From: Amphiscolops sp. MND2022
Lineage: Eukaryota
DNA: 64,000 nucleotides
Reading direction: 5' to 3'
NCBI GenBank assembly: GCA_964187785.1
Contig: OZ076409.1
Coordinates: forward strand, 67,270,001 to 67,334,000
Shown here: in pieces, positions 1 through 64,000 of the stretch
How the letters are laid out: each line of letters begins with the position of its first letter
How positions within the stretch are numbered: the first letter of the stretch is position 1
Translations under genes and position numbers: made by a program
Notes under the pieces: generated by a model
The model's database searches: none
The model's input: only the letters and a program-made list of their open reading frames with translations
Told to the model about the DNA's origin: nothing

Positions 1-339
1 AAGCACAAGCACTATCTGCACGTCAAAAGAATGGCTTTACTTGATTGCCTCACAGGCATTAGCGATGTAATCTTCACCCTTATTTCATGAAAGTTTTCAT
101 TTCAAGTCGCTGATAATTCTTTGCTGAAATCGATAATTTTTGTTATTAAAAGTGCAAAATCTGCAGTTCAACTAAGCATACAATGCTTGTCCATTTTGGA
201 CTGACAATCAAAAAATTTCAATTTCGATGCTAACTGTCGTGAGTTTTCCAGACGGGAACCTTACTGAATTTTCTAGGTTTTATATTAAAAATAACCCTGC
301 AAGCAGATCTGCAGCATGTAAAAAGTTCAAGCAATCTCA

Positions 340-772
340 ACTAGGGAAACTATTGGACCGGCAAGCGGAAATGCATCTAAGTTAGTGCAAAGGGTTCCCA
401 TTTTGTTTATTCCATTTTTAAGAAAAGATACAAAACCGGACGAGAATGTAGGATCCTCCATTCAATTTTTCCCCACCGTGCAACTTTTTTGGAAATTGTT
501 TTTGTCTCCAAAGGGCCCCCTGAAATTTTTTGATATTTTGCAACAAACTGGAGTTTGAAAAAGCCCAAATTGCTTAAGTTTTCTCAATATATACCCACAA
601 AAAATTTTTGAAATACTTTCCGAAATTTTGACGTAATATCCGAGGTAAAGCGCTATTTCCGAACTTTTGACGTTATATCCGAAGTATTTTGCTTTTTACT
701 GAGGAGGAGGCAAATGATCGATCTTTTTGAGCCTTAGATACAGCGCCGACTTTAGACGTTCCTGTCTTGTTT
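340..772 (+). mobile_element. Non-autonomous Helentron-associated (HINE/DINE-1-like) repeat copy
   Basis: Ends in GCGCCGACTTTAGACGTTCCTGTCTTGTT. Internal GCATCTAAGTTAGTGCAA and GATATTTTGCAAC blocks are shared with the copies at 12.8, 45.5 and 53.1-53.8 kb. The 5' boundary is approximate. Confidence 0.55.
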
Positions 773-1250
773 GATTTGCTCGTGAACACCCAACCTATTA
801 TTTCCATCACAGCTCCGGGCAGACAATGCTTCACAAATTCTTTATTCATTTTAGCCATTGCAGTATTTAAGCGTCAATAATTCGTGACTCCGGGGTTCAT
901 TTTCACTTTGGCAAGCGGGCAAGTAGGACTCTGTCCAGGTGGAGTTAGGATAGCCAAATAACGCCACAGCATAATACAACGCGTCATTCAGTGATGACCC
1001 CTCTGTAAATATCGAACGTTCGGTCCACATATTTTTTTCCGAAATCAATAAATGTTCATTTAAGTAGGTGACGTTTTCTCGTCTAAGCTCATCCTACTGA
1101 TTCACTGATTTTCCGTTTCCTGAGAGACTCCATTGTCTTTGTCTAGCTTTTTATATAGCTCAGGTGAAGAAGTAACAGACTGTAACTTTTGATCCGGTCC
1201 AACTTTTGTCAACAAGCTGTATGCTACAAGAATGTCCAGTAAGTTGCATG

Positions 1251-1678
1251 TTTTTTAGTCAGCACTTTGGAAGCAAAGTGCCCGATGCATACAGTGGGTC
1301 GTTTTTTAGACACGACAACAACAACTTGAACTACGGACGTTCAAAACAAACTCGAAACGTCAGAACCTCACCCAAAACAAAAAACTCGACGTTCAGAACC
1401 TGAAAAACATACTAAGGATCCCCTTTGGCTATCTTAGTGTTTTTAATTTGGATTTTTTCGGCACTGTGACACTGTTCAAAATTCTCAATTTTCGTTTTCT
1501 TTCCAAAATCTTTTCAATCCCTCCAAGATTTGCAATCTACCCTTCTTTTTTGCAATATTTTGCCTCAAACTATTTTGCCTCAATATTTTGAGTTTCAAAA
1601 AGCCTCTTTTACAATTTTAAAACGTTGGGCTTCCTGAGACTTAGATATGGCGGCGACTTTGACCGTTCCCGGCGTGTT
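1251..1678 (+). mobile_element. HINE/DINE-1-like repeat copy (its 3' part is duplicated again at 2503-2821)
   Basis: 5' T-run followed by degenerate AGTCAGCAC. The GTGCCCGA..TACAGTGGGT..TTTTAGACACGA block is shared with 53320-53370. 3' end is GGCGACTTTGACCGTTCCCGGCGTGTT. Confidence 0.55.
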
Positions 1679-3648
1679 TGCATGTTCTTCAGAGTGGTGC
1701 ACTTAAAGTCCTTATGATTTGTCAATACTCTTACAGAAACTTCAATGAGAAAATATTTCCATGTTGCATCCGACTTGAAAGGTGCATCCTAAATTTGGCG
1801 CCAATATGAAGTATTTATGTTCAGGTGCTTTCGAAAATTAATTGATTTCCATTTAATTGCAATTAAATTGGTTTAAAATTTAATTGTATAAACTTAGGCA
1901 ATTTAAAAATTGATGGATTTGAATGCAATTAATTGCAATTATTTTTTAGCAAAACCAAATGCCAGTAACTGACAAATTTCAAGTATTGAAGTATAAAATC
2001 CATGTATTAGCTGTTCGTATAAAGGGAATTACAATAATTTACCAAATTTTATTTTGCCAACATCTGATATCATAGAAAGGTTTTTCAGTTTTGCCGGATA
2101 TGCGTAGCCCATAGACCTTGAAATGCAACTTTTTTGAAAGTGAATCATTTTTTCTGGAAAATTGGTGTTTTTTTCAATTGATTGATTGGTTAGTTTGAGA
2201 AAATTCAATTCATTGATAGGAAAGAAAATAATCGATTGGTTCACGTGCACTTAATTTTTGAAATTCCCTGTATAGGTTTGACTCGTGTGAAGGTTTTAAT
2301 GTCTCGCGTACTTTCATCTTCTAATAATCTCTTCCACCGGAAATGTCGCAAAAAAAGGGAAAACGCTTGTGACTTTCGCTAACGATCTCTTTTTCAAAAA
2401 GGAATTACCTGAAAGTCAGAGGGCTGCGTTAGACCTATTCGTACTCAGTATTCAAATCCAAAGATGAGAAAAACTCTCCGTCTCGTACCTACATCATGTC
2501 TATCAGAACCTCGCCCAAAACAAAAAACTCGACGTTCAGAACCTGAAAAACATACTAAGGATCCCCTTTGGCTATCTTAGTGTTTTTAATTTGGATTTTT
2601 TCGGCACTGTGACACTGTTCAAAATTCTCAATTTTCGTTTTCTTTCCAAAATCTTTTCAATCCCTCCAAGATTTGCAATCTACCCTTCTTTTTTGCAATA
2701 TTTTGCCTCAAACTATTTTGCCTCAATATTTTGAGTTTCAAAAAGCCTCTTTTACAATTTTAAAACGTTGGGCTTCCTGAGACTTAGATATGGCGGCGAC
2801 TTTGACCGTTCCCGGCGTGTTTGCATGTTCTTCAGAGTGGTGCACTTAAAGTCCTTATGATTTGTCAATACTCTTACAGAAACTTCAATGAGAAAATATT
2901 TCCATGTTGCATCCGACTTGAAAGGTGCATCCTAAATTTGGCGCCAATATGAAGTATTTATGTTCAGGTGCTTTCGAAAATTAATTGATTTCCATTTAAT
3001 TGCAATTAAATTGGTTTAAAATTTAATTGTATAAACTTAGGCAATTTAAAAATTGATGGATTTGAATGCAATTAATTGCAATTATTTTTTAGCAAAACCA
3101 AATGCCAGTAACTGACAAATTTCAAGTATTGAAGTATAAAATCCATGTATTAGCTGTTCGTATAAAGGGAATTACAATAATTTACCAAATTTTATTTTGC
3201 CAACATCTGATATCATAGAAAGGTTTTTCAGTTTTGCCGGATATGCGTAGCCCATAGACCTTGAAATGCAACTTTTTTGAAAGTGAATCATTCTTTCTGG
3301 AAAATTGGTGTTTTTTTCAATTGATTGATTGGTTAGTTTGAGAAAATTCAATTCATTGATAGGAAAGAAAATAATCGATTGGTTCACGTGCACTTAATTT
3401 TTGAAATTCCCTGTATAGGTTTGACTCGTGTGAAGGTTTTAATGTCTCGCGTACTTTCATCTTCTAATAATCTCTTCCACCGGAAATGTCGCAAAAAAAG
3501 GGAAAACGCTTGTGACTTTCGCTAACGATCTCTTTTTCAAAAAGGAATTACCTGAAAGTCAGAGGGCTGCGTTAGACCTATTCGTACTCAGTATTCAAAT
3601 CCAAAGATGAGAAAAACTCTCCGTCTCGTACCTACATCATGTCTATCA
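1360..3648. repeat. Direct tandem duplication, 1143-bp unit x2
   Basis: 1360-2505 matches 2503-3648 at offset 1143 (ORFs at 2029 and 3172 in the track are near-identical). I found only two substitutions by eye. There is a 3-bp TCA overlap at the junction. Confidence 0.95.
1822..2270. mobile_element. Putative degenerate hAT-type MITE (second copy 2965-3413 through the duplication)
   Basis: CAGGTGCTTTCGAAAATTAATTG vs reverse complement CAGGGAATTTCAAAAATTAAGTG (18/23). Flanks are TTTATGTT / TATAGGTT (6/8). Internal ATTGCAATTA motifs resemble those of the intact hAT. Confidence 0.35.
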
Positions 3649-4229
3649 ATCAATCTAAGCTGGGCATCTTTAACTACTGTTCACAACGTTTTCATGGCTT
3701 CACAAGCATCCTTTGACATTTCAATTGATCGTTTCTTAGAACTATTAGTTGTATCGGCTGGTGAACACGGCCAGTATGGTTTCGCTCACCTTTCCTGACC
3801 ACTTTGAAAGTTTTTTTTTGCAGTTGCTTTTTGTTGGAGTTGAAGGACTTTTGCTTTTTGATATTTCGACATCGCCAGCCCAAAAAGCTCGGAATGTTTT
3901 CTTTGATTTCTAGTTCTCTTTACCTTTCCGAATATTTCGTGGGATCTTTGGCTGCTTTTGTTCATTCGGTTCCTTTCTGTGGAAGAAAAGTAAATCGATT
4001 CATTTTTCGCTATCGACTTTCTTTTCACGCAATTGAGCCGGTTCACGCAATCATGCACCACTTCAAACTTTTCTGCTCCAGCGTTTTTTTTGATTATAAA
4101 TGAGGCTCAGTTACCGCTGCTACAAAAGCTGAGTCCTGTTTCTTTTGCTCACCAAAGCTGAGTTACTTGCTTTCGATTTCGCTGTGACTTTCCCATACTC
4201 GGTTAATTCGATACAAACACTTGAGACAA

Positions 4230-5400
4230 ATGCATCCCGAGGACCAATTTTAGAAATCATGAAACCTTACCTCTGATCGACGACAATACGTTATAACGAA
4301 AAGCACAAGGTCAAATAGAAACTCATCAAAAACTGGTGTTCCTCAAGGCTCAGTGATAGGCCCCTTCCTGTTCTTAATCAAATTATTTCACCTTCCTCAG
4401 TACTGTGAAAAGAGTAATTTAACGCTATTTGCAGTATATAACACCAATAGGAATGCTATCAAAGAAATGAGTGAAGATATCTGACAACTAAGAAAGTGGC
4501 TTGCGGCCAAGAAATTGACTGTTAATATGTCAAAATGTGAGCTTACTACGTTTGGATCAAAAACTGTACCAAACGTGGAAACGGCATTTGGCAAAGAAAT
4601 TCCAAACACAAAATCTGTCAAGTATTTGGGTATCCACTGGGACAAATATTTAACAATTCATGAGCAAACAGTTTATTTGACAAAAACTGAACAGGTTCAG
4701 TGGACTTATTCACAAAAAGGGACATGTATAAACGTCAAATATTACTCAATTCTATCATGCTTATGTGACAACAGTGATAAAATATGGTCTTCTAAAAAAT
4801 GGCAGTACCAGAAAAACACCTTTAAAAAATCGATAAGGCTCAGCGCCGAATCATTTGAGCAGTTATTTTCAAAAACCCACAAGATTCATTGTGGTAAGAA
4901 ATTTTCAGTTTTATGAATTGTATATAATCGAAGATGTAAACGAAGGTCTTCAGCAATTGAAATCAAATTAACCATGTGCGTCTTTATCCACAAACATTAA
5001 CGTTGATTACAACACGAGGAGAAAAGCCAAAGGCCTTTTACCAGCCACCAACCACCGGACTGTAATGCAGAAAAAAGTTTGAAAAATGCTCTAGATAAAT
5101 GTTACAATTGGTTGAATTCGGTTGATTTGATACCCTCAAAATTGTTGAAACAATCAGATAATCGAAAAAAACTATGTTAGCAAGTTGGGTTTACTCTACG
5201 TGACAGACAACAAGGATCTTTTCGAACTATTTTTCTGATTGCTAGGAAATGCTACCATCAGCTGGAAACGAAAGAAATATTTAATAGGGCAGGGGTTAGA
5301 CGAGCTGAAAAGCTATTTTCCTGTCCTTTTTGGGATAACATACTATTTTGTTCCTTGACATTTGGTATGAGATTTCACAATAAATAATTTCTTCTTCTTC
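4230..5400 (+). pseudogene. CR1/L2-type LINE reverse transcriptase remnant, frameshifted, 3' portion
   Basis: GVPQGSVIGPFLFLI at 4335-4379, degraded LFA(DD) motif after it, KSVKYLGIHWDKYL in ORF 4515-4916, then an AATAAA and (TTC)n-like tail near 5378-5400. Confidence 0.85.
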
Positions 5401-5964
5401 GACCAAATTCCCACTTGTTACAGTTTTTAACTTCCGCCTTTCCGTTTAGGAGATATATGTAGGTAACTGTTCATTCTGTCTTGAGTGCATGCAATCTATA
5501 GTTTTAGTATGAGTAACCAGTTTGTTCAGCATTTTTGTGCATCCGGTTGTTCTGTGTACCACTGGTGTCTCAGTTTTTTTTCTTTGTGAGCTTGCGGGAA
5601 CTCTAATGATTCTGTGGGTTTTTCGTTTGACGCTATACACTATTTTTCTTGTTTTGAAGTGTTTTTAAGGTTCAAAATTCAGGGAACACTTTTTGTTTTT
5701 GTCCCGAATTTGCACACAGTTGACATACAGTTCAATATAAATCAGTAGCTGTAAAGTCCGTTGTTTTGCTATATTTTTGAGAGAAAGCTAAACCCGTCCA
5801 CAGTTCGAATTCGTTCAACTTCGGAGGTTTCCTAGCACAGTTTCAAGATTTCATCGTAATTTTACGTCGTTCCTCTATTTTCTAGATAATAATTGTTGGA
5901 CAGTGTTTTCCAGCTAATCGTCGACGATACTTCCTAATGAGTTTGTTAAAAGTTTTTAAAGTAG

Positions 5965-6670
5965 CAGTAGTGTTTAAGGCGACGAGCGAAGCGAGATGCC
6001 TTATTGTTTGCGTTTGTTTTTTTCGCCAAAACGTGACATCCCTCTGCGTTTGTAAAAGTTTCGGCTATTTTTCTCCAAGCCTATTTTTCTGAGACAATTC
6101 AAAATTTTAAAAACAGAACCGCAACTGAATGCTTTTTCTGGCCATGTAAGAAGGTTCCGAAAACTTTCCGCCTGGGCGATTTTATTAGCTTCAAAAATTT
6201 TTGCGGAAATTTTTAGGGTTTTCCCCGATTTTGCGTAATTTCACCACTTGAACCTATCAAACCGTCTCAAAATAAAAACCAACTGACTCAAGAGGATGTC
6301 ATCTTTAAGGTCGTGAAACTTTCATTATCTTACAATTATTGGGCGTTGAGAAAATGGCGATTGAAAATGGGAAATTTTTTGGGGTTTATTGCGAAAAAAA
6401 AATCTAAATGTAGATTTTCCTCAATTTTACCATTTGAACCATATCGAACCGTCTCCTAATTAGTACCGACCGACGCAAGACGATGTCTTGTCTAAACTCA
6501 TGAAAGTTTCATTATCCTACGATTATAGGTCGTTGCGAAAATGGCAAATAAAAATCGGAAGACTTTTGGTTTTTTTGCGGAAAACGTGTTTTTTTGCGAA
6601 AAAAAGTTTATTTTGACGTACCCCATGCAATTGGGCGCACTTCCGTAGAACCCATTACTCCTGGGCCCTC
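5965..6670. repeat. Unclassified interspersed repeat with internal ~220-bp subrepeats
   Basis: Starts with GACGAGCGAAGCGAG, a motif common at rolling-circle-type element ends. Two related blocks AAA(C/G)TTTCATTATC(T/C)TAC(A/G)ATTAT lie at ~6317 and ~6505. Confidence 0.3.
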
Positions 6671-7669
6671 TCGGAGATTTTCCGAGATTTTTAGGCCGGC
6701 GCGATTCTTTAGGCTTCGGAAACGTGAACTTTCTGATGAATTTAAAAGTTTTTGCCGATTTTCGGTTGATAAACCACATCAAACCGGCCAAACATAGTCG
6801 CCAGCTGACGTATCAGGACCCCTCATTTCAGTGGCTGAAGGTTTTATTACTGGGCGTTGAAGAGATCGTCTGCTCGGAGCCGTCGCGCAATGGCAATTGC
6901 ACCTATGTTGTTCACTTGAACTCAGTTGATTGACCGATAGCTTCGTCACAAGCGCACAAGTAGTCTATCAACATTTTATGCGCAACATTTTTTCAACCAC
7001 AGCTGTGATCATGAGACGGTATGATCTACGATCATTCTGGAAACAATATTTGGATTAATCATTTGGGTTGAAACCGCTAGTTTATGGTACCACAAATTCT
7101 TTGAATATTTTCCGCTTTTTTTATGATGTCTCTAAAACCGATGACTCCTGATTGGAAAAGCATATGCAACTCTACCAAGCATGAATCGCCAATACCAAAG
7201 TTTTTTTGTTGTTTTTCAAGTTAGTGGAGATTCTTCTAGTATCTAGCTAGTAGCGAATGTTGAATCTTCCAACCCTGATAAACTCAACCTGACAAACTTG
7301 TCCGTACACACCGTGCTGCGAAAAAAGTGCATGTGTGATTTGAACTGTAATCGATGAAGATATATAACAACAAATTAAATTCAACAAATCAAAAGTTAGT
7401 GACAAGTTCAAGAAAACGAGGTTTTGAATTTTCGCCATAATTTCGCAATAATTTGTCTATATAAAACAGTCCGAGACTAGACGTATCTGCTTTGCATCGA
7501 TTCTAAGATCATTTCAATGGCTTTGATTTGGTACATTCACAAAATCAAAACAAAATAAACACTCACGAACTGTAGAAACATTGCGAAAAAACCAATTTGA
7601 TAGAAATCCGAAAATCCGATAGTATCAAAAAAATCGATCAACCTTATCATTGCCGCGGTGGTCTATTAC

Positions 7670-8608
7670 TAGGGCAACTAAAAAGGGCAAAAGGGCAAAA
7701 GGGGCAAAAATTCTTTTCCGTAAATAATCACCCCTTTTCTGAGAATTGCAAGTTGTGCGAGTTTGTGCACAGGAATGTCTCAGAAATACAAAGCATGCGT
7801 GTATGAACAGGACTTTCTGAGAAATAACCATTTCAGATTGCTAGTGTGACAGACGCAGGATGCCTAAGACGACCGACACTCTGAGAAAATTTTTACCTAT
7901 ACCAGAAAGCATTCAGAAGAGTTTGGGAAACAAGATGCGGCTTTTTTGCAAATTGTGCAAGGTGAGTCATTTTTGTATTTGTTTCCATCTAGTTAGTTCA
8001 ATATTTTAATTTTTAATTATTTGTTTCTCTGTTTTAGGTCCGCGTGTCCTGCGACAAGAAAACAAGGGTCAAAAGTCATCGAAGCTCAGCTATCCACCGA
8101 GTGACACTACCTCTTCTACGGTGTCAGGGCCAGACAGTTGAAAACTTTTTATCCCAATATGATTCACACAACCGGTCTTGCTCACATAATGCATAACGTG
8201 GCTGACTATATTAGAGCCCGCTACCCGGATGCCGATTTTTTGATAGCTTCTGTCAAGCCGTTGCGACAAAAAATTGAAAATTTATAGTGCAGAGAATGTT
8301 GGTAACCCGGCAGTGTTCGCTCAAACAAGAACCTTTCTCGGATCGTCGGCAGACGTGGAGCGAACATTTAGCAAACTCAACAAGCCGCTAGCCAAGGACG
8401 GTAATTTTGATGTTACAAATATCGAAAGTTACATTTGCATTTATTGTAACATTTCCCTTTTTTAATAAACGACTTTGACTTTTTCAAAATTAAGTCCTCG
8501 TTTTCAAATGCGTGCCGATAAAGGGCAAATAAGGGGCAATTTTTAAAATAAAAGGCGTCAAATAAAGGGCAATTATTAAAAAATAAAGGGCAAATCGCGA
8601 TTGCCCTA
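7670..8608 (+). mobile_element. Internally deleted hAT transposon of the CGGBP-related type
   Basis: TAGGGCAA...TTGCCCTA termini and an 8-bp TSD TCTATTAC/TCTATCAC. Transposase remnants: BED finger CKLC..H..H split by a GT-AG intron at 7962-8037, YPNMIHTTGLAHIMHNVADYIRARYPDADFLIASVK, and C-terminal SADVERTFSKLNK. Confidence 0.85.
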
Positions 8609-8699
8609 TCTATCACGAAACGAACGACATGCTTGTTGAAAGACACGAATGTGGAAAAATTCGTCAGTACAGAGCCATTCAATTTTTAAAACTTTTGAA

Positions 8700-11600
8700 G
8701 TTGTTCAATAGTTTCGTAGTCTTTTGTAAGAAATTTCCATTCAGTGCTGTACATTTGTACTTTTTAAGGAGTCTATCAGTGTTAAGTTTCCATAGAAACT
8801 TTATTTGAGGTCAACCAACTTCATTCGATCAATCGACACGAGTGTCTTTTCGCATCCAGCACAATTTTACACAGTCCAGGGATGTCAATAACTTCCTAAT
8901 TAAACTGATTTTCAGCTTGCCTTCAGACATTGTTTACAGCACTGCTGTGCTAGAAGTCTAGTATCTCGATGAACTTTTGGTCATCAGATTTCAGAACCTG
9001 ACTGAATTTTTGAATTTCGGCTCGGTGGAACCCAGTGTCCATTCCGATAATTGCTCGTCTTTGTTCTACAGGGTTAACTATACGGAAGTAGATTTATCTG
9101 AAAATATTTTCGTGTCAGCTGAGTTCATTAAAACTCTGGTTTAAAAAAAATTTCGCATCAAAAGTTTCAAAACCACAAGGTTGAACTGAAGAATGTTTTT
9201 GATAACCAAAACTCCATAGGTATGTGCTTTTTTGACGAAACAACGTTGGATGATGGGTTTTGAGGCGAATACTCTGTCAATGTTTGCTAGTGTATTTCAC
9301 GAACAGTGTATTTTTTTCGAAATCAATTGATAATTGGCTGTCTAACTAAGAGACCATTCTGCGGGAATATGATTTCTTTCGCGACTGTTTGTTTAGAACT
9401 GTTGCTAACAGTCAAGAATAAACTTCTTTTTCTGAATAACAGCATCCACAAAGGCTCTCAATTGCTTCACACTCCCTGGTCTGAACCTGTTTGAACTTTC
9501 TTGTAATTTATTGTTAGTTTGTGCAATTCTGTTGTGAAATACTTTCATTCTATTCTATTTCCTCAGTCACAAAATTACACCTATGCAAATTCAAGCTGAT
9601 CATCGAAACGTTTCAACATTTCCGAACTCTCTTGAAATTTGTCACTCTTGAAATTTGTCCTTTCGACCGCCATTGGTTACTGCCAGAATGTCGTCAATCA
9701 AGGCGAAGCTGTTCGAAATAGCATGATGTGCATGATCTACATTGACTCCATGATGTGTTGAAAGTTGTCAAACTTTAGAAGCCTGCTGTAAACCCGCAAC
9801 TGCCTGTTGTATCACCACTAAAGGTTTCGAAATTGGCGTGAAATTCTTCACTCAGTTCCACTTGGCAAGAGGCATATTTCATGTCAAAAAATGTGATATT
9901 TGTGAAGCTCAGTTTTTTCACTCTTGACTCGTTTCTTTGTCTTTTTTCTGAGTGTTTTTTCAAGTTAAATATCAATACGGCAGTAATTTCACTGTTGCGT
10001 CTTCTTCAGCTAGAAGTTTTGTTCCCATTAACGCTCCCTTGGTGTAAAAATATACGGAGGGATTTGACTCTCCGGACCGTTTCATCTCTACCTTCTATTG
10101 TAAGCATTTTAGCCAATCACGGCCCACGTTTGGCTCCACACCTTTTCTGGCCAAAGAAATTAGGGATTTTTGTACATATTTGGCTCTCACTACCAGTTCA
10201 CAGAAGATACAAACCGTGATATTAGCTGGGCGTCTATTGGCGTCAACATACTTCTCATGTATTGGGATAAATTCCCAAACATGACATTGAATTGAACATA
10301 TTAGCTGTAATTCGTCATATCTAATAGTCGTCACAGATCATGTGACAAGTTTTTCTGTTTATTGTTCGTTTCGGCATGAACGGGACCGAACCTCCTCTGT
10401 CAATGCACAGCACTTACTTGTTATCACGGTACGCTCCTTCTACGTGTTATTCCTCATCTACACAGTTGACCCGCTACAGTCCAAGCGATTTATAAAATTG
10501 AATTCGTTATGTACACACTCTCACTAAAAGCCCATGATGCCACTGTCGCAACTCTGGAGAGCATTATCCGTGATCTCGACCAGATTTACAATAATTAAAA
10601 AGAGTTTTAAGCCGGTTTTGCCGCTTTTCGCGGCCCAATTCGACTTCGGCCTTCCAGTATAGTCCCGCTGACCTTCGTTCCACTTTTGCATTTAATCCCT
10701 CTTTGAGCGCTTCAAGGCCATCGTGAGTCTGCGGAAGGAGTTTCTCGTCAAATGCAGGGCCAATCGCCCTCATAATATGAGTATATAAAGTTTTCCAACG
10801 TTGTTACTATTTTTTTACACTTTTAGAGGTCATCATCGATCTAATTTCCTATGTTCGAATTTCAGCTTTTTTTCGCCCATTGGACAATAGGTCCGCTTGA
10901 GGAATTTCAGCTTTTTTTCGCCCATTGGACAATAGGTCCGCTTGAGAACTTTTTGAAAGCGAGTTGGTTAAAGTACCAAGTTCTTCGACATTCAAGTTTC
11001 TACTTTGGTGAGGCTCTTTTGACTGCAGGCCCATTTCTACATCTCTTTCAACTGACTTGTTTTCAAACTCATTCGTTCCGTAGTTTCTTAATATAACATT
11101 CGTATCTTCTAAATCTGGCATTAGGTCACTTTTCCCTAATTTTCTGCTTTCTAGTTGAAAGCATTATAAAAGGAAAATAACTTTGAAAGTGAATTCGGTC
11201 TTCAACAAAGATTAGCGTGTTTCATCTTTCATCAGAACAAAATAATAAAAAATTCACATGTTATGAAATTAAGAACGAGAACAGAAGTAGTAACAATATA
11301 GCGATTAGTTGATATGAAGGTAGTTTTCTTCTGTAGTCCCGCGGACTCAGCGTCCGGGATATGTACACTAGAGGCCATGACACTCAAGATTATGAGTGTC
11401 AAGTTACTAACAGTAGATGCGGGAGATCGATTTGTTGACATCTTTTCAACGAATTAACTGCATATGGGACCGCCAATACGTACTTAGTTCTTAAGTGAAA
11501 ATCTTTCACCAATCTATATAAAAAATAGAATGAGGAAGGCGGCGTAGTACTGTACGCAGTGACTTTCAATCCTATTACAGAAGCAGCGCTAATGTTTAAT

Positions 11601-12200
11601 CTGTACACCATGTCAAAATAGTTGTTTATTCAAATTAAGCGTCTACATCTTAAGTAATTGATACATGTAATATTGGTTTGTTGTGGTCAAGGTGACAGCA
11701 GTTCCAATCATGTGGAACCACTCTGGTGGTACTCTAATATTTCAGTCTTCACCTCTAAGACATATAAATATCACATGAGCCAGCCTGAGACGGCCACAGT
11801 TTTTGATTCGTCTACCCTCGGCGACTTCACACAACGGGAGATGCTATCCAGAAGGTTTTTAGCTCCACTTTTGTGCAACTTTTCAGGTACAATGTCCGCT
11901 TTGCAATGTTGTGATGCTGCCGACTGGTTCTGTTTAGACTTGTGTTTTTGATGTCCATTCGCCAAAAGATTTTGTCGAAGAGCTCTTTCTCATGGGACAT
12001 CGCGATGACAAAAGGCAATCAAATTGCGATGATTCTTGCTGTGAGTATTTTTGTTAGGTGAAAGTTTTGGTTTTTTCTCTTCCAGATTGAAGACCTCATA
12101 GACGAGAGACCCTCAGTTGGGGTTCCAAAAACACACTGCGCCGATATACCACCAAATAAAGTCTATAACCGCTATGTCATCCTCATCGTCTCATTGGCTG
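8700..12200 (-). pseudogene. Unidentified, heavily decayed coding-like region
   Basis: Stop-interrupted but protein-like minus-strand frames, e.g. YFRIVNPVEQRRAIIGMDTGFHRAEIQKF..EVIDIPGLCKIV (9090-8830) and TLENFIYSYYEGDWPC (~10800-10755). No family recognised. Confidence 0.3.
10857..10946. repeat. Perfect 45-bp tandem duplication
   Basis: GAATTTCAGCTTTTTTTCGCCCATTGGACAATAGGTCCGCTTGAG x2. It appears as the QADLLSNGRKKAEI repeat in ORF 10849-11121. Confidence 0.95.
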
Positions 12201-12439
12201 CTCGTTTTCTGAATAAGAAACTGAACCTTTCGAAAATTTTGTTACTTTAGTTTTCGAACGTGTTTTTCCAAGCTCGGAGTAAATCAATTAGCTTCTCATT
12301 TACTATCTTCAGTATTTAACGTTTGTAGATTGTTTTTGCAGCTGCTGATCCTAATCTTTAAAAAAAGTCACTTGCAAAGTTTCGTGCTGCAAAATTCAAT
12401 ATGTTGCAAAGTGTTTTTCATTTTTACCCGATGTTACAA

Positions 12440-13393
12440 CTTTTTTTAAGTCATCGCTTTTGACAATAATGTCCCTTTTACAGTGGCTATTTTTTTCTCT
12501 ACCACAGAGATTCCTCAGTACAGACGATGTCTATCGCCCGTCATAGCTCATGACGAACTGAAAAAAGTTTCACTGCATTTTAAATCACCGCTCCAGCTAT
12601 CCATTAGCTCAATAAAAGTTTTGAGAGGTAAATTTTTTGTCATTGGGAATATGGTTTCCCTGTCTTTTGACGTTTCTTTCTGCTCAACGCATTTCCCCTC
12701 AAGAAAACAGAACCCGGCTATTACAGTGTCTATTTTTTCGCGAGATAATAGAATGTATGCGTGGTGGACACTTTTAAAATAAACTATCAACGCTACTAAA
12801 CTACTGTACAGGCCAAGTCTGTCCAGCGAAAACGCATCTAAGTTAGTGCAATGGGTCCCTCCTCTCATTTTTTCCTTTTTTAACGGAACATACAAAACCG
12901 AACGAGACTAAAGGGTCCTCCCTTACAATTTTTTCGATTTTTTTTATGTCTTTTAAGGGTCCCCATCAATTTCTTTTTTTGATATTTTGCAACTGAATGG
13001 ATGTTGAAAAATCAGAAATAGTCCCTTTTGTCATTTTCGGCACTGTTAGACTGCTTCAAAATTCTCATTTTTGGCCTGAAATTAGGTTTTCTGAATAAAT
13101 ATCCACTAGTTTTTTTGAAAACTCCAAATTTTGTAGGTGGAGGTTCTGAGAATTTGCGCTATATCCGAACTATAATGATTTTTACTGAGGAGGAGGCGTA
13201 GGATCGAAAAAAGCGGTCGCATTTGTCTCAGCACGCTAGATCTGAAATTCTGAAGCGTTTTCCGAGCACGAAAGGCACCATGTGGTTTTGAAACTGCTTT
13301 CTGAGTTTTTCAAAATACGTCTTAGGCATATTTTAAAAACTGCGCTTTTTGAGCTTTAGGTATAGCGCCGACTTTAGACATTCCCGTCTTGTT
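12440..13393 (+). mobile_element. HINE/DINE-1-like repeat copy
   Basis: GCATCTAAGTTAGTGCAATGGGTCCC at ~12836, AAAGGGTCC and GATATTTTGCAAC subunits, 3' end GCGCCGACTTTAGACATTCCCGTCTTGTT. The 5' boundary is approximate. Confidence 0.55.
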
Positions 13394-16300
13394 TATAATC
13401 ATAGTTATATAATTATATTACTATAATTATATAACTGAATTATATAAATCAAACCTGCGATACTGTCAATTTTTCAGAATCGAATGCGTTTCTGTGCAGA
13501 ATCATATGGTCCAATGCGATCGCATTTATAGAACCTAATAGTTATTTCCCGTCTATATTCCATATGACAAAAGAAGATTCATCTGCAAACACGTTGTTTT
13601 TCCAAGTTGCGGCAAATTAGAATTTTCACTCTTAAGTTTATGTTTCATAATTTCGAAATTTCAAAGTGTTTTCCTCCGTGAAACGTGGCATTTTATTCTA
13701 TCTTTTCACATCGAATGCCATGAATAAGTGTTGTTGTCTGTCTGTTTGTTAATAATACCAAAACAGCCAATCACTCTCTTGAAGTAACAAATTGTGGTAC
13801 CTGTTGAATGAAAATCGATATAATTTTAACATTTCTGCTTCTTGAAAATTTCGTTTAAAATTTGCATCTTCTTCTGCTCTGCTCAATGAATGCAATCAGA
13901 TAAATGTACAGGACGGTCCTGTGTTTGTAAACAACAACAGTGACAAACAATAGCAACAATGGAAGTTTTTGTTCGGCTTCTTGGCGTTTTGTTTTCTATT
14001 CGAAAATCGCTTCGTATGCAGTTGCATTCTGTACAACAACACCTACATATTTTTCGTAGCAGTGAATTAGCCACATCGATTGTTTATTTCCGCACATTTT
14101 TCTCATGGAAAACGAATGCATGTTTGCATTTTGTGCAAAAATCATTCATGTCACTTGTTAATTCATCCCTGCAACCACTCTCTCCAACGATTTTTTCATA
14201 ATTTCAAGTGAAATCAAGCGCTGTCTGAAAATATCTAAAAGCAAGCATTACTTTCGTCTTGCTCCATTTGCTTTTACGTTTTCAGAGCATTTTTCCCGGT
14301 TTTCTCCCATTTTGTTTTCTAACTGTACCCACAGTTGAATTCTTTCCCCGAGTTTTTTCTTTTCCTGTTTTCGTTTACTTTATCCTTGCTTTAATTTACT
14401 GTTTGTCAATCTTTTTTATTGTTGCATTATTTGCGAGCATTCCTCTCATATGAATCGCCATACCTTTTCGCATTTTTGGCGAGCTGAAATTTTCTTGTCT
14501 GTGCTTCTACAGTCAAAACTATACGTTGTCTGTTTGTTTTTACCTTCTCAGCTTCCGATATATGCAAAAGCAATGTGTTCTACAATTTAACAAACGTTTC
14601 GTTGGCAAATAGACCAATCGAATATTTTTGATTGTCTGTATGGAAATGGTATATAACAAACAGGTCGTGTAGGCCGAAGTTCCAATGGTGCGATCTTTAG
14701 ATGGAATCTTTTCTGGTGCCTTTTCAGAACCACGCATGTCAATCATACATATAGCCTATTACATAACAAACCTATTCATACATTCATACCAATGCAACTT
14801 CATGGCTTTGCCGTAATTAGCTGAACTTTGGTAGCGTTACACTACTTTTCTACTTTTCAGCTCTGCTTCTCAATGATTGATAACAGACGGATGAGCAGTA
14901 AGCAACTAAACAGGCGCTTCCAATCTAATTCGTTTTTTGCTTTCCTCTTTTTCTGTTCTCATTCGTGACGGTTTCCTCTCTAACCAGCGGGATCCCGAGG
15001 ATTCTTTTTCCACGATTGTATTCGCAACACTGGTTTTTTCCGTTGCTTCCATTGTGATTTATTATAAATGCAAGTATTTTTTGTATATGCAATATATTTG
15101 AATGATGAAGCAATCGCAGTATTTATTGTGAATGTCTGAAATGAAAATACGTTTTTCTTAAGGTTGCGATGGTTGTAGCGTACTTCGTACTTCTCGAATA
15201 TGGTAAACGATGCGTATTAACATTGGTAGCAATGGTACTTTACAGAAGCATAGGTGAACGACGCACTAGCCACCAACGTCGTGGTTCGCTCGATTCCTTC
15301 ATTCAGTTTCCAACTGAGTAGAAACGAGTAAGACTGAACACTAAGTTACAAGGTATTACAAAGGCGAATACTGCTGTGAAACAACACGCTTATCAGAGAC
15401 AAGAAGCGGCGCGGAAAAAGCAGTTCTTGTTTCGTGGGTTAAGACTACGGCTATTCGGTGGTAATAATTGAAATGAAAACAAAAGTGAAGCGACGATGGC
15501 TGTGTGCTCGCTTTGCAGGTAGATGGTATGTTTTTGAATGGTATGAAGGTAGATTTAGTGATTGTTGTTGTTGGTGGTGTAGTAGAAGCAGGTCTCCGTG
15601 TCCGGTTGGCTTTCTGGTCGGTGGTTGGATGGTGAGAGAATGACGATGGTAAGAATGGAAAAGCAAGACAGACAGTCGTGCTTTGCTGATGGAGGAACGA
15701 GGAGGAAAACAGGTACGTACGTATGTAGTAGAAGGTAGAATTATAGGAGCAGAACTAGAAAAGTGGAAAAGATTTGATTCGCTGTTATTTGCTTCCCTTG
15801 CTGCCCTTTCGGTGGTGGCAGAGACTATAGCTCTTCTTTCCCTTTTCTTTTTCTGTTTCTACCTTTTCCTTGCTAGCTGCTCTGCGCGTGCGCGAAAGGA
15901 TTGAACAATTGTTTTGTTCAGCGCTGCTCAGTTGTCTTATATATGATGCAAGCAATGGAAAATGTCAGTAAAATGGAAAAAAGAATTGTAGGGGCCGGCG
16001 AGGAATGCCATGCTATGGTGTGTTGAAAATGATGGAAAATATTGTAGTATATTTTAGCCATCATTAATCTCAAGTCAACTCTAGCCAAATCGACCTCATA
16101 CTTTTCATCATTGCGCATTGGAACTGCCTCAGCTGCAAATTCAGTAGTACTTTCATTGCACCTAGACAGTGGAGCAAAATCACAATCACGGAAAACGGCA
16201 GAACGAACAAGAAAAAATGAAAAGAGGAAGAAAAAACAACAGCAACAGTCGCCTCCATATATACTCAGTACAGTAAAATATATATCTACTGTACCTACAT

Positions 16301-18329
16301 TACCTACAGAATATCTCTCTAGCTATACAGAGCCCCTTTGAAGTAACTCAACCACTATACGAACCAACCACTATACTGCAGTTCTACGTTCTACAGTGCA
16401 CTCCATTACTTATAACCACTGTGTGTGTTATTATTACTACCACAGTAGACTGCCACAATATTATTATTACTAGTATTACTATTTTATTGTTATTATTGTT
16501 TATTACTATCATTACCATCCCCGTCTCCAGTGTTTAATCATTGTGTCACCTAATCATTTTTACTCAGTCAGAGAAAAAACGGGATAAAAATATACAACTA
16601 CATCCAGCTATTAAAAGTATGAAGAGAAGAGGGAAGGATGACGGAATAGCAAGCATCATCGGAGGTACGGAATAATTCTGCGGCTGCTTTTTGGGTTATA
16701 GCTGTTCCTTGTGTGCTGATATTGTTCTGTTATGTTCTTCTCCTCAACAGCATCATCGTCAACACCGTAACCCGACAAGAATTATTCTACTTTCCATATA
16801 TGTGCATACACATTCACCCTGCTCTTTCCACCATCTATAACTCCATTCCTACCCATTCGTCCTTCTAGTCGACTAGCTATTTTACCCTCCGTGATACAAT
16901 GTATTCTGTACTTGCTTGGCGTAATACGCAATAACAAACAACAGTAGTGGCGAAAAGTATGAAGAAATCAACAATAACAGTTACCATTATAACTATTACC
17001 ATTTTCATACGTATATCATCTTCCATGGACAAGGCACTATCCGTGACAACATACCTGTTCTAAGTTTTGTCATATTATTCGGTATGAATTTTGCAGTTAC
17101 TTTGGGGTAAGATAAAAAGCATAATAGTACGGCCCATTTCGGTCTGTAATTTCCCCGCAATCCGAGCCGACAGACTTCATTATTAAAGCCACAAAAATTA
17201 CAACCATCATAACAACTATTCTATCATTACTCACGGTTATAACAATTTTCCCGCGACACCACATTCAACTGAAAATCTTCTCATTTACATGAATCAAAAA
17301 GTTGTTTTTATCTCTTGTTTTTCCTTTTGAGATTTTACAGTCGCGCCCAAGTTTATAGCTTCTTACTTGGCGGCAAAAAAGAAACTGTTTATAAACGTCG
17401 CCCGTATTCCATTTCGGTAGGTGACTCTATCCAAATCTTTTTGAAATGTAGGTCCTTGGTTGTTCAGATTAGACGTTAACTCACTAACCCAATTTCGTTT
17501 TTTCCAGCATACTATCAAACATCCCATGTCTTTCCTTGCTTTCCTGTTCCGATTTCCCTGTTTAACCCATTTTTCCCTACAGATCTGGTACTTTTTTATG
17601 AAATAAAAACATCATGTAGTCAATTTATACGCGGCTTGATAAATATATGAAAAAACAACACACAAAACTGTGGTGACAAATTACGATAATTTTGTGTCTG
17701 AACAGAATTTTTTCTTCAACAGCCGAGTTTCAACATCTCGCGATCTAGTTTTTTTTGACGTTAGAGCTCATACGTTGTCTTACTGTTATGCTCTTATGGA
17801 TTTGGTATTTACTCCAACCATGGAATAAGTACCCAGAGGGCTCTAACCAGCTGGTAAGTGTTCAGTTGCCATTGATGAAATTCCGAGGTGGCATCTGCAG
17901 CTTTCGCAGCGGCAACCGGTGGTTTGTAATATTTTTATTGACAGTCCAGTATTTTGCCTCAGCGCTATCAGTCCTAAAGTTTTGCACTGTTTTGACTGAG
18001 TTATGTTTGCTCTTCAACATTGCTTACAACGCAGCTTCGTTGGAAATAGAGACTATTGATGCGAAATTGCTTCCACCGGTGGTTTGAATTGGAGTTCCAG
18101 TAAGGGTGTTACTTATACGAGAAGTCAAAAAGTGTATGCACACCCTGTTTCTTGAAAATTTATGAGACTGATAAACTTTAATACAGAAAAAGATTGACTT
18201 TGAAAGTTTGCGAACAAAAATTTGAGCCATTGTTTCCTTTCAAAAATACAATTTTTCGCAGATAGGTTCATTTTTCTGCGCCACACGCGTAGTTATGTGA
18301 AAAATATGTTGGTGATTTTGTTTTCTCTA

Positions 18330-18960
18330 TGCCATCAAAGGACAAGGCTGGAAGGGCTCAGGTTGAAAATAGGAAATCATTAAACAAAACCAAACGAATC
18401 TGTAAAATATTTGGGCATACATATAGATCGAAACCTGACATATCAACAAGATGTTAAAAATAATTTTACAAAAAATGGCCTGTGGTATTGAAAAGATTTA
18501 TTGCTTACGAGGTTTCCTACAACGAAAAGAAAAACGTTTGGTTCTAAATTCTCTCGTAATTAGTCATATACACTATTCTCCCTTTCTTCTTACTGGTATA
18601 TCGCAATAACTTCTGACAACATTAGAAAAACATTTATATTGAGCAGTAAAACCTGGCTTTCACTGACATAACTTGGAATCAGCACATGATCTTAGAATCA
18701 GACACAAAATTTTGTCTATCAGGCACTTCTTGGATTAAAAAACTATTTACTTTTTTTTGCAAATAGAAATCTAACTTTTTGCCTGCCTTCCGATATATTG
18801 AAAGTACCACAGCAAACTTCAACCATCAAGTGCGATCATATAAGTTGATCTAAAACACTTATTTCCGGAGTGACTTTATCCAGCAAAAGTTTCTTCAAGA
18901 GAGCAATTCTTTTATGAAACACCCTAACACAAACACTAAAACACTAAAACTGACTGGAAA
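18330..18960 (+). pseudogene. CR1/L2-type LINE 3' remnant
   Basis: ESVKYLGIHIDRNLTYQQDV (KYLGI at 18405-18419), frameshifted KMACGIEKIYCLRG, and a short-repeat tail ACACTAAAACACTAAAAC near 18933. Confidence 0.75.
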
Positions 18961-21900
18961 AGTTTGTGAATGAATTTGGTCAAAAATCTTGGAGGGATTA
19001 CCGTTTTAAATATTAATTAATTTTTTCGCCTTGATTTGTATGTCTTCTCTTCTGCGCACACTGTTCTTCATGTCATTTTAAAGTTTTTTTTCGGTTCAAA
19101 TATGCATGTAGCTCGCTTAACTCGTTAGCAGAAGTGGAGGAACCTACACAATGGGTTCATCGCTAGGGACAGGCGCCCATCGCGACAAGTCGATTTTGCC
19201 TCGAGGGTGATATACGTTCCCAAGGCCGTGGTTGCTCCATCGGAATACAATCAACTGATGTTGCTTCTGAACAAGTTACAATTCCAATATCGACTGTATT
19301 TGTGCACCAGATGGTGCCGTTACATAGCCTAGGCAAGATACCGCCATATAGTAACTCAAACATTAAACTTTACACAAAAAATGGTCTCCAGGAGTTAATT
19401 TTTAAACGTCGATGAGGCTCCTTAATTTAGAATTCTGGGGCGACATGCCGGCACACTCCAAGTCCGGACAGTCCCTCCAGCACGTACAAATGAATCGTAG
19501 GGTTCCGGAGTGTTCCTACATACCCCAAGTTCTGAAAATGGCAATTAGGCGAAATATATGTAAGTGGCTCCAACGAGCAAAAATAACAGATCTACTAGAT
19601 CATACATTTGCAAACACATGAAAAACAATGCAAAGGTACAAAATGCCGGCGGGAAAATTTGAGTCAAAGCCTCAATGAGACCCCGACTTGCAGAAGAGTC
19701 GATACAATGTTTTAAAATTCCGTAGTTTATGATTTTCCGGACGAAATAGGGTTGCATTCGCATCTTCGGGTGTATATCCTGGTTCTGCGGATTATATTCA
19801 ACAATAGCAAGGTCTCTGGGGGTAGTGTATGTCAGTTCGGGTGTTGGTGGTTGCGTGTTTTCACTTTTTCGTCTTCGTTTCTGATTCCGTTTCCCTGCTA
19901 ACATCGAAATTTTTGTGTGGTTTTTTGAACTAATTTTTGGTTGGTGACGTTAGATGGAGCATCTTTTTCCCATTTACCTGCCAATTCTGTGAACAAGTAT
20001 GTTGTGGACAACAATCACGCGTTCTTGTTAACACGTTTGTTCTGGAAATTCATCCAACCCACAAATCGCACTTCTGTTCCCCAAAATAATTCCTAGCACT
20101 TTGTACACAAACCGCGATTAATTCGATTTTTGACACGAACAGGGGTGTTATTTATTTGCGGTAAAAACTGTTAACTCAGACAATGCAGAGTCTTGACTAC
20201 AATGGTTACTAATATTTACAACACAATAAAAAAGAACCATAAAGGTGTTTCTTTACATAAAGTCGTTTGCTTTTTCATTATAAAGCAATTTCGCTGTGCA
20301 ATAAAAACGTCATCTAGTCAGTGGAATTCGATGAAAAGTGGAGAACAATTTTTGGATGTCTTGCTAAACGATGGACATGTTGATTGTCCAGTGGTTTAAT
20401 TTCCAGTCTGTTTGGATCAAACTAAGGCTCTTGTTGACGAAATTGTCCAACTGTTGTTTTACCGGACCAACAACGTTTTATCGGACTACATTATTATCAA
20501 TTGTTTTTTCTACACACCTTACAAGTTACGAAGACAACGAAAAAACAACAAAAAACGTGACATCTCAGATTATTCATGATCCAAAGTATGAATCCATATA
20601 ATAGAAATGTTCATATACTCGCTAGATTTCACTCAGCTGAAGAAATGTATAGTTTAGCATGTCTGTAAAAAATATTTTATTTTTCTTCTCTTATAATTGA
20701 ATAAGAGCCCTGCACTGACGCCAGAGTTGTGGCTAACATTTTGGGTAAAAGGTCTCGAAAAGCCCCGGTTGCTTACGTTTTCCGGCCTAAGCTGTACCGA
20801 AAGTAGAATTGCGAACTTGGTAGTTTTCGAGACATTCATGCCATAAGGCTCTAAAATGTTCCGTTAACGGTATGGTATATATTTTGTCACTCATTCGAAT
20901 GAAAAATTTCACCGAGCCTCTGTAGAAACTTTTGTGGCTACAACAGCTATTAAAAAACCTTACATACATTCCAGCCAAAAAAGGTTAGTTTTTTGAAACT
21001 GTAGTTTTTCTTTTTTGGAAATGTGGAAAATGATTGATTTTTTTCGAAGAGAGTTTGTGATGATAATATATCCCCTATGCGTAATATCTTTTGCCAAAAT
21101 ACCTCCAGCCGTAACAATCGTCGCGAGCTTTGATCGACGCACCTCAGCCCAAGTTTCAAACTTTTTCGTCTTCAGCTTCGTTTTTGAAACATGGTGCATT
21201 GTGGTTATTGCATGCAAGGCAGGGTTGCAAGTCGTCGTTTTAATCAACGATTCATCCTCACATGATTCATGGGTTTGCCTTGCCAAGAATTTTTTCATAA
21301 TCATTGAACGATATCAATGGTGTCATGGATGACCATGGATGAAAGGCCATGATGTTATAGATGATCATGAATGAAAACCCATAATTTAACCTTATTTTGT
21401 GACCTATTTTGCCTTATGTTAAGCGTTTGAAGAAATAGACCTCTTTGAGACTAGTCATGCTCTCAAATGCCATAAATCATTTGATTGAATTGATGAATTC
21501 AAATGAGCAGTTGAACGGTATGAAGAAGATATTTCAAAGCAAAATGTGGTATGAAAAAGTGTACTGACCTTTGTTTTTTATAACTATAATATTATATATG
21601 CTATAAATTAATCACTTAAAACAACCATGTTTCCATGAGGGCGACTTCAATCAAAGTCAGACTGGTGATTATTCATGATCGAGTATGATGAGAAACCATC
21701 ACTGATCATTTTTGACAGTGAAAGTTATGCAATGAAAAGTTCAGGACGATGGATTGAATACCTAGGACGAGCCGTGATAGCCAATACGCACCACCTTTCG
21801 GGATATACACAAACATATCGTAAATTCAAGAGGTTTTAGTAGGCAGTTCTAATGAGAATATGTCACCGAAAATTACAGTGAATAGTCTTTGTTGTCAAAG

Positions 21901-22940
21901 CACAGAGGGCATGCGTAATGACCACTTTTTGAGTTTGTTTACGCTGTCAGTAGTAGTCTGAATGCGTGCTTTCCAAACAGACGGCAGTCGGTTCCATTGA
22001 ATGCCGAGGACTGAATATCTTTGTTTACAAACACTTGACCTGTCAAAGGGTCCCCCTTTTGCATTTTAGGCAGAATGTAATTTTTCACTGAAGGGCACAT
22101 TCGGGTTTTGCCGTGTTTCAACGTCTTTCAAGTCTAGCGGGTCCCATCTTTGGGTTTTTTTGGACTTCTGCGACATTTTTTTGGAAATTTTATCATCAAT
22201 TTGGGATGTTTTCAATAAAAGAAAATCCATTTCTAAGAGTTTACGCGTTTTGAGTTTTAAGCAGGGACGTCACGGCACTTTAGACGTTTAAGTTTTGTAA
22301 TTTTCCGAGAGAAAAATCAAGATCTGTGTTGCATTTTTTTCCAAATTCTACCATATTTCCACCGCTCAATTTTTTTCCACCACTCTTAACTTCACTCTTC
22401 TATACACTCTCTCACTTCACTTATTTACTTTACTATTCTTAGTTACTTGACTATTTTACAAAATAGTCAAGTAACTAAAACAGCTTTGAGGAGGGAATAA
22501 TATCTAATGTCAAAATTGGGAAAAAGATCTAGAGGAAATAAGATCTAAAATCACTAAATTTTAGGTCTTATACTTTAAATTCTACTCCCAAAATAGCTAT
22601 GACTCAGTTGGTAAAAGCGAAGAAGGCGGAAAATATCCCGGTGCTTAGCGGGCGTCTTGTTAGAGTATAAAGCGTTAGAAACTATAAGGGCGGAAGCCAT
22701 CTTAATCAATTGCATGTATGGTTCCTCAAGATATCAATAAATCTTAATTAGAAGAAGAGTCAAAATCAATGTTGTTCTCACGAAATTTCTAAAGTAAAAT
22801 CAGTGCGTTATATCGGTGTGGTTTTTGTTAAGACAACCGTTTTCCTTCGCCGCACTGATTTATGTTGATCGAGCCATCAAACGGTTTTAGAGTGATCATC
22901 ACTGTGGGTATACCGTACTGTCTGTCATATGGTATCAGTA

Positions 22941-24394
22941 GATTACGTCCCAAATGACATAAATGCAAATGACAAAAATGCGATTGAAACAAAAATAAAT
23001 GAATTCCCAAAAAACAAAAAACAATCAAACACTTCTGAATAGTTGAAAATTGAAATTCAACCTTGCGTTATTTTCTCGCTTGCACTGGATCATTGTTAAT
23101 ACTACGTATTTGCATTACAATAAGTTTGCGTTGGTTGAAAATTGAAATTTTGCGTTATCAATGTCATTTAAATTTTACAAAAAGGGACGCGACGGTACTT
23201 TGAATAACCAAAACTACAGTTTTTTTTGCTCTAAATTGATAGAAATTGGGGCACTATCGTGCTTTCCACCGAATGGCAATTACAATTGTTGGCTAAATCT
23301 GATATTTTACTTTCAGATGGGACTTTCAAAAGCTCCCCAAAATTGTTTTTTCAATTATACATAATTCATGGGATGTTTAAAAGATCAAAAGTTTTCGCTT
23401 GTTTGGGTTCTTTTGAAAAACAAAACCACAGGAATTTTCCGAAGAATGCTGGAAATATTCAGAAGACAACTTCGAAAACGAAACAAAAATCTGCCCGTAA
23501 AAGAGATCAAATTTGACTTTGAGCTCGGTTTCAAAAATGCAGTTGAAACTGATTTTCCGCGAGTCCGGATTCCTGGGTGATATTTTCATATTTTACCAAA
23601 GCTCTTTTGAAAAGAATTAAAGAAATGGGCCTTTTCAATATTTACAGAAATGATCCGCTTTCGAATGCTTTCTTTCGGAAAAAATGGCTATCGGATTTCT
23701 TCCTGTTTTTTTCGTCCGACGAAAATATTATGAACGTTTGCAAACAACAAAGGTACGGTTTTATAAAAACTGCTATTCTCAAGTTGTATGATTTTTGCAG
23801 TATTTCGAAACTACATGGTTAAATTTGTTTCCCCTAACTTTTATAATGTTTACTCGCGTCCCTTGACCTTACGAATAAATAATGCATGCAAAGGTTACAA
23901 CAATCGCATCAATACTCGTTTGGGAAAACGGGTTAAACCGAATTTTGGGTTATTTCTAAGAATTTTACAATAAGAAAAATGGGCAAAAACATGTTTCGAA
24001 CAGTACAAGATGGGATACGCATCAAAACCTCAAAGAAAAAATGGCGAGATTTAAACAGCCAAATCCAGAACTTGAAGAATCGGTTTGAATCAAGAATAAT
24101 AGCGCTTGATGAATACTGGCCAAATATGAGCCATATTTGCCAAATTGTGCAATAAACAATAACACTAATCAAAAACTGCAATAATTAATGAATATCGTCA
24201 ATATTTATCGGTGACTATTATATATGTTCTGCGAACTCAATTCATTTTTATGTTAAATGCGAATTCAATGTACTTTTATGTTTTCTGGGATTTATTTTAT
24301 TTTTATGTTAAATGGTAATTCATTCTACTTTTATGTTTTCTGGGAATTAATTTATTTTTATGTTATTTGCGTTTATGTCATTTGGGAAACCACC
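22941..24394 (+). mobile_element. Decayed Mutator-like (MULE) DNA transposon
   Basis: Long TIRs (CCCAAATGACATAAA(T/C)GCAAAT.. at 22949 and its reverse complement ending at 24386) and a 9-bp TSD GTATCAGTA/GTATGAGTA. Confidence 0.9.
23259..24170 (+). pseudogene. MULE transposase pseudogene (frameshifts and stops)
   Basis: SDGTFKSSPKLFFQLYIIHG, KFDFELGFKNAVETDFP..IPG*YFH and RINNACKGYNNRIN motifs spread over ORFs 23259, 23368, 23577 and 23788. Confidence 0.85.
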
Positions 24395-25536
24395 GTATGA
24401 GTATATAAAGGTTCATTTTCCTTGAAGACAACATTTATCTCGTATAAGGGACTAGGTAATTTTGGCAACTGGCATTTTCTCTCAAAATTATATTCGTCAA
24501 AATTTAAAAAGTTTTAGTGAAGAGGCCATTTCAAAACTTGGCTTTCAAAAATTTGAGTAGCTAACATTGTCCTGGAAAATTAAATGCATTTATTTTTGTT
24601 TTGTCTCAATATTTCTTTAAAAAATTTCAAAATTAGCAATATATCTTTAATTTTCGTTTCTCTTCTGGAAATTTTCGATTAAACCTAAGAATTAGGTAGG
24701 TACTTAATTTGGATACTTTAACGACCAATTTGCAGGAATCAAATCTTGGACAATTTTGATGAAGAACTTACAAAACAGTGATCTTTTAAATCTGAGCATT
24801 TTCGTCTCGAAAATTTGGAAGATTAACCCCAAAATTTAAAAATGCCGCTTAACCAGCGGCATCAGGAAACTCGTTGCAGAAAAGCGTCATTGATGTACTC
24901 GGGTCATTGAAATTTTTCTGAAACCAATAACAATTCCTGTCGTCAAAAAATGGCATCATCAAAGAACGTCGTCTACTTTCCGATATTTTCAAGGGCAAGT
25001 CAACAATGAAAAAAGCCTTTTAGTAACCAGGTTTTGGTCACATTCCTCACCGATTCATTGATTTTGAATGTTCGAAACATTTTCGATGCATTAATTGTTC
25101 AATTTATTCACCTGCCACAGCTGAGTCAATTGTTTCGTCCTTTCAAGAAACTCATGAAACATTTTTGTTCGAAAAAAATTGTCGCTGCAGTTTTGCATTA
25201 TGAAAAAAGTTCCAATGCTGAGTTGAAAATAGAAACGTTTGAAAATTGCTGTTGATATTGAAATTGATTTGAATTTTACGACGAATTGATTCACGCAAAT
25301 GAAATGTAATTCAGTCACGCAACCAACAAAAGTTATTTTCGAGGACGCTTTGTCTGCCTGTGCCTGCTTTGTAAATAGGAAGTAAACAGACAATAATCTA
25401 CAATACTGTATTAAAAGCAGGGTTGTAAATAAAAACGTTCTTCTCAATAAAAAACGTTTTTCATGTTTAAAACGCTTTAAACTGTTTTAAAACACTTTGT
25501 TTTAAATTCGTGGAAATTCCAATAAAGAGATTCAAT

Positions 25537-27764
25537 CAGGGATTGGAAACAAATAATTTAAATAGTATTGTTGACTGGCAATCAATTATTTTATTGCTTT
25601 TTTGAGTAAAATAAACAATTGCAATTATTGCAATTATTTTTCTCCCGGAAAAATTATTTTAATGAAAAAGTAAATTGTAAAAACGGAGAAGTAAAATGTA
25701 AAGTAAACTGAAAACTGAGTCTAGCGTAAATCTACGATTGATTGAGCAGTTTCTCAACATCTTTCACTCCAAAACTCTCGATTTGCTTTAAGAAAAAGTA
25801 ACATTTCAAGACGAAGCGGGCTGGTTCGCATTCGTAGCTCCCCCAAAATTAGCTTCGCCGCGCTGAATAAACGTTCTGCTTTGTTTGAAGTACCAGGGAC
25901 CCATTTGAAGTCCGATTCAGCGACTTTTCGTCGTTTGTTATCCAAAATTTGCTCGGCAAAGCTCATTTCCGACGAGTCCGATTGAATCACCGCCATCCCA
26001 CCCAAATCACCAATAGCGGTTTTCTCTGCGTCGGTAAGGTTACTCTTTGCGTTGCCTTCGGACAGCTTGACAATCGCGCTCTCAAAATTAGCGGACACAA
26101 CTATTGAAGCGTTTGCGTTGAGATGCGATGCAGTTTGTGGAAATTTCTCTATTACAGCATCAAACAATGCTCTAATCTCAAACAGGCTCAGTTTGTCATT
26201 TTGCAATTTCAAAGTAATCGAGTCAAGTTTCTTCAGGTCTTCATAGACACATTCGATTTCAATCTTTTCTATAGCAGTTGGCAAGAATTCTGCAATTTCG
26301 GGATTAGTCACATCAAGAAAAAGATAAAGTTCCAGGAAGCGAGAAATCATTTTGAATGCAGACGACCACCTTGTTTGGTTTCGCATCACAGGTCGTAAAT
26401 CGGTTTTCATCCGTAAAGCGGCTGCGTTCTTCAATGTACAGAGCCTTTTCATAAGACTGTAAATCTTCTGTAAAATTTCCTCGTAGCCAGCAAGAATATG
26501 GTTTACAGCTAGATTGAAGAGATGACTGGCGCAGCCAATCATCGGTACTTTCAGAATTCTTGAAATTGCTTTGTTGCGATTTTCGTTGTCGCAAACAATA
26601 AATCCAATGTTATTGCGGCTTTTCCCAAAAATGGCCAATGTTGCATCAATAAATTGGACATGACTATCTGCCGTAAGGTCTTCTTCGTTTAAGAGAGGAG
26701 CAAATGCAAGTAATGGACTTTTCTGTCCTCCTAAACAGAAACTTGGAAAATCACCAAATTCCACCAAAAAATCAAAATGACTGGTATCCGTATGCATGAG
26801 CATGGTAGGATCGGACCGACTGACTTTTATCGAAGATAATATTTGTGATAAGATAGTTTACACCCCTGCAATTAATTGTACAATTAATTGCAATTAATTG
26901 CTTTATGAAACAAATTTGCAAGAAAATTAAAAATGTACCTTGATGTTCATAAACAGCAAAAACACCAAGGTAATGAGTGCTACCATCAGTCCAACCGTCA
27001 ATGATGAGTCCAAACTTTGTCGGCAAACTGCTAGCAACCGAATTCTCCACCTCACGTTCCAATTTGTACATGTACTCTTGTAGAGTTTTCCCAGTAACAA
27101 GATCCAAGTTCGTACACTTCTTTACCAAATCAGAATCCGGAAACAAAAATTCGCGTGCTCCAGTAATGATCCAATCGATCCAGCAATAAATATTGTTGGC
27201 CTTCCTCGTGGCAGCCATTCCCGTCGAATTCGTAATAACGGTGTTAGTCTCCATGACGTGATGTGCATGATCAGGATGATCTGATTGAATATGGTTCAAT
27301 AAATTGCTGTAACCTGCGCCGTCTTTCTGCTTTCGCTTCCGTTCACATTTACATTTGTACTCGTTTGGTGCGACTTTTGTAAAGTATGACTTGACTAAAG
27401 CCTTCTTCGATAATGACTGTGGCATTTTATTTAATTTCTTGTAACAAAAGAGGTGGTGTCTGACTGTGATGTGTGTATGATGCAATGCAAACAATCCGGC
27501 ATTGAAAGTTGGCAAATTAAACACGTGATTTCCCGCTGTGCAAATATTGACCACAACACATCACGCTCTGAAAATTTCTGCGTCACTCAATGCAATGCGT
27601 TAGGCCTGTATATATTGAAATCATTATAAAAAGTTATTGACAATTTTTGGTAAAATTATTTTTTTCAGAAAATAAATTATTGTTATTTCTGAAGGCCAAA
27701 AATAAATAATTTCAATAAATTTATTGCAATTATTTTTTTCGCAATAAATACTTTCCAATCCCTG
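25537..27764 (-). mobile_element. hAT DNA transposon, full-length, apparently autonomous (2228 bp)
   Basis: Perfect 13-bp TIRs CAGGGATTGGAAA, perfect 8-bp TSD GATTCAAT (25529-25536 / 27765-27772), and subterminal ATTGCAATTA/TTATT motifs. Confidence 0.97.
25754..27425 (-). CDS. hAT transposase, 2 exons (27425-26939 and 26730-25754), 487 aa
   Basis: A 208-bp phase-1 GT-AG intron (26938-26731) joins the two frames as HYLGVFAVYEHQG|GQKSPLLAFAPL. BED finger (YKCKC..NLLNHIQSDH), DDE residues (IIDGW, VCDN, AERLFS), CASH, TRWSS and a C-terminal dimerisation motif are present. Confidence 0.9.
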
Positions 27765-27979
27765 GATTCAATACCAAAAAATATCGAAAAATTCAACGAA
27801 GAATCATCATTGAGAGCATCATCGCTACTAGTAAAATGCAAGTTTTTACACTTTCTCTGGATTGAGGCGATTTCTGATGTCCTTTCTGATGCACTTATAT
27901 AGAGGCAGAAACTATGGGTGAGTTGTTAACATTTGACCAACCATCCAAGCGCAACTGAATTCAATAAAAATTGTGGTGT

Positions 27980-28315
27980 TGTATTTGCTCAAATCTCATT
28001 GGCTACGAAAAAAACACATTGTTTTACTTGAATACTGAGTCTGTTTTAAAACGTTTGTAACAATTTATTTGAACAAAATTTTAACTGCAAAACTGAAATT
28101 CAGAGATTTTTTACGTTGATTACCAACATTTTTTGATTAAAATCCTGTAAACTATGCATGTTACAATTGCTTTAGATTCTAACTTAATTAAGTTCAATTT
28201 TCATTATACTCGTTTCAATATAAAAATTCGTATTAAATTTATAAGATGCTTTCCCAGCAAAAGTATTCATTTTCGAGATAACGTTCATTGCAGGAGTTTG
28301 AAGAGAAGCATAATT
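27980..28315. repeat. Dispersed repeat with an inverted homolog at ~54335-54730
   Basis: ORF-track translations of the two sites are near-identical (VTIALD.NLIKFNF.YTR..KIRIKFIRCFPSK). The upstream TTTGCTCAAATCTCATTGG..TACTGAGTCTGTTTTAAAACG block is also shared. Confidence 0.8.
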
Positions 28316-28702
28316 GAACAGGCTACTCAGAGAGAACAGTTTTATGCATAGTATCGAGAAAGGGAATGAAACGTTGAACATATCGGGTGGAAAATTTTAC
28401 GTTTTTTTTAGAGTTTTTCGTAAACAAAAGATATCATTTTCGGCGGATGGAGTAGTCCCTATCAATATTACAAATTTGCAAATAATGTTTATCAATAGTA
28501 ATATTTTGATACTGTTAGTATAGCCTATCAATGATACAAATTTGCCGAAGGACAACTCAGGTTACGAAACCTTGCTCATAGATCAAAAATTAATGACGTG
28601 AAAAGTTATATTGACAAGCTACAAAAATGTTTGCAGAGCTGATTCCGGAGTACTTTTACATATTATAGATGACTGTTTAAGAATTGTTTGATCACCTGAA
28701 AG

Positions 28703-29178
28703 CAGGGCTAGGTATTATTGTATTGAAATAATATTGAACCGAAAAGATAAATAATCTAATATTTTTCGTCAAAAAAATAGATTTTTTAGATTATCGAAAT
28801 TTTGTTCAATCTCAAAAAAAAGATTATCGAAACAGAAAATTCAATTTTCTTTATCAATTCCGTGTTTATTGACAACAAAATTGATATCATTTATATACCA
28901 AAGTTTCTCGTTACAACCGAGAAAAATTTGGTTTTCAGGGTTAGAAGATTCCAAGCTTTTGCGATAATCATTAAAAACATGCGACATTCTGTTAAAAAGA
29001 CACTTATGCTGTGAGGTATGATGAATAGTTAATCGCACGCCTATTGGTTAGATGATTATCTTATCTGATTATCTTAGGCGTGAAATAGATATTTCAAATC
29101 TCACTTCGATGTAAATAGATATTTCTTATCTATTTACTGTACATCATTTTTCGATAGGCTATCTTTTGCCCAACCCTG
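28703..29178. mobile_element. hAT-type MITE (476 bp)
   Basis: Termini CAGGGCTAGG / reverse complement CAGGGTTGGG, perfect 8-bp TSD CCTGAAAG (28695-28702 / 29179-29186), and GATAA/TTATC-rich subterminal motifs. Confidence 0.9.
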
Positions 29179-29897
29179 CCTGAAAGATACTATCTTGGTT
29201 GGAAGAGATTCCAGTTACCGCTGATTTTCATTTTTTAAATTCATTTGAACAAGTACGACGATGCTATTTATTTCGTACACATGTTAGAAAATCAACTTGG
29301 GATTGTAGTTTTAGGTTCACATAACAAAAACTGTATTTGCACTGTTCTAAAAACATCGGCTAAAAGTTTCATTTCTTCACCAATTCTGTATGGTAATTAT
29401 GCGGATGTTAATTATCTCCGCGTAATTATTAAAAAGGTTGCTAAAAACGAAAAAAAAACAAATGTGAGACTTTCAGACTCAAAAAAAATCACAAAAGTTA
29501 CATTGCGTAAAAAAACCCAATGTTTTTTATGAGGCTCTATGGTATTATTTTTCAAGTTCCCTAGTTGAAAAATTTCACTTTTTTTGCAAAGTTCTTACAG
29601 AAACTTTTGTGAGGAAATGCATTATTTGACACTGACTCTTACAAGATTCTTGCAAAATTTGAGAATTAAAGCTTAAAATGGTAGAAAAAAGTATAAATTT
29701 TACAAAACTCTGGCAAATAACGAGTGAATATTGAAAAAAGTCGTTGTTAACCTAATCATCAGAAGAAAATCATGCGAGCGATAAATGGTACCATTTCCAT
29801 ACTCTCAACCTCAGCTTTTTGCAACAAAAGATCTCAATGCTATCTCTCAAAAAACATTGATTTTAGACTCTATTCTAGTAAAATACTGTCTTATTAA

Positions 29898-30778
29898 CCC
29901 AAGTTGTCTGTCATGGTTCGTTCATGAAAAATCATCCATGATCATGAACTTTTAGACGCATTACTTCTACTTTCATGGAAAATCATGGATGGTCCATGGC
30001 AGGGCATGGCCCCATGGATCATCATCCATGATTTTGACCCATGATTCATCCATGATGAGCCATGTTGAAAATTTCGTTCAAAGTCGAAAATTTTCTCGTA
30101 CTGTGTCAGTTTTTGTCTCTTGTTCTGTCTCTTGTTTCTGAGGGTTACCTTAATGGCCTGTATAGCATTAAGGACGCTTTTCGGCACCGCGTATCCTGAA
30201 GCCGCAAGATAGGTAAGACATTAGTCAGCATTAGGTGGACTTTTGATAGTTTTGGAGATGGTTTTCGATGGAATTGCGGAAGAACGCGTCTTTTCAGATC
30301 AATTTTAGAGACAATGTAGAATTATACTAGTTTGTATCTAGATCAATGCCTCGACCGATTTCGACTTGAATTCTGCAATTTATGATCTAATACCTATGAA
30401 TCGTACTGTAATTTTGTTGACTTCATGTCTTTTTTTCGATAAATCTTGTTACCAAACGCCTCATTTCAGTTCAATTGAGATGTTAGTTTTTTGGGACTCT
30501 TTGCCTTCAGTTAAACGGATGGATTATGCTTCTAACTTCATTTTGTTTCAGCTCAAGTAATGGAGAGTGGTCAAAAAAAGCACCATATCCATTTTTTTGA
30601 AGGCGGTTTAGGCTATCAGAACGGACCGTTTCAAATTTTTTCAGCCATGGCTCATAGATTTCCATCCATGATTCATCCATAATTCATGGATTTCCATTCA
30701 TTACCCATGTCATGGGCCATGGCGAGCCATGAATCATGAACGAATCATGGATGGCGGGCAATGGCGTGACAACCTGGG
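29898..30778. mobile_element. CATG-rich TIR element (MITE-like, superfamily uncertain)
   Basis: CCCAAGTTGTC vs reverse complement CCCAGGTTGTC, a shared subterminal CATG(G/A)TTCGTTCATGA, and dense CCATG/CATGG motifs at both ends. No clean TSD (TTAA on the left only). Confidence 0.55.
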
Positions 30779-33700
30779 AAATCTATTCCATCAAATATTT
30801 TTATTTCTGTACCATTGCCATCTAAACTTTATGACAATCCTCCAAATCTAGACCATTTTCATCATAAATTCATGAGAATCTAGCGCAAAATCAAAACCAA
30901 AATCCTACCAATCTAGCAGCCTCGGGAAACGCGGTGCCGTAAAGCGTCCTCAATTCTACACGGCCATCAAGGTAACCCTGTTAGAGATACAGACTTTCAA
31001 TTCAGATGTTATTCAAAAAAGACACAAAATGAGTCCAAAAAATCTTGAACTAATTTTTTGTCGAAATTACACATCGCATGTTTTGTAAGAATTTTTCACG
31101 AATAGATGCAAATTTTGCAAAAATGTTATCAGTCACTTTCAAGAAATATTCAACGTTGTATCAAATTTGCAAATGTTTCGATTCTTGTACAAAATTGCAA
31201 GATTCTTGTAAGAAATGCATAATTGGTAAGAATTTATGCTGAATTTTGCAAAATTTGTGATTTCCGAAAATTAGGGTTATTCCAAGATATCAAATAATGA
31301 AAGAGAGTAGTACCATTTGACACCTCTGGATGCATATTAGATCTTAGTGTAACTCTGTTCAAAAGTTAGATGAAATAAATGTTTTTACGAAAAAAGAACA
31401 GTGCCGAAAAATACGCAGAGATGTCTGCCTCTGGCCTTTGGTCGTCTCTGCCTTTTCAAAGATGAAAAAGTTTAGCACAGCGCGAGAATCGAAGCAGCGT
31501 AAACCGGTGTTCACGTATGGAAAGTACCTAATAACGTCAAATAGAAAGAACCTTAAATGGAAAGTACGTTTTTATGTGAGAAAACAAAAATAACAAAGAT
31601 GAGTGATACGTAGTGAGGGAATATCGACTAAGGAATGATTGCATGGCTGAAATTGCCACAGCACCAAGAGGTCAAATCAACGAATTTTTGAGTTGAACCA
31701 TAACTTTACCTTACTGAATCACTGAAGATTTAATTCAAGAAAAATCAAGCGACACGTATTTTCTAAAACGATTCGTAGAACGAACTTATGCCGAGTTTCA
31801 TTACCCAGAGTCGAACTTCCAGATATTCTCTGCAAGAACCTGTCAGATTTCACTTGAAAGATTTTGCACGAGGATGCTTCAGCTTTGCAGGTATTTTTAA
31901 TCTATTAGGGTGTGATTGTTCTGTGAGGGTCAACTTGGAACGAAGAGCTCCCATAATATGTGAATCCAGATCCTGATAACAAATGTGTCTTTCCCAAACT
32001 ATATGGTTGAATCAATTAGTCCAATGTTGATGATTTGAAGAAATTGCTTCAAATAGAAATCACTCGATGATTAGTGCAGATGACCACCGAATGTACGACA
32101 TTAAGATTTTTCCCGTCATTGTCAGTAGACAGCATTCTTATAAGAGCTTGATTGGTAGTACACTCGATTTAGACCATCAATCCTGAATGCGATTGAAAAT
32201 GCAGCCAGTCTCAGTTGCATTTCTATTCTGCCATTGTTCTCGCAATCTTCCTCGCGATAATTCTAGGAATGGTGTATTGTAAAAGTGATTTGAGCGTAAA
32301 CCTGAACATTAAACCTGGATTTTCAGCTTTTCAATCCTTAGATCGCGATCCTTCAAACAATGGACATGTCATCTTACATCTGTTGAATCAGTTGCCGCTT
32401 AGTTGTTGTGAAACAGTTTGCGAGAAGATCCCTTAAAACGTAAATTTGTGAGAATTCAGTATTCGTCTCGAATTTCGGCGAGAGGAAAGTTTTCACTAGG
32501 TGCTCAGTAACTCTTGATTGAAATAGTAGTCAAAACAAAATTAGCAGGAGCGCAGTGGTACTGTATTTTTTCAACTTTTTGGGAGATTTAGGAAAACATG
32601 GGTCACATTTTGAAGAAACAAATTTTCCGTATTTAAAAAATAACGGGAAAAATACCCTTTTCAACAAAAATAACAAAATTTATCCGGGTTGTGGCGATAG
32701 CGTTGTCGTCAAAAATAACAATGAATACTTCGATAGATCATTTCACCCGGGACTTTCCAGAGCATCGTCATCTAGAAGTATAGAGGAAATTAGTTAGAAT
32801 TGCACTGTAAATTGTGCAAACTTTCTTATTCGACCCCAATGTTCTGTCCCGCAAGGCCAAAAAGTTTTTAAACAAAATTCATTGTTTTTTACTTTGAAAA
32901 ATCCTCCATTTAAAACAAACTGACTTCAAGTTGCTTTCCTAAATAAATATGAAACCGATAAATTTTACAAGTGGCAAACGTGAAACAAAAATTCCGGAGT
33001 TCCCAGAATCCATTGGATTTTTTCAGTCAATGCCAAAATAAGGTGTGCCAAACCTCTCACTTAGTTTAGATATATTCACTTAATCAAAAAATTCTTTTCT
33101 TTACTAGTTTACTTTCGAAATATCCAAATTGTTCTAGTCGTGACTTGCTATTTCCCAATATTCAAAAATGAAACATCAACGTTTTCTTATACAAAATAGC
33201 CTTTTTTCTGATAGAACAAAAAAAGTTTGAACATTTGCTATATTCAACTTTTTGACGTAGATTTCAAAAAGTTACTTTTAGGTTTCAATGAGACGTCACT
33301 CGTTCTAAAATTTTCGATTGATTGCTATTGACCATCTACATTAGTCACAGTTCGATCGTGCTATATAGCAGCATCATATGATAGCGGCACGTTCCCAATA
33401 AAATCTGTCTTGGTAGTACGATCTGAAACGGAAAGTGTGATGTTACGAAACATCGTAATACTAAAATCGAGATACTATGGAATTAAAAAATAACACTAGC
33501 ATACTTACATGGTAGATCTTTTGCATGGTAAAACGTCATCTACAAGGATTAATAAGATACAAGTTTGCGGAAAGCATTTGGAAAACGCATCCAATGTCCT
33601 TCGAAATCTAAACAAGGACCTCGAAAAAAAAACAGTCGACACTTGGAAAGCTATAGATGAGCACCTACATTGTAAACTCCATATAAAATTAAACGGAGAC

Positions 33701-35862
33701 CCAGTTCCAGTAAAAACATTTTTTATATTCTGATTCTAAGGTTCTTCATTATCTATATCAGAATTTCAAATATCTTCTTTTTTTGTCACTAAATTTGCTG
33801 GAACAAAATGCACAAGTTCTAAAATCAGTGAATTTTTTTTCTAAAATCACTGTAGCATGTGATTCTAGATCACTGGAACAAGATATCAAATCACAAAATT
33901 ATATCGAACATCATTGGAGTAAGATCTAGATCACTGAAGCATGTCGGTTAAAATCTGAAATCACGGTATTCAGAGAAAAATGGGCACAGTATCAAATGAT
34001 TTATGCGCAAAATATAAGATTTAGGAGTAATTTTTGTTACCGCCGTAGTAGAACTGAAAGAATTAGGGCTAACATGTATTTTTAGAGTAGCCTAAAGAAT
34101 CTACAGTCTAATTTTCAAGTTTTAGAATTGAATCCCTGCTATTGAGCAGATCCCTGCTTGATCAATCGATTACAAGTATGATGCAACCGCTCGCCTCGCT
34201 CTATTATCTGGAAGGCCGCAATTAAAATTTTGTCTGGAGGATTGAAGTTTTTCCTTTTTTCTTCTTCGTCCAAAATTCCTTCCCTTTGTTTCAAAACCGT
34301 TAAAAAGCAGTTGAAAGTCACTTTGAATGATTAAAAGTGATAATATTGTTTGGTATTTCATGTTATCTAATTTTTAGACATAAATTACCTAAACCGAGAA
34401 CGCATTTCTGTGTGAAGACATGAATTACATATTGAATGCTTCTGAAAGAACCCTTCAGATAGTTTTCCAGTTAAAGCAGGTTTTTGGAGAAATTGTCTCA
34501 ATATTTAATTTCTATGGATTTTGCAATAGAATCGAGTGGTATTTTCAGTAACAGAAGCGTTCTAAATGGTAAAATAACTTGCAGTTTTGATCGCAAAAAC
34601 CTAATTTCCCTTCTTAATACGTGTAAATTGAAGAAATCTTACCTTTTGGGCCTGATATTCCAAAAACAGTTTATCATTTCCGCAATTCAAATATATCCAT
34701 GGCTGTCGAGTATAATGAAACTTGCCGAAAAAGTGTCGGACAAGTGGTCACAAATTTCAATCAATTTCGAGAAAATTGAGCCTAAAATTGCCCGGGGGAT
34801 GATTTCCTCTCGGGTGATGATGAGGATTACAATCTTGTATATTTCTCAGAAAAACTTTTGCAATTTCCTTTTCACCCACTTCGAATTGCCTTTATTTTGC
34901 TCTTGAACTGAAAAACTGTGCTCCAGTTTCAACTAAAATTTATTGAGAATTTTCCATTTTGTCAATCTGCAACCTCTTCAGAGACCTATATGATTTTTGA
35001 GACGCTGTCAAACGAAGATACTGTAAAATGGAATGTTTTTGAGGACAAATAAAATGTCAATTCACCCATATATTTGTTTAAATATGTTTTCAGCCTCATA
35101 TTCATACCCATATTTGATTAATTCAAACACGTAGAAATCCGGTTTCTGTTTAAAGTAGTGATACATGTATTACTGAAAACAACATAGCACCCGAAAAGAG
35201 AGTAAACAAACAAATTTCCTGATCAAGGTCTCACATGCTTTTTTGATTGGTTGAGAGCTCTTCAAAAACATCTTTTTTTTTAGTTTTTTGAACTTTTAAC
35301 CGACTTACTGTATCAATACGGCTCATTTTTTCAAAGATTTTAGAATGACATCGAAATCAAAACAACAGGGATTTCGGTAAATTGAGGGAGTCGATTGAAC
35401 AGAACTTCTCAAAAATTTGAGCAAAAATAGACCAAAAATGAGAAAAACCCCAATTTTGACCTAAATTTGGCTAAAAATGGCCTATAAAAATCCAAGAAAC
35501 TCTTACTTTTACTATTTTTCAAAAATCACTGCAACTTTTGAGAGGTTCGATTTTGGGACTTGCTTTATGTCGCTTTTCCTAGAATCACGACTGTATAAAC
35601 AACTGCTAAGGCATCATTGTGACAATTGCATTAGCGTAGACAAAAATTCGGTGAAAGCATCAGGAAATTCCACAATATTTACAGGTGAGTTTGCATTGCT
35701 AATGGACAAGGTTTACAGAGCGTATCTTTTGTTCTCTTTTGACCCGTCAATCTCAATTATTATTGACCGATATAAATGCCACAACATTTAGGACGCTTCC
35801 AGGTAAATGGCCGCAAGTTTTCCAGACTGTTATTTCGCAAAGGAGTATATTTGTGAAGAAAA

Positions 35863-35990
35863 TTGCTTCAACTGGAGTTGATTTTGATCGAACGTCGTTC
35901 TATCGCGTACGAAGAAATGATTTAATACTATCTTATTTCTCATTACGCGATAAAATGACATTCGATAAAAATCAACTTCACTTAAATCAA
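35863..35990. repeat. Imperfect long inverted repeat (hairpin)
   Basis: 35876-35909 vs reverse complement of 35944-35977 match at 30/34, extending more weakly outward and inward. Confidence 0.85.
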
Positions 35991-36839
35991 CGTTGCTACT
36001 AATGTTTTTGTCTGAATTTTTTCTTTGACCTATAATCCATAATAGGAAAATAGAAAACTTCATGGAGTGAAATAATTTCATAATTTGATCCCCAACTTAC
36101 AGTGAAAATGACTGCTTTAATTTAAAATCATATTCCTTTTGAATTTTCACATGAGGGCTCAAAAGTTGAAATTTTGCGAAATACTTGAAAGAAATTGTGA
36201 ATGTTTGAATAAAGCAGAGTGCTTCTAAATGGTCTTGTTTGCAACAGTGTTTTCTATGAACTAGCTGTTTGAGGTTATTATATATGAGGACATTTCGTAA
36301 TACTTTTTTCGAAAAGGCATTTCAAAAATATAGGCAAAATCTATACTCTTTTTTAAATCAGAATTAATTTCTTTCGAACCGGAGTCAAAAATTTTCTTCT
36401 TAGGGTTGTATGTCAGAGGAAACACCAAATGAAAAAACCCCGAAAGGAAAAATCGCCCCGGGAAAAGCCCATAGAGAACATTGTTAGAAGAATTAATTCT
36501 CATACTAGCCATAATGTTAAAATTGGTCTAATGATTTGGCCTTCCTCCTTGCGTGGCGTTTTGGGAACCCTTCACAAAGGTCAGCCTTCATCCAAACCAA
36601 TATAAAGCTGAAGATACTAGATCAACCGTAAAAAACAGAACGCATAAAGTCGTACTATTTGTAAACAAGGCCCTGATATTGTTTTTATTATTTTCCGCCC
36701 ATATTCATACGGGTTTTTTTAGAACAAAATTTGCCAAGCACCAAACTTATATTTAACTTTAAGGGTGTTACCCATAGAATTCAACTCACATAAGTTTAGC
36801 TTCGTGCGATTTGTATTTGTGGAGTTTTCTGGACTTTTT

Positions 36840-38640
36840 TAATTGACCCCAAGGACCTCAGAATGACCCAAAAGTGACCCCAAAAATACTAAAAACTGCA
36901 AAAGATTCCGATTTTTGACGTTTTTGTGCAATTTTCGTCAAATTTTCGATAGATTTCGTGGCTTAGAATGTTGAAAAGATTCAACAAGACAAGAATTTGT
37001 TGTCCAGCAGTTGTTTATGAAGAGAAAAATGTTTTTTTTTGGAAAGAAAAATACCCAAAAATGACAAAAAAAATTCCGATTTTTAACGTTTTTATGCAGT
37101 TTTCATCAAATTTTCGATAGTCTTCGTGGATTAAAATGTTGGAAACGCTGAATATGGCACTAATTCGTTGTCCCGGGGCTTTTCCGAAGAGATAATTGCT
37201 GTTTTCTACATGGAAAAAATCACAAATTGACACCGAAAATGACAAAAATCCCAAAATTTTCAATTTTTCAAAATGTTTACGAATTTTTCGTCAAATTTTC
37301 AACAGACGTCGTGGATTGGAATGTTTTAAAGGGTAATCAAGGGAAACGTTGGTTGTCCGATAGTCTTTTCCGAAGAGTTTATTGCTTTTTTCTAAATCAA
37401 AATATCTCAAATTGACACCGAACGTGACAAAAAACTCTAAATTTTCCAATTGTCAAAAAGTTTATGCACTTTTTTCCAAATTTCCGACAATTTTTGTGGG
37501 TTGCAACGTTAAAAAAGGTCAACAAGTAAAGAATGTGTTGTCCACTAGGATTGTCTGAAGAGTTTATTGCAGTTTTCTAAATGAAAATGTCTCAAATTGA
37601 CACCGAAAATGACAAAAAACCCAAAACTTTCTATTTTTCAAAGATTTTATGCATTTTTTGTTAAAATTTCGAGAAACTTCATGGAATGAAATGTTTTAAG
37701 GGGTCAACAAGAAAAAATTGGTTGTCCAGTAGTCTTTTATGAACAGATATTTGAGATGTTTTGAATGAAAATGTGTCAAATTGACACCGAAAATGACAAA
37801 ATTGTCAAAATTTTCCAATTTTCAAAGACCTAATGCATTTTTTTCCAAATTGACGACGAACTTTGTAGAATGGAACGTTGAAAAAGGACAACAAGGAAAA
37901 AATGTGTAGTCCAGTAAGTTTTTCCGAAGGGTTTATTGCAGTTTTCTAAGTGAAAATGTCTCAATTTGACACCGAAATTGACAAAAAACCCAAAATTTTC
38001 TCTAATATTTTAAAGCAATTTCTATTACATTTTTGGCAGCCTTCGTGGATTGGAATGTTTTAAAGAGTCAATAAGGAAAAAGTTGGTTGTCCAGTAGTCT
38101 TTTCCGAGAGTTTATTGCATTTTTCTAAATGAGAATGTCTCAAATTGACACCAAAAATGTTTAAAAAACCCAAAATTTTCCAGTTCATCAAGATTTCATG
38201 CATTTTTTTCCAAATTTACAACTGACTTTGTCGGTTGGAACGTTGAAAATGGTAAATAAGGAAAACATTTATTGACCAGTAGGCCTTTCCGAAGAGTTTA
38301 TTGCAGTTTTCTGAGTTGAAATGTCTCATCGAAAACGAAAATGACAAAAAACACAACTTTTTCCATTTTTCAAAGTTTTTAAAGCATTTTTTGTTAAAGT
38401 TTCGACAGCCTTGGAATGTTTTAAAAAATCATCAAGCAAAGAGTTTGATGTCCAGTAGTCTTTTATGAAGAGATAATTACAATGTTCTGAATGGAAGTTT
38501 GAGCTTCGCCGTGGGCTAGAATGGCGTGAACATTCAACAACAACTAAACTCGGTGTCCAGTAGGCTAATTTTTGAGGAGACATATGTAGAATCTGTAGAT
38601 TCTTGTTAGAAAAGTTCCTCAAATTGACCCCAAAGTCGTC
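36840..38640. repeat. Degenerate tandem satellite, ~185-bp unit, about 9-10 copies
   Basis: Anchor TTGACACC at 37227, 37412, 37597, 37781, 37966 and 38145 (spacings 185, 185, 184, 185, 179), with weaker units on both sides. Confidence 0.92.
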
Positions 38641-38829
38641 AAAACTTTTTCCAATTTATGACATTTCTGGTGAAACTATATTCAAAAATATAACCGGGGT
38701 CGCTCAACTTTCCTAAATTTGCAATGGACCAAGATTCAAGCTTTTACCATTTTATCAGTGCCATAACTTACCCCAAGAAATACGCCTGAGACTCGGAAAC
38801 TACTTTATCTCCAACAGGGATCACAAAAA

Positions 38830-39145
38830 GTTAGTTTTTGAAATGTTTTCTGTAAAGTACTATTATGGCGAAACGAGTTTCAGCTCGCAAAACTATTTTT
38901 CTCAAGCCGAAATCATCTATGAAAGCAACTGGGCACTCTTTGACCAAATGAAAGTTTCGGAGAGACACATAGAGCCGAAAAAGGGAAATAATGTATTTTC
39001 CACAATCAAAAAGAAACCTGGTCAGTTCAATATGATCAAAAGTAACAAAGAAGTCTTCGAAAATTTTCAAAAAATGTAATAAAACTTTCTTTTTTATCGG
39101 TAAGTCGCATAGTGCCGAAAAAAAAACGAAATAACTCAAAACCTG
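38830..39145 (-). repeat. Fragment of the HINE-like family, minus orientation
   Basis: The reverse complement contains TTTTCGGCACTATGCGACT, as found in the plus-strand copies at 49.7 and 45.6 kb. Confidence 0.45.
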
Positions 39146-42100
39146 ATCTAAAAGTAGTCAATTATAGAAATTATTGCACAATCAACGGTAAATATTAAGA
39201 TCAGTTGATTCAAGAATGAGACGATTCCTAATAGATCAGATAAAGTGTGACGTTTCATAGAACGTAGTCACCGACGACAAGATGTCTGACGACGAAATTT
39301 GCGACGACGAACTTTCTGGTAATCTACCGAGGATCGCCTTTTTACTGCTCCACTGTCTGTTTTGGAGATGAGTTAGTTTTGACCATACGTCGTTTTGATC
39401 AGGTCTATCGTAGCAACATCGCGTAGCAAGATCATAGCAAGATCGTATCTTTCGTGCACCTCGTTCTACTGTTCGTACTACGTATCGTTTCACGAAACGA
39501 TAGTCTTTTAATATTTTTCTTAAAGTGTATAAAATTGCATGGGGTTTATGTAGCATAATTTATTCATTTCACTGAATTTGCACATGCGCAATCTATTTTT
39601 GCATAACTTCGGACTAACTTAATTGTTCATAAATCGAAGTTTGTTTATCGGAACTGCCGTGAAAAGGTTAAATCTTCAAAAATGTCTATTCAAAATTTAT
39701 TACTTGAGAGTACGTCACTGTCATTTGCATAGTAGACAAGCTCTTCGTGGTTCGACTTGTGGGTTTGCCTTTTTTGTGAGAAAACCATTTTTAGAACTGA
39801 ATTGTTCACAAATCATTTTGCTACTTTACAAAGTAGTTGTCTAAATAAGACTCGAAATCACAGAGATTCTTTTATGGAGCTACTGTTGTGTGCTGCGGAC
39901 ACTCCATGCGAACTCTATCATGCGTTTCGTAGTACGTTGTGTCATGCCAACGCTACGTTTGTAGGTCCTCGAGGGTTACGGAGGGTAACCATTAAAATCA
40001 AAGTTGAAACTTCGGTGTTTGAATAAATTGGGAAAAAGTGTTAATTCTCCAGTTAGAACCGGGAGAAATAGTGACTGACAACCAAGTTTTTCTCCACCGG
40101 CAGTCTCAATTTGGCCTACAGTGAAGTGGCAACCGGGTGTACTAGAGCATTCAGTATTAAAAACGTCTAACTTTGATATTCCTTTTCCGTTTGGTAAATC
40201 GATTCTGAAATTAAACGTTTTCCCATTATTCAAGTCTGAGCATTTTAAACCAACATAAACCCTTTACATTCTCTGTTTTGATTTTTTGTTCGAATGCAAG
40301 CATTTTTTGTAACATCTGTTTGCAAATTTCGCCTGAAAACTTTGTGTCTCTTCTGCAAACAAGACGCGACAGAGATAGGGAGCAAATATTCATGGCATCA
40401 AATTGCGCGAGAATCAAATTGAAACTGTTGCATTTGCATATGAATAAACATTGTTTTCAGACATTACAATTTGTTTGCGTCGTCAAATCCCTCCCACAGT
40501 AATTTATCAAAGTAGGATAATGGAAAACAGCAACAGATGCGAGGAATCAAAAGCAGTCTCTTTGCTGCTTGTCGCTCAAGTTTGCCTACACGGCACAAAC
40601 ATACCCTCAGAGGATACCTCGCACACCTTTACAACTGCGTCCCGCTATGTCCAAGCAGCCTCTTCCCTCCCTTTAGCACGTTTTTAGACGAAATTACTCC
40701 AATATAACCAAGTCTTTGAGGAGCCGATATTGCCAGAAAACAGCTCTCTCTATTCCATTTTGCCTCCTTTCTTTTTCACTTCATTTTCATCTTTTTTTCC
40801 TCTCATTTTCTCTCTTTTGCACCTCACCATTTCTTTTCCCGCCATCCTTGCCTACCTAACGTCACCTAACCATTGGTGCTACCACCCAATACCCCAAAAC
40901 AGCCTTCAACTTGGTTGGATGAATGAATTGACTTTTGTTGCTGCTGTTTCTGAACAACAGCTTCCAGAAAAAGCCTTTCGGATCAGCAGTAGTCCTTCCC
41001 AACACCAGTAATTGCAGCACTAGTAAAGTGCACTAGTAGTTGTAATAGATAGGGGGGTTAGACCACCTAGTAGATATATAACTATGGTATTTTGTGAGGG
41101 GTAAAATGGTAAGCGTACCTACCTACCCTCGCTGATAGTCGTCTGGATTTGTTGCTGGTTCTTTTCCCGGCTGTCCAGGTTTAATGTACGATGTAGTTGT
41201 GGTGTTGTATGTTTACGTATTTAGGTTGTGTTGTGTTGTTTTGCTGTATTGCTACTAATGTTCGTTCTGGTTGTGAATTTATTTCTTTTTAGTTCTACTT
41301 CTTTTTTGGATGCTGCTGCTGCTGTAGTTGGTCTCTATCCATTAATCCTTGTACTTCTTCTAGTCTTGTTTATTTGCTCTAGTCTTCTTTCTCTCTTTCT
41401 CTCCTTGTCTTACCATCTTCCCATTCGTGTCTTACCATCTGCACGCACGGTAGCAAATAACCACATTAAATCTTGAGTTGTCTTGGCGTTCCAATGATTA
41501 GCAAAGTGTTGCAGTGTTGTTGATATTTCATCTTGCTTTTCAATACCCAATTTCCTTTTCCCAATTTCCTCCCCGCCGCTGATGCCGCGTTCTATCCATC
41601 CCTCACTAGCTCAGCGTCGCCACCGTTGAAGTCTTCGCATCAATTTGGGCGAGAGGTATCCAATCTAATTGACTAAAAATTATTTCTTTCTAATCGTCGC
41701 CTCTATAGGTAATATAAATTTACAAATTTCTTATCCTCCTTCGCGCTATGTCAACATTATTGCATTCCTTCACACAATCCCACATATTCAAAGATTACAA
41801 ATTTTGACAAGTTTCAAAAATCGCCAAAGGACACTTCATTCATCAATTTTTCTTTTCAGTTGATTTTTTATCAGCTTTTTCATTAAACTAAACCATTCCA
41901 ATTACTGTAGCAAAAATTAGGAAATGAGGTGAAATTTCATCAGTAAGTGTAATTATTTACTGCTTTGTAAGATGCCCATGGGAGAAAACAGTGCTTGAAA
42001 AACGTAGGAGTAAATCGCTGGGAAAATGAAATAGCTAAAAATAACTATGATACTTCGAAAATAGCACTCGATTTTTTTTGTTTAGAGGTTTTTCGACTGA

Positions 42101-43035
42101 TCATCAGACATTTACCTAAAACTTTTTGTGTCATTTTACTCTCGTTTATTTAGCTCAAATTGGTCTCAAAGCGTGTAATTATGAATTGTCATTGATTGTT
42201 ATTACTTAAATGGAGCTTTTTGCTTTCCACCTCACTCGCAAAAAGTTATCTCTTAGTACAACTTGGTAACTGATTAAATGCATTTATGTGATATCATCAA
42301 AATAGAAGGAAAGTAAAATAGAAAATAAAGTCCTAAAGTGAAAAATTAGTTTTTTAAACGTGTGTGTGTGTGTGGGGAAGTGGGGAGGAAAAAGAACCAT
42401 TCAAACTTCTTACAGGCTAGTTGTTTTCTTAAATTGATACATAAAATTATCATAAAGTTATCATAAAATTGATACTATAAAATACTAAAAAGAAAACTAG
42501 TTTTTGTTATATAGCAATATTGTCTGCATTATACCAGTCATTTCAAAAACTGCCTACAAAGGAAAAATAGTCAAGCTCAATTTTTGTCAACTCTAGTCAG
42601 GGTTGCTGGAACTTTTACATGCCGCATGCTTGTAGGGTAATTTATTATAAAGCCTAGAAAATTCAGTAGGCTGCCGGTGGTAAACCTTGTAGGATTACAT
42701 TGCAATTTGCACCATTGACTTTTAAATCGGAAATATTTCCAACTTCGTTGCCGAAACGATAACGATCTATTCATACTTTGATTTCTCAGCTACCCATTTT
42801 ATTTAATCACCGTTTCTCACATCTGAAGATGACGCTAGTTTGCAGTTTATAAAGTGACTGAAGTTCTTTTGCATTAAAATGTCGGTAAAATTGATATGAT
42901 AACATCTTAGTTGCATTTGGAAATAGAATTGTTTCATAAGGAAACCTGCAAAAGTTTCAATCAGCTTGCTAAAAGTGGAATACTTCAGGGAACTTTTTCG
43001 CATGGATCATAATAAAAGTTTGGGCAACATCAGAG

Positions 43036-43167
43036 AACATTCAAAAAGTTAGTACAATTTTAACAAAGGGACGAAGAAGACAATTTTCAAATTTGACTTT
43101 CCTGGAAAGTCAATTTTGAAAATTGTCTTCCATCTCTTTGTTAAATTGTACTAACTTTTTGAATGTT
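43036..43167. repeat. Near-perfect ~132-bp palindrome with a 1-nt spacer
   Basis: AACATTCAAAAAGTTAGTACAATT...TTGACTTTCC|T|GGAAAGTCAA...AATTGTACTAACTTTTTGAATGTT, centred on 43103. Confidence 0.95.
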
Positions 43168-43756
43168 TATAGTTCAGCTGAACGGAACGTTTTTAGTCAA
43201 TTCAAGCAATAGATAGTCCTAAAAGAGTCGGTTTCAGCACTTGACTGAAGTCAACGTTTCCGATACTCGGATTGGATTGCCTTCCCAAAAATCCTTGTAA
43301 GATTATGTTACAATCGTACCGTGAAAACCGCAGAATTGTTGCCACGAGCATGTCAGCATTCCTTGGCGTGATGTTGCAATACGATCATGACAACTTACTA
43401 CAAAGAACAAGACACAATGGAACAATTTCAAAAAATTAGTTTTAGACTCGATCAATTGTATGGCACCTACAATGAAAACAAGATTTTATAATGAAAAAAC
43501 GATAAAATTTCAAAATACGATGAGCTTTCATGGCTTTTAAAATCATTATCTGGGCCTCGGTAACACCATTTTTTATTTGGATGGCTTGTCAAATGGAAGA
43601 CAACCTACAATTGGTAGAACTACAAGCCGAGCAGGTATATGAAAAAGTTCCATATACTATGAAATAAAATACATTTATACAAAAATTAACTTAAGAATTC
43701 TCAAGTTAATTTTTGTATAAATGAATTTTGTTTCATAGTATTAGAAAATTTTTCAT

Positions 43757-43880
43757 CTTCGCAAACGCCGACTAAAACTTTGTTTTTGAGCAGAAGAAAC
43801 TATTGTTTTTGAATACTTCTGAAATCCTTTGAGCCCCAATCAGATGCTCAAAAACAAAGTTTTAGTCGGCGTTTGCGAAG
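43757..43880. mobile_element. 124-bp miniature element with perfect 36-bp inverted repeats
   Basis: CTTCGCAAACGCCGACTAAAACTTTGTTTTTGAGCA (43757-43792) has its exact reverse complement at 43845-43880. No TSD identified. Confidence 0.75.
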
Positions 43881-44049
43881 AAAATGCACGACTCGTACTG
43901 TGGCTAGTTGTTTTCCGTCAGTTTAACGCGATCGGTCTAGTTTTTGTGCACTGTTCATTCTTACCATAAGAACTTAGTACTTCATTTCGAACGCATCCAA
44001 AGCCTCTAACATGAATACAAAACCATTCCAAAGCAGAAGAGTAACCCGT

Positions 44050-44600
44050 TCCACTTTTTTCGTAACTATGAGACTTTTCGATTTTTTCGGCTTTGTGAGA
44101 CTTTTTTTTCGAAATTTTTTTCAATGTTTCCGAAAGTTCCTCCTTCCATTTTTTTTGATATTTTGGAACAGAATGGATGTTAAAAATTCCAAAAGGTCCC
44201 TTCCTTCAGATTTTTCTGCACTATGAGACTGTTCAAAATTCTCGTTTTTCGTTTGATGTCAGGTTTCTTCAATACAAAACCACCAGAAAACTTTTTTAAT
44301 ACCATCCGAATTCTTTAAAGACCTACGTGTTTTCACTACCTTGCGACTTTTTTATACTTTGTTTTAATTGAAGCTCTTCCCCCTTAATTTTTACTAGAAA
44401 CCAAAGGTTTTGCGAGCATAAAGGACTCCTTAAGGGTTTTCGGCATTGATTACCGGAGACATTTTGTGAAAAAATTTCGAATTTGTTTCCTAATCTTTCG
44501 TTTTTTGAGAGGTTTTCAGTTGACCAAGATGGGATTTTGCTGTTTCCAGTTGAGGAAAACGTCGTTTTCGAGGATTATGCGTATAGTTAACGGAGGGATT
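44050..44600 (+). repeat. HINE-like family copy lacking the canonical 3' end
   Basis: CTATGAGACT, GATATTTTGGAACAGAATGGATGTTAAAAA and AAAAGGTCCC subunits. The TTTCCAGTTGAGGAAAA..TTATGCGTAT block is shared with 49780-49817. Confidence 0.5.
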
Positions 44601-45352
44601 TGTATTGAATAATGTTTTTTCTTAAAGACAACAAGTTCTTGCGTGATGAAGAAGTGTATTGGTGACTTATTAGGAAAATGCTTTATTTTTGAAAATTTTG
44701 CAAACTAGTAGGATGTCTTATGATCTAAAACTAAGGTTTACAATTTTTATTTTGAAGGGAGCCTTCCTGGTTGAAGCTGCTTGAACGTTTTCCTGGGAAA
44801 TTTGTTATGATATTATAGAATTCTCACGGAAACGTTAATGCAAAAAAATTTCACTGTTTCTATTGATTATTATCAAGCAGCCTAAAAGACGCATCCTAGA
44901 ATTAACGGCACTCGGAGCCTCAAAGTATTGCAAGTTCTCATAAAATTAGCTGTATTTTCTGCAACTGAGACCCCATAAAAAATTTACCTCCATCTTAATT
45001 CAGATACGTTGTGATAACTTTCTAGACTTCAAAGTGTCATCATATTCAACGTTCAGTTTCACAAACGGTGGCTACGCAAGTTGGAAACTTGAGACACTAA
45101 AGTGTGAAAACAAAGTTATCGGGACGGTAAAAAAGTGCAAGTCTTTTCAGTTTTGAAACAGTGGAAGCTGTATAGTAATCCAACAAAACTTTTCCCAACA
45201 GGCTCCCGGAACTTTCCATTTTTCTATTTTAAAAAATAGCCTTGCATACATTGAAGCAGTATAGAAAACATCACGACAGATTCAACCAGAATAAAAAACA
45301 GATGTTTTGGTGTTCCAATAGACTTTGTACATTTGATCTTCTTTCCCCCCAA

Positions 45353-45982
45353 TTTTAGTAGGCGCATTTTTCTTTATGTTTGTTCTCCCACAAGAAATGC
45401 CCGACTCTTGCACTGACTACTACTCTTTACAGAAACTACTAAAACTACTTGGGCCAAGTCCGGGCAGCGGAAACTTAGTGCAAAGGGCACCCTTTTCATT
45501 TTTTAACGTTTTTAACGTTACCTAAAAAACCGGACGAGACTAAAGGGCCCCCTTTTCGATTTTTTTCGGCACTGTGCGACTTTTTCTCAAAAAATTTTAA
45601 TGTCACAAAAGAGTCCCCCCTTCGAGTTTTTTTGATATTTTGCAACAGAATGTATGTAAAAATACATCCCAAATGGTCCCCCTTTCAGATTTTTTGGCAC
45701 TATGAGACTGTTTCAAAATTCTCTTTTTGTCTGATATAGGTTTAGTCAGATAGTCAGAATATATCCAATATTTTTTTCAACAACATCCGATTTTGTGACT
45801 TGAAATCCGAAGTTAAGTGCATATCCGAACTTTTGACATTATATTCTAACTATTGCCCTTCTTTAAGGAGGAGGTGGAGGTTCAAAAACAGGAATTTTTC
45901 ATGAAAACCTCCTACGCATGTTTTAAAAACTCCGCTTTTTGAGCCTTAGATTAGCGCCGCCATTAGACGTTCCCGTTTTGTT
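45353..45982 (+). mobile_element. HINE/DINE-1-like repeat copy
   Basis: 5' TTTTAGTAGGCGCATTTT, AAAGGGCCCCC/AAAGAGTCCCCCC subunits, 3' GCGCCGCCATTAGACGTTCCCGTTTTGTT. Confidence 0.55.
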
Positions 45983-46148
45983 AGTCGTAGTAGTTTGTGA
46001 GAAATGTGCCCGACTATTCGTTTTGAATAAACTTGGTTCACGCCGCTTGCAGGATCCGCAACTTGGGTTGTCGTTTAGCGTGCGTGGCGGGGAAGAAAGC
46101 GTTCATGGATTCAAGCCCCTCGCTGACTACGATTACAAGGACAGAGGC

Positions 46149-46361
46149 TGTTGAATTCGTTATCTCAGGATAGGAAGAATAAGTTTCGTAAAAATCAACT
46201 GTTTGTTATCACGATTTTTTGTACTACTAAAGTGTAGTTTCATCTGCGCTTAAGTGGCAGGTACAAGTAGTATACAAACAATTAATATAAAGTATAAATA
46301 TGATGAAGGCTAGACTAATTTATATCTACAGTCTGAAGGTTTCTGTCTAGCATACTCCACA
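46149..46361 (-). repeat. 3' LTR of the Gypsy element
   Basis: Direct repeat of 48879-49091 with TG..CA ends. The PPT AAGGGGGAA (minus strand, 46370-46362) abuts it. Confidence 0.95.
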
Positions 46362-46555
46362 TTCCCCCTTCTACTATTGGCTGTTGTTGGGCCAATGGGA
46401 AGTTGTTTGTAGTGCGATTGGTAAATATTGTTTGTATGGCGGTTGTTCCTCCATTGGTCTGTTTGCTTGTGGACGGTCATCCGTTCCATGCTTCAGATGT
46501 TGTCACGGTTGATATGTGACCGTATCGTCTGGATTTTGTCGGGCCGTTGTTCGTT

Positions 46556-48000
46556 CTATGCCTGCCTGTTGTTTCCTTGTTTTGCCTTTGTGTCCGATTG
46601 ACTCGGTGTGTTGTCCCAGTTCAGCTTTTTTACGGTGTTTCCTGTGATCATGACCAATGGGGTTATTATATCTAACATTAGGATTATTTTTGTCAATCTC
46701 TTTGATCTATGGATATATTTCTCTTCTTCAGCTATTATGTCTGTTTCGATTTCAGTACTCGAATATAAATTGCTGGCTAATTCTAATTCGGTTGTTTCTA
46801 GATTATCTTCCAGGTTTGTATTAGAGTTAGCGGGTACCTTACCGTTTTCATCTCTAATCAAAAGTTCCTGGTCGGTATTTTTAGTATCTTGAATGGCTCG
46901 GCGAAGTTCTGTGTCCGTCATTCGGTCAGTGCTTATGGTGAGTGGGCCCAAGTTGCCGTCTGGTGCCTTTCCCGGAGTATCTAGGGGAGAGCCTGGATTG
47001 AAGTGGTCTTCTCTGATGATCTTCGGTCTGCCTCGGCCGGAAGAACCCTTTCTGAGCGCTACACTGTACGAGTTCTGGGACTTTTCGTCTCCATTGGTGG
47101 TGCTTCTGCTTCCGGTTCGCTCTCTGATTCGATGATTGCCGCTCATCTCTGTTTCGATGGTGATTTTGTTAATCGGCCATCAGGTCCTCTCTGGCCGTTA
47201 CCTCTGTTGTTGTACTCCTGGTTAACATCAGCAATGGGTTTACTAATGTTTTCCTATGTACTCTTTTCCCACTCGGCGTTGTTACCGTATGTTTAGTGCC
47301 CGATATTGCTAATTGTGGTTTATCGGATCAACCACTTTCGAATTTGGACCGTTGTTGTTTTTTTTTAAAAAATAAGAAAGGATAGCTACTAACTCCTGTA
47401 GCGTTTTCTTTGGCTTCATTGGTAGCTGGTTGGACACACCGCCGGCTCCATTGAAAGAATATACCTGCAAGGTATCTGGTTTGGCTAAAACGGAATCTTT
47501 CTTCAGTATTTCTACCATATCTAATTTTAGTAGGTTACTAATTTCCGTGTTCAGTTTTCTTCCGTAATGTAGTTCAAAGGCGGATTTTTTCAGTCTTGTG
47601 TGGGGAGTTTTTCTCATTACGTCCAAGGACATATCTAAGACTTTTCCGAATCATTTGGAAAGGTTCCCTAAGGAAGGAAGGAAGAAATCGTCCTAAGGCA
47701 CCCGCTTCGATATTGGTTAAAAGAGTTTTCTTTAATGTTCTTACTCCCCGTTCTACTAGGCTGGGCGGGGTATGTATATACAGTGTTCCGTATATTAGCT
47801 TAATGTAATGTCTTCTGCAGTATTCTCTAAAGAGTCGTCCCGTGAATGCCGAGGCCTTATCCGTTCTGATCGTTTTCGGTACACCGTTCAGGTTTCTGTA
47901 CTGTTCTAAAAAATTTTACCGCTGTTTCTCCGTCCGTTGACGTACAAAAGCAGGCCGCCGGCCATTTACTGAACCGGTCCATCGACAATAATATATAAAA
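46556..48000 (-). pseudogene. Gypsy integrase core plus long C-terminal tail (decayed)
   Basis: YILLSMDRFSKWP..GVPKTIRTDKASAF..LVERGVRTLK at ~47995-47720, and an open 196-aa low-complexity tail at 47146-46556. Confidence 0.85.
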
Positions 48001-48760
48001 GCTCCGCATCTGTTACAATCAGTTTTTTTTGGATTTTGCTGGTTTGTCTTCCGTTTCTTTAGCTGAGTGTGCTATTCTTTTATTCACTTATCGGATCTTC
48101 TTTTCTTCTTCCGTTTCTGGTGAGTCATTCAATTTCTCATACATGTATTCATGTAGTATATCGGTTATTGCTTCTACCGACATGTCACTTTTTCGTTTGT
48201 TTAATTCGTAGTCACCAGTGGATTTACCGTTTAGTGATAAAAATTTTGACGCAAGGAGTTCCGCGGCGATTATCGTCTCAAAATTGCAGTTTATTCTACT
48301 TCCAAAACTCGTTTCCATACGTCTGCCGCCGATTCTCCGGTTTCTGTTTTACGTCGAAGAAATCGGCTCTGCTGTGTTGTATATTCCTCACCGGTGTGAA
48401 ATGTAGGCGGAATAGTGTGTATAGTTTATGTAACGGTAGCGAACTTGGTTCCCTTTCTCTATCTGTTTTTGTGATTTCCGTGATAGCGGTTTGTCCGAGT
48501 GCCCAAAGGAATATGTCTTTTATTTCCGATCCCAATTGGTCACGGTATTGTGGCAGTATTTCTTTGCTGTTAGTCGTGGTCGATAGGTCGATGTCTTATG
48601 TCATTTCTATATATTGGACAAATTTCCGCCACCGCAAATTTGCATTGGTGTGGTCCTTTTTCTCCAATGTCGGAATGGTGAGTTTCTGTGTGCAGATCGG
48701 TTCCGCCGCCCTGTTCATTGTCTCATTGGTTAGTAGGTGTCCGCTTGCTTGCGATACCGC
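48001..48760 (-). pseudogene. Gypsy gag remnant
   Basis: WRKFVQYIEMT*DIDLS..EIKDIFLWALGQ..FRLHFTPVRN..RADFF, ending in KTDCNRCGA (start of the zinc knuckle), with stops and frameshifts. Confidence 0.7.
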
Positions 48761-48869
48761 CGACGTCGATGCATTTCCTCCGTTCCTTGGAGTGTTCTCT
48801 GGTTCCTCGTCCTATGATTTCTTCTGTTTTATCATTTGTGTTCTTGTGTAACTTTTAAGTTACTTGCTT

Positions 48870-48878
48870 ACTGCGCCA
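48870..48878 (-). promoter_or_regulatory. Primer-binding site, tRNA-Ser-like
   Basis: TGGCGCAGT directly after the 5' LTR, complementary to the ..ACUGCGCCA 3' end I recall for invertebrate tRNA-Ser. Confidence 0.65.
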
Positions 48879-49091
48879 TGTTGTATTCTTCATCTCAGGA
48901 TAGAAAGAATAAGTTTCAAAAAATTCAACTGTTTGTTATCACGACTTTTTGTACTACTAAAAAATAGTTTCATCTGTGCTTAAGTGGCAGGTACAGGTAG
49001 TATACAAACAACTAATATAAAGTATAAATATAATGAAGGCTAGACTGATTAATATCGACAGTCTGAAGGTTTCTGTCTAGCATACTCCACA
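48879..49091 (-). repeat. 5' LTR of the Gypsy element
   Basis: Direct repeat of 46149-46361, followed by the TSD GAGGC at 49092-49096. Confidence 0.95.
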
Positions 49092-49293
49092 GAGGCTCAA
49101 TCTTGTGGTTTAGGTTCTTTGCTCGGAACAGTTCAATCTCTTCTGAACTTTTATATATGTTTTGATATTGTGACTTTCGAGTTTTAAAAGACTTTTTGAG
49201 TTCCAAGGCCGTCATCCAGAATATTTTTGCACTGTGAGATTTTACGCAGTTTTTTGCGAAAACCACTTTTGCGCGAAGTTAAAAGACTCACCC

Positions 49294-49927
49294 TTTTTCA
49301 GTCGGCGCGTTTCTTTAGAAAAGTGCAAGTATAGTCAGGGCTTTTCGTCAGTTTTTTTATACACACGATCTGTCCAAAATAGTTCAACGAAACGTTCTTC
49401 AAGTCAGTTACTGCCACTTAGCCTAGTAGTTAACTTAGCCTAGTGGGTTTTCCTTCTTGGCTGAGAGGTCTAAGAAGCAGGGAAACGTGGGTTCGAGTCT
49501 CGCACAGAACCAAAAAAAATTGCAAAAGTAGAGGATGACTCTCTTTTTAAATTTTCTCGGGACTATGCGACTTTTTTTCAGATTGTTGTTCAAACCTAAA
49601 CTCCCTTCCTCGATTTTTAGCACAAACAACAGCGTTTTGCCGGCATAGATGGTCAGTTTAACTTTTGGCACTATGCGACTCGCCGAAGTAAAAAAAAAGT
49701 TTTGCCAGCTGAAACCTTTTTCGGCACTATGAGACGTTTCCGATAAAAATTACTTTTCAAAATGGAATTTTGTTTTTCCAGTTGGTGAAAAAGTGGTTTC
49801 CGAGTGTTATGCGTATCCCTTGGAGTATTTTTTGGCACCGAGAAATTGGTAAAAGTTTGAAAATAGTGTCCTTTGTATATTTGAGAAACTTGAGCGGGGC
49901 GTCGACTTGGGCCGGTCCCGGCTTGTT
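49294..49927 (+). mobile_element. HINE/DINE-1-like repeat copy carrying a tRNA-like segment
   Basis: 5' TTTTTCAGTCGGCGC, GGCACTATG(C/A)GAC subunits, 3' GGGCGTCGACTTGGGCCGGTCCCGGCTTGTT. Confidence 0.55.
49425..49512 (+). other. tRNA-derived (SINE-head-like) segment with Pol III A and B boxes; not a functional tRNA
   Basis: A box TAGCCTAGTGG (49436-49446) and B box GTTCGAGTC (49491-49499). No convincing cloverleaf. Confidence 0.5.
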
Positions 49928-50653
49928 AACCTTAGGCGGAGCGCTACATTTAGAAGGTCCAATCTAATTGAATCTTTCTTTCTATTCTCTGACATCGAAT
50001 TTGTGCTTCAATTTCCTCGTCACAATTGCACCAGTTGGTTATCGATGCCACAACCCTGAAACCTTTTACTGTGTTTTTTTTTCCACTGAAACTAATGTCG
50101 CATACCTTGAAATGTCTTTATCCGTGTCTCGGGCCTAGTTTTTCCTGCAGATGGCGTGTCTGTTCTTCTTGTTTTTTTCTGTATCTAGTCGATGGTTTAA
50201 AAATAAATTTCTGGGAGAAAACTGATTTTTTTGGTTCTCTCGAGGAGCAAAGTGTTCATCATAGCAAAGAGAGAAACCTTATAACTTGAGTATGAAACTG
50301 ACAGTCATGAAGATAATAATGGTATTGAAGATTGAATTGGATTGGTGTAATCAATTTCTGCGACGTTTAATGCTTTGAATCTTTGGCATTAGTTTTGGAG
50401 TCTCCTATAGAAACTATTACCAAAACTTGAAATTCAATAAATTATTTTGCATATTTGCAAATACTACGTTACAGCTAGATTTTTTGCGGATCAACTTAAT
50501 GTCACTGAAATTTCTGAAAAAGCCGTCAAAAATTCGCAGTATATCTCAATTATCTCTCATTTTCAATGCGAACTCAATTCGGTATTTTGTCATGGTTTGT
50601 ATAAGACAGCACAATACAGTGCATGATTCTAAAAGCGGCCTAAGATTATATTA

Positions 50654-50760
50654 AACAAGCCGGGTGCAGCATAAGTCGACGCCCCGCTTAAGGCTGAAAA
50701 ACAAGGCTGCAAAAGCACTTCAAAACAAAAACCGCAGAATGAGAGTTTTTTATTAAATAT
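50654..50760 (-). repeat. 3' terminal fragment of the HINE-like family, minus strand
   Basis: AACAAGCCGGGTGCAGCATAAGTCGACGCCCCGCT is the reverse complement of the terminus type seen at 49893-49927. Confidence 0.6.
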
Positions 50761-53043
50761 TCTTGTCCGGTACTTGGAGCCCCATCTTTTAACTGTGTGG
50801 CATTCCGTTGTAATGTATTGTTGTATTGGTCACCACCATTTATACATGTAATTTTGAGCTCGAGAGCTACTTTTGGTTGAACACATTTTTATACGTTAGG
50901 CTACCTATCACCGTGGAATAAAAAATTTAAGTTCTTTTTAGCCCAGTCTCTATAGACTATTTGAGCGGTGACCCTGAGCAAGATGCCCGGTACTTACAGC
51001 AATGAAAGACTAGGATCGGTCGGTAAGTATTCAGCTGATGCGGGACCTCCAGGGCCCTACGGGACGTATATCACTCTGGACGCAAAGTTATCTTGTGGCG
51101 ATGGGAGCCAATCCCGGGTGATAGTCCTATTCTACAGGTTCCTCTACCTGCATTAATGTGTTAAGCGACCGATTACTTCACTGCTTGCCTTACACAGCCT
51201 TCAGCGTGCTGGCTTCATCACTGCGATTCAGTGAAAGCTTGGAAATAGAGTACGCACGATCCCTATTTCGAGATCCGTGAAAAACTTTTCTTCAGGGAAC
51301 ACTCAGGATATGCAATAACTGTACACTCTTTTAGGCTAAAAGTAAACGTTGTACTAAAGGAGATGTCTCAGTTGAATCTTGCAAATTCAAGCCGAATCTT
51401 ATAAGATTCCTCGGATTCTTTGCACGTTTCTTGCAAGATGACTTAGAAGAATAATACATTGGCTTGCAAGACATCTGGTAAGATTTTTGCGAGCTATTTA
51501 TTCGAATAACATCATTCTGCGAACTCATTCTCTAGGTACGTTCGACCTGTTATACTATGTATGATGTTTCATGTTAACGAGACTTTCATGTGTCCGTTTA
51601 GGTTGAACAAAGCTTCGAAGCTCTCGATCCAGCAACACTGTCCCAAAGCATTTACTCTGAGCCTGTCAATTATTGAGAAGTAATCAATTATTCAGTTATA
51701 TTAGCTTAGTCCATTTTCGTCCAGGATTAAAAAATAAGACAAATTTGTTTCAATACCGAACATTTGCAGGATTTGTTCACGCGTTGTTGAAACCTATTCA
51801 TTACTACTATGGAAATAATTTTGCACGGTAAAAACAACATTTTCAAACAGGTTTCATTTTCTAAACACTCAGTATTGCTTCATTAATGATTCTTCTCTAA
51901 TTTTCGTCTTTCAAGCATTTTAGTTGTGGTAAGTAGGAACTATTCATGTAATATTCATAAATTTTGGCTCGCGGCTCTGAAAATGGTCATGAATTTGTTC
52001 ACGTGGAAATTTTCGCGATGACCTGAAGTTGTAGTTTGTAGTTTTTTCATGGAAACCTCTGTTTTCCGCTTTCAGGCTAGTTACAGAAAGCTAATTATGT
52101 TGTGACTGTAAATTATAGTCACTCTTGACCATTTTACGCTTTTACCCAAAAATTAGTATCTGGAATTATAGAGATAAAGAACCAGTATGGAACCAAGCGC
52201 ACAAATCTAAATACATAGTAATCCGGGAATAACAACGGCCTAACCGAAAAGCGCAATAGCCGAAGGACTCTATGCATCCCTGACGGCGCGGCGGAACAAT
52301 TACTCACTTTATAAGCGACTTGGCGTTATAACTGGTGAAGTTATAAACGGCTAACACTGTAGTAATCCAGGTGATTTTTCTTACTTCTTATCTCAAAGTA
52401 AGTGATAGTATGAAAGCAATAAACGTGAACAAGTAAACTCTTTTTGAAGAAACAGAGAAGACTATTCCAATGACTAGTTTTTTTCTGTTCTTTCTGCAGC
52501 CTCACAACGAAAGGTCCATTTTTTCTTTCAATTGGTTCAACTTTTTTGGTCAATCAAAAGTTGAAAGTCTGAAAGTCAACCGACATTCAACGGGTCATTT
52601 CTTCAGTTACCTGGAAATTTTGGTCTTTCAACAAAACATCGAAAGTTATAAGATACCCATCGATGTTTTTTTAAATTGTATTTTTGTTCGAATTTTTTCT
52701 ACTTTTGAAATCACGTAGAAGCATGAGAACCCCAAGTGTCCCCTGATGTGAAATTTCAACCCATTTCATTGACTTTACGGTGCTTTACTATTTGCCAGAG
52801 ACATCTATATAAACTGAACAAAATGAAAATCAGATGAGGTGATGTTTAAGTGGTTCAAATTGCATAGGACGAAATATCCTGACACCAATTTTTCAAAATA
52901 GCAGTTTTCTATTTTCCCCAAACTTTTTAAAATTAGTTTCATGAAGTGAAACGCGACTATTATAGTGACTCTTTTTTTCCACACGAACTGACCAAAATAG
53001 TTCTTAAAAGTTCTACACAATTTTATGGTCCCAAATTGACTCA

Positions 53044-53928
53044 TTTGGCCTAGCGAACTGAACCAAAAAAGTTCTCCCCTTTTTCCGCGTAACATACCAT
53101 ACCGGGAGAGACTAAAGGGTCCCCCCTTTCAGTTTTTTCGGCAGTGTGAGACTTTTTTCGGAATTTTTTTTCACCAATTTTTTTCACCCTTCGATTTTTT
53201 GATGTTTTGCAACAATGGATGTTAAAAAAATGCAAAAGGATCCCTTTTTAGCGCTCCAGCTCTGTCGTTTGGGTTTTTCGTGAGTTTGATACTCTTTTTA
53301 GTCGGCGCATTTTAGTAGAAAATGTGCCCGACTATTACAGTGGGTAGTTTTTTTTTTTTTAGACACGAAAGGTCCACTTTTTGTTCATTTGTTCAACAAC
53401 CTCCACAACTTCAAACCTCAACAACTCCAACCTCAGAAGCGTCCAAAACGAAAAGAAAAAACAAAACAGACGTCCACAACCTCGAAATCACACTAAGGAT
53501 CCCCACTTTTTTTTCGGAACTATGCGACTTTTGAAACTTTTTGGATTGAAATTTTTTCCCCAAAGGGTCCCCCCTTCAATTTTTTTTGATGTTTTGCAAC
53601 ACAATGGATGTCAAAAAATCGCAAAGGGTCCCCCCTTTTACATTTTTCGGCACTGTGACACTGTTCAAAAATCTCATTAAAAAATTTTTCGGAAATTTTT
53701 TTATGTCTCCAAAGGGTCCCCCCTTCAATTTTTTTAAAATTTTTTGCAACCAGCTGGAGTTTCACAAAGCCCGAAGGGTCCCCCTTTTAAATTTTGAGCC
53801 TTAGATATGGCGCCGACTTTGGCCGTTCCCGGCTTGTTATTTTGACTTTGAGTTTTTTACACTTTCATGTCCTTTTGCTATTTTTGAGCCTTTGATATGG
53901 CGCCGACTTACGCCGTTCCCGGCTTGTT
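53044..53928 (+). mobile_element. HINE/DINE-1-like copies: fragment 53044-53290, complete copy 53295-53838, extra 3' terminus to 53928
   Basis: Subterminal inverted repeat AGTCGGCGC (53300-53308) / GCGCCGACT (53810-53818), four AAGGGTCCCCC subunits, and the terminus GGCCGTTCCCGGCTTGTT present twice. Confidence 0.65.
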
Positions 53929-55728
53929 CGTTGAAACAATTAAAAAAGGTTGAAGCAATTTTTTGGCATACTTTTAGAGTTATTGAAATTATGAGCAAAA
54001 TGAGCTTAGGAACGGATTAGCAGATATTCTTACAAAACTCATCGTATTTAAATTCCATCCTGAATTTAAAGATTTAAAGAAAATTTAAAGATAAGGAAAG
54101 GTCAAAATCGCAAGCACGAGCATCTTTTTTCCTTTTTGACAAAAAAAATCAAATCCCTTTTTTGATATTATGTTTATAATAACTGATTACAACCCCTGAA
54201 ATTTCGACACATTTATTTGTTCATCGCATTTGGTTTGTTTTCGAAGCATTTGGTTTGTTGATAAGGTCTGGTCACTGTTGACATCATCATTTAGCCAAAA
54301 AAATTTCTTTTTAGTAAGTATGCTGAAGAAAAGCTGATACCAATCAGACTCCTGCAATAAACGTTATCTGGAAAAAGAATAGGTTTGCTGGGAAAGCATC
54401 TTATAAATTTAATACGAATTTTTAGCGCTCGAGTATAATAAAAATTGAACTTAATCAAGTTAACATCTAATGCAATTGTAACATCCATAGTTTGTTTTTG
54501 TATGTTTATGGTGGCGATTTTGAACAAAATGTTGATAATCAGCGTGGAAAATCTCTGAATTTCAGTTTTGCAGTTTTTGAAGTTAAAATTTTGTTCAAAT
54601 AAATTGTTACAAATGAAGGTTCAATTCTTTTGACAAGGGTTGTTGGTTTAAAACGTTTTAAAACAGACTCAGTATTTAAGTAAAACAAAGTGTTTTTTCG
54701 TACCCAATGAGATTTGAGCAAATACAACCAAAGGTGTAAAAATTTATATTTGTTGCAATATATTGCAATTAAATACAATTAATATATTTATTTAGTTGGA
54801 GCAAAAATACAATATATTTATTGAATTAAGGCAAATAATGTCAGAGCTCTTTACGCTCTGTTCGCTCTTTACTATTTACTGACTACCGCAAGAAAACGCT
54901 TCCTATTAATTTCGAAAGTGTAGCCTTTCTTTATACAAATAAACAACATTAGGATGTTTGCCTTGTAAATGAATGTTTCTCTGCCCAATAAAATATTTCA
55001 CAATCTATTGTCTTTCTAAAATATTGCAGGACAATAAATACAATATACTTATTGCTGAAATTGAATCAAACAATACAATAAGTTTTTTGAAAAAATATAT
55101 TTGAATACAATTTTCACACCCCTTCCTGCATGGATAGATAATAAAGTTGCTTCGAATGAGAAAAAATGTTCTATATTTTCTGTCTATAAGCACTGAAGTA
55201 CATGTATTAGGATAGGCTATAGCCAATTTTTCTGGCAAATTTTTGTATTCGCGAGAGTTTACGAGATAATTGGTTTTGAGTTTTGCCAATTGAGGCAATG
55301 AGGTTGTGATATTTTAGAACGCTACTGTAGCTGGTAGTGCGAACAGAACACAAAGAAGTGAAATCAATATTAGTGTTCGTGTCACAAGTTATTTTTTTTC
55401 TTGACACTCTGGATAAGACTCTTACCAAGATGATTATTAAAAATTCAAGAGGATTGTGTGGAGTAAAAATAAACAAGATCTTATTGGGACTTTCAAGAGT
55501 GAAAGAGAATTTGTAAGAATGTGCAAGACCTTGGCCAGAGTTTCATGATAGTTGGCAGATGGTAATCATTTAGAGCGCGCAAAGTATCGTATGATTCCTA
55601 TGCCATTTGTAGCATGAAACTATATTGTAAGACGTTCGAGAACAAGAAATGACAATCAAGCTCGGCGATATTTTTATCACGGGAGGCGGAAATTTCGTAG
55701 CCAGAAATTTCGTCGTCAGAAATATCGT

Positions 55729-56882
55729 TTTTACGTCTGCAATGTATGATAACAAAATCACTTACCAAGCTTTACGACGGCCTGGTTGACAACTTGCGGG
55801 CACGTCTAAGAATTGTTTCTGCGAGAAAGGCACTTGCAAAATCCACTACTTTCAATACCTTCAAAATGTCCCTTCTTTTCAAGTTCTGGACAATACCTAT
55901 TGTTTAAACAAGTTTCCGAGGTCGGTGAAGCAATTACTGCATCTGTGACCACTTTTCGACTTGTTTAGAAAACATAGAATTTACTGACTTGAAGAGTTTT
56001 CTCATAAAACTCACTAAACCGTTGACTCGTCGATGAAATTGGGGAGTAACAAATCGTAGTCGAATAACTTTGCCAAAAGATTGAAAGTCTTCTGTCTCAA
56101 AACCTTTTCAAGCTAAAAATTGCCAGAAATGCAATAATAATATATTGTTGGAATCTCGAATCCAGTATCAAAACAAGAACAACTTCGAAATAGCTCTATA
56201 ATAGCCCAAGTTAACTTGAATACTCAAACGATAAAGTTCCGAACAATTACTTTCTTGGTTGCTTGAACAAGGAATATCGACCGTTTTCAATCTCACCTTT
56301 TGGGTCTCTCTTTCAAGAAGGAGTTAACTTGGGTTGGTAACAATACAGGAAATTACACAAACTGTCATGTTTACAATCAATTATGAGGGCACCATAAAGG
56401 TTCTATAATGATACATAAAGTTAACAAACTACCCATTTTCGAGGCGATAAAGCATATAAAGATATTGGTATATCAACATCTGAAGCATACATTTACACGA
56501 TTTTGTGGTCCTTTAATATATTTGTTATTTGCCCACCAAAGCTTCTATCAGGTTACAAATGCTCTACCGGCTTCCGCCTGGACTAGATATAACCAAATAT
56601 GACCACTTGACAGGTTAAATACACAAGCAGGATGATAAATTACCAAATTTGTACTATATTAGAAGAAATCTCTGATTTTGCCCCAGAAAAAAATATTTTT
56701 CAAATTTTTGCCTTCGATTTCCGGTTTTTTGCCCTAGATGGTTTAGTTGGCCAAAAATATGTCGGTTGCCAACCATCCTAGAGTGTGATTCCCAAAACTC
56801 AATCTTTTACAGCCACCAATTAGGGGCTATTTTAGGGTATTTTTCGAATAGCTGATTTCAAGTTGTTTTCGAGGCGCCAACA
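55729..56882 (-). repeat. 3' LTR of the BEL/Pao element (~1154 bp)
   Basis: 55729-56245 matches 63484-64000 with 4 substitutions. The minus-strand start TGTTGGCGCC at 56882 follows a purine-rich GAAAACGGGG tract. The right boundary is inferred from this motif because the partner LTR is cut off. Confidence 0.8.
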
Positions 56883-59800
56883 ATGCCGGCCCCGTTTTCA
56901 GACTGAAAACGCTCATCGAAGACTGGCGCCAACTTTACTACAGGTCGTTTGAAGGTACCGTCATGAGTTTTGATAAGCACTGATCTCACTACACCATCTT
57001 TTGCTGGATAAATTTCTTGAATACGTGCCATCTTGTAATGAGACCTTTTCACATTGTTATCCACCAACCAAACTAAGTCGCCAACTTCAACATTGGCTTC
57101 TTGTTTACTCCATTGGTTTCTGACATGAGTTTGGGGTATGTATTCTGCAACCCATCGTTTCCAAATCATATCGGCATAAGCCTGACACGACCGAAACATC
57201 TTGCGACGATTGGAATAAACTTCAGCATTGGGGATAAAGGGTACACAAATATTCGCACGACCAAGAATAAAATGATTAGGCGTAAGGGCCTCCAAATCAG
57301 CAGGATCATCTTTTGCTGGGGTAATAGGACGTGCATTCAATGTTTGTTCAACCAAGCACATGGTTGTAGTCAAAGATTCATCAGTCAGAGATCGATATCC
57401 CAGAATTGCCATCATTGCTTTCTTGCAACTTCTGACCAATCGTTCCCAAACACCCCCAAAATGAGGTGCCCCAGGAGGGTTAAATTTCCATGCAATATGC
57501 TTTTGAGCCAATTCTGATGTAATTTGATCGTGATTCCACGAGTTGATGTACTCTTTCAACTCTCTCGCGGATCCAACAAAGTTAGTACCATTGTCACTTA
57601 TGATGGTTGTTGGCTTGCCACGTCTGGCGATAAATCTGTTCATAGCTACCAAGCAAGAATCTGTGTCGAGGCTTCGAACCACTTCGATATGCACTGCTCT
57701 GGTAGTCAAACATGTAAACAAACAGCACCATCGTTTCATGGATCGTCGTAACAATTTAACTTCGAATGGACCGAAATAATCCATTCCAACGTGGGTAAAG
57801 GGATATGACTGATAATCGAGCCTCTCGGCAGGTAAATCGACCATGAGAGGAGATTTTATCTGCGCACGTAATTTGCGACAGTAAACACAATTGCTTTTAA
57901 TGCTCCTCAAAGCATTTCGTAATCCCAAAATCCAAAACTTCTGTTGTATTACGCTTCTAACATACTCCACTCCCTCATGGTTGTGTTCCAGATGTAAATC
58001 ACGTAACATTACACTAACAATATCGTGTTTTGTGGATAAAAGAATTGGATGTCGCTGTTGGAAGCTCAATTTTGCATGTTTGATGCGACCTCTTATTCGA
58101 ATCATACCGCATTCATCAAAAAATGGAGAAAATTTTGCCAAATCTCCACCTTTGCTTGTCTTACCAAACATTTGCTTCCCATCATACACTTCAGGGAAGG
58201 TTTCTCGTTGAATTAATTTCAGAATCTTTTTTTCCGCTCGTTGCAGTTCACCTGGAAATAATACCTTAGATTGACTCTTGAACTTCAAACGTAAGCAAAA
58301 TGCAATAACTCGCACACATTTGGAAAAACTGCTAAACCTGCTCCAATCAACTATTGGCTCCTGAGTCATGCTTGCGTTCGCAATTACTGCAACTGCAGCA
58401 TGGTCATCAGGCACCAAGTTAATTGGTTGCAGAGACGAAGGCCAATCGTCAGGATGGTCTTTGAGCCAAATTGGTCCAGCTAACCAATCACTTTCAGTCA
58501 ATTTCTCTATAGTAATTCCACGCGTCCCAATATCAGATGGATTCATTTCACCTTTAACGTGCTTCCACTCGTCAATTGTGGAGTTTTCCAATATCTCAGC
58601 TGCTCTGTTAGCTACAAAAACATTTTGTTTTTTGTCAGCTGAGTGTAACCATTGAAGCACAGTAACTGAATCAGTCCAATGAGTAACGCTGTCAATCCGT
58701 AAATCATGTTCTTGAACAATCAAGGTTCTCAATCTGACTGAATACACTGCTGCTTGCAGCTCTAGACGAGGTATAGACAGTTGTTTGATGGGAGCTATTC
58801 TACATTTGCCCAAAACAAAAGAGACTTCGACTCCATCATTGACTTCTGCTCGAAAATAAGCGACGATGCACATGGCTTCTAGAGACGCATCACTGAAGAT
58901 GTGCAGTTGAACGTTTTTGGGGTTATCAGAGAAATAATTTCTAGGAAGTGAGGTGTTTTTAATTGTTTGCATTTCTGTCACCCAATCTAGGAATACCTGT
59001 TTATCATCATCCGCAATTTTTTCATCCCATGATTGGCCAAAGCGAATCCAGATACTTTTCAAAAGCATTCTCATCCGCATAGTGAAAGGTGCAAAAATTC
59101 CCATGGGATCAAAAACTGAGGAAACAAAAGATAACACTACTCGTTGAGTAATGTCTTGCGGACATTCTTTGTTAGGTCCTCTACATACTTGCAGACAATC
59201 TTTATCGATTATCCACTCCAAACCTAGAATGGCAGATGATTCTGCATTAAGCGTGAATTCGTTCGCTTCTAATCGATCTTCTACTGGGATTATTTCCAAA
59301 ACTTCCGGGCTGTTGCTAGCCCACTTCTTCAATGTGAATCCACTACGTTTGAGAGTCTCTACCAACTCTTGGTAACAGGTGATAGCTGCCTGAGGACTAT
59401 TAACACTTTTCACTAAATCGTCCATGTAGAAGTTTCTATCTATGGTCGATGTTGCTGAAGGAAAATCGACTTTATTGTCTCTTCCTACCTGTTGGAATCC
59501 GTAGTTCGCACAAGTTGGAGAGCTTTTTGCACCAAACACGTGTCTGTTGTACTCGAAGATTCCGATGCTGTCCTCAGGACTATCACGCCATAGGAAACGA
59601 AGTACTTTACATTCCTCTTTCGGAACTGCTACTTGCAAAAACATGGACTCAATATCAGCGGCAATAGCTACTTGGTGTTCCCTAAACCTAAAAACAATTC
59701 CAACTAAATTTCGCAACAAATCAGGTCCGCTGAGAAGTTTGTCATTCAAAGAAACGCCTTTAAACTTTGAAGCTGCGTTACAAACTCTTCTGACCTTGCC

Positions 59801-62800
59801 TGGTTTGTGTGGGTGCTTGACTGGATGGTGAGGTAAATACCATTGCATTTCATTCTCTGTACTCACAATTTCTTCCTGTTACAGTTTCCGTACAAAATGA
59901 TTTTCTAAGTCTTTCTCAATGGTAGCTTTGTGAGCTTCTTTCAACTCTGAATCCTTACTTAATCTTCTCTCCATTGACAGAAACTGTTGGTAAGCAGAAT
60001 AATAATTGTTCGGCAAGTTAGGGTTGTCATCGGCCCAGAGGAGTCCTACTTCATATCGTTCGCCGTTATGCTTGGTAGTTTTTTCCAAGATTGCCAGGGC
60101 TCTCTTTTCTTCCTTAGAACGTCCCGAGACATCACAAACAGACGCGTATGTCTCCATGTCCCACCATTTCTTCATTTGATCCGCTAAAGTATCCGAAGAC
60201 ACGGAGAGGTTACACGTTGCTCCCAAACAGTTTGTTTCTGTTTTGGGTAATGCTCCACTCACTGTCCATCCCAAAGAAGTTTTGACCGCCCAAGGTTCAT
60301 TCCTATCACCTGAATTATATTCAAGAGGTCTGATCAAGTGATACGCGTCTTGACCAAGAATGACCTTGACATCAGCCATCGAGACCTTTATATCCGGCAA
60401 ATTTTTCAAATAGGAATAAATTTCTTTCAATTTTGTAAAATCGTAGACTTTGTCACCGACATTCAAGTTTGGGTGACTGCAGAAGGCCAGTTCTTCTCCC
60501 GCAGTATCTGTTTCACTTGGACCAATTCTGGCGGTAACAATTTCAGTCTTCATGTCAGATAGCCCATGAATTCCAGCTACCGACATCACGGATTCTTTAC
60601 CTTTCAGCTTCAAAAGGTTGACCAAAGTTTTGTCCATAAATGATACCGTGGATCCAGTGTCACAAAGAGCTATCGTTTCAACGCTTCGTTTCTCATTTCC
60701 AATTGAAATTGGTATCAATTGTATGAAACCACTGCTACCTGTTGAGAGCATTGAAGAACCGCCGGCCCTGTTTTGAGACAAGGGTTCCTCCGATTTCTTA
60801 TCTTTTTCGGTTCTAGGAGAATCCGAATGCAACAGCTTGTTGTGTTTCTTGGTGCATCCATTTACTCCACAAACTCTGTCCGACTTGCAGTCCTTCATCA
60901 AATGTGAATTTAGACAACAGAAACAAAGTTTATATTTCTTCAGTGTTTCGTATCTCTCATTAACACCTTGTTGTTTGAACTTCGTACACGTCCAGATTTT
61001 ATGGTCGCCATCCTTCAATGGACATTGCTTTGTTGATGCAGGTGTTGATTTGCTCTGCTCATTAGCAGCAAATGTTGAGGTTTTCACTTTCTCCGTATTA
61101 GCGTAGCCTTTTTTCTCTGATTGAGACTTGAATTGCACTGTCATTTCATCGTGAACATAAGCAACTTCGTTCAGCCATTCGCTAAATTTGCAAAGATCAG
61201 CGTGGTAGTAGCCTTTGCTCTTCGCAAGAAAAAACCACTTGGTTTTCAATTCAGGTGGTAACTTCCTCAACGCTGAATTCAAGACGGACTCAGAATACAA
61301 ATCTCCAGTGAATCCGAACTGTTTCAACACATTAACGCATGTAGTATTCAACTGTGCGTACTTTATAATAGCCGCTGAATCATGCGACTTGATGAACGGA
61401 CTCAAATGAATTTGCTTCATCTGAGCATTGACAATGGTTTGCGGCCGTCCGAAATTAGTAACCAAAGCATTCCACGCTGCACTATACATGACTCCTGAGT
61501 ATCCGAGACCCGCAATAGCCGCCTTGGCCTTGCCTTTAACAAGTGTTTTTAAATGACTCATTTTTGCATTGTCATCAATTGGCGCATTATGGATGGTAGC
61601 TGTGAACAAACTGGACCATTCTGGCCATTCCAGTGGGTCTCCATGAAATTCAGATAATTTCAATTTAGGTAAGCTTGATTGAACAAAATGGACCGGTGAT
61701 TGTACAGGTACTGCTGGTGTGAAGGAAGGAATACCACTTTCTATTTTGAATGAGGGTTTCGCAAAGTCACATTTAGGCTTCGGTTTCTCATTGCCTTGCT
61801 GAAGCAGGGCGTTTGTTTTCGGAAACGTAATTCCAGTGGTTTTTCTCTGTGGTGACTTACTGGTACCTCGGCCTTGAGTTCGCGATAATAGGTTTTTGTG
61901 GTCAAATGTTTGAAGCGGTTTACTTGACTCACCTTTATTTTCTACTTCTCTGCTAGATTCCTTCGGTTGCGAAAAGCACTTATCTAAGTCTTCAACACCT
62001 TGGTCTAACCAACTTTTAATGTCACTGTTTTTGTCCTCCTCCAGAGTGAGAGACATCAAGCTAGGACATATTGAAGAAGCTCGAATTGATCCTTCAGCCT
62101 CTTCTATTTGCAATTGCATTTGCTGCCTTTCAAAAGCCTTCTTACGCTTCAAATCAGCATTTTCCGATTCTGCGTGCAACTCTTGGAGCCTTTCCTCGAT
62201 CTGTTGTCGTTCCAAATTTCTCTCCATTTCCCTACGCGTTTTCTCTAGTTCCAACTCACGTTCTCTTTTTTCTATTTCCATTTGTAATTTTTGATCCATC
62301 AGATCAGCTTGTATCTCCAATCGTCTTCGCTCGCTCATTTTCGAAGCATTGGAGCCTATCTTTGAACCGGCCTTTTTTGCTGGCTCACTCATAGCTAATG
62401 TTCTTGTAGGGGAGTAGTCTACTAAAGAAAATCTTTTCTGGGATCCAAGAGTAGCTGATTGAGGTTGAAAAGATGGGTTATCAAACCGGTCGTTAATTTT
62501 GAGAAATAGTGTTGATTGATTTGCCTCTTTAAGCAATTTCAATCCTTTGTCAAGTGTTTCATTCGCCTTGGATTTTTCCAAGGCATGAGAACGGTTCTCA
62601 TCGTCTTTTGATATCTTCGAACTTTCAAACCCAGACACTTCAGGTGTTTCTATGTTTCCCAATGGATCATTTGCTGCTATATTGCAGCTATCAATATAGT
62701 TCAGAGCGTCAGTCATTGCCTGTTGAACGATAGAGTTCATTTCTGTGACAATTTTTTCGGCGTGTGATAGAGTTGACAAAGCATCAGGCTTGAGACAATT

Positions 62801-63411
62801 GCGTCTACTTTCGAGACTTTTATCTAAAATCGCTTTGATATCTTGAAGTTTCTAGATAGCCAGTTTCACATGACTCGACCTCGCTCCTTGCTCGATTAGT
62901 TTACTGATTGTCATTTTTTCTGCTTCAATTTTTCGTTTGGCGTCATAAAACTGATCGCAGAGTTTCATATACTTCATTAGGTCATTTTCATTTTTCAGGC
63001 GCGATGGAAGCCACCTCACGCTCACAAGAAATGAGGACTTTTTGCTCCAATTCTCAAAATATTTTTCAAGTTCGTACTCCAATTTGTACAAGATCTCCTT
63101 ACGGCTGCCTTGAAACTTATCTTTCAGCAAGGGGAGATACATTTCAAACTCTTTGCGCAACTTAAAGTTAAAAAGAACTTACCAACGTCAACCCAAACAG
63201 TTGGATCCTGAGCATGGAGAACCTGGAAATCCGCGTCTAGGTTTCTGAGAATTAAAATCAGATCTGAGACGCGTTTTTCGTGTTCTATCCACTCCTTCAT
63301 TGTGGAAGAATTTTTCAAGCAGTCAGTAAAAAAGACCCTTCTTTCATGTCCGTTTTTTGTTGAAGTCATATATGTGAGGTCCCACAAATTGCGTACAATC
63401 GGCTCTGCCAT
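56858..63411 (-). pseudogene. BEL/Pao gag-pol polyprotein (~2184 aa when repaired), disrupted by one frameshift and two in-frame stops
   Basis: DUF1759-type gag (LPKLKLSEFHGDPLEWPEW), three Cys/His knuckles, protease LCDTGS, RT WYLPHHPV..FYMDD, RNase H HIFSDAS, integrase HHCC plus DYFGP/SDNGTNF/WERL. Lesions: 1-nt loss in the A5 run at ~63170, TAG at 62852, TAA at 59879. Confidence 0.93.
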
Positions 63412-63462
63412 TTTAATTTCTTTTGAAAATCAAATAATGACGAAATCCCACACAGTGCCTTT

Positions 63463-63480
63463 TCCCGGGTCGCGGCACCA
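63463..63480 (-). promoter_or_regulatory. Primer-binding site, tRNA-His-like
   Basis: TGGTGCCGCGACCCGGGA lies 3 nt after the LTR boundary and resembles the complement of the eukaryotic tRNA-His 3' end (..CCGAGUCACGGCACCA). Confidence 0.65.
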
Positions 63481-63483
63481 AAA

Positions 63484-64000
63484 TTTTACGTCTGCAAGGT
63501 ATGATAACAAAATCACTCACCAAGCTTTACGACGGCCTGGTTGACAACTTGCGGGCACGTCTAAGAATTGTTTCTGCGAGAAAGGCACTTGCAAAATCCA
63601 CTACTTTCAATACCTTCAAAATGTCCCTTCTTTTCAAGTTCTGGACAATACCTATTGTTTAAACAAGTTTCCGAGGTCGCTGAAGCAATTACTGCATCTG
63701 TGAACACTTTTCGACTTGTTTAGAAAACATAGAATTTACTGACTTGAAGAGTTTTCTCATAAAACTCACTAAACCGTTGACTCGTCGATGAAATTGGGGA
63801 GTAACAAATCGTAGTCGAATAACTTTGCCAAAAGATTGAAAGTCTTCTGTCTCAAAACCTTTTCAAGCTAAAAATTGCCAGAAATGCAATAATAATATAT
63901 TGTTGGAATCTCGAATCCAGTATCAAAACAAGAACAACTTCGAAATAGCTCTATAATAGCCCAAGTTAACTTGAATACTCAAACGATAAAGTTCCGAACA
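63484..64000 (-). repeat. 5' LTR of the BEL/Pao element (partial)
   Basis: Matches 55729-56245 with 4 substitutions in about 517 bp. Confidence 0.95.

What the first reader, a model, noticed from the sequence alone, without database searches (positions are those of the whole stretch)
25537..27764. Intact young hAT whose compact transposase resembles oomycete/protist-type hATs: horizontal-transfer candidate
Seen: perfect TIRs, a perfect TSD and an uninterrupted spliced 487-aa ORF in a neighbourhood where almost everything else is decayed. From memory of the family: the motif string KFGLIIDGW..HYLGVFA..PLLAFAPL..DN..NKA....L.VPMIGCASH.FNLAV..LRP..RN.TRWSS..PxTSN..ERLFS..LEMLLFLK.N...W is what I associate with short hAT transposases abundant in Phytophthora-like oomycetes, diatoms and early-diverging fungi, rather than typical animal Ac/Buster/Tip proteins. 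Inference: a recent, possibly still active element acquired horizontally, which is plausible for an aquatic animal with algal or protist partners.
Basis: partly seen in the sequence, partly recalled or inferred. Interest (0 to 1): 0.72.

Follow-up and report, generated by a model that had tools for sequence, protein, structure and literature searches.

The report
Ageing hAT transposon in an acoel
This is a real cut-and-paste (hAT) jumping gene in the genome of an acoel worm, but it is a moderately old member of a very large resident group of such elements, and nothing tested supports a recent arrival from a protist.

Summary
The anatomy is real. The element spans 25537-27764, with 13-bp perfect inverted ends (CAGGGATTGGAAA), an 8-bp target duplication (GATTCAAT) and a predicted two-exon, 487-codon transposase gene on the minus strand. 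The catalytic residues align with the Hermes hAT transposase.

It is not young. It is the only full-length copy among 12 in a 1.07-Gb genome. It carries about 2% private changes, like its 11 internally deleted siblings. One is a private 2-bp deletion that frameshifts the last 12 codons.

The host is an acoel: its BiP is 91% identical to that of Convolutriloba macropyga.

The same genome holds a huge radiation of this hAT clade, with thousands of first-look candidates. At least 35 loci have uninterrupted frames of 465 codons or more. These families share CAGGG ends and subterminal ATTGCAAT motifs with the element.

The nearest relatives of the protein are these paralogs (47-48%). Nothing outside the species exceeds 43%.

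Trees cannot place the family. Recent horizontal transfer is unsupported; ancient transfer of the clade stays open. Splicing has no RNA evidence.

The parts
25529..25536 (.). Left copy of the 8-bp target-site duplication GATTCAAT
   Evidence: identical to 27765-27772. All 11 sibling copies also have 8-bp duplications, 8 perfect and 3 with one mismatch.
25537..25549 (+). Left terminal inverted repeat CAGGGATTGGAAA (13 bp perfect). The family state is 14 bp, and position 14 carries a private T>C change.
25537..27764 (-). Whole hAT element, 2228 bp. It is the only full-length copy of a 12-copy family in this assembly.
25618..25636 (+). Two overlapping-adjacent copies of the palindrome-cored subterminal motif ATTGCAATTA. 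They are candidate transposase-binding sites (inference).
   Evidence: 14 matches in the window against 0.56 expected. Similar subterminal sequence occurs in resident paralog families.
25754..26730 (-). Exon 2, including the stop at 25754-25756. It carries the second catalytic D (VCDNEN), GCASH, TRWSS, the catalytic E (AERLFS) and the C-terminal hAT region.
25768..25770 (-). Site of a private 2-bp deletion (CC on the + strand). It causes a frameshift four codons before the stop. The family's C-terminus ...FWGVKDVEKLLNQS reads ...FWSERC in this copy.
   Evidence: every sibling copy covering the site, 11 of 11, has CCCC where the window has CC. table 4: runs X1, X3 and X5 carry the CC.
26731..26938 (-). 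Predicted intron, 208 nt, GT..AG with a pyrimidine-rich 3' end. It is absent from all paralogous families examined. There is no RNA evidence.
   Evidence: splice sites are kept in copies C1b, C10 and C5a
26778..26913 (.). 136-nt piece inside the intron made of two segments (26778-26824 and 26825-26913) of another repeat family. That family occurs at many loci at 93-100% identity.
   Evidence: (loose ends at 26778, 26824/5, 26913)
26939..27425 (-). Exon 1. It carries a BED-like zinc finger (CKC...HIQSDH) and the first catalytic D (LIIDGW).
   Evidence: zf-BED E 0.0046, below cut-off; zf-BED in 5 of 19 clade members, best 4.9e-6
27723..27732 (+). Subterminal ATTGCAATTA motif at the right end
   Evidence: (D11: 25625-25644 and 27721-27740 are 95% alike)
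27752..27764 (-). Right terminal inverted repeat (13 bp perfect)
27765..27772 (.). Right copy of the target-site duplication GATTCAAT

Best explanation
The stretch is a class II cut-and-paste transposon of the hAT superfamily, lying in a chromosome of an acoel worm.

Mechanism (inferred from the family). Its transposase would bind the CAGGG termini and the subterminal ATTGCAAT-type motifs. It would excise the element with a DDE/RNase-H-like active site, and reinsert it at a staggered 8-bp cut, which gives the duplication.

History (shown by copy comparison). One burst produced at least 12 copies. Eleven lost internal parts, each by a different deletion, as happens in abortive gap repair. All copies, the full-length one included, have since drifted by about 2% each.

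The window copy is therefore a relic of that burst and not a newcomer. It keeps the catalytic residues, but it has a private C-terminal frameshift and needs an unverified splice.

The family is one of dozens of related compact hAT families that have diversified in this genome. Several of those are far younger and intact.
For: hAT membership:
- 8-bp duplication and CAGGG ends.
- A profile of the clade hits Hermes transposase at E 2.7e-12. D (IDGW / IDLW), D (DN / DR), CxxH, W and E (ERLFS / ERTFS) are all aligned.

Single full-length copy and 11 deletion derivatives, each with its own target duplication.

Equal age of the copies:
- Private divergence is 1.7-2.1% in the window copy against 1.0-3.8% in the siblings, with almost no shared substructure.
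- Private coding changes are 9 non-synonymous to 6 synonymous. The dead copies together have 55 to 29.
- There is a private frameshift.

Resident radiation:
- 2725 and 1306 first-look candidates for the two exons, and 124 and 150 scored matches at 30-53% identity, apart from copies of the element's own family. 35 loci have open frames of 465 codons or more without stops.
- The paralog elements are 1.84-2.5 kb, with perfect 8-bp duplications and CAGGG[A/G] ends.
- One intact multi-copy family (L054-L057) has the same first 12 terminal bases.
- Non-coding ends are 73-82% alike between families.
- ORF GC and GC3 lie inside the resident range.

Host is an animal and an acoel. hAT elements make up 0.9% of another acoel genome (PMC6451197).
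Against: - Splicing of the intron is untested. No RNA run holds the element, and without splicing the frame stops after exon 1.
- The trees do not place the family inside the resident clade with support. The constrained tree is only 1.85 log-likelihood units better than the free one, and the oomycete constraint is about as good.
- Copy counts come from one assembly. A sediment metagenome holds a copy with a different left flank, so more insertions exist in nature.
- Other acoel genomes could not be searched.
Confidence: 0.8

Rival explanations
1. This particular family entered the acoel lineage by horizontal transfer from a microbial eukaryote (oomycete-like, algal partner or prey). It then produced a small burst.
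For: - Oomycete proteins are in the same clade, and the nearest named Atlas cluster is Oomycota.
- The family does not fall inside the 12-member resident clade in the free trees.
- The constraint 'window + oomycetes' is not rejected (p-AU 0.545).
- Unnamed clade members sit on gene-dense, short-intron contigs that look like microbial eukaryotes.
Against: - The best outside identity is only 42-43%, and to oomycetes 30-39%. Resident paralogs reach 47-48%.
- The constraint 'window + resident clade' is at least as good (p-AU 0.573).
- Terminal repeats, subterminal motifs and non-coding ends are shared with resident families, and a sister family exists in the genome.
- Base composition matches the resident families.
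- The copies are about 2% diverged, so nothing is recent.
Confidence: 0.1
2. The 208-nt 'intron' is a disabling insertion of filler DNA and is not spliced. The family then never encoded its own working enzyme after that event, and its copies were moved in trans by a related resident transposase.
For: - All paralogous families examined are intronless at this site.
- The insert contains 136 nt of another repeat family.
- No RNA evidence exists.
- An intact multi-copy resident family has the same first 12 terminal bases, CAGGGATTGGAA.
- A GT..AG pair that restores the frame in a variable loop could arise by chance (inference).
Against: - The splice restores exact colinearity with the paralogs.
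- Donor and acceptor are intact in all three other copies that cover them.
- The 3' end has a good pyrimidine tract.
- Both exons stayed open in the full-length copy despite about 2% drift.
Confidence: 0.2
3. The copy is still an active autonomous element, the master of its family.
For: - It is the only copy with a complete coding capacity.
- The catalytic D, D, E, CxxH and W are present.
- The private amino-acid changes lie at variable alignment columns.
- Hermes ends about 11 residues after the equivalent LFLN motif, so the truncated C-terminus might be tolerated (inference).
- A copy at another site exists in a sediment metagenome.
Against: - No copy is closer than about 1% to the family's majority state, and the window copy is as diverged as the dead ones.
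- The ratio of non-synonymous to synonymous private changes (9:6) is not clearly different from that of the dead copies.
- It has a private frameshift.
- No transcript was found.
Confidence: 0.1

Closest known systems
Hermes transposase of Musca domestica (hAT superfamily; PDB 2bw3, 4d1q, 6dww, 8edg)
   Same: The clade profile matches at E 2.7e-12. The catalytic D, D and E, the CxxH motif and the conserved W are aligned, and the C-terminal ERxFS...LFL region also aligns. The element has an 8-bp target duplication and short inverted ends.
   Different: - The similarity is distant and seen only with a profile.
- This protein is shorter: 487 codons against 612.
- Pfam zf-BED and Dimer_Tnp_hAT both score below their cut-offs on this protein.
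Compact hAT-like proteins of oomycetes (Phytophthora nicotianae L917_21431, Lagenidium giganteum N0F65_010608)
   Same: They share the clade and the motif string. Identity is 39% and 30% over 74-98% of exon 2. The two oomycete proteins group together at 99% support.
   Different: - They are no closer to the element than the acoel's own paralogs are.
- No inverted ends with a matching duplication were found around the Lagenidium gene, though only strict criteria were tried.
- The Lagenidium locus has GC 0.51 against 0.37-0.42 here.
Resident hAT families of the same genome (for example loci L036, L037, L040, L041-45, L051/52, L054-57, L058, L071)
   Same: - 38-48% protein identity.
- The same size class (1.84-2.5 kb), CAGGG[A/G] ends and 8-bp duplications.
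- Related subterminal sequence and the same base composition.
   Different: They are intronless. Several have multiple copies that are identical or over 99% identical, with perfect duplications. The window family has an intron, a single full-length copy and about 2% drift.
Argonauta hians (cephalopod) hypothetical protein Ahia01_000558600
   Same: It is a member of the same clade in another animal, with 36% identity to exon 2. It groups at 99% support with a second resident acoel lineage, L070/L071.
   Different: It belongs to a different sub-lineage from the window family. No inverted ends were found with the strict scan.

Membership tests
hAT superfamily of DNA transposons | 8-bp target-site duplication | tested here: met
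   GATTCAAT lies on both sides. All 11 sibling copies and the paralog families also have 8-bp duplications.
hAT superfamily of DNA transposons | Short terminal inverted repeats beginning (C/T)A(G/A)NG | tested here: met
   CAGGGATTGGAAA, 13 bp perfect, 14 bp in the family.
hAT superfamily of DNA transposons | DDE catalytic core of the RNase-H type, with the CxxH and W motifs of hAT enzymes | tested here: met
   The clade profile hits Hermes at E 2.7e-12 with all motifs aligned. The window protein has LIIDGW, VCDNEN, GCASH, TRWSS and AERLFS. The test was by sequence only; no structure was predicted.
hAT superfamily of DNA transposons | N-terminal BED-type zinc finger | tested here: inconclusive
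   zf-BED scores E 0.0046, 17.4 bits against a cut-off of 20.6. 5 of 19 clade members match, best 4.9e-6. The pattern is C-x-C...H-x4-H rather than C-x2-C.
hAT superfamily of DNA transposons | C-terminal hAT dimerisation region (PF05699) | tested here: inconclusive
   E 0.0028, 17.9 bits against a cut-off of 21.4. The region aligns weakly to the Hermes C-terminus. In this copy the last 12 codons are replaced by a frameshift.
Named hAT subgroups (Ac, Buster, Tip100 and the finer Repbase/Dfam groups) | Placement in a tree with reference transposases, and the subgroup's target-site consensus | not testable with these tools
   No reference set of named hAT transposases was on hand. Only Hermes (Ac group) could be compared, and it is distant.
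Horizontally transferred transposon | Much higher similarity to a distant taxon than host divergence allows, patchy absence in the host's relatives, or a tree that conflicts with host phylogeny with support | tested here: not met
   - Best outside identity is 42-43%, which is below the intragenomic paralogs.
- The tree is unresolved and both constraints are accepted.
- Absence in other acoels could not be tested.
Active autonomous element | Near-identical copies, an intact and expressed gene, insertion polymorphism | tested here: not met
   - There are no near-identical copies, and private divergence is about 2%.
- The C-terminus is frameshifted.
- No RNA holder was found.
- Polymorphism was not resolved. 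One different insertion was seen in a sediment metagenome.

The most novel reading that the evidence does not exclude
The clade of compact hATs has moved between microbial eukaryotes and marine animals. It is shared by this acoel, a cephalopod, oomycetes and unnamed gene-dense microbial eukaryotes. Under this reading the window family, which no tree ties firmly to the resident acoel clade, is a separate arrival. Its family-specific intron was created by inserted repeat DNA after arrival.
Probability: 0.12. Interest if true: 0.55.

Novelty: new member of a known kind. Interest (0 to 1): 0.22.

Why it matters
As it stands this is routine transposon annotation. It gives a correct boundary, gene model and age for one hAT family in an acoel genome.

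Two side results have some value:
- This acoel genome carries an unusually rich, partly very young radiation of compact intronless hAT families. Those families are better candidates for active elements, or for transposon tools, than the copy flagged.
- The clade has a patchy range (acoel, cephalopod, oomycetes, unnamed microbial eukaryotes). A properly sampled phylogeny could use that range to test old transfers between microbes and marine animals.

The family-specific intron filled with foreign repeat DNA would be a small example of intron gain inside a transposase gene, if RNA data confirm splicing.

Tried and rejected
- Contamination by an alga or protist was rejected. The window lies in a chromosome-scale contig of over 100 Mb and has a BEL/Pao retrotransposon nearby. 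GC is 0.37, like the rest of the genome.
- Another full-length variant was considered, because the reads showed a different sequence at 3-6 times unique depth. The differences are exactly the window copy's private changes, so the contigs follow the family's majority state. Searches in which every candidate was scored found the internal segment only once.
- The top database hits at 91% and 45% (P0001, P0002) were considered as foreign relatives. Members of the first cluster match loci of this genome at 96-100%. P0002 is nearly identical to the resident L040 protein and its element has L040's ends. They come from this species or a very near one.
- Two trees and two AU tests did not resolve the family's position.
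- The literature search for oomycete hATs and transfer gave nothing specific.
- A strict scan for inverted ends around the Argonauta, Lagenidium and metagenome genes found none.
- The large representative-protein search and structure prediction were not run. The word search already excludes close relatives, and the profile match to Hermes settles the superfamily.
- The joined spliced protein was never built or searched. The exons were handled separately by reference.

Full report
**Observation**

The element spans 25537-27764.
- Its ends are 13-bp perfect inverted repeats, CAGGGATTGGAAA. They are flanked by a perfect 8-bp duplication, GATTCAAT.
- The gene lies on the minus strand. An ATG at 27425 opens exon 1, which runs to 26939. 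A GT..AG intron spans 26938-26731. Exon 2 runs from 26730 to the stop at 25754-25756. That gives 162 + 1 + 324 = 487 codons.
- Pfam gives only sub-threshold hits: zf-BED E 0.0046 and Dimer_Tnp_hAT E 0.0028.
- A profile of the clade matches the Hermes hAT transposase at E 2.7e-12, with the two catalytic D, the E, CxxH and the conserved W aligned. The window protein has all of these.

I never built the joined protein.

**The intron**

Every paralogous family examined in this genome is intronless. These paralogs align across the exon junction with no gap. This supports the splice model by homology.
- The intron holds 136 nt (26778-26913) made of two pieces of another repeat family. That family is present at many loci at 93-100% identity.
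- Donor and acceptor sites are kept in the three other copies that cover them.
- No RNA run holds the element, so splicing is inferred and not shown.

**Copy census and age**

The window's genome is 1.07 Gb.
- DNA searches found one full-length copy and 11 copies with different internal deletions. Each has its own 8-bp duplication and a 14-bp family end, CAGGGATTGGAAAT.
- Searches in which every candidate was scored confirm that the internal segment occurs only in the window copy.
- I compared each copy with the majority state of the others. The window copy has 1.7-2.1% private differences and the deleted copies have 1.0-3.8%. Shared substructure is almost absent. This is the pattern of one burst followed by equal decay.
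- Private coding changes in the window copy are 9 non-synonymous to 6 synonymous. The dead copies together have 55 to 29, plus 4 stops.
- The window copy also has a private 2-bp deletion at about 25768-25770. Every sibling copy covering the site, and the contigs of three sequencing runs, carry the two bases.
- With those two bases the C-terminus reads FWGVKDVEKLLNQS, which matches the paralogs. In this copy it reads FWSERC.
- Hermes ends about 11 residues after the equivalent motif, so the effect on function is uncertain (inference).

'Young' is therefore not supported.

**Host**

A BEL/Pao retrotransposon, a kind known only from animals, lies at 56.8-62.8 kb. An intronless BiP gene of the genome is 91% identical to that of the acoel Convolutriloba macropyga, and no other named species in that search exceeds 83% identity. 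The host is therefore an acoel. This rests on one gene.

**Relatives**

- In the 5.8-billion-protein word search the hits at 91% and 45% belong to this species or a very near one. Members of the 91% cluster match loci of this genome at 96-100%. The 45% hit, P0002, is nearly identical to the resident L040 protein and its element carries L040's ends.
- Outside the species the best hits are 42-43%, all unnamed metagenome proteins.
- Named hits are Phytophthora nicotianae (39%), Lagenidium giganteum (30%) and the cephalopod Argonauta hians (36%).
- The nearest named ESM Atlas cluster is Oomycota.
- Two unnamed relatives lie on gene-dense, short-intron contigs that look like a microbial eukaryote.

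So the recalled resemblance to oomycete-type hATs is real.

**The resident radiation**

- Searching the genome with the two exons gave 2725 and 1306 first-look candidates. There were 124 and 150 scored matches at 30-53% identity, apart from copies of the element's own family. 35 loci have open frames of 465 codons or more without stops.
- The paralogs are compact elements of 1.84-2.5 kb, with perfect 8-bp duplications and ends beginning CAGGG[A/G].
- Several families have multiple copies that are identical or over 99% identical.
- One such family (L054-L057) has the same first 12 terminal bases as the window family.
- The non-coding subterminal 60-130 nt of the window element are 73-82% like those of many resident families. 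A deleted copy of a sister family is present, with 47% identity in exon 1 and 76% in the right end.
- The motif ATTGCAATTA occurs 14 times in the window against 0.56 expected. It sits at both subterminal regions of the element.
- GC and GC3 of the ORF (0.42; 0.41-0.44) lie within the resident range.
- hAT elements make up 0.9% of another acoel genome (PMC6451197).

**Phylogeny**

Two maximum-likelihood trees leave the backbone unresolved.
- The window protein sits in a polytomy with four other groups: one unplaced metagenome protein (P0004), a 12-member resident clade (13 rows in the tree, counting P0002), the oomycete pair, and a clade of 16 unnamed proteins.
- Holding it with the resident clade gives a likelihood 1.85 units higher than the free tree (p-AU 0.573).
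- Holding it with the oomycetes gives 1.16 units higher (p-AU 0.545).
- Neither placement is rejected.
- A second resident lineage (L070/L071) groups with Argonauta at 99% support.

**Verdict**

This is a real hAT element, correctly delimited, with a plausible but unverified two-exon gene. It is an ageing relic of a small burst, and it lies within a very large resident radiation of the same clade. Recent horizontal acquisition and current activity are not supported. An ancient transfer of the clade, or of this family, cannot be excluded with the sampling available. The element is a new member of a known kind and of low interest. The young intact sister families are the more promising material.

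Noticed in passing
Loci L041-L045 (five copies, 502 codons), L054-L057 plus further loci listed (open frames of 536 codons), L036/L038, L051/L052, L040/L069: There are several resident hAT families of the same clade. Their copies are identical or over 99% identical, with intact intronless ORFs, perfect 8-bp duplications and CAGGG ends. They look much younger than the window element and are better candidates for active transposons.
   Followed up: partly
window 26778-26913: The predicted intron of the transposase gene contains two joined pieces of another repeat family. That family is found at many loci at 93-100% identity, where it extends further. The piece includes a CAGGGGTG-type hAT end and three TGCAATTAATTG units. 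It may be filler DNA that created the intron.
   Followed up: partly
window 56858-62779, minus strand: A BEL/Pao LTR retrotransposon has two long open frames of 1002 and 966 codons. They carry Peptidase_A17, RVT_1, rve, DUF5641 and DUF1759.
   Followed up: no
window 1854-1941 and 2997-3084: Two pairs of the palindromic motif TAATTGCAATTA lie 76 nt apart and are repeated 1143 nt downstream. This is the same subterminal-type motif as in the hAT element, so it may be another related non-autonomous element or a duplication.
   Followed up: no
window 25537-27772, as seen in runs X5 and X6: A sediment metagenome holds a copy of this family about 2% different from the window copy. Its left flank differs, and it departs from the window sequence at 26778. 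The host species or a relative is probably present in that sediment, or the insertion is polymorphic.
   Followed up: no
Loci L070/L071 and protein P0054: One resident hAT lineage groups at 99% support with a protein of the cephalopod Argonauta hians and an unnamed metagenome protein. The clade is therefore present in at least two animal phyla.
   Followed up: partly
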